A stretch of DNA of 64,000 bases from positions 256,001 through 320,000 of the forward strand of contig JBHLRP010000001.1 of the NCBI GenBank assembly GCA_048882485.1, in the 5' to 3' direction. The notes under the pieces were generated by a model. It worked only from the letters and a program-made list of their open reading frames with translations, was not told the DNA's origin and ran no database searches. The stretch is from Candidatus Thorarchaeota archaeon (lineage in GTDB: Archaea; Asgardarchaeota; Thorarchaeia; Thorarchaeales; Thorarchaeaceae). The position numbers were made by a program, and so were the translations under genes. Below are positions 1 to 64,000 of this stretch, piece by piece; position 1 is the first letter of the stretch; each line of letters begins with the position of its first letter.

Positions 1-162
1 TCAGGCGATATCAAGGGGCTTGGAGTTCCAGTATTTGCAATCAGGCATCATGTTGAAGAGCGAGGCCTGAATGAGCGTCTAGCAATTGATGCCAATATGG
101 TCGAATATGATGGTGCAGTCGGCCTCATTATGGAGCAGTATGATAAAGTAATCTCGCTGTGA
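1..162 (+). CDS. DsrH/TusB-like sulfur-relay protein, C-terminal part (5'-truncated by window)
   Basis: Frame 1 reads SGDIKGLGVPVFAIRHHVEERGLNERLAIDANMVEYDGAVGLIMEQYDKVISL*; the 'V..RG...V.Y...V.LI..Y..VIS' pattern is DsrH/DsrF-like; DsrE and TusA genes are nearby. Confidence 0.7.
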   Translation, partial: SGDIKGLGVPVFAIRHHVEERGLNERLAIDANMVEYDGAVGLIMEQYDKVISL

Positions 163-282
163 GCTAGTCATGATGGCTTCTTTCTTTTCTCTTTGTTCAG
201 ATTTCCATATTGGGTCCTTTTGAGGCTCTTCGCAAACGTTGAATAAGGAATGAGACAATAGCAGAAACCTAGGTGCTCACTT

Positions 283-582
283 ATGGCATGGGAAAAACAC
301 TCAAAGAAGATTACAGAACTCAAAGAATCCAATACTCAGATTGATATGAAGGTCAGAGAACGCCTTGAAGAGATGATTGGCAAAGTCGCTGACCAAGACG
401 TAGCTGTAAGTTTAGGATTTTTGAAAGATTATTTGCATCTTCGAAAAGAAGATGATGATGCGATTGATGAGCTCAAGTTTCACGTGAATCTAATGGACGA
501 CATCCGTTACAGCGTAATTGCGGATGATAATGATCAGTCCATATACATCTACTTCACAAAAGAGAAGGAAGACAAGGACTGA
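283..582 (+). CDS. hypothetical acidic protein (99 aa)
   Basis: ORF with AGGTG SD-like site, typical codon usage, followed by a hairpin. Confidence 0.7.
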   Translation: MAWEKHSKKITELKESNTQIDMKVRERLEEMIGKVADQDVAVSLGFLKDYLHLRKEDDDAIDELKFHVNLMDDIRYSVIADDNDQSIYIYFTKEKEDKD

Positions 583-612
583 TATACCCACAATGCAAAA
601 GGAAAGTGCATT

Positions 613-645
613 GGAGAGAACTTGAGCTAATCCTGAGTTCTCTCC
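613..645. terminator. hairpin between convergent genes
   Basis: GGAGAGAACT...AGTTCTCTCC, 10-bp perfect stem. Confidence 0.6.
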
Positions 646-656
646 GCATGTTGGTT

Positions 657-1034
657 TTAGAAAGTCATCACTCTAGAGTGCTTCAGTGTATCATCAATCA
701 TGGTAGCTGCACCGGCGATCTCAATTCTCGGATCTCTGAGCTGGTCTTGAGTGATACCTCTGAACTCGACAGAGTTTGAGCACACCTGTACTTTGCCTCC
801 TGATTCCAGAAACGCATCGATCAAGTCTGGAAGTGGTGGGAAACCGGGTGCCTTTACTTTCTCCGCTGCGCCTTTCTTCATCAGATAAACTGCATCCATC
901 ATCAGAAATATGTTGGTTTCAATATCCTGAGCTTGAGCAGTAGTGCCTGTCACAAAGGGTCCATAACATCGTTCTGCTGCTTCAGGGCCCCATTGACCGA
1001 TAATGTATAGTTTTTCTGCTTCTGCCAATTTCAT
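657..1034 (-). CDS. DsrE/DsrF-like sulfur transferase family protein
   Basis: 'IFLMMDAV', 'G.KVQVC..S...RG' with conserved Cys, 'AGA' motif. Confidence 0.85.
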   Translation of the reverse strand: MKLAEAEKLYIIGQWGPEAAERCYGPFVTGTTAQAQDIETNIFLMMDAVYLMKKGAAEKVKAPGFPPLPDLIDAFLESGGKVQVCSNSVEFRGITQDQLRDPRIEIAGAATMIDDTLKHSRVMTF

Positions 1035-1043
1035 TCATCTCCA

Positions 1044-1439
1044 CTATAGAACAACAAGTTCAGCGTAGTACAAGACCATTGCAAAGGCTAGAAACATACT
1101 CACAATCAGGTTTGTGATGTGTGAGCTGTGAATTGGTCCACCCTGCATTGTCTTCATCAAGACAGGAACCGCCTGAATGAACTCCAGCAGGAACGCTAGA
1201 GCAAAGAAGACGAGGTCGATCGCTAGTAATAGCTGTACCAGATCCATGAATCCCAATGAGAATGTCGGCGCCACAATCCCCACAATCAAAGTGATGAGGC
1301 TGACCAGCATTCCCAACATGAGCATCATGACCTGGGGCATCAAGACAAATCCCATTCTCCTAGCCGCCATGAATCCACTGAACATCGTGGCGAAACCCAT
1401 TGCGAACAGGACGAATAGTAGTAGTTGGAAAACTGCCAT
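1044..1439 (-). CDS. integral membrane protein (~4 TM), co-oriented with dsrE-like gene
   Basis: Four hydrophobic segments; 9-bp gap to the dsrE-like gene. Confidence 0.75.
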   Translation of the reverse strand: MAVFQLLLFVLFAMGFATMFSGFMAARRMGFVLMPQVMMLMLGMLVSLITLIVGIVAPTFSLGFMDLVQLLLAIDLVFFALAFLLEFIQAVPVLMKTMQGGPIHSSHITNLIVSMFLAFAMVLYYAELVVL

Positions 1440-1514
1440 TTTGGTTCACCCAAGTGATTGAGGCGCAAAAATAATCCACTGATAAGGGTGTCGGAAATGG
1501 AACAAAAGATGGAC

Positions 1515-1622
1515 ATCGGGTGTGCGAAAACGCACAATCGTTGCTTAAGAATTGTTAATCGGGTGTGTGAAATCGCGCAACCGATGCTTAAAAATCGTTA
1601 ATCGGGTGTGTGAAATCGCACA
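1515..1622. repeat. 43-bp-period tandem repeat (three palindromic cores TGTGYGAAAWCGCRCA), putative operators
   Basis: ATCGGGTGTGCGAAAACGCACA at 1515, ATCGGGTGTGTGAAATCGCGCA at 1558, ATCGGGTGTGTGAAATCGCACA at 1601; the two spacers are also similar (tgcttaa.aat.gtta). Confidence 0.9.
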
Positions 1623-1675
1623 TCTGTGCATCGCAATCCTTTAAACTGCAACGCAACAGAGCCGGGCCGTAGGTT

Positions 1676-1918
1676 TTGACGATGACCCACGACGTAGCAC
1701 GAACATTCGATGCCTCAGGTATGAGGTGCCCAATGCCAATCCTCAAGACAAAGAAAGAGATCAGCCAAGTTGAAATTGGTCAGATTCTCCAAGTAATCGC
1801 GACTGACATCGGAACCAAAAAGGACTTCCCTGCATTTGCCGAGAGAACCGGTCATGAGATAGTTGAACTTGTTGAAGAAGGCGACAGACTCGTTTGGTAT
1901 ATTAGGCGTACCAAGTGA
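1676..1918 (+). CDS. tusA: sulfurtransferase TusA family protein (likely ATG at 1682)
   Basis: 'DASGMRCPMPILKT' CPxP motif, 'ATD.GT.KDFPAF...GH'; TTTAAA TATA-like box at ~1640. Confidence 0.92.
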   Translation: MTMTHDVARTFDASGMRCPMPILKTKKEISQVEIGQILQVIATDIGTKKDFPAFAERTGHEIVELVEEGDRLVWYIRRTK

Positions 1919-1935
1919 TGTTTTTTCTGGGAAGG

Positions 1936-2343
1936 CTATGCCTTCTTTCCTGGGACGATTAGGACTTGTCCCAGCATATCTCCTATCATGACAGAGGCCT
2001 TCAGTCTGGACTGAAACATTGCCATGTTTGCCACTCTTTCTTCATTATAAGGTTTGTATTCAAGAGCCCCAATACAAGATATGTGGCCCATGCCATTCGC
2101 ACCATAAAATGATTGAAGGACCATTCCATATGCTGGAATGTCAATTGGTCTTATTGGGACTATTCGTGTTTCACCTTCAACAAATGGGACTTTCTCATTT
2201 GCCACGACTGGTGTCAGCTTCGCTCTGTCCCATTGCAATGCGATTTCAATTTCGTTAAGTCCATCCACTGCAGACCTGACCCTATCTATCCCAATCTCTG
2301 CTAAGTCTTGTCTGCAACTTATGACATAGATTTTCTCTGACAA
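1936..2343 (-). CDS. DUF22-like protein
   Basis: 'GETRIV.I.PI.IP...G..GH....G...GD.LG.V.' pattern resembles archaeal DUF22. Confidence 0.6.
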   Translation of the reverse strand: MSEKIYVISCRQDLAEIGIDRVRSAVDGLNEIEIALQWDRAKLTPVVANEKVPFVEGETRIVPIRPIDIPAYGMVLQSFYGANGMGHISCIGALEYKPYNEERVANMAMFQSRLKASVMIGDMLGQVLIVPGKKA

Positions 2344-2463
2344 TGCTGAGTTCTCCTTGATGAAACTGTGGATTAGCAGTCTTAAGTAATTATCGAATCA
2401 TGATTCATTATATGGTGAATAATTCTAGAATCTATTTATGCTAGTCTTCAGTTGATAAAATGA

Positions 2464-3303
2464 GTGAGATCGATGGATACAGCTGAAATCATGGAGATTG
2501 CCCTTGAGATGGCTGAGCTGGACGAGATTCCAGGTGACTCGGCTATCCACGTGCCTGGGACAGACATTCAGCGAATTCTGATAGGAATTGACATGTGGAC
2601 GTCGGAGCTTCTGCTTGCCAGAGAGTTAAACTACGACTTGGTCATTGCACATCATCCTCCCGGTGGTGTTGCTAGAATCAATTTTGACCAAGTAGTGCTA
2701 AGGCAGATTCAGCAGATGATTGATGCAGGCATTCCTTCACACCGAGCAGAGAAGGCTCTAAAACCACGTCTAGATGTCACAAGAGCGAACATTCACACAA
2801 GCAACTACGATCGGTTTGTTTCTGCGGCACGTCTGATGGAGATGCCCTTTATGAACATCCATCTCCCCCTTGACATAATCTGTCGAAGGCGATTCATTGA
2901 GGCGGTGGAAGAAGGAACTAGGAACATCACAGAACCACTGGTGCAAGATGCAATAGAAGCGATGAATGAGATTCCAGAGATGAAAATGGGAATGACTGAG
3001 CCTATGGTTCATGTTGGCTTAGCCCAGAATCGACTAGGCGGTTGGATTGTAGCAATGGCGGGAGGGACAAATGGAGGAGCAGGAGTCGCCAAGGCTTACT
3101 TTGATGCTGGTTATTCAACTGTGATCTACATGCACCTTGGGGACACAGATAAGAAGGAACTCCTTAATTATGAAAATGCTGGAAACCTGGTGGCGACGGG
3201 GCATATTGCATCGGACTCGGTTGGCATTGCTCCCTTTGTCAAGGAGTTGCGTTCGAGAGGACTAGAAGTCACACCTATGAGTGGAGTCTTTGTCCCTGAA
3301 TAG
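2464..3303 (+). CDS. NIF3-like dinuclear metal-centre protein
   Basis: 'ILIGID', 'DLVIAHHP', 'NIHLPLD', 'GHIASD' metal-binding motifs. Confidence 0.8.
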   Translation: MRSMDTAEIMEIALEMAELDEIPGDSAIHVPGTDIQRILIGIDMWTSELLLARELNYDLVIAHHPPGGVARINFDQVVLRQIQQMIDAGIPSHRAEKALKPRLDVTRANIHTSNYDRFVSAARLMEMPFMNIHLPLDIICRRRFIEAVEEGTRNITEPLVQDAIEAMNEIPEMKMGMTEPMVHVGLAQNRLGGWIVAMAGGTNGGAGVAKAYFDAGYSTVIYMHLGDTDKKELLNYENAGNLVATGHIASDSVGIAPFVKELRSRGLEVTPMSGVFVPE

Positions 3304-3318
3304 TCGAAAGACACCCGG

Positions 3319-4197
3319 TCAGAGACCCCGCATATGGCTAGGGCGCAACGACTTCTTGTCACCTGTGGTCAGTACTGACTCAATGATATGTAGAATCTGA
3401 TCTCTATCTTTATTCAGAGTGCCTCCGATTGGCAAGTAGTTTGATGCGTGATTGGTGCGAAATACACATTCACTAAGCTCGAGATGTTTGACTAGTGTCC
3501 TCATCTCATCAAGAATCTCAAATGGAGACATTGGCTCGAATTCCTTTCGTTTTGTCATCTCATAGAGTGGCGTCCCTGGCGGAATCATCAAAGTCAAAGC
3601 GCCCACATATTCGGGATCTATCTTGTTTAATGCTTCCGCTGTAAGTCTTGCATGTTTTTCAGAATGCTCCAAGCCTCCCAATCCCAATATGATTGTTAGT
3701 GACAGTGGAATTCTAGCGTTCCTTATTTTCAGGCAAGCCTCGACATTTTCTTCTGTCGTCACACCCTTTCGACTCCACTGGAGCAATTCATCGTCTCCAG
3801 TTTCCAAACCCAGGTACACAATTCCCAGACCAGCAGTCCTAAGTGTGCTTAGATCGTCTTCTGACTTTTCTCTTACGTCCTTAGCATAGGCATATGATCC
3901 AACTCTCTCTAGTTGCGGTAACTCTGAATGCAGGAATTCTAGGACTTCTTTCAAGTCATCAGTGTCCATAGCTAGGGCGTTCCCATCCGCAAGAAAGACT
4001 CTTCTCACCCGGTTCTTGATAGTCTGATCCACTGAATTCAAGTCACTTGATATTCCCTGGACACCTCTCACCTTGTACTTCTTCCTCTTGTAAGACACGC
4101 AGAATGTGCATGCATTATGGGAGCAACCTACTGTTGCCTGAAGAATCAGACTTCGCGCCTCACTAGGTGGTCTCCAAATCGAGCCTTCATATTCCAA
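3319..4197 (-). CDS. radical SAM protein (RPPSEA-type)
   Basis: CSHNACTFC variant motif, 'RPPSEA.SLILQAT.GC', 'FLADGNAL', 'HASNY'; start uncertain (4197/4200/4221). Confidence 0.88.
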   Translation of the reverse strand: MEYEGSIWRPPSEARSLILQATVGCSHNACTFCVSYKRKKYKVRGVQGISSDLNSVDQTIKNRVRRVFLADGNALAMDTDDLKEVLEFLHSELPQLERVGSYAYAKDVREKSEDDLSTLRTAGLGIVYLGLETGDDELLQWSRKGVTTEENVEACLKIRNARIPLSLTIILGLGGLEHSEKHARLTAEALNKIDPEYVGALTLMIPPGTPLYEMTKRKEFEPMSPFEILDEMRTLVKHLELSECVFRTNHASNYLPIGGTLNKDRDQILHIIESVLTTGDKKSLRPSHMRGL

Positions 4198-4217
4198 CAC
4201 GGGCAGCCACAACGCAA

Positions 4218-4514
4218 TCAAATAGTAATAGCGCGTCTATCTGTCATTTTCGAATAAATCTTGTTCATTAGCCAAAGGCAAGTCAATAACCCAGATGCCC
4301 ATAGATAAGGCGCTATTTGAGCTCCAACATCAATGTGGAGTGAAGGAGCAGAAACACTGACACAGCAATAGAAGAAAATCGTCACCATCCAAGAGAGAGA
4401 GAGAACCGCAGTGAGAAGGTTTGTCCAGAAACCAACCTCTTCGATGGTTTCGTCTTCCCTTTCCTCAAGGGATTCCCAACGATAATGCTCCACCTCTTGC
4501 ATTATTCTCCACAC
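4218..4514 (-). CDS. small 2-TM membrane protein
   Basis: Two hydrophobic helices; similar to a degraded copy immediately upstream. Confidence 0.7.
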   Translation of the reverse strand: MWRIMQEVEHYRWESLEEREDETIEEVGFWTNLLTAVLSLSWMVTIFFYCCVSVSAPSLHIDVGAQIAPYLWASGLLTCLWLMNKIYSKMTDRRAITI

Positions 4515-4616
4515 CTATGATGTACCATCAAAATACATGGTTTCTATCTTAATAGAATGTTATTTCAACGCAACAAGCAGCGGAACCAATCGGGATGGAG
4601 CATCTCACGCACTGAG

Positions 4617-4861
4617 CTAATCCGCCTTCATCTTTGACTTCTTCACAATTCAAAGAATGGTGACTAGAATCGATGCCAAAAGATACGGAGAGATTTGTGC
4701 TAATAAATCGAAATTGAATGATATTGCTGCCCACGAGATTTGGATAAAAACACAAATGTGATGAATCAGGCAATCACCAGTATGCCAGTCCAAACATCCA
4801 TCGACCCTTCTTCTTTGGGCGGTCTTCCAGTTTCCCTGGGTTCATAACTTGGTGGAGTCAT
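4617..4861 (-). pseudogene. disrupted paralog of the 4218..4514 membrane protein
   Basis: MTPPSYEP...MDVWTGILVIA*FITFVF, then after a frameshift IQISWAAISFNFDLLAQISPYLLASILVTIL*IVKKSKMKAD*; aligns to ...FWTNLL...WMVTIFF...AQIAPYLWASGLLTCLWLMNKIYSKMTD. Confidence 0.65.
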
Positions 4862-5016
4862 GGTTCCATTCTTCCTTCTGCTTGTTCACTTGCTTTACAA
4901 AGGGCTCCAAAAGGATGTTCCTTCTGAGCATAGCCGCCTTTCTGTGTTATTCGCAATACTCATCTTCATAGCGCACTGTAGGATACCTCGATTAGCGTCA
5001 GTATGAGGAATTCAAT

Positions 5017-5559
5017 TTGTCAGTGCCAGCTTACAAAGTGCTTCTTGTGGGGGACGCAAATGTAGGAAAATCCTCTTTGATTCGAAGGATGGTGCTTGGT
5101 GAGTTTGACCCTGACTATACTGCAATGATAGGCGTGGATCTTAGCGCCATTGCCATAAATGTCGATCCCATCACACCAGTGATTTTGACAGCAATTGACC
5201 TAGGAGGCCAAGAGGATTTTAGCAAGCTAAGGACTCAATACTACAAGGGAGCTCACTATGCGATAATGGTCTATGATATATCAAATCGAGACTCGTTTGA
5301 TCATATCCCCGTCTGGATCCATGGGCTGATGACAAATGTGGAGCTACGGGATAAGCAAACCTTTCCATGCATGCTTGTTGGCAACAAATCTGACATGGAC
5401 TCTGAGCGCGAAATCACAGCAGTGGAAGGACGACTACTTGCCAACTCTAGGGGTTGGCCATTCTATGAGGCAAGCGCAAAGTCTGGGGACAATGTTGATG
5501 GGATATTCCTAAGAATTGCAAAATACCTCTTTGCTAAGTATCCCCCAGTGAGAAAGTAG
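5017..5559 (+). CDS. Rab-like small GTPase (eukaryotic signature protein)
   Basis: G1 GDANVGKSS, IGVD, G3 DLGGQE, YYKGA, G4 NKSD, G5 EASAK. Confidence 0.93.
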   Translation: MSVPAYKVLLVGDANVGKSSLIRRMVLGEFDPDYTAMIGVDLSAIAINVDPITPVILTAIDLGGQEDFSKLRTQYYKGAHYAIMVYDISNRDSFDHIPVWIHGLMTNVELRDKQTFPCMLVGNKSDMDSEREITAVEGRLLANSRGWPFYEASAKSGDNVDGIFLRIAKYLFAKYPPVRK

Positions 5560-5645
5560 GGTTTTTTAGGGAGTTTCAATGGCGGCGTACTTCGCTCGTC
5601 ATAATTGACGACCGAAATTGGAGCAATTCAGAGAAGGAATGTCTA

Positions 5646-7103
5646 ATGGCTGATGTGCCCATAATTAAGAACTACATCAATGGAGAATGGGTTGAGTCCA
5701 GCTCCTCTGACATCAGAGATATCCGGAACCCTGCAAATGGCGAAGTCATCGCGAAGGTCCCGATGAGTACAATCGAGGAGACCAAGGCAGCAATTGAAGC
5801 AGCACACAAGGCCTTTCCCAGATGGCGGCGGACTATTCCAATCACCAGAGCTAGATACTTCTTTGAGATGAAGACTCTCATGGAAGAACGATTCGAGGAG
5901 CTAGCCGAACAGGTTGTTATCGAGAATGGAAAGATAATGGATGAGGCTCGAGGTGAGATTAGACGTGGGATTGAGAATGTGGAAGTGGCGACAGGTATTC
6001 CTTCATTAATGATGGGTTATAATGCAGAAGATGTCTCTCCTGATATCGATGAGATTGTCCTACGTCAGCCAATGGGAGTCTTCTTTTGCTTGTCGCCTTT
6101 CAATTTTCCAAGCATGGTCCCGCTTTGGTTTCTACCAACAGCTGTAGCAACTGGAAACACCTACATCCTGAAACCCTCTCCTATTGCTCCGATTAGTGCC
6201 ATGAAGCTCTTTGAGATAATAGACGAAATCGGTTTCCCTCCAGGCGTAATCAACCTAGTCAATGGCGACATCGATTCCGCAAACACACTTTTGGATAGTC
6301 CCTTAACGAAAGGGGTTTCCTTTGTTGGTTCAACTCCAGTTGGAAAATTAGTCTATGAGAGAGCTGCAGCCAATGGCAAACGAGCACAGGTCCAGGCTGG
6401 TGCCAAGAACTTCCTGCTTGTTATGCCGGACGCTGATCTCGAACGTACAGCATCGGCTCTTATGACTTCATGTTATGGATGCGCCGGAGAACGTTGCCTC
6501 GCAGGTGCGGTTATTCTGGCAATGGAGGAGATCCATGAGCAATTAGTCAAGATTCTTGTCGAGAAAGCCAAGATGATTCGAGTTGGTAATGGTCTTGAAG
6601 CAGGTGTACATATGGGGCCTGTGATCACCGCAAAAGCGAGAGATAGAACATTCGACTTCATTGAGAGCGGTGTCAAGGAAGGTGCCAAATTGCTCCTAGA
6701 TGGTAGAAATGTCAAGGTTGAAGGACACGAATCTGGTTTCTTTGTGGGTCCAACGGTATTCGACGAGGTCACGCCTGACATGCGGATTGCCAAGGAGGAG
6801 ATATTCGGTCCGGTGATGTCAGTAGTGAAAGTGAAGAGCTATGAGGAAGCTTTGGACATCATTCATGCTAGTCCATTTGGCAATGCATCTTCTATCTTTA
6901 CCTCCAGTGGAGGATGGGCAAGGAGATTCTCATATGAGGTGCCAACCGGGAATGTTGGAGTTAACATAGGAATCGCGGCTCCAGTGGCTCATTTTCCTTT
7001 CTCTGGGATGAAGGACTCATTCTTTGGAGATCTGCATGGTCAGGGAAGAGATGCAATTCGATTCTTCACCGAGGACAAAGTAGTTATCACACGTTGGTTC
7101 TAG
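5646..7103 (+). CDS. mmsA: CoA-acylating methylmalonate/malonate-semialdehyde dehydrogenase
   Basis: ALDH motifs PFNFP, FVGST, GAKN, catalytic 'AGERCLA', EEIFGPV, 'FFGDLHGQG', C-terminal 'ITRWF'. Confidence 0.9.
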   Translation: MADVPIIKNYINGEWVESSSSDIRDIRNPANGEVIAKVPMSTIEETKAAIEAAHKAFPRWRRTIPITRARYFFEMKTLMEERFEELAEQVVIENGKIMDEARGEIRRGIENVEVATGIPSLMMGYNAEDVSPDIDEIVLRQPMGVFFCLSPFNFPSMVPLWFLPTAVATGNTYILKPSPIAPISAMKLFEIIDEIGFPPGVINLVNGDIDSANTLLDSPLTKGVSFVGSTPVGKLVYERAAANGKRAQVQAGAKNFLLVMPDADLERTASALMTSCYGCAGERCLAGAVILAMEEIHEQLVKILVEKAKMIRVGNGLEAGVHMGPVITAKARDRTFDFIESGVKEGAKLLLDGRNVKVEGHESGFFVGPTVFDEVTPDMRIAKEEIFGPVMSVVKVKSYEEALDIIHASPFGNASSIFTSSGGWARRFSYEVPTGNVGVNIGIAAPVAHFPFSGMKDSFFGDLHGQGRDAIRFFTEDKVVITRWF

Positions 7104-7128
7104 ATGGAGCAAGGAGCTAGACTGAGAT

Positions 7129-7563
7129 ATGGACCTTGGTACCACAGGGGCAATCCTTACTTTTGCCCTTGAGCTTGAGAAGGACATTGGGGCTTTCTAT
7201 AGAAGGAATCTTCCTGAGTTGAGCAATGCCCATCTTAGGCAGGTTTTTGGAGAAATCCAGAGGACCCAGAAAAAGCGAGAACGGCTCTTAGGTAGGCTGA
7301 GAAGAGAGAATGTCACAGAGATGATTCTTGAACCTATTCATGGGTTCGAAAGCGATGCCTTTGAAATGGCTATATCATCTGAGGTACCTCATGATGACTC
7401 TTTCCTCAAAGCAACTGCTATCAAGGTTGAAGAAACCTTACAATCATTCTTTGCAGCAGCATCTGAGAAAACCACCTTCCTTCCCGAAGTTAGTGATGAG
7501 TTCAAGAGGATATCAGAGGAAGCCGGGAAATATGCCGTTCTTCTGTTGTCAATTGAACCATAG
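7129..7563 (+). CDS. ferritin/rubrerythrin-like four-helix protein
   Basis: 'L.FALELEK...FY' repeated as 'A.KVEE...FF'; iron ligands partly degenerate. Confidence 0.65.
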   Translation: MDLGTTGAILTFALELEKDIGAFYRRNLPELSNAHLRQVFGEIQRTQKKRERLLGRLRRENVTEMILEPIHGFESDAFEMAISSEVPHDDSFLKATAIKVEETLQSFFAAASEKTTFLPEVSDEFKRISEEAGKYAVLLLSIEP

Positions 7564-7605
7564 CCTATAAACACACACTTCTTCAAGCATCAGTCCTTGC
7601 ATTGA

Positions 7606-8469
7606 TTAGAAATCAAAGATACTGGTGGAAAACTCGTCTTGCCTTGCTTCTCTTCGCAGCTTCAATGGTATCTCTATGCTCTTGTCTAGACGCCAGGGAA
7701 TGTCAAGTGTTATCTTTAGAATGTACAGGTAATCAATGAGATTCGACTTGAAAGCTTCTGGCCATTCCTCCCCAGTCTTCACTGTCACATCAACCCAACT
7801 CTCTCTCAAGATTTTGTCTTCTTCCCAATACTGTTGATCCATCTCATTGTCGTTGTTTGTATCTCTCCCCTGAGGTGAAACTTTCTCTCTTAAAATGAGT
7901 TCAGCTCTAACTCCTCGGATATTTGTGTCACTGCCTACAAGATACCTGAAACGGATGTAATCTCCACGTCGAACAGTGTCACTGTCCAATTCAACTCGCA
8001 AGAGATGTCTGCCCTCATTTGAGATTTCTTTCTGAATCATAGTCTGCTCCAATTCCACTGATTCTTTAGGTGGCGCAGTAACTACAATTCTCCGCTCCGT
8101 TTTGGGATCAAGAGCCCATTTGACCTCTATTTTGCCTTTGATTTCATATCTAATCCAGCTATATGTGCCCTCAAAGCTAGATACTGATTCTTTCGGTAGT
8201 TCAAATGCAAACTCAAATCGAGTTTCTCCTTCCATTACGGTGGATTGATTAAAAATCTCCAGATAATAGGCGAAATATTCGAATTTCTCAAGAAACACTC
8301 GACGATGTTTGCCGCTACCTACAACCACTCTTGACTGTTCAGTACAGCTGAAGACTAGATTCACTGACTCACAGTCGAAGTCGTCATCGCAAACAACAAT
8401 CGCATGTCCTTCAACTCGCTCTCCAGGTGAATATTCCTCTTTTGGCAGATGAATGGATATCTCTCTCAA
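7606..8469 (-). CDS. arrestin-like (Arrestin_N/SpoOM-type) two-domain protein
   Basis: 'Y.PGERV.G', 'GETRFEFAFELP....SSFEG....IRYEIK' arrestin N-domain pattern plus a second beta-sandwich. Confidence 0.75.
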   Translation of the reverse strand: MREISIHLPKEEYSPGERVEGHAIVVCDDDFDCESVNLVFSCTEQSRVVVGSGKHRRVFLEKFEYFAYYLEIFNQSTVMEGETRFEFAFELPKESVSSFEGTYSWIRYEIKGKIEVKWALDPKTERRIVVTAPPKESVELEQTMIQKEISNEGRHLLRVELDSDTVRRGDYIRFRYLVGSDTNIRGVRAELILREKVSPQGRDTNNDNEMDQQYWEEDKILRESWVDVTVKTGEEWPEAFKSNLIDYLYILKITLDIPWRLDKSIEIPLKLRREARQDEFSTSIFDF

Positions 8470-8592
8470 ACCTACTACCCCTTTCCTATCGAGAAGTCTT
8501 TCATTGCTTTGAGCCTATTTGGAAATGAATGCAGAAAAACACTTGCCAGAATATTGTAAATGGACACTTTGGGGGCCATCTCGAGTCGGGTA

Positions 8593-10113
8593 CTAGAACC
8601 CAAACATATGAGCATACCTGTGTTCAAGGAAATCGAGGAACGGGTTTGCCTCAAGTTCGTTTCCAGTGACATGCTTGACCAAATCTGCAGGATCATACAA
8701 TGCAGCCTTGCTCATGATATTCTCTGCCAGCCAGTTGAGAATTGGATTGAGCTCTCCTCTTGAGATATTGCTGCTCCACTCTGGCAAGTCTTTATTCATC
8801 TGCTGAAGCCATTGACCATCATACACATTCCCCAGTGCATAGCTTGGGAAGTAGCCGTAGGAGCCACCACCCCAGTGCGTGTCCTGGAGAACTCCTTCAG
8901 CATCATCTTTCACATCCACTCCGAGGTACTCTGAATATTTCTCGTTCCATACCTGTGGTAGCTCCGGAACCGATATCTTGTCAGCAAACAATGCCTTCTC
9001 TATCTCGAACCTAATGATGATATGAAGTGAGTATGTCACTTCATCGGCATCGATACGTATCAAGGATGGCTTAACTAGGTTCATGCCTCTGACGAAATCG
9101 ATGAGGTCTATGTCTGAAAACGCATTGCCTGTAAATTCATTCAGCTTCGGAAGATAGTACTCCCAGAATTGTGGAGTTCTCCCAATGATATTCTCGATGA
9201 ACCTCGACATTGACTCATGAATACCATAACTCGCAGCAACACCTACCGGCTGATACATGTAGTCCCTGTTTAGGTTCTGTTCGTAAAGTGCATGGCCTCC
9301 CTCATGAAGCATTGCGAAGACAAGCGATGGAAGGTTGTCTTCATAATAATGGACTGTCACCCTGACATCATCATAGTAGCCAATCGTGAAGGGGTGTTCC
9401 GTTTCATCTATGCGCCCTCCAGCTTTATCAGAAGTGGTATCGTACCCGATGAGATTTCCGAGGTCAGTAGCAATCTTGCGTTGGATATCGATTGGTATCT
9501 TTCTTGATAGAAAACTCACATCCACATTTTCCGAAGCATCTGCACATTTCTGAACCAACGGAACGAGGCGATCCTTGAGTCGCGAAAAAACCTTGTCAAC
9601 CATATCGGCGGTCATATTCCTTTCATATTCATCAAGCATAGAATCATAGATGGTTGAGCAACCCTTGACTTTCATCGCAATCTCTTCTTTCTCACGAGAG
9701 ATATCGACGAGTTTCTGAAGCTCTGGCTCAAACATCTTCCAGTCTTTTGCAGCCTTCGCTTTCTTCCACACATCGGTGGCTATAGCCTGCTGCTTGGTGA
9801 GTCGACCTATCAACTCAGAAGGAATCTTTGTGTTTATGTCATATTCTCTTCTTGCAAGGAACAGATTGCGCCTCTGCACCTTGTTCAAGTCTTGCTCCTT
9901 CTCAGCTGCTTCCAGAATCTTTCCTATTTCCGGAGAGGTTGATTTCTCGTGTCCAATCTTACTGAGCACGGATATCTGTTCACTCCTTAATTGAATACCT
10001 GCAGGAGGCATGTAGGTTTCAAGATCCCAATAGATTGCTCCCAGGGAAGTTCCAATAAGGGCGATCTCTTTTGCTTTTTCCATCAATTCACCATATGCAT
10101 TCATGTCGAACAC
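8593..10113 (-). CDS. carboxypeptidase, M32 (Taq) family
   Basis: HPF, HEGGHALYEQ (HExxH), HESMS, IRIDAD, QD.HW, GYFPSYALG. Confidence 0.95.
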   Translation of the reverse strand: MFDMNAYGELMEKAKEIALIGTSLGAIYWDLETYMPPAGIQLRSEQISVLSKIGHEKSTSPEIGKILEAAEKEQDLNKVQRRNLFLARREYDINTKIPSELIGRLTKQQAIATDVWKKAKAAKDWKMFEPELQKLVDISREKEEIAMKVKGCSTIYDSMLDEYERNMTADMVDKVFSRLKDRLVPLVQKCADASENVDVSFLSRKIPIDIQRKIATDLGNLIGYDTTSDKAGGRIDETEHPFTIGYYDDVRVTVHYYEDNLPSLVFAMLHEGGHALYEQNLNRDYMYQPVGVAASYGIHESMSRFIENIIGRTPQFWEYYLPKLNEFTGNAFSDIDLIDFVRGMNLVKPSLIRIDADEVTYSLHIIIRFEIEKALFADKISVPELPQVWNEKYSEYLGVDVKDDAEGVLQDTHWGGGSYGYFPSYALGNVYDGQWLQQMNKDLPEWSSNISRGELNPILNWLAENIMSKAALYDPADLVKHVTGNELEANPFLDFLEHRYAHMFGF

Positions 10114-10162
10114 CAGAATCTGTCATTAGTCCAGCTACTGATTCAGCGGGTCTTAGGCCTAG

Positions 10163-11089
10163 TTATTTTTCTTCCGAAATAGTGGTTGCATTATCATCCC
10201 CGCCCGGGTAATTGATGATAAGAATGCCACCAATTACAAGGGCTAATCCAAGGACGAAAGTCCATGGGATGATTTCGCCAAGAATCAAAAAGGACAGCGA
10301 TATGCCAAAGACAGGCACCAAGTTGATGAATCCCCCCGTCTTGGTTGCGCCAATTTGCCTTATTGATTCGAAATAGAAGAGGAATCCAAGGAAAGTGACA
10401 AGGGCTCCCAAATAAAGCACATTGATCCAAAACAATGGGTCAGCCATGGCAGGGAGAGTCCAGAACTGTTCTGTAGTTGCACTGAATCCAAACAAAACAC
10501 AACCAACAAAAACTCCAGCAGCAGTTACTTCAACTGCAGACATTGTCTTCATTGCTTCCTTGCCAATAGAGGAGTATAGACCCCATGTCATCATTGCGCA
10601 GAGGATAATGAGATTGCCGATCAGATAGTCCAATCTGAAGTCGATGAGTGCTTGGACGCCTACGACAAAGATGATGCCAGTGAAAGCCGATGCAAAACCT
10701 AAGTATTGCCATCTCTTACTTAGACGCTCGTTGTGTATCAAATGGGCGAACAAGCTTACGGTTGCTGGGTTGAAGCCTGCAATTATTGCCCCCTGTGAGG
10801 CGGTAGTGAATTGCATCCCAGTAAGAAAGAAGACGCCATATCCGTAGATGCCTGTCAATCCCACGAGAAACAGGATTTTAGCACGTTGTCTTGTGAAAAG
10901 TCTGAATGATGATTGCCCTTGGATGGCCAAGAGGATGATGAATAGAACACTCGCGATAAGGAACCGAAAGAAGCCAATCGTGAGTGGTGGGGCAATTGCT
11001 ACCAATACCTTAGCTGAAACCCATGAACCTCCCCAGAAGAACATAGCAAGGACGAGGGCTATGTAATATTTGAGGGACCGGTTTGCCAT
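10163..11089 (-). CDS. EamA/DMT family transporter
   Basis: 10 TM segments in two EamA repeats; 'FWG.SW..AK', 'RFLIA', 'NLVPVFG...ILGE'. Confidence 0.9.
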   Translation of the reverse strand: MANRSLKYYIALVLAMFFWGGSWVSAKVLVAIAPPLTIGFFRFLIASVLFIILLAIQGQSSFRLFTRQRAKILFLVGLTGIYGYGVFFLTGMQFTTASQGAIIAGFNPATVSLFAHLIHNERLSKRWQYLGFASAFTGIIFVVGVQALIDFRLDYLIGNLIILCAMMTWGLYSSIGKEAMKTMSAVEVTAAGVFVGCVLFGFSATTEQFWTLPAMADPLFWINVLYLGALVTFLGFLFYFESIRQIGATKTGGFINLVPVFGISLSFLILGEIIPWTFVLGLALVIGGILIINYPGGDDNATTISEEK

Positions 11090-11240
11090 GTTTGGTGGTC
11101 TCCTAGGAGCTAAAAGTCGACGAGTTGTCCTAGATTTAAAGCAACCTGAATGCGCTGAATTCATTGTCAAACCGAAGAGTTCATATTCTAATGTATGTGA
11201 CTCGACTGTGCAGAACTTTGCACACTCGCAGGGACTAGAG

Positions 11241-11663
11241 ATGCTAAACGACGATGATCTGGAGGCAATTCGAAGACGAAAGATGGAGCTCTTGATGGAA
11301 AGGGCAAAGCAGCCTAAAGTAGAAGAGCCTCTTTCACAAGGCCAGGTTCAACTTCTTACGGATGCAACGTTCTGGAATACGGTTTCCCAGACCAAGACAG
11401 CTCTAATCGACTTCTTCGGCGAATGGTGTGCTCCGTGTAGGCAACTTGTGCCAATATTCAATCTTCTTGCTCAGGACTACAAAGGAAAGGTCTACTTTGG
11501 CAAGATTGACATCGACAAAAATCCAAGAACAACTGTTCAGTTTGGCGTGCAATCAGTACCTATGGTCATAGGCTTCAAGCATGGCAAACCAGTCGGCAAG
11601 CTGCCTGGGTTAAGGTCATATGATGACTACGATTCTGTCGTCGAAAAGCTCCTTGCTGCGTAA
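11241..11663 (+). CDS. trxA: thioredoxin
   Basis: WCAPC active site, 'VQSVP' cis-Pro, archaeal 'DDLEAIRRRKM' N-terminal extension. Confidence 0.9.
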   Translation: MLNDDDLEAIRRRKMELLMERAKQPKVEEPLSQGQVQLLTDATFWNTVSQTKTALIDFFGEWCAPCRQLVPIFNLLAQDYKGKVYFGKIDIDKNPRTTVQFGVQSVPMVIGFKHGKPVGKLPGLRSYDDYDSVVEKLLAA

Positions 11664-11674
11664 GGACTATCTAG

Positions 11675-12532
11675 TTACTTTGCGAATGATTTGGTGTTAC
11701 CCAGATTTTCAGCCACGACCGCCGTAGGCATTGCCTTGGCATTTGTTGCCCTTGACCAGTTTCCATTCCTATCAGCCATTACGAGTCCAGCTTCACTTCC
11801 AGTCCTGGTTTCAAAGAGATTCATCGCCTTATCCGCCGCTGATTGGATATCAAAATCTTGCTCAACATAGAGCACAGCCATCCTTGTGAGAGTGACCCTC
11901 ATGATGTGCTCGCCCCATCCAGTTGCCGTGGCACCGCATATCTCATTCGCATAAGCTCCCGCACCAATCACTGGTGAATCACCAACTCTTCCGGGAAGCT
12001 TTTTTGATATGCCGCCTGTGGATGAAGTCACCGCAATGTTGCCATTGGAATCGACGGCAACACATCCAACCGTATCTGCTCCATCCCCTTCAAAGAGTGG
12101 CAAAACGACACCAGGTTCCTTCTCATCACGATAGCCTTCTGATATCATCTGATTGTAAACGCGATTGGCGTTGTGCCCAGCGAAGAAGGCATAGTCTGTC
12201 TTCTCCATTATATATCGCGCTAGTGAAACTGGATTCTGGATGTCACATACCGCTGCAACTGATCCAAACGTCAGAATGCTTCCATCGATTATCATCGCGT
12301 CTAGCTCTCTTACCCCGTCGAGGTTTGCTCGTGCTCCTAGTCCCGCATTAAGCTGTCCACAGTTCTCCATGAATACCGTGCACGCCTCAGCTGCATCGAG
12401 AGCCGTGCCTCCCTTTTCAAATGCCGCGAATCCAACTTGGGCCGCCTTCTCGACATATTCTATGCCTACTGGAATCCTCTCATCTTTCCAATCTCCAGCT
12501 CCGCTGTGGACTATTATCATTGGCAGCTTCAT
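11675..12532 (-). CDS. isoaspartyl peptidase/L-asparaginase (Ntn hydrolase)
   Basis: 'H.GAG', 'NAG.G', 'DTVGCVA', 'TSSTGG', 'GRVGDSP', 'ATG.GE'. Confidence 0.92.
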   Translation of the reverse strand: MKLPMIIVHSGAGDWKDERIPVGIEYVEKAAQVGFAAFEKGGTALDAAEACTVFMENCGQLNAGLGARANLDGVRELDAMIIDGSILTFGSVAAVCDIQNPVSLARYIMEKTDYAFFAGHNANRVYNQMISEGYRDEKEPGVVLPLFEGDGADTVGCVAVDSNGNIAVTSSTGGISKKLPGRVGDSPVIGAGAYANEICGATATGWGEHIMRVTLTRMAVLYVEQDFDIQSAADKAMNLFETRTGSEAGLVMADRNGNWSRATNAKAMPTAVVAENLGNTKSFAK

Positions 12533-12655
12533 CGTACTCAAGTAGATGTTCCCGCTTAACCTATTACTAAGGATTTTCATGCCAAATGCACTGATGCATG
12601 ATGAGTCCTATGACACCTGACCTGACAACGAGAATTATCTTCCCATTTTCTTTGA

Positions 12656-12883
12656 TTGCCTTTGGAGGTATTCACATTGACCAAGGATTATAAAGATTCT
12701 AAAGCCGAGTCGGAAGATCGTCTGAAGTTCTGGTCTAATTTTCTTAATACTGAGGAAGGCCGCTTGATTGTGGGGGATCTGGGTGAAGATGAGGTGAAAC
12801 ATTTTCACGCTGATGGCTTTCTGTTTGAACTAAGAAGAGGAAAAGAAGGTCGGATACTAGTAAAGCTTGCAGACATGAATTAG
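12656..12883 (+). CDS. hypothetical protein (~68-75 aa)
   Basis: ORF with GGAGG upstream of an internal TTG (12677); protein-like composition. Confidence 0.55.
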   Translation: MPLEVFTLTKDYKDSKAESEDRLKFWSNFLNTEEGRLIVGDLGEDEVKHFHADGFLFELRRGKEGRILVKLADMN

Positions 12884-12895
12884 ACTTAACGTACA

Positions 12896-15139
12896 CTATA
12901 TGATAGCAGGGAGATTGACAGTGAAAACAGTTCCTTGAGTGTAATCTCCTTCGACTCTATCGCTGACAGCTATAGTTCCGCCAAAAGCATCTGTCAATGC
13001 ATAAACCATTGAGAGTCCCAGGCCAGTCCCTTCTGCCCCTTCCATGAATCGCTGGAACAGTGTCGCTTTCTTCTCAGGCTCAATTCCTTTTCCAAAGTCG
13101 ATAACTTTGGTTGCCCAAAATGAATCGGGTCCCATTTCAATTAGTTCAATCTCTACTATGATTCTCCGATGCTCTCGGGAATATGCGATTGCATTCCTAA
13201 ACAGGTTATAGAAGAGATCACTTAGAAGTCCATTGGCAGTGACGAAGCACTCACTTATGTCTCTGCTGACAAGAATTTCAACTGTCTGGTCTGGGAGCTC
13301 CATAAGAACTTGCTTAATTGCATGATCAATCGCTCCTACTAGGTCAATGGTTTCAAGAGGTGGAGGTTCATCTAAATCGGTCATACCTAGACCTCTTACA
13401 TTTCTGACAAGTTGATCGGCACGTCTGAGACATCCACGGGCGTCTTGCAATGCCATGTCAAGCATGTCTTGAGGTAGGTCGTCCATATCCATTAAGCCAA
13501 GTGCCACAGTCATAGCTTGGTGCAGGTTAGAAATATCATGTGCTAAGATATCAGAGTATAGAGTTGCCCTCCGACGAGAATTATCTGAACGAATCATCTC
13601 TTGGAGGTATAACACCCCTATGAGCGCTGGCCCCAGCAACAGGCCAATAAGCAGGAATACCTCTGCAGCCCACCACCCTAGAACCCAATCGTCGAAGTTG
13701 CCCTTCAAGTAGTTTGGAATGATCCAGAGAGCCAATACACCAACGGAATATCCTTCAATGGATCTCCAGTGCTTATGCTTCTCTGCATGCAGAAAGCCTA
13801 GATGGGTGAATGTGAACATTGCAGCAAAATTGATACCAAGAAGTATCACTCGACCGAGGGGACTACCAGTTAAGCCTGGAGTTTGTGCAAGAATCAATCC
13901 TTCGAGAAATTGCCCTCCTACTACCATGGCAATGATAATACCTAATCGAGGAATAATCCACAACTCAGGTCTACCAAGCTCTTCATCTTTGGGAGTGCGT
14001 GTCCAAATAATCCCTCTGATGAGATAGATTACGGAAGCAATGCTACCCACAATGTATGGTACAAGCGATTCTCCTAAAGTCATGAGGGTTTCAGAATTTG
14101 AAAATAGAACAATATGCGCTTCAATATAGGTCCAGCTCAAGAATAGCAGTATTAGTGGAATGTGTACCCATTGAGGCTTTTGCTTATGATATGAGTAAAC
14201 TAGGAATCCCATTACACCGGATAGAACAGCTGCTCCAAGATGTGCGATATAGTAAGCTCCAAGTTCAACAGCGTAGAAGCCTGGGGCCCAAGAAGTTGCC
14301 ATGATGCTGACCATGAAGGGTGCAATTGACAACATGCTGAAGAATATGGGCACAACGAATGCAGAAAGCAGGCTCATCCCCCACTTCAACTGCCCCGGTG
14401 CAGCTATTGCAATAATGAATGTGAAGAATCCCCACGATTCTAAAACCATAGCAAAAGCCCAATGAGCGCTAGGAAAGGCGAGTGAAGAGAGTAATGGAAT
14501 AGACGAGATAGCGAATAGCACGAAGCTAATGATGAGTATGGAGGTCTGGCGATCTCCTATTACAAACGGAGAACGGGATCTCAAAATGGCAGCCAAGATG
14601 AGCGAACCAAATGCAATGATACTGAGTATTGTTCCCAACATTTGAAGTGATGGATTGTTTAGAGCTGGAACTATCCAAAATACCATGATTCCGTCAAACA
14701 ACAGCAAGATAAGAATCAGGAGGGGAGCCATTTTCCAGGATACTTCTGCATCCTGCATTCTTCTATGTAACATTGCGGCTATGAATAGCACAATGCCGAG
14801 AAGAAGCAATTCGAAGATGTCAGTGGTTGTTTTTCTAACCCCATCAATTAGAAAGGACTCGCCTAGAGCATATGCAGTTTCCATGGATGCTGAGAGATGG
14901 ATAATCGCCCTCGTCGCTAGTATTGAGAATACTGCAAACTCGTAGACTGGTGGTCTTCCTCCTGCCTCACTGAAAACCCATGCTGCAGCAATGATGGCTA
15001 GGAACGCAAGCAACGAGTGAAAAGCCACTCCAGTATAGATTGAATCCCAGGATGGAATTACTGACAAATAGAGTCCACTAGCAATAAGCGAAGCAGCTAC
15101 TACTCCGATTGGAACATCCTTTCGCAGCTCACGCGGCAT
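12896..15139 (-). CDS. multi-TM sensor histidine kinase
   Basis: Many TM segments, H-box 'LAHDISN', N-box 'NLFRNA', 'DFGKGI', 'GTGLGL'. Confidence 0.9.
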   Translation of the reverse strand: MPRELRKDVPIGVVAASLIASGLYLSVIPSWDSIYTGVAFHSLLAFLAIIAAAWVFSEAGGRPPVYEFAVFSILATRAIIHLSASMETAYALGESFLIDGVRKTTTDIFELLLLGIVLFIAAMLHRRMQDAEVSWKMAPLLILILLLFDGIMVFWIVPALNNPSLQMLGTILSIIAFGSLILAAILRSRSPFVIGDRQTSILIISFVLFAISSIPLLSSLAFPSAHWAFAMVLESWGFFTFIIAIAAPGQLKWGMSLLSAFVVPIFFSMLSIAPFMVSIMATSWAPGFYAVELGAYYIAHLGAAVLSGVMGFLVYSYHKQKPQWVHIPLILLFLSWTYIEAHIVLFSNSETLMTLGESLVPYIVGSIASVIYLIRGIIWTRTPKDEELGRPELWIIPRLGIIIAMVVGGQFLEGLILAQTPGLTGSPLGRVILLGINFAAMFTFTHLGFLHAEKHKHWRSIEGYSVGVLALWIIPNYLKGNFDDWVLGWWAAEVFLLIGLLLGPALIGVLYLQEMIRSDNSRRRATLYSDILAHDISNLHQAMTVALGLMDMDDLPQDMLDMALQDARGCLRRADQLVRNVRGLGMTDLDEPPPLETIDLVGAIDHAIKQVLMELPDQTVEILVSRDISECFVTANGLLSDLFYNLFRNAIAYSREHRRIIVEIELIEMGPDSFWATKVIDFGKGIEPEKKATLFQRFMEGAEGTGLGLSMVYALTDAFGGTIAVSDRVEGDYTQGTVFTVNLPAII

Positions 15140-15306
15140 AGCTAGATCTGACTGCACACGAGGTACCTTCTCAATTGAAATCAGGCCTTTCATCCAAGCC
15201 CTGACCACACACTTCGAAGAGTTGCCTTTAGAGGAATTTAAGGCTATTCTGATTACAATCTCTTTATATCTCACAGTGAGCCTTTATAGTTCTGGAGACC
15301 CTACTG

Positions 15307-17646
15307 ATGAATAGCAGGTTGCAGGCCCTGCGGGACAAAATGGTGGGCACAGTCCCCAGTATTTCGATAATTAGGACCAAGCTATTTACTGAATCTATGA
15401 AGCAGACTGAGGGTGAACCCGCAATAGTGCGACAGGCAAAAGCACTTGCCAATGTATTGCAAAACATGCCGATTGAGATCCTTCTCCATGAGCTGGTAGT
15501 TGGCAAAATAGTCGAGAATGTTCCAGGAGCAACAATTTATCCTGAAGCACATGGAACGAGGGTGTTTCCAGAGCTAGAGGATTTGCGGACACGTGAACCA
15601 AAAGCTTACTCGATTTCTGATGATTCCATCAACATGCTGATGGAGGAGGTTGAACCCTATTGGGCTGAGAGGTCTCTCCTCGCACATGTAGAGAAATCTA
15701 CTCCTCCTCATGTAATTGACACTCTTTATTCTGGTGCAGCTTTTGTACTGACTGAGTTGGCTGGTTATGGCCATGTAAGCATTAACTACCCACTGCTCTT
15801 TTCGAAGGGGTTCGACGAGATAGCGAATGAGTCTCGGGAGAGGCTGAAACACGAGTCAGGCGACAAGGGACAGTTCTATAAGGCTACATCCATCGTGGCT
15901 GATGCTCTCGTGGAATACGCGAACCGATATGCATTACTTGCCCAGCAACTTTCTGAAGAAGAAGACAATCCTGAGAGAAGATCAGAGCTTGAGAGCATAG
16001 CTGAAGCATGTAGGTGGGTTCCTGCAAAACCTCCGCGCACTTTGCATGAGGCTATTCAATTCATTAGATTCACCCACTTAGCACTCAGCTTGGAAACCTA
16101 TGACGGGCAGGCACTGTCTCTCGGAAGAATAGATCAATATCTCTATCCTTTCTATAGGAAGGATTTAGACTCTGGAGATTTAGATACTGAAGGTGCGCGA
16201 GAGCTAATTGAGAGCTTATGGATTAAGCTCAACGAGCAGGTGCCACTGTTCGATGAATTAGTCGCCCTGTATTTTGAAGGTCTTCTTACTGCAAAAGCCG
16301 CCACTATTGGAGGGAGGCAACCGGATGGCTCCGATGCCACAAATGAATTGACCTACCTTGTCTTGGAAGCTACAAGGCGAGTTGCCCTGCCTGTTCCGAA
16401 TGTTCATGTTCGAATTCATAGTGAAACTCCAGATGCCTTACTGTCAGCTATTGTTTCAACAGTTGAGTCGGGAGTCAACAACATTGCTCTGTTCAATGAT
16501 GATGTTATAATCAAGTCAATGGAGAGGAAAGGTGTTTCAAAGGAAGATGCCAGGAATTACGCGACAATTGGCTGTGTAGAGCTTGCTCCATTTGGAAATA
16601 GCTTCACCTCATCAGATGCAGCTCTCTTCAATATCGCCTTATGTCTTGAACTTGCGTTGAACAATGGTGAAGCTGTTCATCTAGGTCAGCATCTTGGGAC
16701 AGAGACCGGCGATGCAACCGAATATACTTCAATGGATGAGGTCATTCAAGCATTTAGGAAACAGGTTTCATTTCTTGTTGCACAAATGGCTGAGGGATCG
16801 AACTACTTCGAAAAGGGGAATATGGACTGCAAGCCGACTCCATTGCTCTCGCTGTGTGTTGAGGGATGCTTTCAGAAGGGTGCAGACATCACAACTGGAT
16901 CTGCGAAGTACAACTTCACTGGGGTTCAGGGTGTAGGCATGGCCACAGTCGCTGATTCACTTGCAGCTATTGATCTATTGGTATTCGGAGAAAAGCAGAT
17001 GTCAATGGCCGAGCTTGTAGATGGTCTTCGGAAGGGACTGGAGAAGAATGAGCCTCTCAAGCAGCTACTCCAAAACCGAGGTCCCAAATACGGTAATGAT
17101 GACGAGTTGGCAGACGAATATGCAAAGCTTGTTTCCAGAATCTACAGTGAAGAAGTTGAGAAGCACTCCAATGTGAGGGGCGGCTCTTTCATACCAGGAA
17201 TGTATTCAGTTTCAACACATGTGCCATTCGGTTATATGACGGGCGCGCTCCCCAGTGGCAGAGTGGAGGGGACTCCCCTCAGCAATGGTGCCTCTCCAGC
17301 CGTTGGGTCTACAAGAAAAGGTCCAACTGCTGCCATGACTTCAACTTCGAAAGTTGACTATACGCTGTATCCTAATGGTATCGCATTCACATTGTCTATT
17401 GACCCAGCCATGGCTTCGGGAGGGGGCGCTGAGATTCTCACATCGCTAATACGGTCGTATGTGGAATTGGGAGGCATGCAGATCCAATTCAATATGACCG
17501 ATGTGAACACTCTTCTGAGCGCTCAGAAGAATCCGGATGCTCACCGTGACCTGTTGGTGAGAGTTGCGGGGTATAGCGCGTATTTCACTGACTTGGGCCC
17601 AGACTTGCAGGAAGAAGTGATAGGAAGATTTCAGAGGTCAAGCTAA
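15307..17646 (+). CDS. glycyl radical enzyme, archaeal PFL2/PflD-like
   Basis: Single-Cys loop 'IGCVELAPFGNSFTSSDAA', glycyl loop 'RVAGYS'; lacks the CC motif of true PFL. Confidence 0.9.
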   Translation: MNSRLQALRDKMVGTVPSISIIRTKLFTESMKQTEGEPAIVRQAKALANVLQNMPIEILLHELVVGKIVENVPGATIYPEAHGTRVFPELEDLRTREPKAYSISDDSINMLMEEVEPYWAERSLLAHVEKSTPPHVIDTLYSGAAFVLTELAGYGHVSINYPLLFSKGFDEIANESRERLKHESGDKGQFYKATSIVADALVEYANRYALLAQQLSEEEDNPERRSELESIAEACRWVPAKPPRTLHEAIQFIRFTHLALSLETYDGQALSLGRIDQYLYPFYRKDLDSGDLDTEGARELIESLWIKLNEQVPLFDELVALYFEGLLTAKAATIGGRQPDGSDATNELTYLVLEATRRVALPVPNVHVRIHSETPDALLSAIVSTVESGVNNIALFNDDVIIKSMERKGVSKEDARNYATIGCVELAPFGNSFTSSDAALFNIALCLELALNNGEAVHLGQHLGTETGDATEYTSMDEVIQAFRKQVSFLVAQMAEGSNYFEKGNMDCKPTPLLSLCVEGCFQKGADITTGSAKYNFTGVQGVGMATVADSLAAIDLLVFGEKQMSMAELVDGLRKGLEKNEPLKQLLQNRGPKYGNDDELADEYAKLVSRIYSEEVEKHSNVRGGSFIPGMYSVSTHVPFGYMTGALPSGRVEGTPLSNGASPAVGSTRKGPTAAMTSTSKVDYTLYPNGIAFTLSIDPAMASGGGAEILTSLIRSYVELGGMQIQFNMTDVNTLLSAQKNPDAHRDLLVRVAGYSAYFTDLGPDLQEEVIGRFQRSS

Positions 17647-18680
17647 AACCGCTTCCTCTGCTTGGGATATGCGCTAAACGGTGCTCTGGGAGACTGACTC
17701 ACCCAATCCTTCGCGTCATCAATCCGAGTCAGGGAGCGAAGAATGTCAAATGTGATCCATCGAGTTGCCTCAGGCCGAGGCTGATATTCCCAGAGGCCAT
17801 AGAGTCCCTGCTGCTCCTCAAACCATTTCATGAGATCTTTCACTCGTTCATCATTCCTATCTGCTCCAATCCTCCATGATAAATCCAGAATTAATGCAGG
17901 ATCGAATCGTGCGTGGTATGTGAAATGTCCACGATGTTGTTCGAATCCGACTAGACGGGCTACATTTAGGCCCAACGTCTTCCTGTTTCTAGTTTCTCTA
18001 CCTAGGAGAAGGTCCAGCGCCCGTTTTGCTTCGGGACTTGACCTTCTGGAGGGGTGATACGCAAGAGCGGTAAGTGCGAGGGTTGTATTTGTCCGGCAAG
18101 CCCAGTCAGAGTGAGGCATCCTCCGATAGCCTGCCCTATAGCCGAGTACTTCTCCCACCTTTCCTGTTGGCCACGCCCCATCATCAAGTCGTTGGTCAAT
18201 GAGCCACTCGTAGGCTAGCTCTGCTCTCTTATCCGTTGCATAGCCTGCAGCTGCGATGCCTAGCAATGGAATGGAAGTCTGCAGGGGCACCATCGTGTAG
18301 ACACCTCCATCAAGACTGCTACCATCATATGTCTGAGGAATTGCCCAAGACCCATCTTTCCTTTGCATTGAAAAGATGTATTCAACACCTCGTTTCATAG
18401 CGGGATGGTCATGAGTAAGCCCGATGTAGCCAAGTCTTTGGAGCGCAAATGATGTCGACCGGACTCTTTCCTTGATTTCAGAGCCTCCAAGGTCAGTGTT
18501 CTTCCAAGACCCGTCACTACCCTGCTTTTTCAGGAGATTCGCCACCAGGGGATCTTGCACAATTAGCTCATCTAGCTCCATGACTTCGGAGTCGTCATTG
18601 GGACGATTGAGGAGTTCTTTGAGCACAAGTCTTCGCAGACTTGGTGACCTGTCAGCTAACAGAAGTGGAATCCAGGTCAT
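17643..18680 (-). CDS. prenyltransferase/squalene-cyclase-like alpha-alpha toroid protein
   Basis: Repeated QW motifs (Q.SDGSW, Q.KDGSW, Q.LDDGAW, Q...GLW); ATGA overlap with the uvrA-like stop. Confidence 0.75.
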   Translation of the reverse strand: MTWIPLLLADRSPSLRRLVLKELLNRPNDDSEVMELDELIVQDPLVANLLKKQGSDGSWKNTDLGGSEIKERVRSTSFALQRLGYIGLTHDHPAMKRGVEYIFSMQRKDGSWAIPQTYDGSSLDGGVYTMVPLQTSIPLLGIAAAGYATDKRAELAYEWLIDQRLDDGAWPTGKVGEVLGYRAGYRRMPHSDWACRTNTTLALTALAYHPSRRSSPEAKRALDLLLGRETRNRKTLGLNVARLVGFEQHRGHFTYHARFDPALILDLSWRIGADRNDERVKDLMKWFEEQQGLYGLWEYQPRPEATRWITFDILRSLTRIDDAKDWVSQSPRAPFSAYPKQRKRF

Positions 18681-21600
18681 GACGCTCCCTCCAAAACTTC
18701 TCTCAAGTACGGCGCAGTAGGAGTGTCCATACCTGCGACCTCCTTGGGAGTCCCAGTGGCTATCACCCTTCCTCCTTTCGGTCCTCCGACAGGGCCCAGC
18801 TCCAACAACCAATCACAGGCAGCTAGAACATTCGGATGATGCTCTACTACAATGACTGTGTTGCCTTCTGAAACAAGCCGCTGCAATACGCCAATTAGAC
18901 GGTCGACATCCTCTAAGTGCTGACCAACAGTAGGCTCATCTATGATATAGAGGGCTGAAGACGAGTTCTTTTTAGAGAGCTCCTGTGCTATCTTGAGCCT
19001 CTGTATTTCCCCGCCTGAGAGTGTCACACTTGGTTGTCTGAGAACCAAGTAATCTAGCCCAACCTCTAGTGCAGTTTCCAACTTCCTTGATACCCTGTCA
19101 TCATCATTGAACAACTTGTAGAGCTGACCGAGAGTCATGTCATTGAGTTCAGGCAATGAAATCCCCTTGACTCTAACATCCCATGCCTCTGGAGACCTCC
19201 CGGTCCCTTTACAGGTTTCACAGGGTGCAAATACATCCGGAAGGAATCCCATCACAGTTCTAATTCGCCCTTGACCTTCGCATACTGTGCACGGCGTGCT
19301 GAGGCTCTTGTAATCTAATCCCAATGCTTCTGCATCCTCGCTCTCGGCATATATCTGAACAAGGGGCTTGAATAGGTCAAGAGCATATCCAGGACTCCGA
19401 ATGCCCTTCCGCCCTTGGTCTAGCATCACAACTCTCTCTGGGCTCCCTGTAATCGATTCGTGTTCTCCTGGCTCAAGTGGTACATATGATACGCTGGTGG
19501 TGAATTTCGTCGGTGCAAGGGCCCTTCCTATGGTGTCTACCATCAATGTACTCTTGCCAGAGCCAGAAGTTCCGCATATTCCAATAAGCAAGCCCAAGGG
19601 GAACTCTATTGTGAGGTTCTTGAGATTGTTTGCTTTAGCTCCCTTGATTTTCATCCAAGCAATTGGTTTTCGAGTCCCATCGGCAATAGAAGGCGCCCTG
19701 TCACCTCGGAGCCATCTCGCTGTAATTGTATCCATCTTCATCAATTCAGGGAGTGTTCCACTGGCGACTACTTTTCCACCTGATTCACCCGACTTGGGCC
19801 CCATATCAACAAGGATGTCTGCTGCCTTGATGACACCTAGGTCATGTTCTACGACGATAACCGAATGCCCCTCATCCCGGAGCTCTTGCAGAGCATCAAC
19901 AAGTGCATCTACCTCAGAAGGATGCATTCCTCGCGTTGGTTCGTCGAGTAGGACAGTCAGAGATGTGAGACCGCTGCCCAACAATGATGAGAGAATAACT
20001 CTTTGAGACTCACCAGCGGACAGTGTGTTTGCTTCTCGATTGAGGTGAAGATATCCAAGACCTACTTTCTCCAGAAAGCCAAGCCTCTTGATTATCTTCT
20101 CAAGGCTGCTTCTGGCAATCTCACCCTTCTTCGTTAGCTTGATGACTCCAAGAATCCGCTTCAATTCGGAAATGGGAACTCCATTCAGTTCGTTAATGCT
20201 ATGGCCTCTCAACTTGATAGTGCGGTACTTCTGACGTAGGCCGCTCCCATCACACTCTTCACAGTGTTCTCTTCTTGTATATGTACCGCCAACATCCCAA
20301 TCGCTAACCCAACGGTAGAAACCACTCCAATGCCCCTTCGACTTGACCTCCAGCCGCTTTCCTCTGCGGGTTCCCATGTACGTGATGTCGAGGGGCTCTG
20401 GATTTGGATCACCGTACAGGAAGACATTTTGCACATGTTCCGGTATCTCATTCCAAGGCGTCCTTTTGGGGTCAAATCCGTATCGTTCCCCAAGAGCATC
20501 GAGCGCGCCTCCAGCCCAGCTTGTTGGTGTGCAGAAATAGCCTCTTGGGAAGTAGCCTGGAGAATACATTGCTCCAGCGCAGATGGGCTTGTCAGAATGG
20601 ATTATTAGCTTCTCCGGAATTGGCACTTGACGATGCCCAACGCCACTGCAAGTCACGCAAGCGGATGTGTATGTTCTCGAGGAGAAATCTTTTGGCCTCA
20701 ACAAAGGGACTTGCGTTCCACAAGCAGGACACTCCAATGTTTCACCTCGTTTCATTGTCTTGCCGCATTTCTCACAAGGGACTTTCCCGATTGTGGCAAA
20801 CAATGCTGCAAGATGATTGGATACCTCAGTAACAATTCCGACGGTTGTCCTAACTGCATAGACTGACCACCATCCCGCGCCTCTTCGTCGCCGAGATGTG
20901 ATAGAGATAGTGACGCCAAGTCCGTTGACTGATTCAACGGGCGCCCCTGGGCCCTCCTTTATTCCTTGCCTCTCATATAGCGACAAGGATTCGTAGTACC
21001 TCCGCTCTGCCTCCGCCTGCAGAACATCCCTGACCAATGAGCTCTTTCCGGACCCTGAAGGACCAGTCACGACAGTGAGTTTTCCCTTAGGAATGTCCAA
21101 ACTGACATCCTTCAGGTTGTTTGCAGAAGCCTTCTTCACTCTGATGTAGTCCGACACATGACTGCTCTTTTCAGGAGTTTCTCTTGGTGTAAGCTTACGC
21201 TCATCTCTTAGCGCTTTTGCGGTCAATGATGTCTTGACCTTGCCGAGTTCCTCTGGTGCACCTTCAAACAGCAACTCTCCACCATCTGGACCTGCACCAA
21301 TTCCAAGATCAATGATCCAGTCGGCTGAACGGACAATATCCAGATTATGTTCAACGACAACAATCGTGGCACCAGCCTCAACGAGAGTACCGAGAACACT
21401 TAGAAGTCCATGAAGGTCTGCAGCTGAGAGACCGGTCGAAGGCTCATCAAGGATTAACAGGTTCTCTGAGAGTCCTCTCTTTCCCAGGAACTTCGCTAAC
21501 TTCACTCTTTGTGATTCACCACCTGAGAGTTGGGGAGATGGTTGTCCAAGCTTTAGGTATCCAAGTCCTATTGTGACAAGCGCTCCAAGAATCCTCTTTG

Positions 21601-23569
21601 CTGAACGCCTCTTGTTTAGTGGGAGTCGTTCGTCTTGAGCCAGGAGCTGTTGTACTTCCCGGATCGAGAGCTGATAGAAGCCAGCTATTGTCAGAACCTT
21701 GCTTCCAAAATTCACTTTGGTTTCAAGGACTTCAGGATTGAAACGTTTGCCTTCGCACGCCGAGCAAGTGATCCAAATGGAAGGAAGATAGCGCATCTTG
21801 ACTTCTACGGCGCCCATCCCCTTGCATGCTGGACACCTGCCTTCAGGTCTGTTGAATGAGAAGTGTGATGCCGATAGCTCAGATTCAGATGCATAGAGGT
21901 CTCTTACTATGTCTGACAGTTTTGTGTACGTCGCCGGGTTTGACCTAGGATTTCGTCCTACGGGCTTCTGATCCACAAGAACGGGTTTCAGCTTCTCACC
22001 ATCAATCTCAGCGCATCCAACGGGCTCTTTCTGTTCTAGCGATGGAACAAGTACATGTTCCACAAGGGTGCTCTTCCCTGAGCCAGACACACCCGAAATG
22101 ACGGTCAAGCGTTCTAGTGGGATGCGGACATCAATACCCTTGAGATTATGCTTGGTTGCGTTCCTAATAGTGAGGAACCTACTCGGGGGAGTCCGCTCGC
22201 GCCTAATTGGAACACTCTCATGCAGACTGAAGTATCTCCCCGATGTAGTGTTTGCCTCCCACAATTCTGCAGGCGTGCCTGTGAATATTATCTCGCCGCC
22301 GTTCTCGCCCGCTGCTGGACCTATGTCTATTGCTCGATCCGCCTCAGCGGCCGCTAATCGGTCATGTTCAACATAAATGACAGGACCAGGAAGTTCTCTG
22401 AATGCTGGAAGAAGTCTCTTGATATCAGCAGCGCTCTGCCCTATAGTTGGCTCATCTAAAAGGTGCACCACATCTTCCAATTTGTTGGTCAGCGATATAG
22501 CCAAACGAACTCTTTGACTCTCACCTCGAGAAAGACTAGGAGCCGGTCGATTTAGCTGTATGTAGCCGAGTCCCACTCTAAGGAGAGCATCGAGTCTTTT
22601 CACAATCTCAAGCTTTAGTCTATTGGCAGTCGATGGCAAAACAGCATTCCTGAAAACCTTCCTAGCCTCATCGACCGTGAGCGCCATCAGTTCGCCGAAA
22701 CCGTGACCCTCCCATTTGACCATGGCAGCCTCAGAGTGCATTCCAGTGTAATGGCACACTTCACATCCTTCACCGCCACATTCAGTACACTTCATTCGGA
22801 AGTGCTTTGGCTCTAGTTCTTCAATCCACTTGCCACATTCACTGCACTCACCAGTTCTAGAGAGTCCAATTTCCCCGGCTTTTGACCGAATAGCAACTGA
22901 ATTTGCGCCAAGAGCTGAGGCAATCTCTACGCTCTCACGAATCTGTTTTCTCGTTGCTTTTCCAGTGTATCTCCCTATAATGACCGATACATCATGCTCC
23001 AGTGAAGGAGCCAACGCTTGCCTTTTCCATGGTTTGCCGTCAACTAGTAATGATTCTGCGCCAAACTCCTTGTCAAGGAGACTCAACAGAGTGGAGTGTC
23101 CGCCTACAACTCGTCTCATCAAGGGTGCGGTGAGAATAATCCCTTCTTTCTTTGCTAGTTTCTGAATTCTCTCAACTATCTCGTCTTCTGTCATCCTCGA
23201 TAGTGATGCTCCACACTGAGCACAGAATCTGGTTCCGAATCTCGTGTATAACAGCCTTAGGAATGGATGAATTCCTGAAGCAGATGCCAACGTGGAAAGC
23301 GGATTTCGATTCAACAGATTCTGCCCAACTGCCACTGTCGGACCAATGCCAGTGATTGAATCAACATTTGCAGGTGCAAGTCGGACAGTGGAGCGACCGG
23401 CATTAAACACCTCAAGAAATCTCCGACGAGCCTCGTGATACATCGTGTCGAAAACAAGAGAGGTTTTCCCTGATCCACTAATCCCAGTAACTACCGTCAA
23501 GCCGTCGCCTATATCAACACTCACATCTTTGAGGTTGTTCTCTCGGGCTCGCCGGATTCTAATATCCAT
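18677..23569 (-). CDS. uvrA: double-length UvrA-like ABC ATPase (four nucleotide-binding sites)
   Basis: Four Walker A motifs (GISGSGKT, GVSGSGKS, GPSGSGKS, GTSGSGKS), four LS.GE.QR signatures, several CxxC zinc modules. Confidence 0.88.
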   Translation of the reverse strand: MDIRIRRARENNLKDVSVDIGDGLTVVTGISGSGKTSLVFDTMYHEARRRFLEVFNAGRSTVRLAPANVDSITGIGPTVAVGQNLLNRNPLSTLASASGIHPFLRLLYTRFGTRFCAQCGASLSRMTEDEIVERIQKLAKKEGIILTAPLMRRVVGGHSTLLSLLDKEFGAESLLVDGKPWKRQALAPSLEHDVSVIIGRYTGKATRKQIRESVEIASALGANSVAIRSKAGEIGLSRTGECSECGKWIEELEPKHFRMKCTECGGEGCEVCHYTGMHSEAAMVKWEGHGFGELMALTVDEARKVFRNAVLPSTANRLKLEIVKRLDALLRVGLGYIQLNRPAPSLSRGESQRVRLAISLTNKLEDVVHLLDEPTIGQSAADIKRLLPAFRELPGPVIYVEHDRLAAAEADRAIDIGPAAGENGGEIIFTGTPAELWEANTTSGRYFSLHESVPIRRERTPPSRFLTIRNATKHNLKGIDVRIPLERLTVISGVSGSGKSTLVEHVLVPSLEQKEPVGCAEIDGEKLKPVLVDQKPVGRNPRSNPATYTKLSDIVRDLYASESELSASHFSFNRPEGRCPACKGMGAVEVKMRYLPSIWITCSACEGKRFNPEVLETKVNFGSKVLTIAGFYQLSIREVQQLLAQDERLPLNKRRSAKRILGALVTIGLGYLKLGQPSPQLSGGESQRVKLAKFLGKRGLSENLLILDEPSTGLSAADLHGLLSVLGTLVEAGATIVVVEHNLDIVRSADWIIDLGIGAGPDGGELLFEGAPEELGKVKTSLTAKALRDERKLTPRETPEKSSHVSDYIRVKKASANNLKDVSLDIPKGKLTVVTGPSGSGKSSLVRDVLQAEAERRYYESLSLYERQGIKEGPGAPVESVNGLGVTISITSRRRRGAGWWSVYAVRTTVGIVTEVSNHLAALFATIGKVPCEKCGKTMKRGETLECPACGTQVPLLRPKDFSSRTYTSACVTCSGVGHRQVPIPEKLIIHSDKPICAGAMYSPGYFPRGYFCTPTSWAGGALDALGERYGFDPKRTPWNEIPEHVQNVFLYGDPNPEPLDITYMGTRRGKRLEVKSKGHWSGFYRWVSDWDVGGTYTRREHCEECDGSGLRQKYRTIKLRGHSINELNGVPISELKRILGVIKLTKKGEIARSSLEKIIKRLGFLEKVGLGYLHLNREANTLSAGESQRVILSSLLGSGLTSLTVLLDEPTRGMHPSEVDALVDALQELRDEGHSVIVVEHDLGVIKAADILVDMGPKSGESGGKVVASGTLPELMKMDTITARWLRGDRAPSIADGTRKPIAWMKIKGAKANNLKNLTIEFPLGLLIGICGTSGSGKSTLMVDTIGRALAPTKFTTSVSYVPLEPGEHESITGSPERVVMLDQGRKGIRSPGYALDLFKPLVQIYAESEDAEALGLDYKSLSTPCTVCEGQGRIRTVMGFLPDVFAPCETCKGTGRSPEAWDVRVKGISLPELNDMTLGQLYKLFNDDDRVSRKLETALEVGLDYLVLRQPSVTLSGGEIQRLKIAQELSKKNSSSALYIIDEPTVGQHLEDVDRLIGVLQRLVSEGNTVIVVEHHPNVLAACDWLLELGPVGGPKGGRVIATGTPKEVAGMDTPTAPYLREVLEGAS

Positions 23570-23689
23570 ACCTTGACACCATTGTCTAGTTCATTGCGGG
23601 ATGACTGGCTTATATCCTATGATTTGTTTAGCTCTCTCAGTCTCTCCGAGTTCAGCAATGCCATGTGAGGGAATTTGGATTAGCAATCT

Positions 23690-24904
23690 CTACACGCTCT
23701 CTGCGAGTGCGTTCATCGTTCTGGTTTCCTTTTCGCTGATTTGCTTTAGAAGATCGCAGACTGGCTTGATGAACTCGGAATACTCTGATATCTCATTCTT
23801 TGCAGCTTCGTCCATCAGACTTGGCACCTTATCGGCCTTCTCTCGGACTTTGTCCAACATCTTCAATCCTTTTTTCTCAAGTATCTCATTGTTCGACCAC
23901 TGAATCTCCCTCAATTCAGCTAGAGCAGGATATTCATCAGGCAGAAGCCCATTCGCGACATCTCTCCACATCTTAACTATTTCCCTGAACTCCTGTGCTG
24001 CTCTCAACATTGGATCACTATTCATGAGTTCACCAGCCTCCTGCAGGAAGTCAGAGTATATCTGACGGAATATCGCCCCACCGGACCCTCCAGTTTCAAT
24101 GTAAACAAAGTGCATTACAAGTGCATGGATGAGGTCTCTTTGATTCGGGAACATCTTCGGATATTTGACAAGCTCCTTACTCCATCTTGCAATTCCTTTC
24201 ACCCCGACATTGGAGATTGGGGGATTGAGTAGTGCATCTGCATTCTCTCGTATTGCATGAGGGATTATGTTCTCAAGAGGGGTGAGAGTTTCTGGAAAGG
24301 AAAAGCGTGCCATTTGGTTCATAGCTGGAAAGGGAGGATATTCTGATGCTCGTGCTTTTTGCAATTGAGTTAGAGCCATCTCTGCAGTTCCATGAAACCT
24401 ATCTGAGATGTAGGCTTTGTCGTTCGGTTCATCGATACCATAAACAAGGAAATTGTGTTCACCGAAATGGTCGTCTTCGCCAGTCAATAGATGGTCAAGA
24501 TAGGCCATGTCAACACAGACCAGGCCCGGTTGGTTCTCCTTGAGGGTTTCTTTGAGAAAGATATGCGCCTTCTTCACACTCTTTGTCAGAATCGACTCGA
24601 AGTCTCCTCCCAGTCTTTTCGCAGCTTTTCCGAGAATGCCTGGAAACTTCCTACAGTCGGACCTATTCATTCCTCCTACAATAGGATAAGGCATTATCTT
24701 CATGAACCAATAGATGAATCCCATTCCCGCTGAGATTCCAACTAGCATCGGTTCACTAATCTCATGTCCAAGATGATTCATAAGTCGAACCATAGCACTA
24801 GTCTGGCAGTTCTTTCCATCGCCAAAGTGCTTGAAATCAAGGACAATTCGTTCATCTCCTATGCCAGCCGGCTTGAACTCCTTCTTCTTACTCATACCAC
24901 TCAC
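23690..24904 (-). CDS. BtrH N-terminal / DUF4872 papain-like (C39-like) protein
   Basis: 'NCQTSA', 'ISEPML.G...G.GF.Y', 'DMAYL', 'HFGEH..LVYG.D' Cys-His-Asp; 'E.GGSGG..FR..Y..FL.EA'. Confidence 0.8.
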   Translation of the reverse strand: MSGMSKKKEFKPAGIGDERIVLDFKHFGDGKNCQTSAMVRLMNHLGHEISEPMLVGISAGMGFIYWFMKIMPYPIVGGMNRSDCRKFPGILGKAAKRLGGDFESILTKSVKKAHIFLKETLKENQPGLVCVDMAYLDHLLTGEDDHFGEHNFLVYGIDEPNDKAYISDRFHGTAEMALTQLQKARASEYPPFPAMNQMARFSFPETLTPLENIIPHAIRENADALLNPPISNVGVKGIARWSKELVKYPKMFPNQRDLIHALVMHFVYIETGGSGGAIFRQIYSDFLQEAGELMNSDPMLRAAQEFREIVKMWRDVANGLLPDEYPALAELREIQWSNNEILEKKGLKMLDKVREKADKVPSLMDEAAKNEISEYSEFIKPVCDLLKQISEKETRTMNALAESV

Positions 24905-25569
24905 CTTTTGCTATCTCGAAACAGAAACTCTGCTTCATCTTTCTCTATCATCCCCACCAGATCTTGTAGCCACTTCTTCTCACACTTCAGTCTGACATAC
25001 GGTCTCTCAAACAAGGCTAGAACTACTCCCAAATGAGCATCTGCCGGAATTTGAGATGCCTTTACTCCCCCCACGATTCGGCTAGGATCAGATTCACGTA
25101 TCTTGTCAATGTTCTTGATGGCCTCAGCATGACTTCCAAGAAAGCGGAGTTGCTCATTTAGATTGACCAATCGCTTCTTGAGAGAATCCACAGCCTCTTC
25201 TTTTGTGAGCTGATAGATGGCTGACATACCTAAGTCGAATAGACTATTTGCCTTTGGTGGATTGACCAAGCATTGCACAACTTGATTTCGCAGCAACCTA
25301 GCGCCTATCCTCGTAATGGAGTATGTCTTTTTGGATGGCTGCAATTTCTCGTCAGATTTCTGCCCCTTGATCAGCCCCTTTGCCTCAAGTTCCTTTAGAG
25401 CCTTGTATATCGATGAGAATTTGATGTCTACCCAGTTTCGATATCCTCGCTCTTCGAGGATTTGGTTTATCTCATAGCCGTATTTTGCTCCTGCTCCAAT
25501 TAGAGAAAGCACAGCGAGATAAGTCGAAGGCAATAGGTCTGGCTTTTGGGGATTAGATTTCTGTACCAT
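24901..25569 (-). CDS. PadR family transcriptional regulator
   Basis: 'YGYEI', 'SIY.AL..LE..GLI', 'KK.YSIT..G'. Confidence 0.9.
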   Translation of the reverse strand: MVQKSNPQKPDLLPSTYLAVLSLIGAGAKYGYEINQILEERGYRNWVDIKFSSIYKALKELEAKGLIKGQKSDEKLQPSKKTYSITRIGARLLRNQVVQCLVNPPKANSLFDLGMSAIYQLTKEEAVDSLKKRLVNLNEQLRFLGSHAEAIKNIDKIRESDPSRIVGGVKASQIPADAHLGVVLALFERPYVRLKCEKKWLQDLVGMIEKDEAEFLFRDSKR

Positions 25570-25587
25570 GGAATCAATCCTGTGGAC

Positions 25588-25628
25588 TATTCTACTAATG
25601 TAATAGTATATATTCTACTAGTAGAATA
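25588..25628. promoter_or_regulatory. putative PadR operator
   Basis: Perfect 18-bp palindrome TATTCTACTAGTAGAATA (25611-25628) plus an extra TATTCTACTA half at 25588, next to a TATA-like box upstream of padR. Confidence 0.7.
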
Positions 25629-25706
25629 GAATATAAGTCTTCCTTCTCAGTGGAATCCTACTCCATGCGAAGATACGCAGCACATAAAACCTAGATTGAG
25701 GAAGAA

Positions 25707-26471
25707 ATGTCTACCTTGACGTCAGATCCAAGATTGCTATACCCCGTTTCATGGATTTGCGAAAGCAAGTCAGTGACCGAATATCTCAGGAAGCAGTTTG
25801 CAGCGCAGGATAGCGAAGAACTACTCATCGCTGATTTTGCTTCAGGAGAGAATGATAGAATCCCAAGCTTCATTCTTAGAGTGCTACCTGATTTCATTTC
25901 GAACGTTGATTTCTCTATTAGGAGGATTATTACCTATAGCACTGACTTGCATGGATTGCGTCTGGATAGTCTCTTTGGGCTATTTCAAGAGCAGCATTTG
26001 GAGGGCCGCGCAAGAGCAGTTCACGCCAGACTGGAGAGTATGGTGACCGAGGCATCATATCGTTTGGAACAAGCTGAATACCTAAATGAGCATCAGCAAG
26101 AGTTGACTATCTTGGACAAACGTATCATAGAGGAAAAGGGGATTGGGGAAGATGTATTCGATCTTGGATTCTTGAACAACGATGTCATAGGGTATCTGTT
26201 TGAATATTACAAGGCATATTCTGATGCATTAACTAGCTTGGATGCAGTTCAGAAGACAATGAAACCGGGAAGTCTCCTGATAGTGACACAACCCTGCTCC
26301 CTCTATCCAGTAGACAACCTCGATGTTCTCGGTCGTGTAGGATTCTCATTCATTGAGGGAATAGATGTAGAACTGGATTCTGGGGAAGTCACATTGATTA
26401 GTGATGATGCTGAGTTGGACACTCTAAGTCGTATAGGACACTATACGTATCTCGTTCTAACAAAGGCATGA
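25707..26471 (+). CDS. class I SAM-dependent methyltransferase-like protein
   Basis: 'LIADFASG' motif I, 'FDLGF', 'MKPGSLLIV'. Confidence 0.6.
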   Translation: MSTLTSDPRLLYPVSWICESKSVTEYLRKQFAAQDSEELLIADFASGENDRIPSFILRVLPDFISNVDFSIRRIITYSTDLHGLRLDSLFGLFQEQHLEGRARAVHARLESMVTEASYRLEQAEYLNEHQQELTILDKRIIEEKGIGEDVFDLGFLNNDVIGYLFEYYKAYSDALTSLDAVQKTMKPGSLLIVTQPCSLYPVDNLDVLGRVGFSFIEGIDVELDSGEVTLISDDAELDTLSRIGHYTYLVLTKA

Positions 26472-26903
26472 ATGGTTGGCTCTAACTTGGGCTGCTCTAG
26501 AATGATCGAACTAGCAGCCAAACATGGAGATGAGCTAAACGTAGCTTGCGATTTCAGTCCAGAGCAGACAGAGGCAATCTTCACTCAGCTTTCTAGGTTC
26601 GCTGAGAAGCATGGGAGAAAACCGGAGAGTGTAGCAAAGTCTGTTGGAATCTGGACTCGAATTTTAAGGTCAGAAAATGAAATGGAAGAGAAGATCAAGA
26701 AGGGCGCTGTTGCTCGAGGGGTGTCTGAGGAAGCATACCGGAAAAGGTTAGCATCTTCTATTTGGGGAACACCTGATATCGTTGCTGAGAAGGTGGGACA
26801 ATACAAGGATCAGGGAGTTTCAGAAGTCATTCTCATTTTTCCATATGGTGAGAAAAGGGAACAGATTGCGATGCTTGGTGAGTCAGTACTCCCTCGACTC
26901 TGA
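26472..26903 (+). pseudogene. C-terminal fragment of an LLM (luciferase-like/F420-dependent) oxidoreductase
   Basis: 'LAAKHGDELN', 'GR.PE.V', 'WGTPD.V.E....Y...GV'; the N-terminal half of the barrel is absent. Confidence 0.65.
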
Positions 26904-26953
26904 ACTGACCTCTTCATGATCTCAGCAAATACTGATATACCAGCATCCTGTGT

Positions 26954-29900
26954 ATGGACACGGGGCAAAAGGGAATGCATGAGGAGCTTACTCGAAGTAT
27001 TCGCGATTACGATTCTGCATCAATTCGTGATATTGTTGAAAATCTCACCAAGTCAGAAGGCTGGGCAAAGGTATTCCAATATCTAAGACAAGAGCTCATC
27101 GAGGTTTTTTCCGATAGATGGTTTGGATTGAATCTCATCATTCTCGAAATATTCGAAATGCCTGAACTAATCGGATATGATGGTGATTTTATTCAGATTC
27201 TCGAAGATGCTCCAGACACAAAGCGATTCCAAGATCTAGAGAAGTGGATAACTGACTCATTTATTGATGCTGTATCCACAAATATCATCAATAATGGACC
27301 AACCATCTTTTACGACTTAGAACGAATGCAGACAAGCCGGACAGCGAAGTCAGTAGATTCAATTCTAAAGCGTAGAAGGGAGGAATTCGCAGCCGGCGTT
27401 TCAATCTTCAATGAAATCAAATACAAATCAGATTCGGGTGATATCTGGGAGCCACTCTATACCACAGCTTATGGCTTCCAGCTTCTTGATTCTCTTGCAG
27501 AGCAAAATATCTGGGGAGAGAAGTACATCACCAAAGTGACTGATTCTCTTAATGAGATCTGCAGGAATCTGGAGATCATTTTGGATGATGTGACTGACAT
27601 AGATTCTGTTGTTATCAGTGATAGGATGAAGACCTTGGCTGATGCGCTATCAGATTTGAAGACAGGAGACCCTGGTCCTGGAGCTGCTGTTTGGACCAGC
27701 GGTTACGTTTCTCCTTACCAAATGTTCGAGGATGAGCTCTTCATTCATTGGATTATGGATTTCGGGCCTATAGACAAGTCAATCGATGCCTTAGGAGAGC
27801 TCGGAGGAACCCGTGCCAGTAATCTGCTATTGTCATTGCTATCCGGTGAACTCGGTGATAAACTGGAGAGCCATATCAAGGATTCTCAATATGCAGAGCC
27901 ATGGTGGATGGGAGAAACCCACGAAAGAATCCTCAAAGCATTGCAGGAAATCAATATCGAATCGGACGTGTCAATATTACTGAGCTTCATCGATGGACTT
28001 AGCTGGCGAACGGATGTTGATGCTGATCCCTATGTGTATGGCAGTTCATTGAAGGCCTTCTCCCTAGCCATTGACATGGTCCCTGAATCATACAAGGATA
28101 AGATTCGGCCGAAGCTACGGGAATTCCTGGGTGCAATCAGTTGGGAATGGCCCAATTGGGCACACCGAGGCAGCATAGGAGGGTGGGCTGCCCAGAAGCT
28201 TGTTGAGTTATTCGGAGTGGGCGCTGTTGATTCTCTGGTTCCTTGTATTCTCTGGGATCATCCAAAGTTCGATGCTCGAAATCTCAGTCAATCACCGGAT
28301 CCCCGGATAATAGAGCCGTTGATTTCTCTTGGATCTCCTGCAATACCCAAGATTCTGGAATCTACCAACAAATACCTGAAGGATTTTCCATATTACGAGC
28401 GGCGATTTCTAGAGCAGGTTGAACTGATTATTACAAAAATCTGGGATTCGGATATCTCAAAAGCTCCTGGCTCAGACGCATCGGAATTTGCCGACTTCTT
28501 TTTCTCGAGTATTCCGGATATAATTCCACTAATTGGGGAGGCAATGGCAAAGACTTTGGGAATTCAGAATGCTAAGCTTGGTACGCTTGCGATTTGTGGA
28601 TTGATTGCAAAGAGCGAAACAAGGAGCGATAGGGATTATGAAGACTGGTATGGTGATTGGGTTGTGAATCCTGTGCAATGGGCAAAGCATCTGGGATTTG
28701 CTTTTGATAGGCAGGCCATAATTGAAGGTATTAATCATGAGAGTCAACTTGTCCAATTGGGATCAATCTTTCTGTTGCCTGAAGGAGACTTATCGAAATC
28801 AGGGCCAGAGGTCCTGCAAAGCCTTGTTGTCGCATTTCTGGACGTCCTCAAGAAGGAGGATACAAGATCGGCAAACTATCCATTTGTTAGCGTGGTTGAT
28901 AGCTTGGCGGAAAGCATCTGTAAGCTCCTGGTCAAAATCGATTTGTCACAACTTGAGACTCTGCTGCACGATGAAGATGAAAATGTGAGGTTTGCTGCGA
29001 ATATCATCGTAGGGAAGCTCCCGTATGTTCATCAAGGTGCTTCTGCTCTGAAGAAAGCGGGACTTACGGGCTTTGCACATTTCTTCACTATGAATCTGAC
29101 AAACGATTTGAATCGCTGGTTTGACTATCTTGACGAGATCGATTTCTGGAGGCTTTCGTCAATAAGGAAGAATCAAACAATTGCGAAACACTTGCCTTTT
29201 CTTGGTCAATCAGAAGTGATTGATTTTGATCGAATTGCGGACTTGTTGAGAAAATCAAAAATGCCTTGGAAAATAATCCATGCTATTAGGGATTACCCAG
29301 GCATCTTGGAAAACCCCTCAATCTTTGAGGCACTCGAAATATTGAAGCCATATATCCTAGAGAAACTTCAAACTAGGCGTGAATACTTGGTGGAAGAAAT
29401 TCTGGCGCCTCTTTTGCAGATCGATCTATTTATGGAAGACGAAGTCATTGTCAACAAGGCAAAATGGCTGGAATCTAGAACGGATTCAGACATTCTTGCC
29501 CAACTCCAAGAATCGATTTCAATCTATACGAGCGAAAAGCCGCCTGTTGGCGAATATGGCCAAATAACCATCTGTAGTCAGAGCGGATTTGAAAATGCAC
29601 TACGTTCAACTCGTATCAAGGAGCTTCATTCAATTGGATTACGTAAAATCAAACTTGATGGCATTTCAGTATTGAAGAATCTTAAAGCGTTGGATTTGGG
29701 GTATAATCAGATTGAGGTAATTGATCTTCGCCCAATTAGGGGGATGCCAAAGCTTGAGTCATTGAGGTTGCATAACAATATTCTCAGAAAAGTTGACTTC
29801 ACCCCGTTAGCCGATTGTCCGGGGCTCAGATATCTTCACCTAAATAATAATCATATTCGCAAAATCGACCTTGCACCCCTTACTTATACGCCCAAATTGA

Positions 29901-30088
29901 ATAAGGTGGAACTCCAGGGAAATATGCTATCGAGGATTGATTTGACTCCACTCAAGACATCCAAATTCATAGAAGTATATGCTGATTTGAAGACAAAGCT
30001 TCTATGTGACGGTCAGGAATTTCGGGGTGAAATATGTGAGTGGGGTACTTACAAGTTCGTCAAATTAGGAAAGTCCGTCAACCATTAA
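26954..30088 (+). CDS. large HEAT-like plus leucine-rich-repeat protein
   Basis: HEAT/PBS-like motifs (ALGELGG.RA; LLHDEDENVRFAA) and C-terminal 22-aa LRRs (LDLGYNQIEVIDLRPI; LRLHNNILRKVDFTPL; LHLNNNHIRKIDLAPL). Confidence 0.8.
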   Translation: MDTGQKGMHEELTRSIRDYDSASIRDIVENLTKSEGWAKVFQYLRQELIEVFSDRWFGLNLIILEIFEMPELIGYDGDFIQILEDAPDTKRFQDLEKWITDSFIDAVSTNIINNGPTIFYDLERMQTSRTAKSVDSILKRRREEFAAGVSIFNEIKYKSDSGDIWEPLYTTAYGFQLLDSLAEQNIWGEKYITKVTDSLNEICRNLEIILDDVTDIDSVVISDRMKTLADALSDLKTGDPGPGAAVWTSGYVSPYQMFEDELFIHWIMDFGPIDKSIDALGELGGTRASNLLLSLLSGELGDKLESHIKDSQYAEPWWMGETHERILKALQEINIESDVSILLSFIDGLSWRTDVDADPYVYGSSLKAFSLAIDMVPESYKDKIRPKLREFLGAISWEWPNWAHRGSIGGWAAQKLVELFGVGAVDSLVPCILWDHPKFDARNLSQSPDPRIIEPLISLGSPAIPKILESTNKYLKDFPYYERRFLEQVELIITKIWDSDISKAPGSDASEFADFFFSSIPDIIPLIGEAMAKTLGIQNAKLGTLAICGLIAKSETRSDRDYEDWYGDWVVNPVQWAKHLGFAFDRQAIIEGINHESQLVQLGSIFLLPEGDLSKSGPEVLQSLVVAFLDVLKKEDTRSANYPFVSVVDSLAESICKLLVKIDLSQLETLLHDEDENVRFAANIIVGKLPYVHQGASALKKAGLTGFAHFFTMNLTNDLNRWFDYLDEIDFWRLSSIRKNQTIAKHLPFLGQSEVIDFDRIADLLRKSKMPWKIIHAIRDYPGILENPSIFEALEILKPYILEKLQTRREYLVEEILAPLLQIDLFMEDEVIVNKAKWLESRTDSDILAQLQESISIYTSEKPPVGEYGQITICSQSGFENALRSTRIKELHSIGLRKIKLDGISVLKNLKALDLGYNQIEVIDLRPIRGMPKLESLRLHNNILRKVDFTPLADCPGLRYLHLNNNHIRKIDLAPLTYTPKLNKVELQGNMLSRIDLTPLKTSKFIEVYADLKTKLLCDGQEFRGEICEWGTYKFVKLGKSVNH

Positions 30089-30567
30089 TCTCGAGTCCTT
30101 TTCCATGTTCCAAGTAGGTACTTCAGTTGGCCGAAGTGTTCAGTTTCATGTGAGAAATTGAGGAGATACTTAGCGACAGCCAATGCACGGTCCACCTCTC
30201 GAACTGAATCACGTCCTGCAATCATATCATCGAGAAATCCCATTGACACTTCTTGAGTCTGCTTCAGGAGTTCAATCGCTTCTGATATTCCCAACAACTC
30301 ATCTTTTGTGAATTCATATGCCTCGACCCCAGGTTTGTATATTGCAACTTTCTCTGGAGTAATGAACTGAGGGAATTTGAATCCGGGTATCTTATCTGTG
30401 ACCATTAATTTCTCAAAAGCAGAGATATGCGGCAGAATCCATGCAGCTGCGTTTGATTTGGATGTTGGCTGATAGAAGTAACTTCCATCATCGAATTTGC
30501 CCAGATATGCAATCAAGCTCTCTCGAAGTCTCGTATACATTGATTTGACTAATTCCAAATCGTTCAT
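30085..30567 (-). CDS. DinB-like protein
   Basis: 'N...WI..HI', 'HE.EH.GQL' DinB metal triad. Confidence 0.8.
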   Translation of the reverse strand: MNDLELVKSMYTRLRESLIAYLGKFDDGSYFYQPTSKSNAAAWILPHISAFEKLMVTDKIPGFKFPQFITPEKVAIYKPGVEAYEFTKDELLGISEAIELLKQTQEVSMGFLDDMIAGRDSVREVDRALAVAKYLLNFSHETEHFGQLKYLLGTWKRTRD

Positions 30568-30648
30568 AGTTGCTGCACAATCAATATCCCAGATATATCT
30601 GTAGGATTTCTGGAAACACACTTAGGGGGCTCTGCAACCTTAGAATCC

Positions 30649-32505
30649 ATGACCTCACTGCAATCCCATTTCCGGAAGTTCTTGGCTGTTGAAGCAGCTG
30701 GAGGTGCAAGTTGGCATCCAGATGGCTCTAGCATTGCGTTTATCTATGATGCCCCTGGCGTGTTCCAGATTTACACTGTACCTATTGAGAAGAACAGAAC
30801 CATTTGGCCAACAAGAATTTCCTTTGAGAATGATCGCTGCACAAATCCAAAGTACTTGAGTGATTGCACATTGCTCTTCACAATGGACAAAGGCGGCGAT
30901 GAGAATTTCCAAATTGCCAAGATTGACTCAGATATGGCTCTTGAATGGATCACGTCTGATTCAGCTGCTAAACACATCATTAACCGTGTATCAAATAGTA
31001 GCTACTTCTTCATCGCCAATATCGAGGATAAAGCTCGGTTCGACATCTACCATCATAGGCTTCCTATAGATAGAACTCGACCTGAAATCGTATTTAAGCC
31101 CGAAGAGGGATTATGCCAAGTAGGCACTGTTTCTACCAACGAGAAGCACGCAATTATAGAGCAATACTTCGGTAACAACAATGTGAATCTTCTCTATCTT
31201 GACATTGCTGGTCGCGAAGCCAAAAACCTGACGAAATCCTTGGGAGAGTCCCGAACGAATCGGTGGGAGGCTATTCGATGGATAGACAAGGACCATATTC
31301 TTGTTGCTACCGACTATGACCATGATATGATGCGCCTGAGTGTTCTATCCCTCTCAGGTGATTTTCTTCCCTTGAATGAAATTGAAGCCTCAGTGAAACA
31401 TGAGTTCGACTATGCAGCCTATTCTCCCGAATCAACTCATACCTATTTCATTCTGAATGAGGGAGGTTTCTCCAGCCTCTGGCGAGGCACATTTGCGGCT
31501 GATGGCGTTCGAGGGCTGGATAGGATTGAATTGCCAACAGGAGCAGTTATTGTGCGTGGTGACTCACGATCCTTTCAGGACTCCTTGAGTCTTTCACCGA
31601 ATCATGAGCTTATGGCTATGACAATGAGCACTGCGACTTCGCCTACCAATATCTGGATTCTTGATCTTGATGACCATTCATCATGGAAGGCTACGGACGT
31701 CGGAACTGCAGGTCTCAACCCATCTTCATTTGTTAATGCCTCCCTTCATAACTTTCTTAGCTTTGATAGTTTGCCCATCTCCTATTTCCGATATATTCCA
31801 AAAGGCGACATGCCTGAGAAAGGGTGGCCCGCCATTCTTATGATACATGGAGGTCCTGAGGCTCAGATTCTCCCCAGCTTTCAAGAGATAATTCAGTTCT
31901 TTCTATCCGCAGGGTTCGCAATATTTGCACCCAATATTCGTGGAAGCGCGGGCTATGGACGGGCGTATATGGACATGGATAATGTGGAGAAGCGCCTGGA
32001 TTCTATAACGGACATCAAGCATCTTGCATTACACATCAAGGCTAATGAGAAGAACATTGATGGAAACCGCCTAGTCATTTATGGTGGTAGCTATGGGGGT
32101 TTTGCTGTTTTGTCGGCAATGACAGAACATCCAGATTTGTGGCAAGCTGGAGTTGATATTGTTGGGATTTCCAACTTCGTTACATTTCTTGAGAATACAG
32201 CGCCTTGGCGCAGAGCGCTCAGAGAGTCTGAATATGGTAGCCTAGAAAATGACCTTGAAGTCCTCAAGATGATTAGCCCAATTCACAAGATTGAGAACAT
32301 TACAGCTCCGCTCTTCATCATTCAAGGTGACAACGATGAGAGAGTCCCTCTCTCTGAGTCCGTTCAGATGTATGAGAAGCTTAAGGAGAAGGGTCTTGAA
32401 GTTGAGCTAATGCGCTTTGCTGATGAAGGACATGGTCTTGCAAAACTGGAGAATAGGATCAAGGCATACTCGCGCGTAGTCGAATGGCTCAAGAAAATCG
32501 TGTAG
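30649..32505 (+). CDS. S9 family peptidase (prolyl oligopeptidase/acylaminoacyl peptidase)
   Basis: Beta-propeller N-terminus, HGGP, GGSYGG, 'DERVP', 'DEGHG'. Confidence 0.93.
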   Translation: MTSLQSHFRKFLAVEAAGGASWHPDGSSIAFIYDAPGVFQIYTVPIEKNRTIWPTRISFENDRCTNPKYLSDCTLLFTMDKGGDENFQIAKIDSDMALEWITSDSAAKHIINRVSNSSYFFIANIEDKARFDIYHHRLPIDRTRPEIVFKPEEGLCQVGTVSTNEKHAIIEQYFGNNNVNLLYLDIAGREAKNLTKSLGESRTNRWEAIRWIDKDHILVATDYDHDMMRLSVLSLSGDFLPLNEIEASVKHEFDYAAYSPESTHTYFILNEGGFSSLWRGTFAADGVRGLDRIELPTGAVIVRGDSRSFQDSLSLSPNHELMAMTMSTATSPTNIWILDLDDHSSWKATDVGTAGLNPSSFVNASLHNFLSFDSLPISYFRYIPKGDMPEKGWPAILMIHGGPEAQILPSFQEIIQFFLSAGFAIFAPNIRGSAGYGRAYMDMDNVEKRLDSITDIKHLALHIKANEKNIDGNRLVIYGGSYGGFAVLSAMTEHPDLWQAGVDIVGISNFVTFLENTAPWRRALRESEYGSLENDLEVLKMISPIHKIENITAPLFIIQGDNDERVPLSESVQMYEKLKEKGLEVELMRFADEGHGLAKLENRIKAYSRVVEWLKKIV

Positions 32506-32600
32506 CAACTTTAATCGTAATCAGAGTCAGAGACAAATAGGAATCGCTGTAATCGAAATCTTTACCTTCACAAAATGCGCGTTGCTGGATTGATGCCATC

Positions 32601-32702
32601 ATGGTAACTGTTAGAAGGCTGATACTGAAGGCCGCACTCCTAGTTATTGCAATTATCCTCTTCATACTATTTCTCTATTTACAGATGTTTCCTATGTCGT
32701 AG
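32601..32702 (+). CDS. unannotated single-TM microprotein (33 aa)
   Basis: MVTVRRLILKAALLVIAIILFILFLYLQMFPMS*: basic N-terminus plus a ~17-aa hydrophobic run in an otherwise empty intergenic region. Confidence 0.5.
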   Translation: MVTVRRLILKAALLVIAIILFILFLYLQMFPMS

Positions 32703-32740
32703 AACTATTAAGCAAATCCCACTCGGGCGTTCATAGTTGA

Positions 32741-34528
32741 TTGATAATGGTTATAGCGGAGATGGTTTGGGACTTATCACAGCTTGTCGAATTCGACGAC
32801 CCTGCATATATCTCTGAACGACTGACTGCAATGGTGAGATGGGCAGAAGGATATCGCGACCAACATCGAGGCAAGATTGAGGACTATGACGCACAGCAGG
32901 TCTTTGACATGATTGCGCAGTATGATGGGGAATTCATCGAGTTCGATGGCCCCAATCAATACGCATTGCTTCGTTATCAAGCTGACGTGACAGATGAGGT
33001 GGCACAGAAGCTGTTTGAGAAAGTGAGGCAATCATTAATGCTTGTGAGTCAAGCATTTGCTTTCTTTGAATTGGAGCTCGGCAAATTGCTCTCAAAGAAG
33101 CCAGAGATAATTGAGGCTCCTGAATTGTCTGAATACAGGCATCAGCTGGAGAAGATGAAGCGTAGGAACCCACACCTATTACCTGAAGAGCAGGAGCAGC
33201 TAATCATTGTGAAAGACCAAAATGGGATAAAGGCATGGGAGAAGCTCTTCAGTGACTGGCTAGCCACACGTACCTTCGAGATTGAGATTGATGGTGCAAA
33301 GAAGACCATGCCCTATGGCGAGATTATTGGGCTCTACCAGAATCCTGATAGAGACCTGCGCAAGCGAGCGAATCAGGTGGTGTATGAAACTCTCAGCAAG
33401 GACACGACCTTATGGTCTTCTGCATTTTTGTCAGTTTTCAAGGATCATCATCAAATGACCAAGCTTCGAAAATGGAGCACCCCAATGACACAGAGCTTGA
33501 TTGCAAACGACGTGGATGAAGAAACCATAGAGGCATTGTTGACAACTATGGAGAAGAATGTGGATGTTCTTCAGAGGTACCTGCGACTTAAGGCGAAAGT
33601 TATGGGTCTTGACAAGCTTGGCAATTGGGATATCACTGCTCCATTACCCAATTCTCCTGACAAGAAATACATGTGGTCAGAATCACGCAAGCTCATAGTG
33701 GACGCTTACAAGGACTTTGATGAAGAGAGCGGCAAATGGATGGATGAGATGTATGAACGTCGTCACATCGATGCTGCGGTAAGAAAGGGCAAGACTTCTG
33801 GAGCTTTTTGTGCGACATGGCATGCTGGAAAGAGCGCATACATCCTTCAGAGCTTCAATGGAATCATGAGTGATGTCTATACATCAGCTCATGAATTGGG
33901 CCATGCACTCCATGCCTACCTTGGAACACGCGCTCAGAAAATGTCGAACTATGAGATAGGAAGCTGCATAGCTGAAACCGGTTCCATATTTGGAGAGCTC
34001 CTACTGACAGAGAAGATGCTTGCTGATGCAAAGACCAAAGAGGAGAAGCAGGCTATTCTGTCCATCATTCTTGATGAGTTCGGAGAATCCGGCTTTCAGG
34101 TGTCTGCAAGAGTGTTCTTCGAAACCAGCATCTATGATGCTCTGGAGGACGGGAAGTTCTTGGATGCAGAGAAAATATCGGATCTCTGGGTTGCTGCCCG
34201 CGACAAGATCTATGGCGATGCCATTGAGTGGCTACCAATCATGCGGTATTGGTGGACAATGAAGATGCACTTCTATATGCCCAACTATCGATACTACAAC
34301 TATCCGTACGTCTATGCTCAGCTCTTCGTCTTCGCCATGTACAGGCTTTATAAGGAGCAAGGCAAAGACTTCGTGCCCAAACTTAAGGCACTGCTATCTG
34401 CCGGGTCAAGCAGGTCTCCTCGAGACCTAGCAGCTGAAATCGGCTTTGACATAACCAAGGAGGAGTTCTGGCAAAAGGGCATTGACCAGTACTCAGAATT
34501 CATCAAGATGTTTGAGGACACTCTATGA
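32741..34528 (+). CDS. pepF: oligoendopeptidase F, M3B family
   Basis: 'WDLS', 'GK.SGAFC', HELGHALH, 'AETGS.FGE', 'YYNYPY'. Confidence 0.92.
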   Translation: MIMVIAEMVWDLSQLVEFDDPAYISERLTAMVRWAEGYRDQHRGKIEDYDAQQVFDMIAQYDGEFIEFDGPNQYALLRYQADVTDEVAQKLFEKVRQSLMLVSQAFAFFELELGKLLSKKPEIIEAPELSEYRHQLEKMKRRNPHLLPEEQEQLIIVKDQNGIKAWEKLFSDWLATRTFEIEIDGAKKTMPYGEIIGLYQNPDRDLRKRANQVVYETLSKDTTLWSSAFLSVFKDHHQMTKLRKWSTPMTQSLIANDVDEETIEALLTTMEKNVDVLQRYLRLKAKVMGLDKLGNWDITAPLPNSPDKKYMWSESRKLIVDAYKDFDEESGKWMDEMYERRHIDAAVRKGKTSGAFCATWHAGKSAYILQSFNGIMSDVYTSAHELGHALHAYLGTRAQKMSNYEIGSCIAETGSIFGELLLTEKMLADAKTKEEKQAILSIILDEFGESGFQVSARVFFETSIYDALEDGKFLDAEKISDLWVAARDKIYGDAIEWLPIMRYWWTMKMHFYMPNYRYYNYPYVYAQLFVFAMYRLYKEQGKDFVPKLKALLSAGSSRSPRDLAAEIGFDITKEEFWQKGIDQYSEFIKMFEDTL

Positions 34529-34583
34529 GATGTGGAGAGAGGATATTCCCTTCGCTCCATCAAGAAATCAATGGTGCGATAGT

Positions 34584-35321
34584 ATGATTGTAGAACACAT
34601 TGACGTCGGCCATGGTTTGACAAACTCCTATCTTGTCATTTGTGAATCAACTTCTGAAGCAATGATAGTTGACCCCTATTTCTTGGAAGAAGAAGGGAAG
34701 GCGGTTCTTGAGAGCATTCATTCACGTTCATTGAAGCTTCGCTATATTTTCAATACGCATGGCCATCCAGATCACATGAGCGGAAATGGCTGGTTAAAGA
34801 GAGCAACTGGTGCAGAGATTTTGATTCATGAGAATGAAGCTGACGATATTCTTACCCCTTGGAGTGCCTGGCGTGTTATATCAGGTGTTCCACGTGAATG
34901 CCCTTTGTGCAAGAGAATGACTGAGCGAATCTTAGACATTAATGAGGATGAAAGCAAAGCATCATTGAATTGCCAGTTCTGTGGCCCCATTATCACTGCA
35001 CAAGCATCTCCTCCAGCTGACATTCTCCTAATCGATGGTGACACAATCGATGTTGGAAATACAACCTTCAAAGTAATCCACACTCCCGGACACACTGATG
35101 GTGGAGTTTCACTCTATTCGGAAACTGAGAGTCTTGTCTTCACAGGAGACACATTGCTTGCGGGGGCTTTTGGGGGCACTTCCTCTCCTTCATCATCTGA
35201 TGAAGAGTTCAGAATATCTCTGAAGAGATTAATGGAATTGCCAGACACCACTGTAGTAAAGCCAGGACACGGACCGCCAACTACTATCGGAAAAGAACGG
35301 AAAGATAATCCTCATATATAG
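34584..35321 (+). CDS. metallo-beta-lactamase-fold hydrolase (glyoxalase II-like) with zinc-ribbon insert
   Basis: THGHPDH, HTPGHT, FTGD, PGHG; inserted CPLC...CQFC. Confidence 0.88.
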   Translation: MIVEHIDVGHGLTNSYLVICESTSEAMIVDPYFLEEEGKAVLESIHSRSLKLRYIFNTHGHPDHMSGNGWLKRATGAEILIHENEADDILTPWSAWRVISGVPRECPLCKRMTERILDINEDESKASLNCQFCGPIITAQASPPADILLIDGDTIDVGNTTFKVIHTPGHTDGGVSLYSETESLVFTGDTLLAGAFGGTSSPSSSDEEFRISLKRLMELPDTTVVKPGHGPPTTIGKERKDNPHI

Positions 35322-35362
35322 ACTCCGAATTCCGCTGCAGAATTACTTTGAGCGTGTTTTCG

Positions 35363-36358
35363 CTAAATGTAGTAATCTGGTGGCTTGTCATCCAGACTCC
35401 GAAGAAGCGCCGCTGCAAGCGCGTAGAGCCAAATCTCATCTCTTGAAACTCGCTGCATCTCATTAAAAGGATCTATTTTGACTTCACTTCCGCCAGCCAA
35501 GTAGATACTCTGAGCTTGTCTGTAGACTGACCTGACAAGCTTCGTCTGTGATTTTATGTCTGATAAGTCGAGTTCAACTGCTTTCCCATAGGCCTCCGCA
35601 GCTTCGCCGTGTCTGTCCATCAAATCGTATATATCTCCGAGAAGTATCCATTTCTCATTGCTCTTGGGCCTTTTCTCAAGCTCATCGGTCAACTCTACTG
35701 CTCTCTGTTCAAGTGCGTCACCGTGACTCTCACGCAATTCCTCTCTCTTCTTTGTTACTTCTGGAGGGTCTCTCGAAAGAACGATGAGTAGGATGATTGT
35801 GTAGTCATGTGGAATGAGATTCCTGCTGTCTTCTGCTTCAAGAATTTGGATGAATTCGTCCATAAGTGAAGGATCTAGACTCCGAGCCTTCCTATGTGCG
35901 TTTCTAGCATCTCTGAGAGACCCACCCAAGAAAAGGGCATCTCCAAATAGCTTCCAAGCAGAAGCGTTTTCTGTATGAAGGCTTGTTGCCCTCTCAAACA
36001 TTGATATTGCGTTATGCATCCTCCCCTGAGAAAGCTTCGTAACCCCCTCTCGGATATGATCCATTGCTTTGGCTTCATTCCTGATGCGGACCAATTCCGC
36101 CCTCTTTTCCAGGCTTTCATCTTTGTAAGAGCTATCAAGCTTCATTGCCTTCTGGTAGGCTTCATCGGCTTCATCATACTGGGTTTTCTGAAGGAGGCAG
36201 TCCCCAAGACATTTCCAAGCCTCTGCAAAATTGGGATCAGTGTCTACTGCCTTTCTAAAGGAGCTCTCTGCCTTATGGAGTTCCATTCTAGCAAGCATTG
36301 CTTTGCCCATGCCAACCCATTCTCTGGCAATATCTCTCGGTTTCCTGGTCATCCCCAT
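35363..36358 (-). CDS. tetratricopeptide repeat protein
   Basis: Repeated 'A...DP..A.AW..LG' TPR units. Confidence 0.85.
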   Translation of the reverse strand: MGMTRKPRDIAREWVGMGKAMLARMELHKAESSFRKAVDTDPNFAEAWKCLGDCLLQKTQYDEADEAYQKAMKLDSSYKDESLEKRAELVRIRNEAKAMDHIREGVTKLSQGRMHNAISMFERATSLHTENASAWKLFGDALFLGGSLRDARNAHRKARSLDPSLMDEFIQILEAEDSRNLIPHDYTIILLIVLSRDPPEVTKKREELRESHGDALEQRAVELTDELEKRPKSNEKWILLGDIYDLMDRHGEAAEAYGKAVELDLSDIKSQTKLVRSVYRQAQSIYLAGGSEVKIDPFNEMQRVSRDEIWLYALAAALLRSLDDKPPDYYI

Positions 36359-36414
36359 TCCTCCTCTTCTAGGAATATAGCAAAGAGATGGTAGCGCATA
36401 TTAAGCTTAACCAT

Positions 36415-37443
36415 TTACTCCATCAGGATTCTCTGGGTATTCCTTGGAACGGGCAGATCCTTCATAGTGTGTAGCCCTGGGGCTGCTCTGACTACAATGG
36501 GAATCATATTTACAGCCATTGCTGCTGTGCCGTAGTCGCCCATTACTCCACCTTCAATCCTAGAGGTAAGATTGGGAAAGCCCTCGATCTTGACTTCATC
36601 ATATTCAGGAGACGCACCTGCATGGGCAATGAAATCCAATGTAATGATGGTCTGATTTTTCTTGGTTCCAACTCCCCTGCTCCTGAGCCCAAGTACCTTC
36701 CCGACCTCGACTTTTGCAAATGAGGTATCTATCTCCTCCTCTGCAATGACTGCTTCTGGCGGTAGCTCCTCAAAGTGATCGAGATTCAAACCTAGGGCAT
36801 CATCAATCAGACGCATGGACTCTACCAATCCAACATGGCCCGTGATTCTACCGCTTTCAATTGCCTCAGTGAACTCATTGACAGACATCGATGTTCCAAC
36901 CTTCTTTTGGAATGAAGCCCTTCTTCTGGCAGAATCGATGACTCTGGTTACTTGAATTCTGACAACTGACTGACAAGGGGCTGTCAAGACTATTGGCAGT
37001 AGGTCCATCAGATATCCTGGGTTGATTCCAGTCCCCAAAACTGACTTCCCTACTTCACGTGCCGCTTTGTCAATCTCTTTTGATAGTGCTGGATATCTAG
37101 CATAAGGATACGAGAGTTCCTCGCAGATCGATACCACATGCATTCCTGCCTCCAGACAACGGATGATTGTTGGCTTCACCTCTTCTACCGACGAGGAAGT
37201 TAGAACCAAAGCGACATCAATAGGTTCTTGTATTTCCTCAAAGGCTGCATCAATTGTCGGGTAAACTTTGGCAGTCGTGCCTGTCGGTTGAGTGAGAAAA
37301 TCTGCTACTGGCTTTCTGCTCAATTCAGGGTCGACATCAACCACCGCAACAAGTTTCAGATTCCTACGCGCAATGGCAGTTTCAGCAATTGGTCTTCCTA
37401 TAGTGCCAAATCCAACTTGAAGCACAGTGAATGGTTTTGTCAT
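36415..37443 (-). CDS. 2,4-diaminopentanoate dehydrogenase (Ord)/DapB-like NAD(P)-dependent amine dehydrogenase
   Basis: GFGTIG Rossmann motif, 'CEELSYP', 'GTGINPG', 'FQKKVG', 'GHVG..ES'. Confidence 0.82.
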   Translation of the reverse strand: MTKPFTVLQVGFGTIGRPIAETAIARRNLKLVAVVDVDPELSRKPVADFLTQPTGTTAKVYPTIDAAFEEIQEPIDVALVLTSSSVEEVKPTIIRCLEAGMHVVSICEELSYPYARYPALSKEIDKAAREVGKSVLGTGINPGYLMDLLPIVLTAPCQSVVRIQVTRVIDSARRRASFQKKVGTSMSVNEFTEAIESGRITGHVGLVESMRLIDDALGLNLDHFEELPPEAVIAEEEIDTSFAKVEVGKVLGLRSRGVGTKKNQTIITLDFIAHAGASPEYDEVKIEGFPNLTSRIEGGVMGDYGTAAMAVNMIPIVVRAAPGLHTMKDLPVPRNTQRILME

Positions 37444-37538
37444 GGCGTCGTTTCAAAATCAACTGCTGTATAACCTTTTGGGGAGAGAGATTGATGTCCA
37501 TGGAAAGAGCCTTTTGAGGGATGTGCTTGACTAAGTTC

Positions 37539-38732
37539 ATGTTTCAGGTTCGAGAAGCAACAGAGGATGATAAGGAAGGTGCCCTTCGTGTTCTCTGGAA
37601 AGCGTTTGAAGGATTTCGCGATTTTGATGAAATGAAGAAGGATGACTGGACCCAATACTGGAATCGGCCCGAGGATGAGGATTGGGCTTATGTGGCAGTG
37701 GAGGATGGTCAGGTTCGTGCATGTCTTTCTTTCTTTGCGAGCGAGAGCAATGCCATCCGAGGAGTTCCTTTGCGATTTGGGGGAGTATGGGGTGTGGGAA
37801 CCGAGCCACACTATCGAAAGCAAGGAATGATTGCAGCATTAGTCCGCGAGTCATTCAACCGAATGGCGAAGGAGGGGATCGTGCTTTCAATTCTCGATCC
37901 CTTCTTCCCACCATTTTACGAGAAATTTGGGTATGCACAGGCTGAGTCTCGAGTTGTACACAAATTCAAACACGATAATCTTCGAGAGGTGAAGGGTTCT
38001 GAGCAGATATCAACACGAGTCCTTGAAGATACAGCTGAAGCTCCAAAAGCACTGAAGCTTCAAGAGTCAATGGCGAGATTTGGCTCGCGAGTCTTCTTCC
38101 TTCAGAAGTCACTGGAGAATCTGATTAAGAAGAATCATTATCACATATTGGAGCGGGATGGGAATCCTGTCGGGGCGATTAAGTTTTGGTTCAAAAAAGT
38201 AAGTGATTGGGAATTCAATCTCGACATCTCAGCTACATCCTTCATCTCTATGGATGTACTGCCATCAATTGTGGAGCTTGTCTCTAAATATTCAGTTAAT
38301 GCAAAAGAGGTCAAATGGTACTGTGATCCTGAGATTCCCATTGCGTACTTCATGAAAGACCCCGAGGACGCACCTGTAGCCTCTTCTGGGAGAATGATGA
38401 TGCGTGTCATTGATTTTGAGGGTTATTGCTCAAGCATTAAGGTCCCGTCGCGCGCCAAAGATTCGATTGTGGTTAAGCTAGTAGACCGAGATTGTGAATG
38501 GAATACTGGAGTCTATCTTCTAAACCCCGATAATGGAAAGCTCGATGTCGAGAGAGTTGCCTCAACCCCAGATGTTGTTCTCAATGATATTCAACTCTCA
38601 CGAGTCATCTCTGGACGTACTCGGGCAATAGTACTGAGAGGCCTGGGTGGAATTGAATGTTCAAAGGAATCTGCAATGAAGCTAGATTCGATTTTCCCCG
38701 AGGAATCATTCGTTTCGTACCAGAGGTTCTAG
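37539..38732 (+). CDS. Eis-like GNAT acetyltransferase with SCP2-like C-terminal domain
   Basis: 'V.T.P.YRKQG', 'FYEKFGY', 'M.RVID', 'D..C.WN.G'. Confidence 0.88.
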   Translation: MFQVREATEDDKEGALRVLWKAFEGFRDFDEMKKDDWTQYWNRPEDEDWAYVAVEDGQVRACLSFFASESNAIRGVPLRFGGVWGVGTEPHYRKQGMIAALVRESFNRMAKEGIVLSILDPFFPPFYEKFGYAQAESRVVHKFKHDNLREVKGSEQISTRVLEDTAEAPKALKLQESMARFGSRVFFLQKSLENLIKKNHYHILERDGNPVGAIKFWFKKVSDWEFNLDISATSFISMDVLPSIVELVSKYSVNAKEVKWYCDPEIPIAYFMKDPEDAPVASSGRMMMRVIDFEGYCSSIKVPSRAKDSIVVKLVDRDCEWNTGVYLLNPDNGKLDVERVASTPDVVLNDIQLSRVISGRTRAIVLRGLGGIECSKESAMKLDSIFPEESFVSYQRF

Positions 38733-38738
38733 GATGTG

Positions 38739-38963
38739 CTATTCCCTAAATGATATACACCCATTAGGACACTCCTCAATGCAATTTCCACACTCTTTGC
38801 AGTACATGACATGGGCTACCTGTGGCTTCTCATCAAGCTTCTCGTAGACACCATATCGGCAAACCTTGACGCAGGTCCCACAACCATCACAGCATTCTTC
38901 GTCAATAACCGTAGGAATTACATTCCACCTGCAGAGTTTTGCTGAATCATTTTGCGAGTCCAT
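38739..38963 (-). CDS. 2x[4Fe-4S] ferredoxin
   Basis: CDGCGTCVKVC and CKECGNCIEECP; true start may lie near 38921. Confidence 0.88.
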   Translation of the reverse strand: MDSQNDSAKLCRWNVIPTVIDEECCDGCGTCVKVCRYGVYEKLDEKPQVAHVMYCKECGNCIEECPNGCISFRE

Positions 38964-39092
38964 ATGAATGCTGGTTTAGTGACATATTGCCCCGAACTTG
39001 TAGAATATCTTGGACTAGGTAGAACTATTAGCCACATAAGCAAGTGACTCTAGGCCTTTGGTCCTAGCTATATCGGACGGAGAGGTGTCCCA

Positions 39093-40844
39093 ATGGCAGT
39101 CGAGAAAGAGGAAGCTATGTGGCAGAGCAAGATAATGGAGATTGTCAATGATGGCATAGTAGTCCTGATTGAAGAGGATGTCATGCTATCAAATGCTGCC
39201 TTCGCCGCTATGCTGAATTATGAAACGGAAGAGCTAGTTGATGCATCTTTTGAGGACCTCCTGCATCCATCCTCGAAACGTTTTGATCGAAATATGATAG
39301 ATGCTTTGTATTTGGGCGATGAACTCACTGCGTTCAATACAAGACTGCAGTCAAAGGAGGGGGACACAGTTCATGTTGAGATTCATCCAGTCAATGTTGT
39401 ATTCGAAGGCGAGGATGCCGTCCTAGCCTGCATTCGAGACGTATCAAGAAGGATTGCACTTGAAACAGAAGTTATTGAACTTGAGCAGAGATTTGCATCA
39501 TTGTATGATATGTCCCCTATTGCGTATTTCATGCTGAATCGCCAAGGCATCATTGAACAGATTAACCAAGCTGCTGAAGAGTTGCTTGGATGTGATGGTA
39601 GCGATATTCTAGGAAGAGCGCTTTCCGATTTCCTGCCAGATATTGAATCAGATTATGACCCTGGACAAGAGCTGATTCGCGAAGTCCTAAGGGGCAAGAA
39701 TGTAAGCGGCATTGAGATACAGATGCAGCGCCCTGATGAACGAGTTATATGGGCTAACGTGTCATCGAGATCTCTTACAGTGGGCGCGGAAAAGCCTGTC
39801 GAGATTGGACTCATGGCTTTCGATGTAACACAGAGAAGAGCATCAGAATTGAGAATTCTTGAGGAGAAGCAGAGAGCTGATCTCTATTTAGGAATCATGG
39901 CGAGCGATCTTAACAACACAAACACAAGTGCGCTCTATTCCTTGGAGTTTCTTAGTACGACCCTTGACCTCCCCGAACATCATCAAAAGGTCCTGAATGA
40001 AGTCGTGTGGAATATTCGACGGGCTTCACGAATGATTGCTAACATGAGAGCCATCGTAATGCTGAAGGAGTCTCCTCCCACAATAGCAAAGACTGATCTA
40101 TTCCCTCATTTCACCAGAGGTCTGCGCGAAGCAGACAGGGACTTCGAGGCAAAAACCCTGAATGTCAACACCAATATTGAGGATGACGCCTTTTGGGTAT
40201 CTGGACATGCTTGGCTTTGGAGCGTGTTCTTCGTCATCCTCCATAACGCCCTAATGTACAATGAGAGCAAAGACGTCGAGCTTGATGTCAATGCTGAACT
40301 CATCGAGATGGGTCAAAAAGTCCGGATTGAATTTGCAGATAGAGGCCCGGGAATTCCTGATGACCTTAAGGAGAGTGTCTTTCGAAGAACGGGCAGTACG
40401 GAGGGCCATGCTCTAAGCAGTGGTCTTGGATTGACCGTCGTTAACCAAATGGTGACAGACTTGAAGGGCCAGGTATGGGTGGAGGACAGAGTGCCCGGTG
40501 ATATGTCGCAAGGCAGCAAGTTCGTCGTCATTCTTCCTGCCTGGAAGGAGGAATTGGTATTACCCTGCGGCCGCGAATCATGCATCACCTTTTACAAGAG
40601 TGATCATTGTGTCTTCTGTGGTCCTGCTTATGACAACATGATGAGAGTGCTTGATGAGTTTGGCGTCAATCGCTTGATGGTTCAGGTCTTGAATGTCGAT
40701 GATCCAGAGTCAGGAGTAACAGAAGCAGACCTCATTGCTCTACCTACGATACGTATCTGTGAAGGGGAACGAGAGGGATACGTAGAAGAGGATGATATCA
40801 GGACGCTCGTCTTGGAGATGATAATGAAAGGCTGCTTCTCCTAG
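39093..40844 (+). CDS. PAS-PAS sensor kinase-like protein (H-box His replaced by Ser) with C-terminal thioredoxin/KaiB-like domain
   Basis: Two PAS domains, 'IMASDLNN', N-box 'LHNA', 'DRGPGI', 'GLGL', then 'HCVFC...LIALPTI'. Confidence 0.85.
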   Translation: MAVEKEEAMWQSKIMEIVNDGIVVLIEEDVMLSNAAFAAMLNYETEELVDASFEDLLHPSSKRFDRNMIDALYLGDELTAFNTRLQSKEGDTVHVEIHPVNVVFEGEDAVLACIRDVSRRIALETEVIELEQRFASLYDMSPIAYFMLNRQGIIEQINQAAEELLGCDGSDILGRALSDFLPDIESDYDPGQELIREVLRGKNVSGIEIQMQRPDERVIWANVSSRSLTVGAEKPVEIGLMAFDVTQRRASELRILEEKQRADLYLGIMASDLNNTNTSALYSLEFLSTTLDLPEHHQKVLNEVVWNIRRASRMIANMRAIVMLKESPPTIAKTDLFPHFTRGLREADRDFEAKTLNVNTNIEDDAFWVSGHAWLWSVFFVILHNALMYNESKDVELDVNAELIEMGQKVRIEFADRGPGIPDDLKESVFRRTGSTEGHALSSGLGLTVVNQMVTDLKGQVWVEDRVPGDMSQGSKFVVILPAWKEELVLPCGRESCITFYKSDHCVFCGPAYDNMMRVLDEFGVNRLMVQVLNVDDPESGVTEADLIALPTIRICEGEREGYVEEDDIRTLVLEMIMKGCFS

Positions 40845-40853
40845 GGTCTCCGA

Positions 40854-42116
40854 CTAGTCGGATATTAGAATCTCTGTTGTGGCATCCTTTATTGTCTTGC
40901 AGCCAGTCATGATCATCGCTCTCCTCAAGTCTCCCTTGACGTAGTTGTAGTACATATTGACTGCATCAGCCCCGCCGGCCAGAGACATCCTCAATAGTGG
41001 TCTACCAATATGTGTTGTATCAGCGCCCAATGCAATCACCTTCAGAACATCAAACCCAGTCCTTATGGCGCCATCGACCATGATTGTGAGCTTCCCCTTA
41101 AGTTCGGCAGCGACATCGGGAAGAATCTCAACTACACCCTGTCCGTTGTCAAGCACTCGTCCACCATGATTGGATAGATACACACCAGCAGCTCCTGAGT
41201 CCGCTACTGCGAGCGCGTCTTCAAGTGTCATTATCCCCTTGAAGAACACAGGTCTGCTTGTGGAATCAACAAGCTCTTTCAATTCATTGGGGTCCTTACG
41301 ATAGACGGGCTTACCTTTGGCGGCCCATATCGCAGACCCGCAACCATCAAGGTCCACGCCTATTGCGATAGCATTGTACTCTTCCGCGAGTTTAAAGAGT
41401 TCAAGGAGTCGTGATTGAGACTGAGGCTTGAATACAGCTATTCCCCAGCCGCCATTCTCCTTGACCATGTCAATACCCAGATGATCCGGTACTGCGGCCG
41501 TGTTTCCGACAAGGCCTATTGTTCCAAATTCCTGTGCTCCCCGTAGGAGACCTCGATAAAAATCCGCCTCGGGTATCACATCATTCATGCTAGCTTTTAC
41601 ACCAGACATGCTGCATCCCAGAACAGGAGCGACAATCTCCTTTCCAAATACTCTCGTCCTCATCTCAGGTTCATAATGCTCTTTGACAACCCTCTGTTTC
41701 AATTTGTATTTGTGAATGGCCAAGTAATTTGCATGAAACGTGTTTCCCTGTCCAGCGCCACCGACGCCAAGTGGCTTTCCATACTTCTGTCCAGCACAGA
41801 CCCTGTCTTTTGCGCCATCACAGACGGGATGAACACCACACAGACCAGAAAGCATTTCCCTTGCAATAGAGCGATAGTAGACGAGATCCTTCTTCTCTGG
41901 CTCTGGACCATCGCTTCTCTTCCTGCTTCGCGTCTTCTTCTCCATGAAGACCTCTTCACTAGTCTCCTGCATGTAGTTCCTCGGCTGACCGCAAATTGGG
42001 CATCTCCATTCATCAGGAATCTCTGCTACTTTGGTTCCTGGTGCCAGACCAGTATCAGGGTCTCCTTCGCTTTCGTCATACACATATGCGTTGCAGTAGG
42101 TACAGATGAAATACAA
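40854..42116 (-). CDS. rubredoxin-fused FMN-dependent alpha-hydroxy-acid oxidoreductase
   Basis: N-terminal CTYC...YDE..GD...G..PGT....P..W.CP.CG; SNHGGR, KGI, DGAIRTG.DV.K. Confidence 0.88.
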
Positions 42117-42249
42117 CTTACAGCCTCCGGATCGCTCCGTCTGATTAGGAACCTAGGTCTTGGCATCTATTACTAAATGTTGCTAATGAGGGTGAATTCA
42201 TGCAAAGCACGGTCAGCTCGAAACTCACTGCTCCGGTCGCCCTATCGTT

Positions 42250-42274
42250 GAGAGGGGTGGTAGAATCCCCTCTC
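42250..42274 (-). terminator. hairpin directly after the MFS gene
   Basis: GAGAGGGG...CCCCTCTC stem. Confidence 0.5.
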
Positions 42275-42279
42275 TGATT

Positions 42280-43632
42280 TCACATCCCAGGTCTCAAATC
42301 GTCCTCGAGATAAACCTGTGCTTCACCCATTACAGGTTGTCTAACCTTGACCAGGATTAGCAGCGCAATTGCAAAGACTCCCAAGATGCTGAGCATTGAA
42401 ACGCGGTGAGCCATCGCTTCTCCTAAACTCGCAGCTAGTGCAAGTACAGTTCCATATACAGCTGGGCCGATTATTGCCGCAAACTTTCCGCTCAGAGCAT
42501 AGATCCCGAACATCTCCGTCCTCTTCTCCTCGGGAATGAACTGACCGTACATTGACCGGGCTGTGCTTTGAGAAGAACCCATCCCGATGCCTGCTATCAT
42601 GCCAACTGTCCACCATACAATCTGAGCTTCACCAAAGAATGCGATAAGCAGAGCAGCAATCCAAATGCCGAGTGTAATCATCAGAGTCTTCTTAGTGCCA
42701 ATTGAGTCTGCAATGTATCCGAAGACAAAGGCTCCTGGAATAGCAGCTAGCTGTGTCACTGCGAAGAAAATCAGAATGAGCTCATCACTGAATCCATACA
42801 CCGCAGCTCCAAAGATGGCGGCAAAGTAGATTACCGTGCTTATTGCATCAGAAAACAGGAAGTAGGACGCTAGGAAACGTGGCAGTCCTTCATATTCTCC
42901 AATCTTGCTGAAGGTCTTCCTCACTCGTCTAAAGCCTATTGTGACTATGCTTACACCCTCCTCATCAGGGAATTGACTTGGAGGTCGTTCCTTCAGCCCA
43001 ATGATGCTTGGCACCGCAAACACAAGGAAGAATATTGCAGCAAACAGGAAAGGCAATGTTGGAAAGTCTGGAAGCATGAAGTAGCTGACTAACGCAATAA
43101 TGATGGTTGGCATTGCACCCACATAGCCTGCTGCGTATCCAATACCGCTGATTCTTCCTACATCTTCCTCTATACTGATTTCAGGCAACCAAGCATTATA
43201 GAACGGCAAAGCACCTTCAAATCCAATGTTTGCTATGATGAAGAGTATGAACCCCCACATCCACATATCCACCCCCAAGAATGCTGGCACACCCTATCTG
43301 AGGAAGAACATTAGTGATGTGAAGACGATCGACAATCCAGTGTAGAATGTCAGGAACTTTTTCTTCGCACCAGAGTAGTCAGCCATAGCTCCGAGGATTG
43401 GCGATGTAAGTGCGATTATTAGCATCGTGATGCTTCCTGCATATCCCCAGAGAGTCCCTCCTAGAATAGGGTCTCCCACCAATCTTCGGAAAAAGAGCGG
43501 GAATAGAGCGGTAACAATGAGTACCGTGAAACTTGTATTGGCAAAGTCAAACAGGTACCATGCGGCTCTCTCTCTCCTGTCAGTTGGGATTCTCCCTGTC
43601 GATTGTTGCTCACCCATTATTTCTATCTCCAT
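42280..43632 (-). pseudogene. MFS transporter (UMF1/Atg22-like) interrupted by one in-frame TAG at 43294-43296
   Basis: The two ORFs share a frame (...TTC CTC AGA TAG GGT GTG CCA...); joined length 450 codons; 'AWYLFDFAN', 'SPILGA.AD', 'FYNAWLP', 'RISG.G'. Confidence 0.8.
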
Positions 43633-43747
43633 GCTTCATTATGATTTGAAACAACTCATGGCTTCATATCAGACATAGGTTTCTGCCGGAACTGCATTAC
43701 TATCATTAACCGGAAGAGTTTACCTTAAGTTTAGACATACTCAAATC

Positions 43748-44140
43748 ATGCACGAATCAGAGGCACTGAAATTCTGTGAGAGGTGGCTAGCAGCTTGGAC
43801 CGGGAATCAGCCCGAGAAACTTGTTGGGTTCTATGCGAATCATGCATTCTATCGCGACCCTGCAAAACCGCATGGTATCAAAGGTCGTGACCAGCTGCTA
43901 CTCTATTTCCAGAAACTGCTTGACAGAAACCCTGATTGGGCATGGACTGTTTCGAAGGTGTTCCCAACCAAAGACGGTTTCATTCTGAAATGGAAAGCTG
44001 AGATACCAGTTGGCTCAAGTGTGCTAATCGAAGAAGGCATGGATATTGTCGAAGTCATGTTTGACAAGATAGTTCACAATGAAGTATACTTTGACCGATC
44101 AAATTGGCTAGAAGCATTGAGAGAAGACAAATGGTTCTGA
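43748..44140 (+). CDS. SnoaL/NTF2-like protein
   Basis: 'FY...A.YRDP...GI.GR..L..YF', 'G.D..E....KI...EVYFDR'. Confidence 0.85.
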   Translation: MHESEALKFCERWLAAWTGNQPEKLVGFYANHAFYRDPAKPHGIKGRDQLLLYFQKLLDRNPDWAWTVSKVFPTKDGFILKWKAEIPVGSSVLIEEGMDIVEVMFDKIVHNEVYFDRSNWLEALREDKWF

Positions 44141-44881
44141 CTATGCAGATAGAGATTGATACCAATTCGCAATGATATCGTTGAATTGCTCCCATTGCTC
44201 CAGCATTACACTATGACCCGCCTTGGGTATGACATGCATTTCCGACCCTTTAATCCTGTCAGCCATGTATTGAGAGTATTTCACTGGAGTTAACGCGTCG
44301 CTTTCGCCTACAATTATCAAGGTAGGAAGTGTGATATCATTCACTCTTCCCATTATGTCAAATTCATCACACAATTTGTAGTCCCTGTGCGTTATGGATG
44401 CTGGACACTTTCTAACTTCGGCCCTAGAGGCCTCTCTAAGGTCTTCATCCGCATCTCCGTGGAACATGATCTCGCCAACAGCATTCACATAGCCCTCAAA
44501 GTCGTTCAGTAGCATATTGAGAATCATTGGATTAACTCTGAGTCGCGAACCAGTGCCAACAAGTATGATGCCTTTTAGCTTATCGGGATTTTTGAGAGCA
44601 TAGAGCTGAGTCAATGCTCCTCCCATGGAATGCCCACATAGAACTGGCTTTTCAAATTGGGAGACTACTAAATCAATGTCATCTAGATAAGAGTTGGCAG
44701 GAGTAGCCTCCTTCCGATCTGGTGTTTTTCCATGGCCATTGAGATTAAGGCCGATCATGTGTAGTCGATCTGAGAGGTGTTTGATCTGCATGTACCATGT
44801 TGCTGAAGAGCCGCCTGCTCCATGAACCATGATGATTGGGCCTGGATTTCCCTTTCCCCTTTCTTCAATGTGGACACTCAT
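44141..44881 (-). CDS. alpha/beta hydrolase
   Basis: HGAGG, GHSMGG, 'G.SD.LTP', 'AGH...LE'. Confidence 0.9.
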   Translation of the reverse strand: MSVHIEERGKGNPGPIIMVHGAGGSSATWYMQIKHLSDRLHMIGLNLNGHGKTPDRKEATPANSYLDDIDLVVSQFEKPVLCGHSMGGALTQLYALKNPDKLKGIILVGTGSRLRVNPMILNMLLNDFEGYVNAVGEIMFHGDADEDLREASRAEVRKCPASITHRDYKLCDEFDIMGRVNDITLPTLIIVGESDALTPVKYSQYMADRIKGSEMHVIPKAGHSVMLEQWEQFNDIIANWYQSLSA

Positions 44882-45044
44882 AATCGTTTGAATGCCTGCG
44901 CATCCTTTGAACCTTGTGAATTTCTGCAAGAGTTTAAAAGAAGAAGTTTCGCGGTGGGCCTCGTGAGTTTTGCTATGGACATGCTCAATGACGCCCTTTC
45001 ATAACTATGCCGCCTTCTAGGCCATAGTAGGAACTTTGGATTAG

Positions 45045-45239
45045 TTGCCACACAAGAAGGGCCGTCGAGGCCAGAAGAAGACCCGCGTTCGTGAGGTTGG
45101 TGGTCTTCGCTATCCCCGCAAGATGGAGCGCTGCACTGTTCATGTGGCCCCCAACTGCAAGGGATGGGCGAATAGCAACACCATGCCGGCACCGGGTGTC
45201 TGCAAGCGCTGCTACCAGACAATGAATTCCAAGAAATAG
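45045..45239 (+). CDS. small basic zinc-binding protein (64 aa), candidate ribosomal/RNA-binding
   Basis: K/R-rich N-terminus, CxxH...C...CxxC; strongly C-ending/AAG/CGT-CGC codons; hairpin and T-tract after the stop. Confidence 0.7.
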   Translation: MPHKKGRRGQKKTRVREVGGLRYPRKMERCTVHVAPNCKGWANSNTMPAPGVCKRCYQTMNSKK

Positions 45240-45390
45240 GGGGTTTATGGCCCCTTCTCGATTTTTCCGTCTAACAACGTTTCGACTGATGCCGATTATG
45301 AGACAAGAGGTTTTTTAACGGGTATGCGGACAATCAAACTAGTCAAGAGTACTAGTCACTCAAGACTTTCTTGGTGTTATAACACTAGGA

Positions 45391-46461
45391 GTGAAGAGAA
45401 TGAGCTCAAGTAACAAAGGCATTATAGCCATTATCGTCATCGTGATTATTGGCGTTGGCGCTGTTGCAACCTACATGTTTCTAAATCCGCCAGTGCTACC
45501 CGATAATCCCGACGAGATAGCTATCGTGTTTGCTACAGGTGGTCTTGGAGACAAGTCATTCAATGATGGCTGTTTCAAGGGAGCCACCGATGCAGAAGAT
45601 GATTTTGGCATAAGCTTCACTTATGTCGAACCAACTGCGATAAGCGAATACGAGGGCTTCCATCGTGCGTACGCAGCACATGCAGACTATGCAGATCCTT
45701 ATGACCTGATTATCGGTATTGGATTTGACCAAGCTGATGCAATTCAGGCTGTTGCAGAAGACTACCCTGATCAGAAGTGGGCAATCGTCGATATGTGGGT
45801 CAACGACACTACATATCCGAATGTAGCATCTCTGCTATTCAATGAACACGAGGGTTCCGCTCTAGTCGGTGCGATGGCAGGTCTAACAACTCAGACTGGC
45901 AAGGTGGGCTTTGTTGGTGGAATGGATATTCCGCTAATCAACAAGTTCGCTGCTGGCTACATCTTTGGTGCAAACTACACCTTCTATGAGACGAACGGAA
46001 CAGAGATTGACTTTGATATTGCCTATACAAATGACTGGGTTGATACAGCTGCGGGCCAGACTCTGGCTGATGGTATGTACTCAACCGGTACCGACATCAT
46101 CTTCGCTGCAGCTGGACGTTCTGGATTGGGTGTGTTTGACAGCGTTGCAGCAAACAATGCTACCTATGGACCTCTATGGTGCATTGGAGTGGACTCTCCA
46201 CAGATGTACCTTGAACCAGGCCTCGTTTTGTCTTCAATGCTGAAGAGAGTTGATGTGGCAGTCTACGACATCATTGATGACGTAGTTGGCGGCACATTTA
46301 CGACTTTCAACCTATTCACCCTCGCAAACGGCGGAGTTGGCTATGAAGTCAATGCCACGCTATATGAGGTTGATGCAGCAATTCTTTCAGCGGTGGAAGA
46401 CCTGAAAGCCGATATCATCGCTGGTACTGTCACTGTACCTGATGCTATCTACTGGACCTAG
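45391..46461 (+). CDS. BMP family ABC substrate-binding protein (nucleoside-type), TM-anchored
   Basis: 'GGLGDKSFND', 'F.EHEGS.LVG', 'GFVGG', 'IGVD', 'SMLKRVD'. Confidence 0.92.
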   Translation: MKRMSSSNKGIIAIIVIVIIGVGAVATYMFLNPPVLPDNPDEIAIVFATGGLGDKSFNDGCFKGATDAEDDFGISFTYVEPTAISEYEGFHRAYAAHADYADPYDLIIGIGFDQADAIQAVAEDYPDQKWAIVDMWVNDTTYPNVASLLFNEHEGSALVGAMAGLTTQTGKVGFVGGMDIPLINKFAAGYIFGANYTFYETNGTEIDFDIAYTNDWVDTAAGQTLADGMYSTGTDIIFAAAGRSGLGVFDSVAANNATYGPLWCIGVDSPQMYLEPGLVLSSMLKRVDVAVYDIIDDVVGGTFTTFNLFTLANGGVGYEVNATLYEVDAAILSAVEDLKADIIAGTVTVPDAIYWT

Positions 46462-46475
46462 TCTGTGCAAAGCAA

Positions 46476-46508
46476 AGGAGAGGCGAAAGCCTCTCTTCTC
46501 CCATTTTT
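46476..46508 (+). terminator. GAAA-tetraloop hairpin plus T-tract after the bmp gene
   Basis: GAGAGGC-GAAA-GCCTCTC followed by TTCTCCCATTTTT. Confidence 0.7.
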
Positions 46509-46597
46509 ATTCATTCTCACTTCTCAAGCCACTACTGTTAAGTAGGCCTTATCCCTCAAATGAGGCAAAGCTGCCCATATTACCGATGCAGGAGGTT

Positions 46598-48193
46598 ATG
46601 GCCATCTACGCAGTTGAGCTTGAAAACATCTTCAAGATCTTCCCTGGCGGAGTTGAAGCAAACAAGGATATCACGCTCCGTATAGAAGAGGGCGAGGTGC
46701 ATGGTTTGCTGGGTGAGAATGGAGCCGGGAAGTCGACGCTCATGAATATTCTCTACGGATTACTCAACCCCACATCGGGAACTATCAAGATACGTGGAGA
46801 AGAAGTAATCCTAAACTCGCCAACAGATGCTATTATTCGAGGCGTTGGAATGGTTCACCAACACTTCAAACTCATTCCTCCATTAACAGTCACAGAAAAC
46901 GTCATTCTTGGAATGGAGCCCGTTCTTCGGTCCGTACACGCTGGTGGTGCCCGATTCTCTGCATTACTCCGAAATACTCTTCCAATGAACATTAGCGGGG
47001 CAGCAAAACGAATCAGAAACATTGCCGAAGAAAATGGCTTGGATATTGATCCTAATGCCAAGATAAGGGATATTTCAGTTGGTCTGCAGCAGCGCGTTGA
47101 AATCATCAAGACCCTATATCGGGAGGCAGAAATTCTAATCCTTGATGAACCTACTTCAGTTTTGACTCCTCATGAAGTAGATGAGCTGTTTGAAACACTT
47201 GAGAAATTTAGGGAACAAGGGAAGACGATTATTCTAATCACCCACAAGTTGAGGGAGCCTATGGCGCTATGCGATCGCATTTCGGTCCTTCGAGATGGTG
47301 AACTTGTAGGGACAGTAAACAAGGTTGATACTTCTCCTGAGGAGCTTGCGCAGATGATGGTTGGTCGACCTGTAGTCTTTAGAGTCGAAAAACCGCCGAA
47401 CATTCCTGGAGAAGAAGTTCTCCGGGTTGAAGATTTGCGTGTAAATGACAATCGTGATTTGTTGGCTGTCAAGGGCATATCGTTCTCAGTCAAAGCCGGA
47501 GAGATATTTGGCATAGCTGGAGTTGAAGGGAATGGCCAGACTGAGCTTGTTGAATCCATAACTGGTCTTCGGAAAGCAATAAGCGGAAAGGTCTTTGTCA
47601 GCGGGAAGGAAATTACGGGATCAAGTCCCCGGAAGGTTAGGGAATCTGGTGTGAGTCATATTCCTGAAGACCGCCACGCTCGGGGTCTCATTCTTCCTTT
47701 CACTGTGGTAGAGAATTTGGTGTTGGGAAGTCACTACTATCCTCCGCACTCAACTGGACCCGGAGGTTCATTGCTCGATCAAGATGAAAGCGAAATAGCT
47801 TCGGACAGACTTGTTAAGGAGTATTCAATCAAGATTAGAGATTTGAGAAGCAAGGCTAGTACGCTATCAGGTGGGAATCAACAGAAAGTAGTAGTGGCTC
47901 GTGAACTTGCTACGTTTCCCAAATTGGTGGTGGCCGCTCAGCCAACTCGAGGCCTAGACGTAGGTGCCACTGAATACATCCATAGAGTATTGATACGAAT
48001 GAGAAATGAGGGCGTCGCAGTCCTATTGGTATCTGCGGAGCTCGATGAGATCAGAATGTTGGCTGATAGAATCGGGGTGATTTATGAAGGCAAGTTGGTC
48101 GCATTGAAAGATCCTGACCAAACTGATGCGCGAGAACTTGGCTTGCTAATGGCAGGCCATGGTGCTGAAAATGCACAGGAGGCTGCTAACTGA
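46598..48193 (+). CDS. nucleoside/sugar ABC transporter ATP-binding protein (CUT2, two ABC domains)
   Basis: GENGAGKST, 'GMVHQHF', LDEPT, LSGGNQQK, 'QPTRGLDVGA'. Confidence 0.93.
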   Translation: MAIYAVELENIFKIFPGGVEANKDITLRIEEGEVHGLLGENGAGKSTLMNILYGLLNPTSGTIKIRGEEVILNSPTDAIIRGVGMVHQHFKLIPPLTVTENVILGMEPVLRSVHAGGARFSALLRNTLPMNISGAAKRIRNIAEENGLDIDPNAKIRDISVGLQQRVEIIKTLYREAEILILDEPTSVLTPHEVDELFETLEKFREQGKTIILITHKLREPMALCDRISVLRDGELVGTVNKVDTSPEELAQMMVGRPVVFRVEKPPNIPGEEVLRVEDLRVNDNRDLLAVKGISFSVKAGEIFGIAGVEGNGQTELVESITGLRKAISGKVFVSGKEITGSSPRKVRESGVSHIPEDRHARGLILPFTVVENLVLGSHYYPPHSTGPGGSLLDQDESEIASDRLVKEYSIKIRDLRSKASTLSGGNQQKVVVARELATFPKLVVAAQPTRGLDVGATEYIHRVLIRMRNEGVAVLLVSAELDEIRMLADRIGVIYEGKLVALKDPDQTDARELGLLMAGHGAENAQEAAN

Positions 48194-49695
48194 TGGCCAC
48201 GACGAATGATACCCCTCCTGAACAGGACGCTGATATGCAGCAAGAGTCTGAATCTCAAGATAAAGTGGTGCTCTTTCTGCTTGGTATAAAGGACAAAATA
48301 ATGAGCAAGGAGTTTCAGAAACAAGCCTTGTGGACAATAGGATCCATTATCTTGGCGCTTCTAGTAAGCGGTGTCCTAATCGCATTGACTGGAAATGACC
48401 CCTTACTTGCATTCAGCTCACTTGCACTAGGCGCCATTGGCCAACTTGACTTAGTGATGAGATACGCAACGCCATTGATACTCACAGGGCTCTCAGTAGC
48501 GCTAGCTTTTAGGTGTGGCTTGTTCAACATCGGTCCTGAGGGGCAACTATACATGGGCGGCATTGTCGCGGCAATATTCGGTTTTATGGTTTCTCTGCCA
48601 ATCTTCGTCCATCCTATCGTATGCTTGGCAATGGGCGGGTTAGCAGGCGCCTGTTGGGGCTTTATACCTGGAATCCTAAAGGCCTATCGCGGAGCTCATG
48701 AGGTGGTAACCTCGATGATGCTCTCCTATACTGCAATACTCCTCACACAATGGCTCGTCACCTATCCTCTAAAAGAGCAGGGCCCCTATGATTGGATATC
48801 ACAGACTCCTCGGCTCTATGATACTGCTATTCTTCCCCCTCTTCTTGGCAGCAACTATATGCACTTTGGACTCATCGTTGCTTTTCTCTGTGTCATTGGG
48901 GTTGACATTCTCATAAACAGAACTGTACTTGGATATGAGTTGCGTGCAGTCGGGTACAATGAGAAGGCAGCGGAGTATTCAGGGATAAATCCGAAGAAGA
49001 ATATCACCCTCGCAATGACTTTTGCAGGTGCTTTGGCTGGGCTAGCTGGTGCGGAAGAGATAATGGGCACCTATGAACGATTTACTGACAATTGGTCAGG
49101 AGGGCTTGGATGGGATGGAATAACCGTAGCAGTTCTTGGGAGGAATAATCCTTGGGGTGTTCTTGCAGGTGCAATCTTCTTTGGGGCGCTTCGTGCGGGC
49201 GGTCAGACCATGCAGCTCAGGGCTGATGTTCCTGCTGAGATGGTGAGTGTCATTCAGGGCCTCATTGTGCTTTTTGTTGCAGCTCCACGTATAATTGATT
49301 GGCTTGCAAAGCACAATGTGGGTTTCGCGCATTGGATTCAGAAGAAGCCAAAAATAGCACTTCCAGCATATGCTTTGGTCATTACTAACTTCCTTTCCAT
49401 TCTCTTTGCGTTTGGCGGATTAATTGATGTCCATATGACCCAAGCTCTCATTCTTATGATCGTAGCTTTCGCATCAATAGGAGCATTCATTCTTACTCTA
49501 TCACGAAGAGAAAGGGGCCCATTGACATCCCTTGCCACCTACATTCTATGGATAGTAGCTGCAGGCGTTGGATTGGTAATGGCAACCGAGTATTTGCTCG
49601 TACCCTTGATCATCGGTGTCATTGGTCTTATCATGTCGCTCTACATCTTCTACATGGCGAAGTCAGCAGATTTTGACCAAGGAGGTGACGCCTGA
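48193..49695 (+). CDS. nucleoside ABC transporter permease with C-terminal TM extension
   Basis: 'GLFNIG.EGQ', 'HEVVT..ML', 'G.DGI.VA.LG.NNP'. Confidence 0.9.
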   Translation: MATTNDTPPEQDADMQQESESQDKVVLFLLGIKDKIMSKEFQKQALWTIGSIILALLVSGVLIALTGNDPLLAFSSLALGAIGQLDLVMRYATPLILTGLSVALAFRCGLFNIGPEGQLYMGGIVAAIFGFMVSLPIFVHPIVCLAMGGLAGACWGFIPGILKAYRGAHEVVTSMMLSYTAILLTQWLVTYPLKEQGPYDWISQTPRLYDTAILPPLLGSNYMHFGLIVAFLCVIGVDILINRTVLGYELRAVGYNEKAAEYSGINPKKNITLAMTFAGALAGLAGAEEIMGTYERFTDNWSGGLGWDGITVAVLGRNNPWGVLAGAIFFGALRAGGQTMQLRADVPAEMVSVIQGLIVLFVAAPRIIDWLAKHNVGFAHWIQKKPKIALPAYALVITNFLSILFAFGGLIDVHMTQALILMIVAFASIGAFILTLSRRERGPLTSLATYILWIVAAGVGLVMATEYLLVPLIIGVIGLIMSLYIFYMAKSADFDQGGDA

Positions 49696-50654
49696 TGCAG
49701 GGTATGGATGTAACACTCAATTTGATTGGGTGGTTGGTAATGGCGACGCTGCAAAGCTCAACTCCTTTGGTCTTAACTGCTCTCGGCGGGATGTTTTCGG
49801 AACGGTCAGGAGTAGTGAATATCGGACTAGAAGGCATGATGCTAATAGGAGCCTTCAGTGCTGTCGCAGCAACATACTTCACAGATAATCCTTGGATGGG
49901 CATTCTTGTGGCTGTAATTTCAGGGGGAATGCTCGCTGGAGCACATGCTATTGTCTGCGTCAAATTCAAGGGTGATCATATCGTAAGTGGCACCGGCGTA
50001 ATTCTGTTCGGAGGAGGATTTACCACCCTAATGCTTGATGTAGTATGGGGCCGTCGAGGTTATTCTGAACAAGTTACACAGCTTCCGAAAGTCAACTTGC
50101 AGCCATATATTGGTGACATACCCATTATTGGAACTGCATTTGGCAATCTCTCACCTATTGTCTATTGGATGTTCATTATAACAGGCATTTCGTTATATGT
50201 GCTATACAAGACACCTTTTGGCCTTAGACTTCGGGCGGCTGGAGAGGATCCAAGCACTCTTGACGCTGCGGGTGTGAATGTGGAATGGACTCGTGCTATT
50301 GGAGTTGTCCTTAGTGGATGCCTCGCTGGTCTTGGAGGTGCATATCTTTCAATAGGATTCGGCTCCGCCTTTGGGAAACTGATGACATCCGGTAGAGGAT
50401 TTATCGCATTGGCTGCTATGATTTTTGGCAATTGGACTCCAATAGGTTGCCTCCTGGCTGGCATATTCTTTGGATTTCTAAATGGCCTTCAGTATGCTCT
50501 GGTGCTAGCACCAGGATTTGAATGGCTGCAACCATATAACAATTTCATTCAAATGATACCCTTCATACTAGTAATTGTCGCACTATCTGGAATACGCAAG
50601 TCAATACCACCGAAGGGAATTGCGGTACCTTATGAAAAAGAAGCAAAAGCATAG
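49695..50654 (+). CDS. nucleoside ABC transporter permease
   Basis: 'SERSGVVNIGLEG', 'GLRLRA.GE.P', 'GRGFIALAAMIFG.W.P'. Confidence 0.92.
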   Translation: MQGMDVTLNLIGWLVMATLQSSTPLVLTALGGMFSERSGVVNIGLEGMMLIGAFSAVAATYFTDNPWMGILVAVISGGMLAGAHAIVCVKFKGDHIVSGTGVILFGGGFTTLMLDVVWGRRGYSEQVTQLPKVNLQPYIGDIPIIGTAFGNLSPIVYWMFIITGISLYVLYKTPFGLRLRAAGEDPSTLDAAGVNVEWTRAIGVVLSGCLAGLGGAYLSIGFGSAFGKLMTSGRGFIALAAMIFGNWTPIGCLLAGIFFGFLNGLQYALVLAPGFEWLQPYNNFIQMIPFILVIVALSGIRKSIPPKGIAVPYEKEAKA

Positions 50655-50746
50655 CGAGGCCGCTGCTTTTATGGCGGCGTCATTCTTTATTTCCGACTGA
50701 TGTCAGGATTACCTTTAAAACGAAACCATCCGGGCGATGAGTTACC

Positions 50747-51193
50747 TTGAAGAGAATTCACAACAGGAATCCGCTGATGTTATGTCTTATTGGCGGGTTG
50801 CTCATGATATCCTCTGGTGCGAGCGGAGCGATTGGTACCCTTGCTGAATTAGCTCCTCACCTAGGGAGTCTGTTCGGGACGGGGTTTGCCCTCACCTTTG
50901 ATATCATTATGGGGATTCTTGCGGCTCTAACACTCATTGGTGGCGTTGGTGTGATTGTCGGAGGCGTAGTTCTGACCACACGTTTCTATCGGCTTGGAAG
51001 AGTTGTTGTTATATTATGCATCGTGATGGGCGTTACAGGTCTCATCATGAGTCTGATCCAATTACTAATGGCGGGAACCCTGATGATGGGTCTATCCATG
51101 CAACTTGCTCAATCGGTGGGCTGGATCGGTGCGATCTTCTCATTGATTGCTCAGACAATTGCCGAGCAGCCTTCAATGCTTGTTTCATTGTGA
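50747..51193 (+). CDS. 4-TM membrane protein
   Basis: Gly-rich hydrophobic helices. Confidence 0.7.
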   Translation: MKRIHNRNPLMLCLIGGLLMISSGASGAIGTLAELAPHLGSLFGTGFALTFDIIMGILAALTLIGGVGVIVGGVVLTTRFYRLGRVVVILCIVMGVTGLIMSLIQLLMAGTLMMGLSMQLAQSVGWIGAIFSLIAQTIAEQPSMLVSL

Positions 51194-51197
51194 AACG

Positions 51198-51593
51198 TTA
51201 CACATCAAGAACTGAAACGGATGTTTCGAGCAACTTGGCAGCCTGAATGCACTCACGAAGGATCCCTGACTTATCTTGATCCATCGGTGCGAAGCACGAT
51301 ACAAACCAAACTCCCTTGCCTGTGCCCACAATGAGAGCTATAGCCCCCTCTGGATTTATCGCGACAAATCCATTCTTCTCAGTCATAGCGCTCAGGAATG
51401 AGATCTGCTTGACTACGAAATTGCTAGTTCCGCCATTCCAGGCACTGAAGATTGCATGGAGATTATTCGCGGAAAGCTGCATATTGTCAGTTGCATACGC
51501 GATTCTCCCTTCATAGGAGAATACAGCAGAGCCAATGATTCCTTCATAGTTGGACATTGCGATGTCTATAGTCCTCTTGATGCGCATGACCAT
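51198..51593 (-). CDS. profilin-like protein (eukaryotic signature protein)
   Basis: 131 aa; 'G.AV....G.I.Y.T.N', 'W..G..NF.V..I.F', 'VA.NP.G...LIV' matches the Asgard profilin layout as I recall it. Confidence 0.7.
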   Translation of the reverse strand: MVMRIKRTIDIAMSNYEGIIGSAVFSYEGRIAYATDNMQLSANNLHAIFSAWNGGTSNFVVKQISFLSAMTEKNGFVAINPEGAIALIVGTGKGVWFVSCFAPMDQDKSGILRECIQAAKLLETSVSVLDV

Positions 51594-51647
51594 TCTGATG
51601 TCCCATTATGAACTCCATCTAATGATAGAAATAGGTATGTGGCGTAT

Positions 51648-52235
51648 CTAGTTGGATGTGAACATCATTGCTTTTGCTAGAAGCAGAGTTCTTGCATGAA
51701 GCTCCTCGTTAGATACGTGAGATGTCAACCGGTTACCCTTGACAGACATACCATGCCTTAGCGCAATGGCCTCAAGGTTGTCGCCAAGCAATTTTGATGA
51801 TGTTAGCCGATAGTTGAACCAATCTCCGTTTGCTCCCTTTATTAGACAATTGACATCTATATAGCGATCATCGTCAAGCAGTAGTCTGAAATTCTTCCCT
51901 ATAGACTGCTTAATTGTCACATCTGCACCAAGGATACCCCTCAGGACTCCCTCGGTGAATATCGCAGCTGGACTCGGGAGGAAAGCCCAGGTCCAGAAGC
52001 TATATGCTAGTATCATGAGGCAGAGAGCCAGGAAGAAGCCTATGGTGTTGTATGATGCTATTACTTCGAACCCCTGTATCCACCCATCCGAAAATATCTC
52101 GGGTGGCGTCAAGTCAAAGATCCCTGGTGAATAGAAGAGATAGAAAGCAACGGTGCCTACAATGAGGATTGCAGAGAATGCAATCTTCTCTCTCTCCTTG
52201 TAAAGCGCCCTTGCGTTCGTGAGCAGCTCGTCCAT
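51648..52235 (-). CDS. 2-TM membrane protein with soluble C-terminal domain
   Basis: TAATG overlap with the upstream wHTH gene; two TM segments. Confidence 0.75.
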   Translation of the reverse strand: MDELLTNARALYKEREKIAFSAILIVGTVAFYLFYSPGIFDLTPPEIFSDGWIQGFEVIASYNTIGFFLALCLMILAYSFWTWAFLPSPAAIFTEGVLRGILGADVTIKQSIGKNFRLLLDDDRYIDVNCLIKGANGDWFNYRLTSSKLLGDNLEAIALRHGMSVKGNRLTSHVSNEELHARTLLLAKAMMFTSN

Positions 52236-52588
52236 TACTCTTCCTCCAGGGCTTTCAGGTAGATGTTCTTTGTTTCTCTTCCGTAAGCTCGACATATGTC
52301 AACAAGCACTCCCAAAAGGGGGTGCTCATTGTTGATTCTGATTGAATACAGCTTGGGAGTGAGTTGATCAATCAAGATCATCCTGTCCTCTTGAAGGTGT
52401 GCCAGCACACCCCTGTAGAGACTTCTTGATTTCCCACTGTACCCTATCAGACGACTGAGTTGGACACCACTGACGCTACGAGGGTATATGTGTCCCAGAG
52501 CCAAGAGTATCGCTCTCTTGGTGTCGTTGAGTGACGACATGAGCTGGAGCAGTTCATACACTGTGCGGCGTGTGTCTCCCTCTGCCAT
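52235..52588 (-). CDS. winged-helix DNA-binding protein
   Basis: 'TKRAILLAL...S..QLSRLIG...LY...L..L....I...' wHTH pattern. Confidence 0.7.
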   Translation of the reverse strand: MAEGDTRRTVYELLQLMSSLNDTKRAILLALGHIYPRSVSGVQLSRLIGYSGKSRSLYRGVLAHLQEDRMILIDQLTPKLYSIRINNEHPLLGVLVDICRAYGRETKNIYLKALEEE

Positions 52589-52796
52589 CGCAATCATGTC
52601 TTCCTTGGCACATCTAGTTGCTTGTGTCGCCCTTTACACAACATTTCTTGGACTAAAGGCTAGATGCAAAGACTAGGATGCTTCTCAATATATCTTTCTT
52701 TCCTAATTTCGAATTGATTGCACCCTACATCAGTTAATAAGAGAGCATTCGAGTATGAGTCAAGAACCTTGTATTCGTTGGAGGTTTATTCAGATT

Positions 52797-53363
52797 ATGG
52801 CTTTCGGTAGCAAATACTTCGGTTGGTTGTCAGCTATGGCGATAGTTCTCGCTGGAGGCTGGTTCCTCTTGCCAGCCGGGTATAACACCTTGATTCAGTG
52901 GATGGCTCCACAATTGGGTAACTATGTGCGGCCTTCACTTGTCATGGTCAACATTCTACTAGTCAACCCATTGACCAATATCACGATGGTCGCGATTTGG
53001 GGTGCAGCTGGTTTTGTCGGAGGAGTGCTAGCTGGTACCAAGAAGGGGGCCTTCGTGGTAGGATTCATGACCTGGCTCTTCTGCATATTATTGGCTGGGT
53101 TTTGTGTCATTCAGATGTTCATGTCTGGCCTTGACTTGGGCTCAATTCCTCCAATTCCACCGGGTAGTTCGATTGTTGATATTCTAGGTATTCCACTGAT
53201 CCAGGATGTGATTGGCGGAATACTCCCTATGATTGCAGGTTTTGCAGGTGGAGGTTTGGACATCTTCTCCATGATTCTGCCGCTTGTGATGTGGGTTGTT
53301 GTGCCAATCGTTGTGGTGATTGTAGCCGGAGTAGCTGGCGCGATGGTTCGTCCTAAGGAGTGA
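52797..53363 (+). CDS. multi-TM membrane protein
   Basis: Hydrophobic segments, 'PP.PPG.SI.DIL.IP'; 6 bp from the next gene. Confidence 0.75.
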   Translation: MAFGSKYFGWLSAMAIVLAGGWFLLPAGYNTLIQWMAPQLGNYVRPSLVMVNILLVNPLTNITMVAIWGAAGFVGGVLAGTKKGAFVVGFMTWLFCILLAGFCVIQMFMSGLDLGSIPPIPPGSSIVDILGIPLIQDVIGGILPMIAGFAGGGLDIFSMILPLVMWVVVPIVVVIVAGVAGAMVRPKE

Positions 53364-53369
53364 TGATAG

Positions 53370-55037
53370 ATGAAGCACGCATACAAGCACGCGTTTATTA
53401 TTGTGTTAATGGGATTTCTACTGGTATCTCCAGCCGTGGCGGCTACTGTTTTCAAGAATAGCTATACCCCGGCACAGGACATTAGCATTGATGATCTTTT
53501 GTCTAACATTATAGAGCATGGTGCGGAACTCGTATTTGCAAACATCGACGAGGAAGGCGCACCACAGGTAATCTATGGGCAGCTTGGAATACCCTCTGAG
53601 GATCTCGGTCTAACAACTGGCGGTGTTCTCTCTGAGATGTATACTGGCTGTATAGCCATGGTCCTGGTGGCAACCTATGGTGAGATGCTTCAGTACATCT
53701 TTGACCTAATTGGGTTCATGGGTACAAACGAATCAGATGGAGGGATCTTTCCGCTTCAGACTGACATGTTCAGCATGGACTCAATAATGGACCTCATCGG
53801 AGATGAACTCAATATGATGATCAATGTCTTCATTGATGTTGAAGCAACAACATCTCAGACGAGAATGAACATGATAAAGAACCACCTGAGTCTCCAATTC
53901 GGATTCGGATTCTCAGAGCTGTTCTACTTGCGAATTGATGAGAGTTTCTTCCCTCCCGATGCAGGGATCCAACTTCCCTTCCAGTCACTCGATGTCTATA
54001 TCAATCAGATGACGATTTCTGATCAAGAGGTCATTGACGCGATATTCAATGTTATGAACACTGGGGGCTTTGCAGATTCCATTGATCAGACAAAATTCAA
54101 GAATGCTGATGCGGCTGCAGCAGGTCTAGTTGCAATCCCTGATATGGACGCATTACTGAACCTAATAAGTGGATTCTCTGGTTCTCCGCCAGCTAGTTTT
54201 GTTGTCTCAGACTTCTTTGCCTCGCAGTTCGACATCGGCAATCTAACACTGGAAGGGCCTCTGGCTGTTGCTGCAGTTGGATATCTTGGAAATCAGCTGC
54301 TATCAACTTCGAGTACTGATTTGGATATCTTTGCTGATCTGCTGGGTGCTACAACTGACATCGAACCTTTGAGTCAAGGAATGTCAGCTGTCATTGCCAA
54401 ATTCCCGTTCAACATCAATGTCACAGGATATTCCCCTGAGAACCAGGCTCAGAATCTCACATTCTATGACAATTCTTCGAACATTATCTTCTGGAATGCA
54501 ACTGGCCTAGGAACTCAGCCTGACTACAGTGTGACTTTCAATGCAACGAACTTACCACCTCTGATAGCATTGGAGCGCACGTTCATACCGGATAGTTGTG
54601 CAGTGGGAGAATCGACTCAAGTTACAGTGACTGTGACCAATGATGGTGATGATCCTATCGCCAACGTGTCACTTGATGATACTGCTTTCAGTGCGATCTA
54701 TCCGGATGTTGCAGTCAGCGGCTCCACTACTGGATCCTGGCCATCGTTAGCAGCTGGAGCATCTCAGAGCATCACCTACACGGTGACATTCACTAATGAG
54801 GGTCGTTACACATTCCCCGGTGCAGTTGTCACCTACACCTACAATACGAACATCTTCAGCAAGGACACACGCAATCAGGGCTTTGATGTGAATGCGGATA
54901 TTGTAGGTCTGCTGCAGCAGGGAATTGCAGATGGCTGGCCTTACACTGGAATGATTCTTGGTCTAGTCGGTGTAACTGGCATCTACTCAGTCTTGGGATT
55001 GATTCGTGGCGGCGGTAGCGAGTACTATCAGACATAA
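53370..55037 (+). CDS. secreted, C-terminally anchored cell-surface protein with BatD/DUF11-like Ig domain
   Basis: Signal peptide, many NxS/T sequons, 'VGE...VTVTVTN.G...I.NV.L.D', C-terminal TM segment. Confidence 0.8.
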   Translation: MKHAYKHAFIIVLMGFLLVSPAVAATVFKNSYTPAQDISIDDLLSNIIEHGAELVFANIDEEGAPQVIYGQLGIPSEDLGLTTGGVLSEMYTGCIAMVLVATYGEMLQYIFDLIGFMGTNESDGGIFPLQTDMFSMDSIMDLIGDELNMMINVFIDVEATTSQTRMNMIKNHLSLQFGFGFSELFYLRIDESFFPPDAGIQLPFQSLDVYINQMTISDQEVIDAIFNVMNTGGFADSIDQTKFKNADAAAAGLVAIPDMDALLNLISGFSGSPPASFVVSDFFASQFDIGNLTLEGPLAVAAVGYLGNQLLSTSSTDLDIFADLLGATTDIEPLSQGMSAVIAKFPFNINVTGYSPENQAQNLTFYDNSSNIIFWNATGLGTQPDYSVTFNATNLPPLIALERTFIPDSCAVGESTQVTVTVTNDGDDPIANVSLDDTAFSAIYPDVAVSGSTTGSWPSLAAGASQSITYTVTFTNEGRYTFPGAVVTYTYNTNIFSKDTRNQGFDVNADIVGLLQQGIADGWPYTGMILGLVGVTGIYSVLGLIRGGGSEYYQT

Positions 55038-55050
55038 AACACACGATGAA

Positions 55051-55097
55051 TGGGTGCTCTATTTCTTCGGAGATGGGCACCCACTCAGGTTTCTTTT
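55051..55097 (+). terminator. UUCG-tetraloop hairpin plus T-tract
   Basis: TGGGTGCTCTATTTC-TTCG-GAGATGGGCACCCA then TTTCTTTT. Confidence 0.7.
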
Positions 55098-55166
55098 GCC
55101 GAGCTTGGCAACAATAGACTCAGATTTTCTTATGATTCTCCATTCATCTTGAGTATGCGAGCTCAT

Positions 55167-55880
55167 TCAAAGCTCGCTCTTTTCCTGCTTAGCTTTCAGT
55201 CTCCATTGATAGCATGATGCAACTCCAGCACAAATCCACAAAGTTGCCAGAATTTGATGTGGTATTAGCAACACCCGTAGACTTTGAGCCAATGGAGATG
55301 GGAATATTGCGATGACCCACATCATAATCTGTGTATCTACCTCTATAGTTTGATTCTGACTTGGATTATAGTAATTTGCAGTCCAGTTGGCCACAGTGAT
55401 AGGTCCCGAAAGAGGATATGGCAGAGAAATAGCTAAATTGGTGTCATTAGCATAGGTGCCAGAATAATAGAATACATCTGGTCGATTCTCATCCACAATG
55501 TAGAATGTAACATTTCCATTTTCCAAAAGAATTCGAACTTCAAAGTCTGATCCATCAAGAGATCCTTGGTTTGATAAGGGGCCCAGTTTACTCCGTTCTC
55601 CGGGTGAGAGGGAAAAGGTAGCAGTTGCACCCGGACTGCCATAGTAATAGGCATTGATTTCAAACTGATTGAGTATCAATACAGGCGAAATAACAAGGGT
55701 ACTCAGTAGTAAAACCATCATGCCATTCCTTCTCTTTCTTATCCATTGACTTTTCCAAAAAATGACAAAGCATACTATAACAGTAGGAATGGACGAAATC
55801 ACCACATTCCAGAGATAGTACACTACCGAGAGCATATGTAAACCCTCAATTGCACGCAAGTTGAGCTTGTACCTTTCCAC
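55167..55880 (-). CDS. membrane protein with extracellular beta-rich domain
   Basis: Two N-terminal TM segments, NxS/T-rich loop, C-terminal TM segment. Confidence 0.6.
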   Translation of the reverse strand: MERYKLNLRAIEGLHMLSVVYYLWNVVISSIPTVIVCFVIFWKSQWIRKRRNGMMVLLLSTLVISPVLILNQFEINAYYYGSPGATATFSLSPGERSKLGPLSNQGSLDGSDFEVRILLENGNVTFYIVDENRPDVFYYSGTYANDTNLAISLPYPLSGPITVANWTANYYNPSQNQTIEVDTQIMMWVIAIFPSPLAQSLRVLLIPHQILATLWICAGVASCYQWRLKAKQEKSEL

Positions 55881-56009
55881 ATTAGATTAATTAGCTATTA
55901 GATTTTATTGCTCATTTACATCGTGATTGATAAGTTCGTAAGTATCAGGAACTACTCGTGCATCATGTTTATCTGAGGTGAGTCTGAACAAGACCTCCTG
56001 TGAAGTGAC

Positions 56010-56948
56010 ATGCCACTCCGCGATGAACTTAATGGTTACCTTAGGCTTCCTAGAGCGTTCTTTGGCGTTAAGGAGCCTGAGACCGGGATTCCTGATGTAG
56101 GTGTATTGGGTGTGCCTTATGACCTGACATCTAGCCATATGCCTGGGTGCCGCTTTGGTCCTGATGCCATCAGAGCTGCTACGGACTCCGAGAGGTCCCA
56201 CAGCTTTCCGCTAACAATTGGTAAAGGAGCCATGCTCACGGATGATCCCTTGTCAAAGCTCATCACACTAGAGGACATTGGAGACCTTGAGGTAATGGGA
56301 CGACTCCCTGACGCAGCTCAAGTCGATATCTCAGAAGCCGCTGCAAAGCTGGCTATATTGAATTCCAGCTTCTTGTTCCTAGGTGGCGATCACTTCATCA
56401 CCTATCCTCTCCTAAAGGGAATCAAGCGAGCTAGTCCTGGACGATATGGGATTGTCTATTTCGATTCTCACGCTGATTTCTATGAAGACTACGGTGGATA
56501 CTCTTTATCGCACGCTACGACACTGAGGCGGCTGGTTGAGGAGAAGGTGGTAGGGATTGAGGATGTGGTTGCATATGACCTTCGATCAGCTCTTCCCGAG
56601 CAGAAGAAAGCCATTCTTGGAGACAATACTCTGATTCCTACATTTGAGTCGTTTCAGGAATCGCTCAACGCAGTGTCCGAACGTGTCGATTCGTTGTATG
56701 TGTCCATAGACCTTGATGTATTAAGACCCAGCATCCAGTCTAGTGTCAGTCATCCAGAGTCTGGCGGTCCTGATGTTGAAACACTAGCTGGATTCATCAG
56801 AGCATGTTTTGCGACAAAGAAGGTTCGATATGCGGATATAGTGGAACTGAATCCCTTAACTGATAAGTCTGGTCTTGGAGCCATTGCCGCACGTGATATT
56901 GTGAAGGAAATCCTCACCGGATTCGCCTTTCAGAAAGGCTTAAATTAG
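56010..56948 (+). CDS. agmatinase/ureohydrolase family protein
   Basis: 'G.RFGP.AIR', GGDH, DSHAD, SHAT, SIDLDV, 'VELNP'. Confidence 0.88.
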   Translation: MPLRDELNGYLRLPRAFFGVKEPETGIPDVGVLGVPYDLTSSHMPGCRFGPDAIRAATDSERSHSFPLTIGKGAMLTDDPLSKLITLEDIGDLEVMGRLPDAAQVDISEAAAKLAILNSSFLFLGGDHFITYPLLKGIKRASPGRYGIVYFDSHADFYEDYGGYSLSHATTLRRLVEEKVVGIEDVVAYDLRSALPEQKKAILGDNTLIPTFESFQESLNAVSERVDSLYVSIDLDVLRPSIQSSVSHPESGGPDVETLAGFIRACFATKKVRYADIVELNPLTDKSGLGAIAARDIVKEILTGFAFQKGLN

Positions 56949-56976
56949 TAGTAATTGCACATAATTTTCGGCTGAG

Positions 56977-57702
56977 ATGACAATTGCTGAAGAGAGAATA
57001 GAGCAAGTGAGCTCACGAGCAGAGGCAACACTAAGGGAATTTGGATTTGGTGCGCACGAATCCTCAGTGATACTATCACTGAACCAGCTTGAGAGTGCGA
57101 CTGTAGCTGATCTCTCTACAGCAACAGGAATTCACCACGCAAATCTCTATTCTGTTCTTGATGGTCTTGTGTCTAGAGGTTTAGTCATTGAACATGAAGG
57201 TAGACCTCGGAGATTCGAGTTCACTCCATTATCCAACGCGAGAGACCTCCTATCTACAAGATTGGACCAGCTTATCCTGGACATGGAGAGGATTCAACAG
57301 GAGCGAGAAACCACACAGCATCTGCCCACGCTGATATACACAATCCGTGGCAGGTCCATAGTTGAATCAAAGATACAGGGTATGATTTCAAAGGCAACAG
57401 AACGGATACTCCTCGTAACACCTACTTTGGAGATGTTTGATGAGCCCTTTCATGTAGCATTGAAGACTGCATCCGAACGCGGTGTTTCGATACGATTGAT
57501 GGTTGCGGAGGCAGCCGATGAGCTAGACTATAAGGTCGAGCAGAGAATCAGAGAAGATACACTCGCAGTCAATCTAGTAGTCGATGGTGCGGAAGCCCTT
57601 ATTTCGATGCCAGACCTGTCGGTATGTGGATGGGCTGATAATGCTCTGATATCTCTGCAGCTCGAGGGATTTCTTGAGCAGACATGGAATATGTCGAGGT
57701 AG
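56977..57702 (+). CDS. TrmB family transcriptional regulator
   Basis: N-terminal wHTH 'LY.VL..L..RGLV....GRP', C-terminal PLD-like effector domain 'VVDG.EAL'. Confidence 0.88.
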   Translation: MTIAEERIEQVSSRAEATLREFGFGAHESSVILSLNQLESATVADLSTATGIHHANLYSVLDGLVSRGLVIEHEGRPRRFEFTPLSNARDLLSTRLDQLILDMERIQQERETTQHLPTLIYTIRGRSIVESKIQGMISKATERILLVTPTLEMFDEPFHVALKTASERGVSIRLMVAEAADELDYKVEQRIREDTLAVNLVVDGAEALISMPDLSVCGWADNALISLQLEGFLEQTWNMSR

Positions 57703-57708
57703 CACACT

Positions 57709-59082
57709 ATGGTAGATTATGATGTTATTGTCGCTGGAGCCGGCACGGGGGGCGCAATCACAGCGCTTACCTTGGCCCAGAAAGGCCATTCGGTCCTGGT
57801 TCTAGACAGAAAGGCGAGGGACACAATTGGCCTGAAGACTTGTGGGGACGCTTTAGGTGCCCATCACATCCGTGAGCTAAAGGAGATGATTGGTCTTCCT
57901 GACTTGCCGAAGGATATTATCGAACACCATGTTTCAGGAATGGACCTTTACGCTCCTGATGGAGAGCACAAGCTCACAATGGTTGGAGAGACCACTAGGG
58001 GATACTCATTTAATCGACACAAGATGGGACAGTGGCTAGTTTCTCTAGTTGAGAAAGCTGGTGCTGAGGTATTGGCTTCCACTCGAGTCAAGAAGCTTCT
58101 GTTCGAAGAAGGGAAGGTTTCTGGTGTCAGAATCTCCAAGGAAGGCGAGGATGCTGAGAAGGACTTCACTGCGAGAATCGTTGTAGATGCAACAGGTGCC
58201 ACTGGAATGCTCCGCCGTCAGCTACCAGATAGTTCACCGATTGAGAAGACTGTTGCCAAGGAAGATCAGATGGTAGCATGGAGGGACATCTATGAAACCC
58301 CAGAATACGAATTCGAGACTCCGGACATTCTAGAGATCCACTGGAATCAGGAACAGACACTTGGGGGTTATACCTGGGTGTTTCCTGCAGGTCCACATAG
58401 AGTCAATGTTGGGCTCGGGGTTATGATGATTCCAGGTTATACCCATCCAAAGACAATCTTCAATAGATTCGTCAGGACCAACTGGGATTTCATGAAAACC
58501 AAACTCATGATATACGATAGCAGTGGGGGGATTGCTCCCATCCGGCGTCCTATAGACACAATGGTGGATGACAACTTTATGCTGGTTGGGGACTCAGCAT
58601 GTCAGGTGAATCCCATACATGGAGGAGGAATTGGTTCTTCTATGCTAGGGGGCGTTCATGCCGCAAATGTTGCATCAGAGGCCCTTGAGAGAAACAACAC
58701 TTCTATTGATTCTCTGTGGGAGTATAATCCTCGATATATGGAGGCATATGGCATAAAGCAAGCATCATTGGATGTCTTCAGATGGTTCCTACTCAATGTC
58801 ACAAATGATGAGATTGACTTTGCATTCCAGAAGGGAATTGTTAAGGGAATTGATCTTCTTAGCGTCAGCATTACAGGCAAGATGGAGATTGGAATGGGCG
58901 ACAAGTTCAAGCGGTTAGTTTCAGGCATCGGGAATATCCCGCTGCTGAGAAGAGTCAACAAAGTGGCTTCCTTGATGGAAGATGTGAAAGAAGTCTACAG
59001 GCAGTATCCTGACTCACCTAAGGGACTTGAGGCTTGGAAAGCTCGACTTACTCCAATCTATGATGCTGCAAAGGCATTGTAG
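57709..59082 (+). CDS. geranylgeranyl reductase family FAD oxidoreductase
   Basis: GAGTGG, 'K.CGD', 'GY.WVFP', 'VGDSA..VNP.HGGGI'. Confidence 0.9.
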   Translation: MVDYDVIVAGAGTGGAITALTLAQKGHSVLVLDRKARDTIGLKTCGDALGAHHIRELKEMIGLPDLPKDIIEHHVSGMDLYAPDGEHKLTMVGETTRGYSFNRHKMGQWLVSLVEKAGAEVLASTRVKKLLFEEGKVSGVRISKEGEDAEKDFTARIVVDATGATGMLRRQLPDSSPIEKTVAKEDQMVAWRDIYETPEYEFETPDILEIHWNQEQTLGGYTWVFPAGPHRVNVGLGVMMIPGYTHPKTIFNRFVRTNWDFMKTKLMIYDSSGGIAPIRRPIDTMVDDNFMLVGDSACQVNPIHGGGIGSSMLGGVHAANVASEALERNNTSIDSLWEYNPRYMEAYGIKQASLDVFRWFLLNVTNDEIDFAFQKGIVKGIDLLSVSITGKMEIGMGDKFKRLVSGIGNIPLLRRVNKVASLMEDVKEVYRQYPDSPKGLEAWKARLTPIYDAAKAL

Positions 59083-59106
59083 CAAATCAAGGACCTGTGT
59101 GTTTCA

Positions 59107-60051
59107 ATGAGATGTATGGGAGTTGCAGGTAGCGTTTCTCTCTACGCTCATGATGACTCCTATCTCTCCTACTTCAATAGTCCTTTCATTGGTCACAGAA
59201 GATTCAGTTCAATTGATGTGTATCCCGCAGATGGTGCGTGGGACGGTCCAGCGTTTTCACCAATTGATGGGAAAGTCACCCAGGTGAGAACTTTGAAGAT
59301 GGGAAAAAAGAAGGCTTTCCCCACTTCTTCTCGCGACTATGCGATTGCAATCGCACCTGACGATGTGACGGACACAATTGTCCGGATTCTACATTGCAGG
59401 CCCAAAGTATCCGAAGGTGACGTTGTTTCAAAAGGGGATCTCATTGGGAGTCTAATCAGGTCTAGATACTTCTGCTTTTGGACTGGCCCCCATTATCATG
59501 TCGAAGCAATGCATCCGAAGGACTTCATCAGGCCATCTCAATCATTTCCGATAATAGTCAAGACTAGAACGATTAACACTATTCTAGGAAATTCGGCCAA
59601 TCAGTTTGAGTGTGAGGTCATGAACTGCACTCAAGATATTGTGGAGTGTTGGTCACATGAGATTTCTTCCGCAAGCATGGAGGAATATCACGGACACTTA
59701 GCTAAAATTGGCAGTTCATCTAGCATTCTTGATGCTGGCGTCCCCCATTACAAAAAAGGAGGATTGCTAGGAAATCCAATTGCAGATATTGGCTATCCAA
59801 TTCAGGCGTTTGGCGTCTCAATAGGTCGTGTATCATCGATATCTGAATCCTTTGTACAATTCATAATGGAGAAGAATGTAATTGCTACTCTGGATGGGGA
59901 GAATCTTGGGGGTCTATCGACACATCTCTATTCCAATAGGCAGCTAATTAATGGCCGTCCCCCCATCTTCCTGATCCCCGAAGAACGCAATCAGTTTGAA
60001 GGAAGGCTATCCGAGGGTGACTGCATCGTTCTCAGTATCAATAAAACTTGA
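59107..60051 (+). CDS. M23-like zinc peptidase-fold protein without signal peptide
   Basis: 'H.....D.Y', 'SPIDGKV', 'LH', 'V.EGD.V..GD.IG', 'WTGPHYHVE'. Confidence 0.65.
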   Translation: MRCMGVAGSVSLYAHDDSYLSYFNSPFIGHRRFSSIDVYPADGAWDGPAFSPIDGKVTQVRTLKMGKKKAFPTSSRDYAIAIAPDDVTDTIVRILHCRPKVSEGDVVSKGDLIGSLIRSRYFCFWTGPHYHVEAMHPKDFIRPSQSFPIIVKTRTINTILGNSANQFECEVMNCTQDIVECWSHEISSASMEEYHGHLAKIGSSSSILDAGVPHYKKGGLLGNPIADIGYPIQAFGVSIGRVSSISESFVQFIMEKNVIATLDGENLGGLSTHLYSNRQLINGRPPIFLIPEERNQFEGRLSEGDCIVLSINKT

Positions 60052-60074
60052 ATCCCCGTCATTGCTAAAAGCGA

Positions 60075-60109
60075 AAAAGAAGGAGAGAGGAGCTCAAAGG
60101 CTCCTCTCT
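60075..60109 (-). terminator. hairpin plus U-tract terminator of the secreted peptide gene
   Basis: AGAGAGGAGC/GCTCCTCTCT 10-bp stem, followed on the minus strand by CCTTCTTTTT. Confidence 0.75.
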
Positions 60110-60146
60110 GTTGAGGATTGTTTCTAAAAAGCAGAACACATATTCC

Positions 60147-60416
60147 TCAATGGAAATCATAGAAGCAGAAATCGCATCCACCACCCCTATTCGCGACCTC
60201 TGACGACCAGTTATCCTCATGATCACGAATATCGATCGGTACCCAGCGATACATCTGCTTTGGTACTGTTTCTCGGTCCACAGAAATGCTGTCCTTGCTT
60301 GAGTCCTCCTGGCACGGTGTTGCTGACAATGCGTTCACTGCACTAGTAAACACAGCTGCAGCGGACATAGCAAAAAGGACGACTATCCCTGCTGCCAATA
60401 TAGTCCTCTTGTTCAA
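60147..60416 (-). CDS. small secreted peptide precursor (89 aa) with C-terminal GGGCDFCFYDFH
   Basis: Signal peptide MNKR plus hydrophobic core plus A-x-A-like site; purine-rich SD; own promoter and terminator. Confidence 0.75.
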   Translation of the reverse strand: MNKRTILAAGIVVLFAMSAAAVFTSAVNALSATPCQEDSSKDSISVDRETVPKQMYRWVPIDIRDHEDNWSSEVANRGGGCDFCFYDFH

Positions 60417-60569
60417 CTATTCCTACTCTCCTCTATAATGTGCTGCATGGTCAAACTCGCGCAGCAGCCTAGAATACTGCCAGCTGTCTTGAGAGATTTT
60501 GAAAGCAAATTCCTGGGACTGGAATGGACAATGGAGGTCCAGGTTTTTGAAGACATTGAATTCAACCAT

Positions 60570-60606
60570 GTAATAGTGTTACAGCTTACTCAATATATAT
60601 TTTTCG
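60570..60606 (-). promoter_or_regulatory. promoter P1 (BRE CGAAAA, TATA ATATATAT) with operator O1 GTAATAGTGTTAC
   Basis: Same 37-bp architecture as 60751-60787. Confidence 0.7.
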
Positions 60607-60666
60607 ATTACAAGTTTCATATTGCTTATTTGCCCTGTATGAGTTGAAGTAGTTTGCTAGATTATC

Positions 60667-60750
60667 AAAACACAGGCCGGAATCCTCAAGCAAGGCATTT
60701 CGAGAACGCAAGGAAGGCAAGAACACTGTCCTTTCGCTTGAAGATTCCGT
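60667..60750 (-). ncRNA. candidate ~85-nt stem-loop small RNA
   Basis: CGGAAUCUUCAAGC-GA-AAGG pairs with CCUU-GCUUGAGGAUUCCG (a G-U pair favours the minus strand); starts ~30 nt after a TATA box and ends at a U4 tract. Confidence 0.6.
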
Positions 60751-60787
60751 GTGATAGTATTACATGTTACATTATATAATTCTTTCG
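60751..60787 (-). promoter_or_regulatory. promoter P2 (BRE CGAAAG, TATA TTATATAA) with operator O2 GTGATAGTATTAC
   Basis: Operator, extra TTAC half-site, TATA and CGAAA at the same spacing as in P1. Confidence 0.7.
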
Positions 60788-60934
60788 TTTAATCAGAATT
60801 GAATGCTAAATCGGTGTCTAACAGGCCTTTTAGCATATTGGCATCCAAAATATCTCTAAAAGAGTGATCCCCTCTTTTTGGCTTAGAATTCCCTTTGAAT
60901 TGTGGAAACATCCACTCGAAAGACATCATATACA

Positions 60935-60974
60935 GTAATAGTGTTACGTAGAAAAATATATTAGAATTCATTAC
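60935..60974 (+). promoter_or_regulatory. operator O3 GTAATAGTGTTAC next to the BRE/TATA of the RHH gene
   Basis: Exact copy of O1, followed by GAAAAATATATT and a TTAC half-site. Confidence 0.65.
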
Positions 60975-61001
60975 TATAATTAGATAGGACAGGTGATCAC
61001 A

Positions 61002-61334
61002 TTGTCTGAAAAGAAAAGTTCATCGAAAGCTGCTGCACAGCTCAGTCTGAGGGAGGAACTTCTTGGGCAGCTCTCTGCAGAAGAGTTTGGTCTGAAAAAG
61101 CGTGAGATATCTGTAATGACCAGGATGAGTTCGGATATTGTTGAGATTCTTGACGCTCTTGTTGAGCTTGAGATATTCAAGAGTCGTTCTGAAGCAGTTG
61201 CAGCCTTCGTTGAGAAGTCGATTGCATCTCGTGGCGATCTATTCGATGAGATAAAAGTGCAGGCCAAAGAGATTACTCGAATGCGTGAGACCGCAAAGCG
61301 GCTCGCTTTCAAAGCAATGCAGGACAAGAGCTAG
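61002..61334 (+). CDS. ribbon-helix-helix (CopG/Arc-like) regulator
   Basis: Beta strand 'SVMTRM', 'DIVEILDALVELEIFKSRSEAVAAFV'; AGGTGA SD before the TTG. Confidence 0.82.
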   Translation: MSEKKSSSKAAAQLSLREELLGQLSAEEFGLKKREISVMTRMSSDIVEILDALVELEIFKSRSEAVAAFVEKSIASRGDLFDEIKVQAKEITRMRETAKRLAFKAMQDKS

Positions 61335-61654
61335 CCACACAGCACACAGAGAAGTAGTTGCGACAGAAGTCGTGGTTAATAGGTGGGAGACCCCAAGCCA
61401 ATACATTGGAGCACGTTTGAAGCGAATTCATTTCCAGATTTGTGATGATTGAAAATCCTTGCGTTGCTGCCAACGCCACTCTTCTGCCTTCTTTCAAACC
61501 TGCTGTTGAAATAAGACTCGTTTCGCATCTAAGCTCACGTGTCTAAACCCATTACTTGTTCGAGTGATTATTTGAATGGGCATAAACCTTCGCCTACAAT
61601 CCGTCAGAACGACATTGTTAAAGCAGAAAGGCCCCATCGTCGAGGACGATTGAG

Positions 61655-62635
61655 TTGGTCGAAAAGATTCGCTTATCCATTGGTACTGCAATTCAGATGG
61701 GATTGGAGCCAGGCGATTTGGATGAATGTTTCTCGACAGCATTCCTAATGACATATACTGATAGAAGGTGCAGCGCGAACTGTGCATTTTGTCCTCAGGC
61801 TAGGGGTAGCAACTCAGCTTCAGATCGACTTTCTAGAATTTCATGGCCCGTTTACACCTTGGATGACATCATGGAACGATTCTCAGAAGATACTCCTTTC
61901 AAGCGTGTATGCATACAAGTTTTGAATTCGCCCGGCATAACCAAAGATGTCAAGCAGATAATCATTCAGCTTCGAGATAACATACAGATTCCTATTTCAA
62001 TTTCAATTCATCCTCTTTCAAAAGCAGAGATGATGAGACTACACGCAGCTGGAGCAACCAGCATCGGTATTGCGCTGGACGCATGTACTGAGCCTCTATT
62101 TACCAAGATTAAAGGAAAAGAGCGGGGCTCGGCGTACAGATGGCAAACTCACATTGAAGCCCTATCCAATGCTCTGGAAGTGTTTGGAGAGGGGAATGTT
62201 GCCACCCATCTAATTGTGGGACTAGGTGAATCTGAGGAGGAGATCATTGAGTTTCTGAAAAAGATGAAACGCCTCAAGATTCGAGTGGGTCTCTTTGCAT
62301 TCACGAATATTCGCGGTACCGCACTAGAGCATTGGAGCCAGCCAGATATTTCGACTTACAGACGAGTTCAAGTAGTTCATTACATTCTCAACAATGAACT
62401 ACTTAGCGATGACAAAATAAGAATAGTCGAAGGTGGAGAGGTTCAACTGGATTTATCCACGACACGCCTGAAGGAAATCTTATCATCAGGAGCTGCTTTT
62501 CAGACATCCGGCTGCAAGGACTGCAACCGTCCCTACTATAATGAGCGTCCTAGTGGACCTCTCTACAACTATCCGAGACCTCTTTCACGAGAGGAAGTAG
62601 CGGAAGCCATTGCAGCAACCGGTCTGGTGAGTTGA
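61655..62635 (+). CDS. lipS2: radical SAM lipoyl synthase subunit, LipS2-type
   Basis: CSANCAFC plus C-terminal 'TSGCKDCNRP' (TxGCxxCNRP) motif; adjacent to lipoate ligase genes. Confidence 0.8.
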   Translation: MVEKIRLSIGTAIQMGLEPGDLDECFSTAFLMTYTDRRCSANCAFCPQARGSNSASDRLSRISWPVYTLDDIMERFSEDTPFKRVCIQVLNSPGITKDVKQIIIQLRDNIQIPISISIHPLSKAEMMRLHAAGATSIGIALDACTEPLFTKIKGKERGSAYRWQTHIEALSNALEVFGEGNVATHLIVGLGESEEEIIEFLKKMKRLKIRVGLFAFTNIRGTALEHWSQPDISTYRRVQVVHYILNNELLSDDKIRIVEGGEVQLDLSTTRLKEILSSGAAFQTSGCKDCNRPYYNERPSGPLYNYPRPLSREEVAEAIAATGLVS

Positions 62636-62636
62636 G

Positions 62637-63404
62637 ATGGAAGAGGTCCGTTTCCTTGACCTTGAAACAAATGATGCCTACACGAACATGGCGATTGATG
62701 AATCAATCATGCTAGCATTGAAAGCGGATGAGGTTCGCCCGACTCTGCGATTATATCGCTGGAAACCCTCCGCTGTTTCAATAGGTACCTTTCAAGGAAT
62801 GATTGAGGAGGTCGATTTAGACTTCTGCAGAAGACGAAATATCGATTATATCCGGAGAATAACGGGAGGCGGCGCTGTCTACCATGATTACGAGGGCGAA
62901 ATTACCTATAGCATCATCCTACCAAAAGGACACAGATTGGCCCCTGATGATATTCTTGATTCATATCGGCTCCTATGTGGAGGCGTGGTGAAGGGTCTTG
63001 GACATTTGGGAATTGCTGCAGAATTCAAGCCCATCAATGATGTAATTGCTGGCGGCAAGAAGGTGTCTGGCAACGCACAGACGCGAAGACATTCATGTGT
63101 TCTCCAACATGGCACCATACTGCTAGACCTGGATATCGAGACCATGTTCTCAGTCCTTAAGGTTCCCCAAGAAAAGATATCCGACAAGATGATTGCAGAT
63201 GTAAAGGAAAGAGTGACATCTGTTAGAAACCTGCTGGATAGACAGGTTTCTTTTGAAGAATTGAGAGAGGCACTGGTGGTTGGTTTTACTTCTGCGTTGA
63301 GAGTTGAGCTCATTCATGACACTCTGACAACGAGTGAAATTGAGTCAATTCAACGTTTCAATTCTGAGAAATATGGTCAGGATGAATGGAATCTGAAGAG
63401 GTGA
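62637..63404 (+). CDS. lplA: lipoate-protein ligase catalytic subunit
   Basis: NMAIDE, 'RR.TGGGAVYHD', 'ND....KK.SG.AQ', 'QHGT'. Confidence 0.92.
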   Translation: MEEVRFLDLETNDAYTNMAIDESIMLALKADEVRPTLRLYRWKPSAVSIGTFQGMIEEVDLDFCRRRNIDYIRRITGGGAVYHDYEGEITYSIILPKGHRLAPDDILDSYRLLCGGVVKGLGHLGIAAEFKPINDVIAGGKKVSGNAQTRRHSCVLQHGTILLDLDIETMFSVLKVPQEKISDKMIADVKERVTSVRNLLDRQVSFEELREALVVGFTSALRVELIHDTLTTSEIESIQRFNSEKYGQDEWNLKR

Positions 63405-63409
63405 TCTTA

Positions 63410-63703
63410 ATGAGCTATTACAGTCACAAAGTCCCTGGAGGGAAGCTAATTAAAATAAAGGTCGAATCAAAAGATGAGTCCATTAGGGAGATCACGATTC
63501 TTGGCGATTTCTTCTTGCATCCAGAGTATGTTTTGGAGGAGATTGAGAGGTCACTGATGGGAGTCCAGCTTTCGGAAGATGTCATAGTACAGAAGATTAC
63601 GTCAGTGTTGGAGAAGAACCATGCTACGCTAATCGGAGCGAATGCTGGCGACTTTGCCAAGGCAATTATAGCAGCAAAAATGGCCTCAGACCACAACTCA
63701 TAA
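63410..63703 (+). CDS. lplB: lipoate-protein ligase accessory C-terminal subunit
   Basis: 'KVPGGKLI', 'I.GDFFLHPE..L..IE..L.G'. Confidence 0.85.
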   Translation: MSYYSHKVPGGKLIKIKVESKDESIREITILGDFFLHPEYVLEEIERSLMGVQLSEDVIVQKITSVLEKNHATLIGANAGDFAKAIIAAKMASDHNS

Positions 63704-63738
63704 CAATCACCAAGCTGTCGTCAGTCTGGGGACTAGAA

Positions 63739-64000
63739 TTGAAGCTGGCTAGATTTGTAGAAGGCTCACGAGTTGCTGCAGGAATAGTGATTGATGATCG
63801 CATTGAAGTGTACGATTCTTTGGGATCGGACCCATTCGGCGATTTTATTGAACAATATCAACCTGATGAAATTGGATTGAGCGAATTCATGAAATCCATG
63901 ATAGAAGGTCAGGATTCACTCTCCTATGATTTTTCTTGGATTGAGCCTCGCTTCATCATGCCTATGGTGCCTTCTGAGGTATGGGCAGCGGGAGTCACAT
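63739..64000 (+). CDS. fumarylacetoacetate-hydrolase-family protein (KdaD/XylX-like), 3'-truncated
   Basis: TTG start MKLARFVEG..., open to the window edge and ending 'PMVPSEVWAAGVT'. Confidence 0.75.
   Translation, partial: MKLARFVEGSRVAAGIVIDDRIEVYDSLGSDPFGDFIEQYQPDEIGLSEFMKSMIEGQDSLSYDFSWIEPRFIMPMVPSEVWAAGVT

Follow-up and report, generated by a model that had tools for sequence, protein, structure and literature searches.

Analysis of a 64,000-nucleotide stretch of a Candidatus Thorarchaeota genome (the window; all positions are counted from its first letter) revealed a regulatory cassette that is real and conserved and that we take, with a probability of about 0.7, to be the home of a regulon under an AbmR-family ribbon-helix-helix (RHH) factor. 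It had been proposed in a preliminary description of this DNA that a single factor controls its own gene together with a structured RNA and a peptide that is exported, and this proposal is well supported by the comparison of related sequences. The full layout, consisting of the regulator, operator O3, operator O2 with a hairpin, and operator O1 with a leader and the peptide gene, recurs in three further genomes (G005, G002, and G015) and on two metagenome contigs. In G011, O1, the leader, and the peptide gene have been lost, and O2, O3, and the hairpin RNA have been retained. The DNA between O3 and the promoter P2 is only 44% identical among these genomes, which argues that the conserved parts of the cassette are under selection. 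Across Thorarchaeota, the box lies upstream of most orthologous regulator genes. Taken together, the conservation of the box, its change with the predicted DNA-reading strand, and the homology to AbmR suggest that the cassette is one local portion of a regulon that extends across the genome. The earlier reading had missed the relationship to AbmR, the wider regulon, and the fact that the peptide family is built of repeats.

Three 13-bp sites were confirmed at positions 60570, 60751, and 60935, with spacings of 181 and 184 bp. Three matches to the site were found in the window, compared to 0.04 expected from 100 window shuffles, which excludes chance for the three sites. Operator O1 (60570..60582, no strand) covers approximately positions -13 to -1 of the predicted peptide transcript and is a perfect palindrome in the five relatives that retain the peptide. 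The upstream elements of its promoter P1 (60585..60606, minus strand) comprise a third box, a TATA element (approximately 60592-60600), and a BRE-like element (60602-60606), and the geometry of P1 matches that of 43 target promoters. Operator O2 (60751..60763, no strand) covers approximately positions -13 to -1 of the predicted RNA and is conserved, including its GTGAT half, in 7/7 sequences; the upstream elements of P2 (60766..60787, minus strand) are a third box, GTAAC, a TATA element at 60772-60779, and a BRE-like element at 60783-60787. Operator O3 (60935..60947, no strand) abuts the BRE of the regulator's own promoter, whose BRE-like and TATA elements (60948..60963, plus strand) follow the consensus of 48 RHH promoters, and the position of O3 upstream of the regulator is kept in orthologues of many genera. 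The pentamer TTTCG on the plus strand ends exactly 24 nt from O1 (at 60606) and from O2 (at 60787). Its complement CGAAA, described earlier as part of a promoter module, varies in relatives and represents an ordinary BRE-like element. The sites, their spacing, and the 24-nt offsets are as originally described, whereas invariance of CGAAA, restriction of the motif to the cassette, and CxxC as a feature of the peptide family were not confirmed.

Comparison of the promoters revealed an operator architecture of 5-bp pseudo-palindromic boxes (GTAAT or GTAAC and the reverse) with centres 8 bp apart, two boxes making up 13 bp. In target promoters, a TATA element is followed, often via a third GTAA box, by an operator that overlies the predicted start of transcription; regulator promoters have theirs just upstream of BRE and TATA. 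A third GTAA box located 7 bp before the operator was present in 21/43 target promoters versus 1/48 RHH promoters. According to the proposed mechanism, dimers of the regulator would bind the 5-bp boxes. Because the operators of the targets sit between TATA and the predicted start site, the factor probably represses P1, P2, and the other targets by blocking recruitment of the polymerase or opening of the promoter. Autoregulation, of either sign, is predicted with near certainty because O3 abuts the BRE of the regulator's own promoter.

The regulator gene (61002..61334, plus strand) encodes an AbmR-like RHH protein of 110 amino acids with a long C-terminal helix. It starts with TTG at 61002, where orthologues have ATG, and the protein is under strong constraint (dN/dS < 0.07); the predicted DNA-reading strand comprises residues 36-41. 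The AbmR model NF058631 was matched by 26/26 aligned family members and was the most frequent family among their matches, far below its cut-off. The regulator itself scored 22 bits over profile positions 102-163 only, and assignment to the equivalog needs a whole-protein score of > 160 bits. Alignment of regulator residues 34-70 with the C termini of four AbmR orthologues by hhalign gave a probability of 92.8% and an E value of 4e-7 over 37 columns. The VMTR strand is identical in the regulator and these four orthologues, and K60 and R62 of the regulator align with R150 and R152 of Mycobacterium paraffinicum AbmR, the arginines of the RSR motif. By a length offset of 4, R150 and R152 would correspond to R146 and R148 of Mycobacterium tuberculosis AbmR, both of which are needed for DNA binding. 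An Atlas lead to PF27540 was also counted toward AbmR homology. On the other side, the match is short (37 columns) and far under the family cut-off, and the N-terminal 120 residues of AbmR are absent. The regulator appears to be a distant homologue of the DNA-binding C terminus of mycobacterial AbmR. Since the profile search yielded 465 clusters at 50% identity, the family is broad, being widespread in bacteria and archaea, and the link to AbmR is one of domain homology and not of orthology.

For the putative RHH fold, the matches were weak. Pfam RHH_1 matched the regulator with an E value of 0.025, and a monomer model contained both helices but lacked the strand. The best fold matches were RHH antitoxins, with Z scores of 5.5 (rmsd 5.4, 72 aligned) and lower; a sequence search for relatives with a solved structure found none. 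The regulator resembles CopG, Omega, ParD, MazE, and haloarchaeal CdrS in its predicted short strand followed by two helices, the repeated short boxes, and predicted autoregulation, although its profile and fold matches to RHH regulators and antitoxins are weak. Unlike these proteins, it has no co-transcribed toxin and belongs to a distinct family with an N-terminal helix and a long C-terminal helix. In three distant family members (P0203, P0231, and P0242), a part resembling a Clp N-domain, as judged by inspection, is fused to the N terminus of the regulator.

The genome-wide motif scan identified the motif at several other promoters of the source genome, so that it is not private to the cassette. 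One additional site separates a paralogous regulator gene from an ARPP-1 gene, and others precede a tandem pair of small basic ORFs and a 56-codon ORF; orthologues of these additional targets retain the motif. The exact palindrome, whose central base is C or G with few exceptions, was present in 56/86 family genomes. Most occurrences precede the regulator gene, an ARPP-1 gene, an Lrp-like gene, or a gene for a small secreted protein. In a comparison set of 71 family genes, an operator (one mismatch or less, within 420 nt of the strand codons) was found upstream of 42/59 genes with a VMTR or VMCR strand, 0/10 VVAR, VTIR, or VTLR paralogues, and 0/2 IMTR genes. The VVAR genes have their own, different heptad repeat upstream. 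The 71 genes are mutually kin, and therefore this result is a contrast of few lineages and not a statistical test; it may reflect few evolutionary changes, which weakens the main reading to this extent. Because the box lies upstream of most orthologues and changes with the predicted DNA-reading strand, the RHH regulator is very likely the protein that reads it.

Several of these loci were inspected individually. On C3 of the source genome (G000; L002:360-1809), a regulator paralogue is divergent from an ARPP-1 gene over one perfect operator, a pairing that recurs in many genera. A VVAR-strand paralogue on C12 (L003:1400-2400), with heptad repeats at three neighbouring promoters, adjoins a small membrane protein gene and an ARPP-1-like remnant. 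Two tandem operator-promoter modules on C8 (L005:3090-3575, C8:64590-65075) each carry a conserved GC-rich leader of 45-50 nt and a small basic ORF of ~35-48 codons; they are conserved in G005, G002, G011, and G015 and have no Rfam match. The operator-controlled 56-codon ORF on C23 (L006:2942-3220) has a homologue in genus g5 (L073) and lies directly before an apparent intron-containing tRNA gene that was not reported by Rfam. In another Asgard family (L036 and L037), tusA-like, DsrE-like, and cysteine desulfurase genes are arranged divergently to a homologous regulator, and the intergenic gap of L036 holds GTAA boxes.

Downstream of O2, a conserved putative non-coding RNA covering at least 60678..60750 on the minus strand was predicted from seven sequences, with a 14-bp closing stem, an invariant 26-nt core (60699-60724), and a predicted 11-nt pyrimidine-rich loop (60702-60712). 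The hairpin folds with a z score of -4.5 on the minus strand, compared to -2.4 on the plus strand, and 98/98 cells of the closing stem are paired. All one-sided changes result in G-U pairs on the minus strand, whereas on the plus strand they would be mismatches. Two-sided changes were seen at two pairs, and column shuffles did as well in 79/500 cases; because covariation is no better than this, the wobble pattern, the fold energy, and the invariance of 26 nucleotides make up the case for the RNA. Identity within the RNA is 0.88, versus 0.44 in the adjacent spacer, with flanks 44-55% identical. The loop is exposed in the consensus fold, whereas a single-sequence fold pairs part of it. A 46-codon ORF across the hairpin was rejected, since it has no conserved start and no synonymous change, and the core itself has no synonymous-type variation. 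The RNA occurs within one clade only among the 86 family genomes searched. Covariance models recovered the RNA and the leader solely in this clade, the weaker matches of the RNA model that were checked being coding DNA, and an Rfam search with the RNA gave no match. With its own promoter, non-coding character, and conserved structure and seed, the hairpin is predicted to be a candidate trans-acting sRNA. On release, an sRNA of roughly 75 nt or longer would pair via its invariant loop with distant RNAs. Between etfB and a gene for a membrane protein (L419, G000 C90, ~5850-6280), a conserved intergenic region contains an invariant 32-nt block with a 10-nt word common to the loop (complementary on one strand); it is present in six genomes of the same clade and has no Rfam match.

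A search for targets over translation-initiation regions revealed none that stands out. The best candidate, a weak one to be treated as a lead only, is the tfrA mRNA of thiol:fumarate reductase. In all five RNA-bearing genomes, an 11-nt antisense seed falls in the same gene in one case only, namely, the TfrA-like flavoprotein coding region. The site is as conserved as 2.9% of the windows in this gene, tracks phylogeny, is intact also in two incomplete close relatives in which the RNA was not found, and has a net pairing energy of only -3.5 kcal/mol. A further antisense match, of 17 nt within a gene for cysteine desulfurase, was rejected as not conserved.

The peptide gene (60147..60416, minus strand) encodes a secreted or membrane-anchored protein of 89 amino acids, as deduced from its sequence. 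It consists of a putative hydrophobic N-terminal signal and an acidic spacer, followed by degenerate units of the R(R)VPIEI type (one or two) and a C-terminal GG...YDFH; by inspection, the signal has a basic N terminus, a hydrophobic core, and AxA sites. Orthologues were found in three other GTDB genomes and in metagenomes. With a dN/dS of ~0.2-0.5, the peptide is under purifying selection. Pfam and NCBIfam searches with the 89-aa protein gave no match. The CxxC motif, described earlier as a feature of the peptide, is present in only some copies, orthologues having GCDYC, GIDSC, GLGFS, or GIDFC. The Shine-Dalgarno sequence (60426..60433, minus strand) is invariant in six sequences. The structured leader of 153 nt (60417..60569, minus strand) is closed by pairing of 60447-60458 with 60558-60569 and contains two inner helices; 97% of its cells are paired, the changes being mostly one-sided and of the G-U type, and the leader alone has a z score of -1.8. 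Two-sided covariation is little and within shuffles (147-414 of 500), and the leader has no Rfam match. A hairpin with a U-rich tract after the gene (60070..60110, minus strand) is likely a terminator: the region 60070-60150 folds at a z score of -4.3, and in relatives the hairpin arms are kept while the loops have changed.

By its sequence features, the peptide belongs to a family of Thorarchaeota secreted short-repeat proteins, as a degenerate member. Orthologues of its own group have between one and three units of the R(R)VPIEIH type. A similar exported protein is encoded by 21/28 genomes of another genus; its gene usually neighbours the regulator and follows the same operator, and the protein has either RLDP repeats or RRGPIEI-type units, which number from one to five. 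Across 46 family proteins, repeat number varies from 1 to 5 and RR precedes 65/84 repeat starts; there is one copy per genome, usually adjoining the regulator and lying behind the operator. The profile match between the two groups is weak (probability of 10%, E value of 0.003), and their homology therefore rests on the shared motif, signal, and context. For the related peptide genes of genus g5, the O2 RNA was not detected. In G016 (L042, C154:35-880), two tandem operator-leader-secreted protein modules lie beside a lipS2-like gene with no adjacent regulator.

The same regulon could be organized with the opposite sign at its targets, the factor activating them and repressing only itself. Such an arrangement appears distinctly improbable, since in the targets the predicted start site is covered by the operator, as is classic for archaeal repressors such as MDR1, LrpA, and Phr. 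In its favour are the abutment of O3 on the BRE, the third box, which could guide cooperative binding beside TATA, and the precedent of AbmR, which acts in this way on mcr11 (PMC6282994). The hairpin might also serve a protein, possibly the regulator, as a decoy or ligand, or it might be the leader left behind by a second peptide gene that was lost; together these readings are less probable than a trans-acting sRNA but deserve consideration. AbmR binds RNA, and RNA blocks its DNA binding; for the leader reading, G016 provides tandem operator-leader-peptide modules, and related leaders are likewise closed by a 5' stem. The second conserved intergenic block, with its 10-nt word in common with the loop, also favours this pair of readings. 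Against a lost leader, no ribosome site or ORF follows the hairpin, and the invariant core between poorly conserved flanks is unlike a decaying leader. The preliminary comparison with a type I toxin-antitoxin module or an archaeocin cassette is already largely refuted and very improbable. A small protein with a hydrophobic head, a structured leader, an RNA neighbour, and an 11-nt complement of the RNA within the coding region in the source genome would fit it. However, RNA-mRNA complementarity is no better than shuffles in most genomes, the pairing thus being unsupported, and the complementary RNA arm is locked in a stem. Furthermore, the RNA persists without the peptide gene in G011, the cysteines vary, no PADLOC match was obtained, and no modification, export, or immunity genes accompany the cassette. 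The cassette lies outside the AbmR equivalog, the type I toxin-antitoxin systems, and the CxxC peptide families.

For the peptide, a signalling loop was considered, in which a precursor is cut at RR into short pheromone peptides that feed back on the regulon. The RR before most repeat starts, the variable repeat number, and the single copy behind an operator and usually beside the regulator speak for such a loop. It is nevertheless doubtful, since the window copy has RW and RE at the RR sites, the RLDP repeats of a sister group have one basic residue only, the locus has no linked receptor or transporter, and homology to the RRGPIEI group is weak by profile. No match to the kexin-type P-domain (PF01483) was found in the 90%-complete source genome, which does encode several S8 proteases. 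The peptide may equally well be a surface or matrix protein that carries short strand repeats. A broader proposal, which is improbable, is that Thorarchaeota employ a factor of the AbmR family, whose DNA code they would share with mycobacteria, to control an sRNA together with secreted multi-copy precursors that undergo dibasic cleavage to short signalling peptides, in the manner of eukaryotic pheromone and hormone precursors. In the repression model, release would also yield the exported peptide, which resembles a precursor, together with products of other loci, namely, small basic proteins and an ARPP-1 protein. Among fungal Kex2-processed repeat proteins (KEPs), the criterion is three or more repeats of eight or more residues between dibasic sites (PMC7329392). 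P0276 and P0278 have such repeats, P0278 with a hydrophobic N terminus and RR-separated repeats; the window peptide, an archaeal protein, differs in having one or two degenerate units and no intact RR sites, and no kexin P-domain was found. Should the precursors with RR-separated repeats be processed, they would be relevant to the origin of eukaryote-type prohormone precursors.

The closest known system is AbmR with the sRNA Mcr11 of M. tuberculosis (PMC6282994, PMC7064933, bioRxiv 10.1101/2021.09.03.458936); the archaeal circuit is deduced from sequence. AbmR (Rv1265) represses itself and activates the divergent Mcr11 (PMC6282994), its binding requires four ATGN5 repeats (bioRxiv 10.1101/2021.09.03.458936), and its hallmarks are ATP-enhanced DNA binding, RNA binding, and 39S particles. 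Each of four mycobacterial abmR promoters was found to carry three GTAA boxes with an 8-bp period in DNA of 66-70% GC, and these boxes match the required repeats. The two regulators have in common the homologous DNA-binding domain, the VMTR strand, a basic-Ser-Arg motif, GTAA boxes 8 bp apart, and an autoregulatory site. Mcr11 and the O2 RNA are both divergent from the regulator, structured, and predicted to pair via a loop. In contrast to AbmR, the archaeal protein has no N-terminal domain, its boxes are inverted and not tandem, and the circuit has three separate operators, archaeal promoters, and several further targets; the O2 RNA has no detectable relation to any Rfam family. The sign also differs, activation of the sRNA in M. 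tuberculosis being opposite to the repression proposed here, which counts against the main reading. Because both sRNAs are confined to narrow clades, the pairing of regulator and sRNA is probably convergent. The circuit most likely resembles AbmR and Mcr11 placed on archaeal promoters, with additional small-protein outputs, and by analogy with them it may serve a growth-arrest or energy-stress response. The Methanosarcina sRNA154 (PMC5867862) is likewise intergenic, clade-conserved, and structured, with a conserved loop and stress-type control, but it has no sequence likeness to the O2 RNA and a different regulator, and for the O2 RNA the target is a candidate only.

In the literature on Asgard archaea, no description of the regulator family, operator, RNA, or peptide family was found, and Rfam gave no match for the cassette or for other regulon leaders. 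The locus provides a testable Asgard gene-regulation circuit: its regulator, operator, and targets are defined and can be studied in vitro with no need to culture the organism. AbmR, which has been presented as a novel factor of mycobacteria whose fold is uncertain, is extended to a widespread bacterial and archaeal family, and because the protein-DNA code of this family is apparently conserved, operators can be suggested for hundreds of unannotated regulators.

The neighbouring genes were also inspected. An M23-like peptidase gene at 59107-60051, carrying HxxxD and HxH motifs and lacking an obvious signal peptide, is convergent with the peptide gene and adjoins the cassette in the source clade only. 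Positions 61655-63703 contain lipS2 followed by split lipoate-protein ligase genes, corresponding to the radical SAM route of lipoate assembly. As Mcr11 targets lipB, a link of the RNA to lipoate synthesis was examined and is not supported: the start regions of lipS2 and the lipoate ligase rank 874 and 2277 of 2866 for RNA pairing, and the cassette has different neighbours in other genera.

Follow-up and report, generated by a model that had tools for sequence, protein, structure and literature searches.

Organization of the locus

The window, by which we mean the whole stretch of 64,000 nt that was analysed, corresponds to positions 256001–320000 of contig C1 in an assembly of 3.96 Mb and 157 contigs. 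The RNA element described here is encoded on the minus strand and sits between a plus-strand gene for a protein of 110 aa, the putative regulator, and a minus-strand gene for a peptide of 89 aa, which we call X. The features of the locus are collected in Table 1.

Table 1 Features of the RNA locus. Positions are those of the window.
Feature	Position	Strand	Remarks
Small RNA	60667–60750	-	~84–95 nt, both ends inferred; based on fold and covariance model
Helix P1, 5′ strand CGGAAUCUUCAAGC	60736–60749	-	14 pairs
Helix P1, 3′ strand GCUUGAGGAUUCCG	60678–60691	-	pairs with 60736–60749
Hairpin P2	60710–60733	-	AAGGA with UCCUU of the pyrimidine-rich core; holds 60725–60710
Hairpin P3	60695–60709	-	GCGUU-CUCGA-AAUGC; carries GUUCUC, the most conserved motif of the family
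UUUU run	60667–60670	-	likely archaeal terminator signal (sequence reading)
BRE-like CGAAAG	60782–60787	-	directly upstream of the RNA TATA box; CGAAA-TATA arrangement conserved in orthologues
TATA box TTATATAA of the RNA promoter	60772–60779	-	sequence reading and orthologues
13-bp near-palindrome GTAATACTATCAC, putative operator	60751–60763	-	between TATA box and transcript start
Extra GTAACA half-site	60770–60765	-	near the palindrome of the RNA promoter
Third palindrome copy	60935–60947	.	precedes the BRE/TATA of the regulator gene
Putative regulator, 110 aa	61002–61334	+	weakly RHH-like; sub-threshold profile matches
Gene X, signal-anchored (secreted) peptide, 89 aa	60147–60416	-	UUG start; adjoins the RNA in 6 of 7 genus-1 loci
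X promoter and 153-nt leader	60423–60606	-	sequence reading, orthologues
X BRE CGAAAA	60606–60601	-	
X TATA	60600–60592	-	
X operator GTAACACTATTAC	60582–60570	-	
Leaderless 48-codon frame	60569–60423	-	fills the 153-nt leader of X exactly
Proposed target GAGGAGAGUAGGAAUA	60418–60433	-	just upstream of the UUG start of X

Fold of the RNA

A stretch of 96 nt containing the element folds at -34.3 kcal/mol, whereas its dinucleotide shuffles reach -21.0 ± 3.3 kcal/mol (z = -4.09; 1 in 200 as good). In the minimum-energy fold the RNA forms a three-way junction, which consists of the closing helix P1 and the two short hairpins P2 and P3. A preliminary description of this DNA had proposed a closing stem of ~18 bp. 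This stem is indeed present, but in this genome it comprises 16 contiguous pairs, and the 14 pairs given in Table 1 are its conserved part. The description had also placed the beginning of the stem at the expected transcription start site and had noted a UUUU run behind it, and here it was right on both points: ~26 nt separate the centre of the TATA box TTATATAA from the element's first base, which is the usual spacing in archaea, and the UUUU run is found at 60670–60667.

On the contrary, the segment 60725–60710, which had been taken for a loop, is mostly paired inside helix P2 of the three-way junction, and opening these 16 nt would cost 6.1 kcal/mol. Within this segment the sequence CCUUCCUU pairs with AAAGGA, both in the minimum-energy fold and in the ensemble. 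Its unpaired probability is ~0 in this genome (G000) and ranges from 0.08 to 0.79 in other members of the family. An alternative register of P2, AAGGAC/GUUCUU, is also compatible with the alignment. The core of the RNA is pyrimidine-rich and has two (G/A)UUCU(C/U) motifs on either side of CCUUCYUU.

Conservation and covariation

The genus-1 (g1) set contains seven sequences: this genome, 4 of the 16 other genomes of the genus, found by BLAST, and two metagenome contigs, found by a scan with the exact pattern. MAGs with an exact-pattern match to the core of the element carry the labels Thorarchaeota, Hermodarchaeota, or Promethearchaeota, from which the host was assigned to the Thorarchaeia within the Asgard archaea. 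In the seven sequences an interior of 36 nt hardly varies, in contrast to the diverging flanks. All substitutions in P1 preserve the pairing, with several switches between U-A and U-G; in five orthologues none of the 14 pairs is broken, and two series C-G to U-G to U-A are seen. As the G-U pairs of P1 are valid on the minus strand only, the transcribed strand is fixed. Matches of the covariance model reach 88–115 bits in five genomes and are ~90 bits weaker on the reverse strand.

A model built from the genus-1 sequences only (R1) weakly matched one genome of another genus, G020, and BLAST from there led to related sequences in 14 of the 28 genomes of genus g5. With the filters off, the g5 RNAs score 12–28 bits under R1 although the sequence of their P1 is different (GAAGUCCCCCG / CGGGGGAUUUC). 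Common to both genera is the core, GUUCUCCUUCUUUCUGUUCUCAAC versus GUUCUUGCCUUCCUUGCGUUCUCGAA, and single-sequence folds give the same three-way junction. Aligning both genera with MAFFT lost the structural register and produced no consensus fold; a model-guided alignment (A5) was therefore used instead. In this alignment of 19 sequences from two genera, 91.8% of all cells pair (96.5% in helix P1), and 13 of the 14 P1 pairs are altered on both sides; these pair counts are flattered, as the alignment was fitted to the model. The covariation score of 0.573 compares with at most 0.20 when the partners are slid and is reached by none of 500 shuffles. Covariation, which had been named as a check, thus strongly supports the long closing helix. 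That a wholly different P1 sequence in g5 still pairs would be hard to explain without a conserved helix.

The interior hairpins also change between the genera. P3 has 5 of 5 pairs in all members and undergoes a G-C to C-G and a G-U to G-C change; in this count the rows of g5 subgroup A and of G095 and G092 were scored on the upstream copy of GUUCUC, and single-sequence folds cover them. GUUCUC is invariant in 21 aligned sequences. For P2, in the minimum-energy register, a G-C pair is replaced by A-U at one position. The CCUUC motif is for the most part paired, and one member, G081, has lost it.

A second model built from both genera (R2) finds one copy each in 23 of 87 Thorarchaeia genomes from three genera: 5 of 17 in g1, 17 of 28 in g5, and 1 of 7 in g7. 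Many of the searched genomes are incomplete, so these counts mean "found in" and not "absent from". The search of 125 genomes from 26 other Asgard families with R2 gave no match. Weak matches in genus g3 and at G002:C82 were set aside, as they resemble coding sequence; the match in G101 and a second match in G090 are doubtful.

The known classes of RNA that were compared do not account for the element. Rfam 15 (4227 families) gave no match in the whole window at gathering thresholds, and with E values of up to 10 the region 60400–61000 gave three chance matches only, none of them on the element, which places the family outside Rfam. The search of the window for tRNA and tmRNA found none. A C/D-box or H/ACA guide RNA was considered and rejected, as the RUGAUGA, CUGA, and ACA motifs are absent on reading and there is no Rfam match. 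The same holds for a SECIS element, for which there is no Rfam match either; the alternatives to UGA at codon 34 of the upstream frame are UGG and AGG and not Cys codons. No conserved reading frame passes through the element among the orthologues, and its interior is invariant at all codon positions.

Taken together, the candidate small RNA of the preliminary description has gained in substance: its structure is conserved through compensatory changes and through G-U changes valid on one strand only, it has a BRE/TATA promoter and a T-rich tail (see below), it lacks a conserved reading frame, and it occurs once per genome. Judged by these sequence features, the element is very probably a real, independently transcribed small non-coding RNA. 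It most likely represents a new lineage-restricted RNA, that is, a new family of a known kind of molecule. The family appears to be previously undescribed and, as far as searched, restricted to one family of Thorarchaeia. To our knowledge, almost nothing is known of regulatory RNAs in Asgard archaea, and a literature search found no described small RNA of Thorarchaeia.

Promoter, palindrome, and putative regulator

A BRE/TATA-like box is present 21–32 nt upstream of P1 in all 24 RNA loci, and T-rich sequence follows P1 in most members of the family. The T-run itself is short, with T4 here, TTCTT in some orthologues, and none in M054. Between the TATA box and the start site lies the near-palindrome GTAATACTATCAC, which is invariant in six of seven genus-1 loci and has one change in M054. 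The same 13-mer is found again in the promoter of X and beside the gene of the 110-aa protein (Table 1), and the promoters of the RNA and of X share the layout BRE-TATA-operator-start. The state of the operator varies within the family: genus 1 has it exact, and within g5 it can still be recognised in subgroup A, as GTAAT-N3-GTTAC, and is degenerate in the subgroups B and C. In this genome the palindrome also marks a handful of other promoters. The third box, beside the gene of the 110-aa protein, is better read as the promoter of this gene, as its BRE faces the plus strand. This box had provisionally been taken for a promoter upstream of the RNA, the "P1" promoter; the 46-aa frame that comes after it on the minus strand is not conserved.

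Sixty of the 86 genomes of the family contain homologues of the putative regulator, paralogues included. In all 30 regulator genes examined the same palindrome is located 55–105 nt upstream of the start codon, and in every locus with enough contig the regulator gene is at most ~1.2 kb away from the RNA. Profile searches classify the protein only loosely. Pfam RHH_1 (PF01402) is matched by 5 of 12 members with E values of 0.006–0.025, at 15 bits versus a cut-off of 20.5. NCBIfam AbmR (NF058631) matches the C-terminal third only, with E 8e-5 and 22.2 bits versus a cut-off of 160, and on account of this score the regulator is not a member of the AbmR family. A profile search found no relative in the PDB, and the AlphaFold model of the monomer is one long helix.

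The distribution of the palindrome looks like that of an autoregulated DNA-binding protein with a small regulon. As the RNA promoter carries the same palindrome that precedes the regulator genes, the RNA is most likely repressed by the regulator. That the palindrome and the putative regulator together control the RNA is, in our opinion, probable.

The peptide gene and the layout of the cassette

Searches of Pfam and NCBIfam with X gave no match. X has a conserved promoter and operator of its own, and in most genomes the promoter of the adjacent X is built like that of the RNA. In genus 1 the order of the genes is the regulator on the plus strand and then, divergently, the RNA and X in tandem. 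This order is found in six of seven loci, both metagenome contigs included. In the remaining genome, G011, the regulator and the RNA are kept and the sequence beyond the RNA differs; no homologue of X was found in this genome, which is 88% complete. The first transcribed bases of the RNA resemble those of the X leader.

The layout differs in g5, where the gene next after the regulator is X-like and runs convergent to it, and the RNA and X are oriented in opposite directions from a promoter region that they share. Thus, the RNA cannot be the leader of X. The X-like genes of g5 code for signal-anchored peptides of 88–264 aa with a hypervariable C-terminal part and sometimes tandem repeats. The genes downstream of them vary and include a radical-SAM enzyme in some genomes; some of the peptide precursors combine tandem repeated cores with an adjacent radical-SAM enzyme. 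Between the two genera the X peptides have weak N-terminal similarity only (E 0.006 without composition correction). The start regions of X, in turn, are alike and unusually conserved, with AGAGGAGAGUAGG in g1 and GGAGGAGAUAGAGA in g5.

The RNA gene always abuts the promoter region of the regulator or X, and its constant partner is the regulator. The conserved cassette, as it appears from the sequences, is thus made up of a putative regulator, the palindrome in the RNA promoter, and usually a gene for a hypervariable, apparently secreted peptide. This is a covariation-supported RNA family with defined parts, namely a promoter, a putative operator, a candidate regulator, and a linked secreted-peptide gene. 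The cassette of RNA, regulator, and peptide therefore offers a regulatory module that can be tested, from an uncultured lineage that stands near the origin of eukaryotes.

Proposed mode of action

The explanation that in our view suits the locus best as a whole is a regulator-controlled small RNA that acts in trans via its pyrimidine-rich core; we give this reading a probability of about 0.55. The RNA would be transcribed on its own from the BRE/TATA promoter and would fold into the three-way junction. The regulator most likely represses the RNA via the palindrome abutting the start site, and X, where it is adjacent, would be repressed together with the RNA through its like promoter. The RNA might then act in trans as the regulatory output of the cassette, which is the weakest step of the proposal. 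Once P2 opens, the pyrimidine-rich core could pair with purine-rich, SD-like segments of mRNAs. As the core is CU-rich, pairing with purine-rich start regions is the most economical guess, and we put it forward tentatively, as possible rather than probable. The P3 hairpin, which is the best conserved part of the RNA, would suit recognition by a protein equally well as pairing.

Proposed pairing of the RNA with the start region of X

The preliminary description had suggested a more specific role, namely that the RNA is a dedicated antisense repressor which masks the ribosome-binding site of X by pairing of 60725–60710 with 60433–60418. The pairing itself exists as described. Between the RNA segment and the target GAGGAGAGUAGGAAUA, pairs form at 15 of 16 positions, five being G-U, with one C.A mismatch, and the isolated duplex reaches -15.3 kcal/mol. 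After the costs of opening the RNA (see above) and the site in the mRNA (2.3 kcal/mol) a net energy of about -6.9 kcal/mol is left for the RNA and the X TIR. Among control starts, for which we took SD-bearing starts of open frames of at least 100 codons in the same genome, only 1.7% reach 15 of 16 or more ungapped pairs, i.e. ~70 of the 4084 such starts in this genome. In addition, the RNA gene adjoins the X promoter in two genera and in both arrangements, the X TIR is unusually conserved in both of them, and a homologous register of pairing is also possible in g5.

As a refutation, however, the preliminary description had named an energy no better than that of random purine-rich RBSs, and this is the outcome, as the energies are quite ordinary. 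The duplex between the core and the X RBS has -18.1 kcal/mol, and 28% of 2500 SD-bearing starts of the same genome are as good, as are 39.5% of the dinucleotide shuffles of the target, which match or beat this value. The cofold gain, which charges for opening the RNA, amounts to -4.2 kcal/mol compared to -4.0 ± 2.3 kcal/mol for the controls, 42% of which do equally well. Other genomes give the same picture: cognate pairs of RNA and X start from 15 genomes are scattered between the 5th and the 97th percentile with a median of ~0.3, and the RNA against the whole X leader yields p values of 0.10–0.87 against shuffles in 16 genomes.

The evolution of the two partners also speaks against a dedicated repressor. 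Within genus 1 the core of the RNA is invariant, but the target base opposite U4 has changed from A to U in G005 and G015 and thus is uncompensated; between the genera the positions of RNA and target show only neutral changes from G-C to G-U. G011 has the RNA and no detectable X, and vice versa G008 and G006, the latter two having the closest relative of the regulator without the RNA, keep the AGAGGAGAG start region on a divergent transcript. Moreover, the pairing stretch is held inside helix P2, and in genus 1 the site in the mRNA coincides with the last codons of the leaderless 48-codon frame, so that ribosomes finishing this frame would strip off the bound RNA. For these reasons we consider a dedicated antisense repressor of X unlikely, and the reservation already made in the preliminary description, that the segment might be a generic anti-SD element or a chance match, fits the data better. 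The conserved linkage to X nevertheless keeps the X mRNA among the candidate targets, where it is one candidate which is not statistically favoured, and the RBS idea is thus weakened but not discarded. The case illustrates how easily a pyrimidine-rich RNA seems to mask a purine-rich RBS.

The search for other targets was not more rewarding. The core's best genomic Watson–Crick complement, 17 nt long, lies in a cysteine desulfurase gene (E 0.005). This 17-mer varies at synonymous sites in other RNA-bearing genomes and is thus a chance match. Several complements of the core sharing AACGCAAGGAAG were rejected, all being in unrelated coding sequences, and so was an 8-nt complement, GAGAACAG, in the coding sequence of the regulator, which likewise varies at synonymous sites. 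With the start region of the regulator the RNA mostly pairs worse than the controls do. None of the X TIR, the X leader, and the regulator TIR stands out as a target, as all score like controls.

Alternative explanations

A further explanation is that the RNA works through a protein, with P3 and the duplicated GUUCUC motifs as binding sites, and sequesters or scaffolds this protein, which is possibly the adjacent regulator. The most conserved bases of the family, GUUCUC, are located in a 5-bp hairpin and accompanied by the second (G/A)UUCU(C/U) copy, a convincing RNA target was not found, and it is the gene of the regulator, and not X, that constantly accompanies the RNA. In addition, the regulator is weakly similar to the nucleic-acid-binding C-terminal part of AbmR, for which competitive binding of RNA and DNA has been reported (bioRxiv 10.1101/2021.09.03.458936). 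But this binding was reported to be non-specific and only marginal for Mcr11, and the match to AbmR amounts to 22 bits compared with a cut-off of 160. Profile searches identified no RNA-binding domain in the regulator or its neighbours, and the reasoning in part argues from the absence of a target, which was judged with simple energy tools. We therefore regard an action through a protein as quite unlikely.

More far-reaching is the idea of a peptide-based cassette for signalling or competition whose effector arm would be the RNA; a pair of promoters under the control of the regulator would drive both the precursor of a hypervariable secreted peptide and an RNA that reprograms the translation of other genes. 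If true, this would make the cassette an archaeal counterpart of agr P2/P3-RNAIII. At present this is a long shot.

The element could also act in cis, either as the structured part of a longer transcript reading through into the peptide operon or as an insulating or terminating hairpin between the regulator gene and X. The short or missing T-run, the tandem position upstream of the X promoter in genus 1, and the likeness of the first transcribed bases to those of the X leader would agree with such a role. It is, however, at odds with the g5 loci, where the RNA is directed away from X and has a BRE/TATA of its own, with the conserved promoter and operator that X possesses itself, and with G011, which keeps the element where no downstream X was found. 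Furthermore, archaeal termination needs no hairpin, and the invariant interior and the conserved three-way junction exceed what a terminator would need. Thus, a role in cis is very improbable. A chance inverted repeat without function can practically be dismissed in view of the folding energy (z = -4.09) and of the conservation and compensatory changes across 23 genomes and three genera.

Comparison with known systems

Several known systems share single traits with the regulator-controlled, trans-acting RNA that we prefer. Small RNAs that target start regions are known from archaea, for example, sRNA162 of Methanosarcina mazei, and from bacteria, for example, RsaE/RoxS with their C-rich loops. 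These RNAs are of similar size, have their own promoter, and carry a pyrimidine-rich segment that can pair with purine-rich RBSs. In contrast to them, the pyrimidine motif of the RNA described here is not in a loop and there is no statistically favoured target.

Type I toxin–antitoxin systems with a nearby, non-overlapping antitoxin RNA, such as tisB/istR-1 and shoB/ohsC, also combine a small-RNA gene with the neighbouring gene of a membrane-anchored small protein that has a long structured leader. The repressor operator in the promoter and the partial complementarity near the start are further similarities. However, X has 88–264 aa with a variable extracellular part and is not a hydrophobic toxin of <60 aa, the complementarity is not above background, and the RNA persists without a detectable X in G011.

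In the agr system of Staphylococcus aureus the divergent promoters P2, for the operon of the peptide precursor, and P3, for RNAIII, are under the control of one regulator. RNAIII has 514 nt and targets SD sequences with C-rich hairpin loops. Similar to agr, a secreted-peptide gene and a structured RNA have adjacent promoters here which share the sites of a putative regulator, the g5 layout being divergent, and the C-rich loops of RNAIII have their counterpart in the CU-rich core. Nevertheless, no component is homologous, X is not known to be a signal peptide, and the RNA described here has only 85 nt, encodes nothing, and has a CU-rich core which is largely paired.

The closest described arrangement is AbmR-Mcr11 of Mycobacterium tuberculosis, in which a transcription factor is accompanied by an adjacent, divergently transcribed small RNA (PMC6282994, PMC7064933). 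AbmR is small and autoregulated and controls the adjacent small RNA via repeats in the shared intergenic region (PMC6282994; bioRxiv 10.1101/2021.09.03.458936). The resemblance is architectural: in both cases a small, here putative, autoregulated DNA-binding protein is found beside a small-RNA gene with repeated sites in the shared intergenic region for the control of both, and in addition the regulator of the Thorarchaeia weakly matches the C-terminal nucleic-acid-binding part of AbmR (E 8e-5). The two systems differ in the domain of life and in the type of promoter, and the RNAs are unrelated. A further difference concerns the direction of control. AbmR activates Mcr11 (PMC6282994, PMC7064933, bioRxiv 10.1101/2021.09.03.458936), whereas the position of the operator between the TATA box and the start site suggests that the RNA of the Thorarchaeia is repressed.

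Promoters of the small RNA and the peptide gene

The likeness between the promoter of the small RNA and that of the signal-anchored peptide gene X extends to the first transcribed bases, ACGGAAUCUUCAAG at the RNA and AUGGUUGAAUUCAAU at X, and in sequence both promoters look like tandem duplicates. A TTCAA(T/G) motif lies 8–12 nt past the 13-bp palindrome, the putative operator, and is repeated at other operator-bearing promoters. Outside the window, the palindrome with an upstream TATA box is also found at five further promoters of this genome, G000. Two of these copies stand in tandem on contig C8, with small basic open reading frames downstream and leaders of ∼50 nt, and the copy on C3 adjoins a paralogue of the weakly RHH-like regulator. 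The palindrome-marked promoters look like a small regulon.

Some 25–30 nt 3′ of the small RNA a (T/G)CATACAA motif is observed, which is kept in 5/5 genomes, including G011 with no peptide operon. It could be a piece of the 3′ end of the RNA or a separate signal.

The leader of the peptide gene

In five of the six loci of genus 1, the genus of G000, the leader of X is exactly 153 nt long. It doubles as a leaderless frame of 48 codons whose first codon, AUG or GUG, coincides with the predicted start of transcription, and this frame is open in four of the six loci; codon 34 is UGA in genome G005 and metagenome contig M053 and UGG or AGG in the others. Because its stop codon UAG is located 6 nt upstream of the UUG start of X, the arrangement suggests translational coupling of the leader frame with the peptide gene.

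Features discussed in the text, and flanking genes (positions in the window unless a contig, C, or locus, L, is named)
Feature	Position	Strand	Remark
Predicted transcript starts of small RNA and X	60736-60750 vs 60555-60569	-	sequence comparison
Leader / leaderless frame of X	60423-60569	-	sequence reading, genus-1 loci
(T/G)CATACAA motif	60630-60640	-	
Flanking gene for a 314-aa protein, weak M23-peptidase and lipoyl-like matches	59107-60051	+	convergent with peptide gene
Flanking genes: radical-SAM protein, then lipoate-protein-ligase-like gene	61655-63404	+	downstream of regulator
Palindrome copy	C8:64630	+	TATA box precedes
Palindrome copy	C8:64897	+	TATA box precedes
Palindrome copy	C23:34218	-	TATA box precedes
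Palindrome copy	C3:18567	-	TATA box precedes
Palindrome copy	C6:71800	-	TATA box precedes
Regulator paralogue	C3:18688-18966		
Divergent-transcript hairpin	L073:1270-1366 (G008)	-	also matching part of L074 (G006)
X-like / radical-SAM region	L097:535-1329 and 1610-3082 (G094)	-	similar in L098, L101, L107

Related loci in other genomes

In genomes G008 and G006 the closest relative of the regulator stands without the small RNA. A hairpin, GAUGCCAGGC...GCCUGGCAUC (z -1.85), occurs in the transcript divergent from this relative; its interior, CAAGGAGGAAGGAAGGGCGAGAA, is rich in purines and is approximately the complement of the CU-rich core of the small RNA. The same stretch can also be read as a 22-codon open reading frame downstream of AGAGGAGAG.

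In another RNA-bearing genus of Thorarchaeia, g5, the secreted X-like protein can carry short peptide units in tandem, for example the YFENAVDRLV motif many times over, and in several genomes a radical-SAM enzyme of 460–490 aa with a CxxxCxxC motif is encoded near its gene. This layout of a repeat-bearing gene near a radical-SAM gene resembles that of a RiPP precursor and its maturase.
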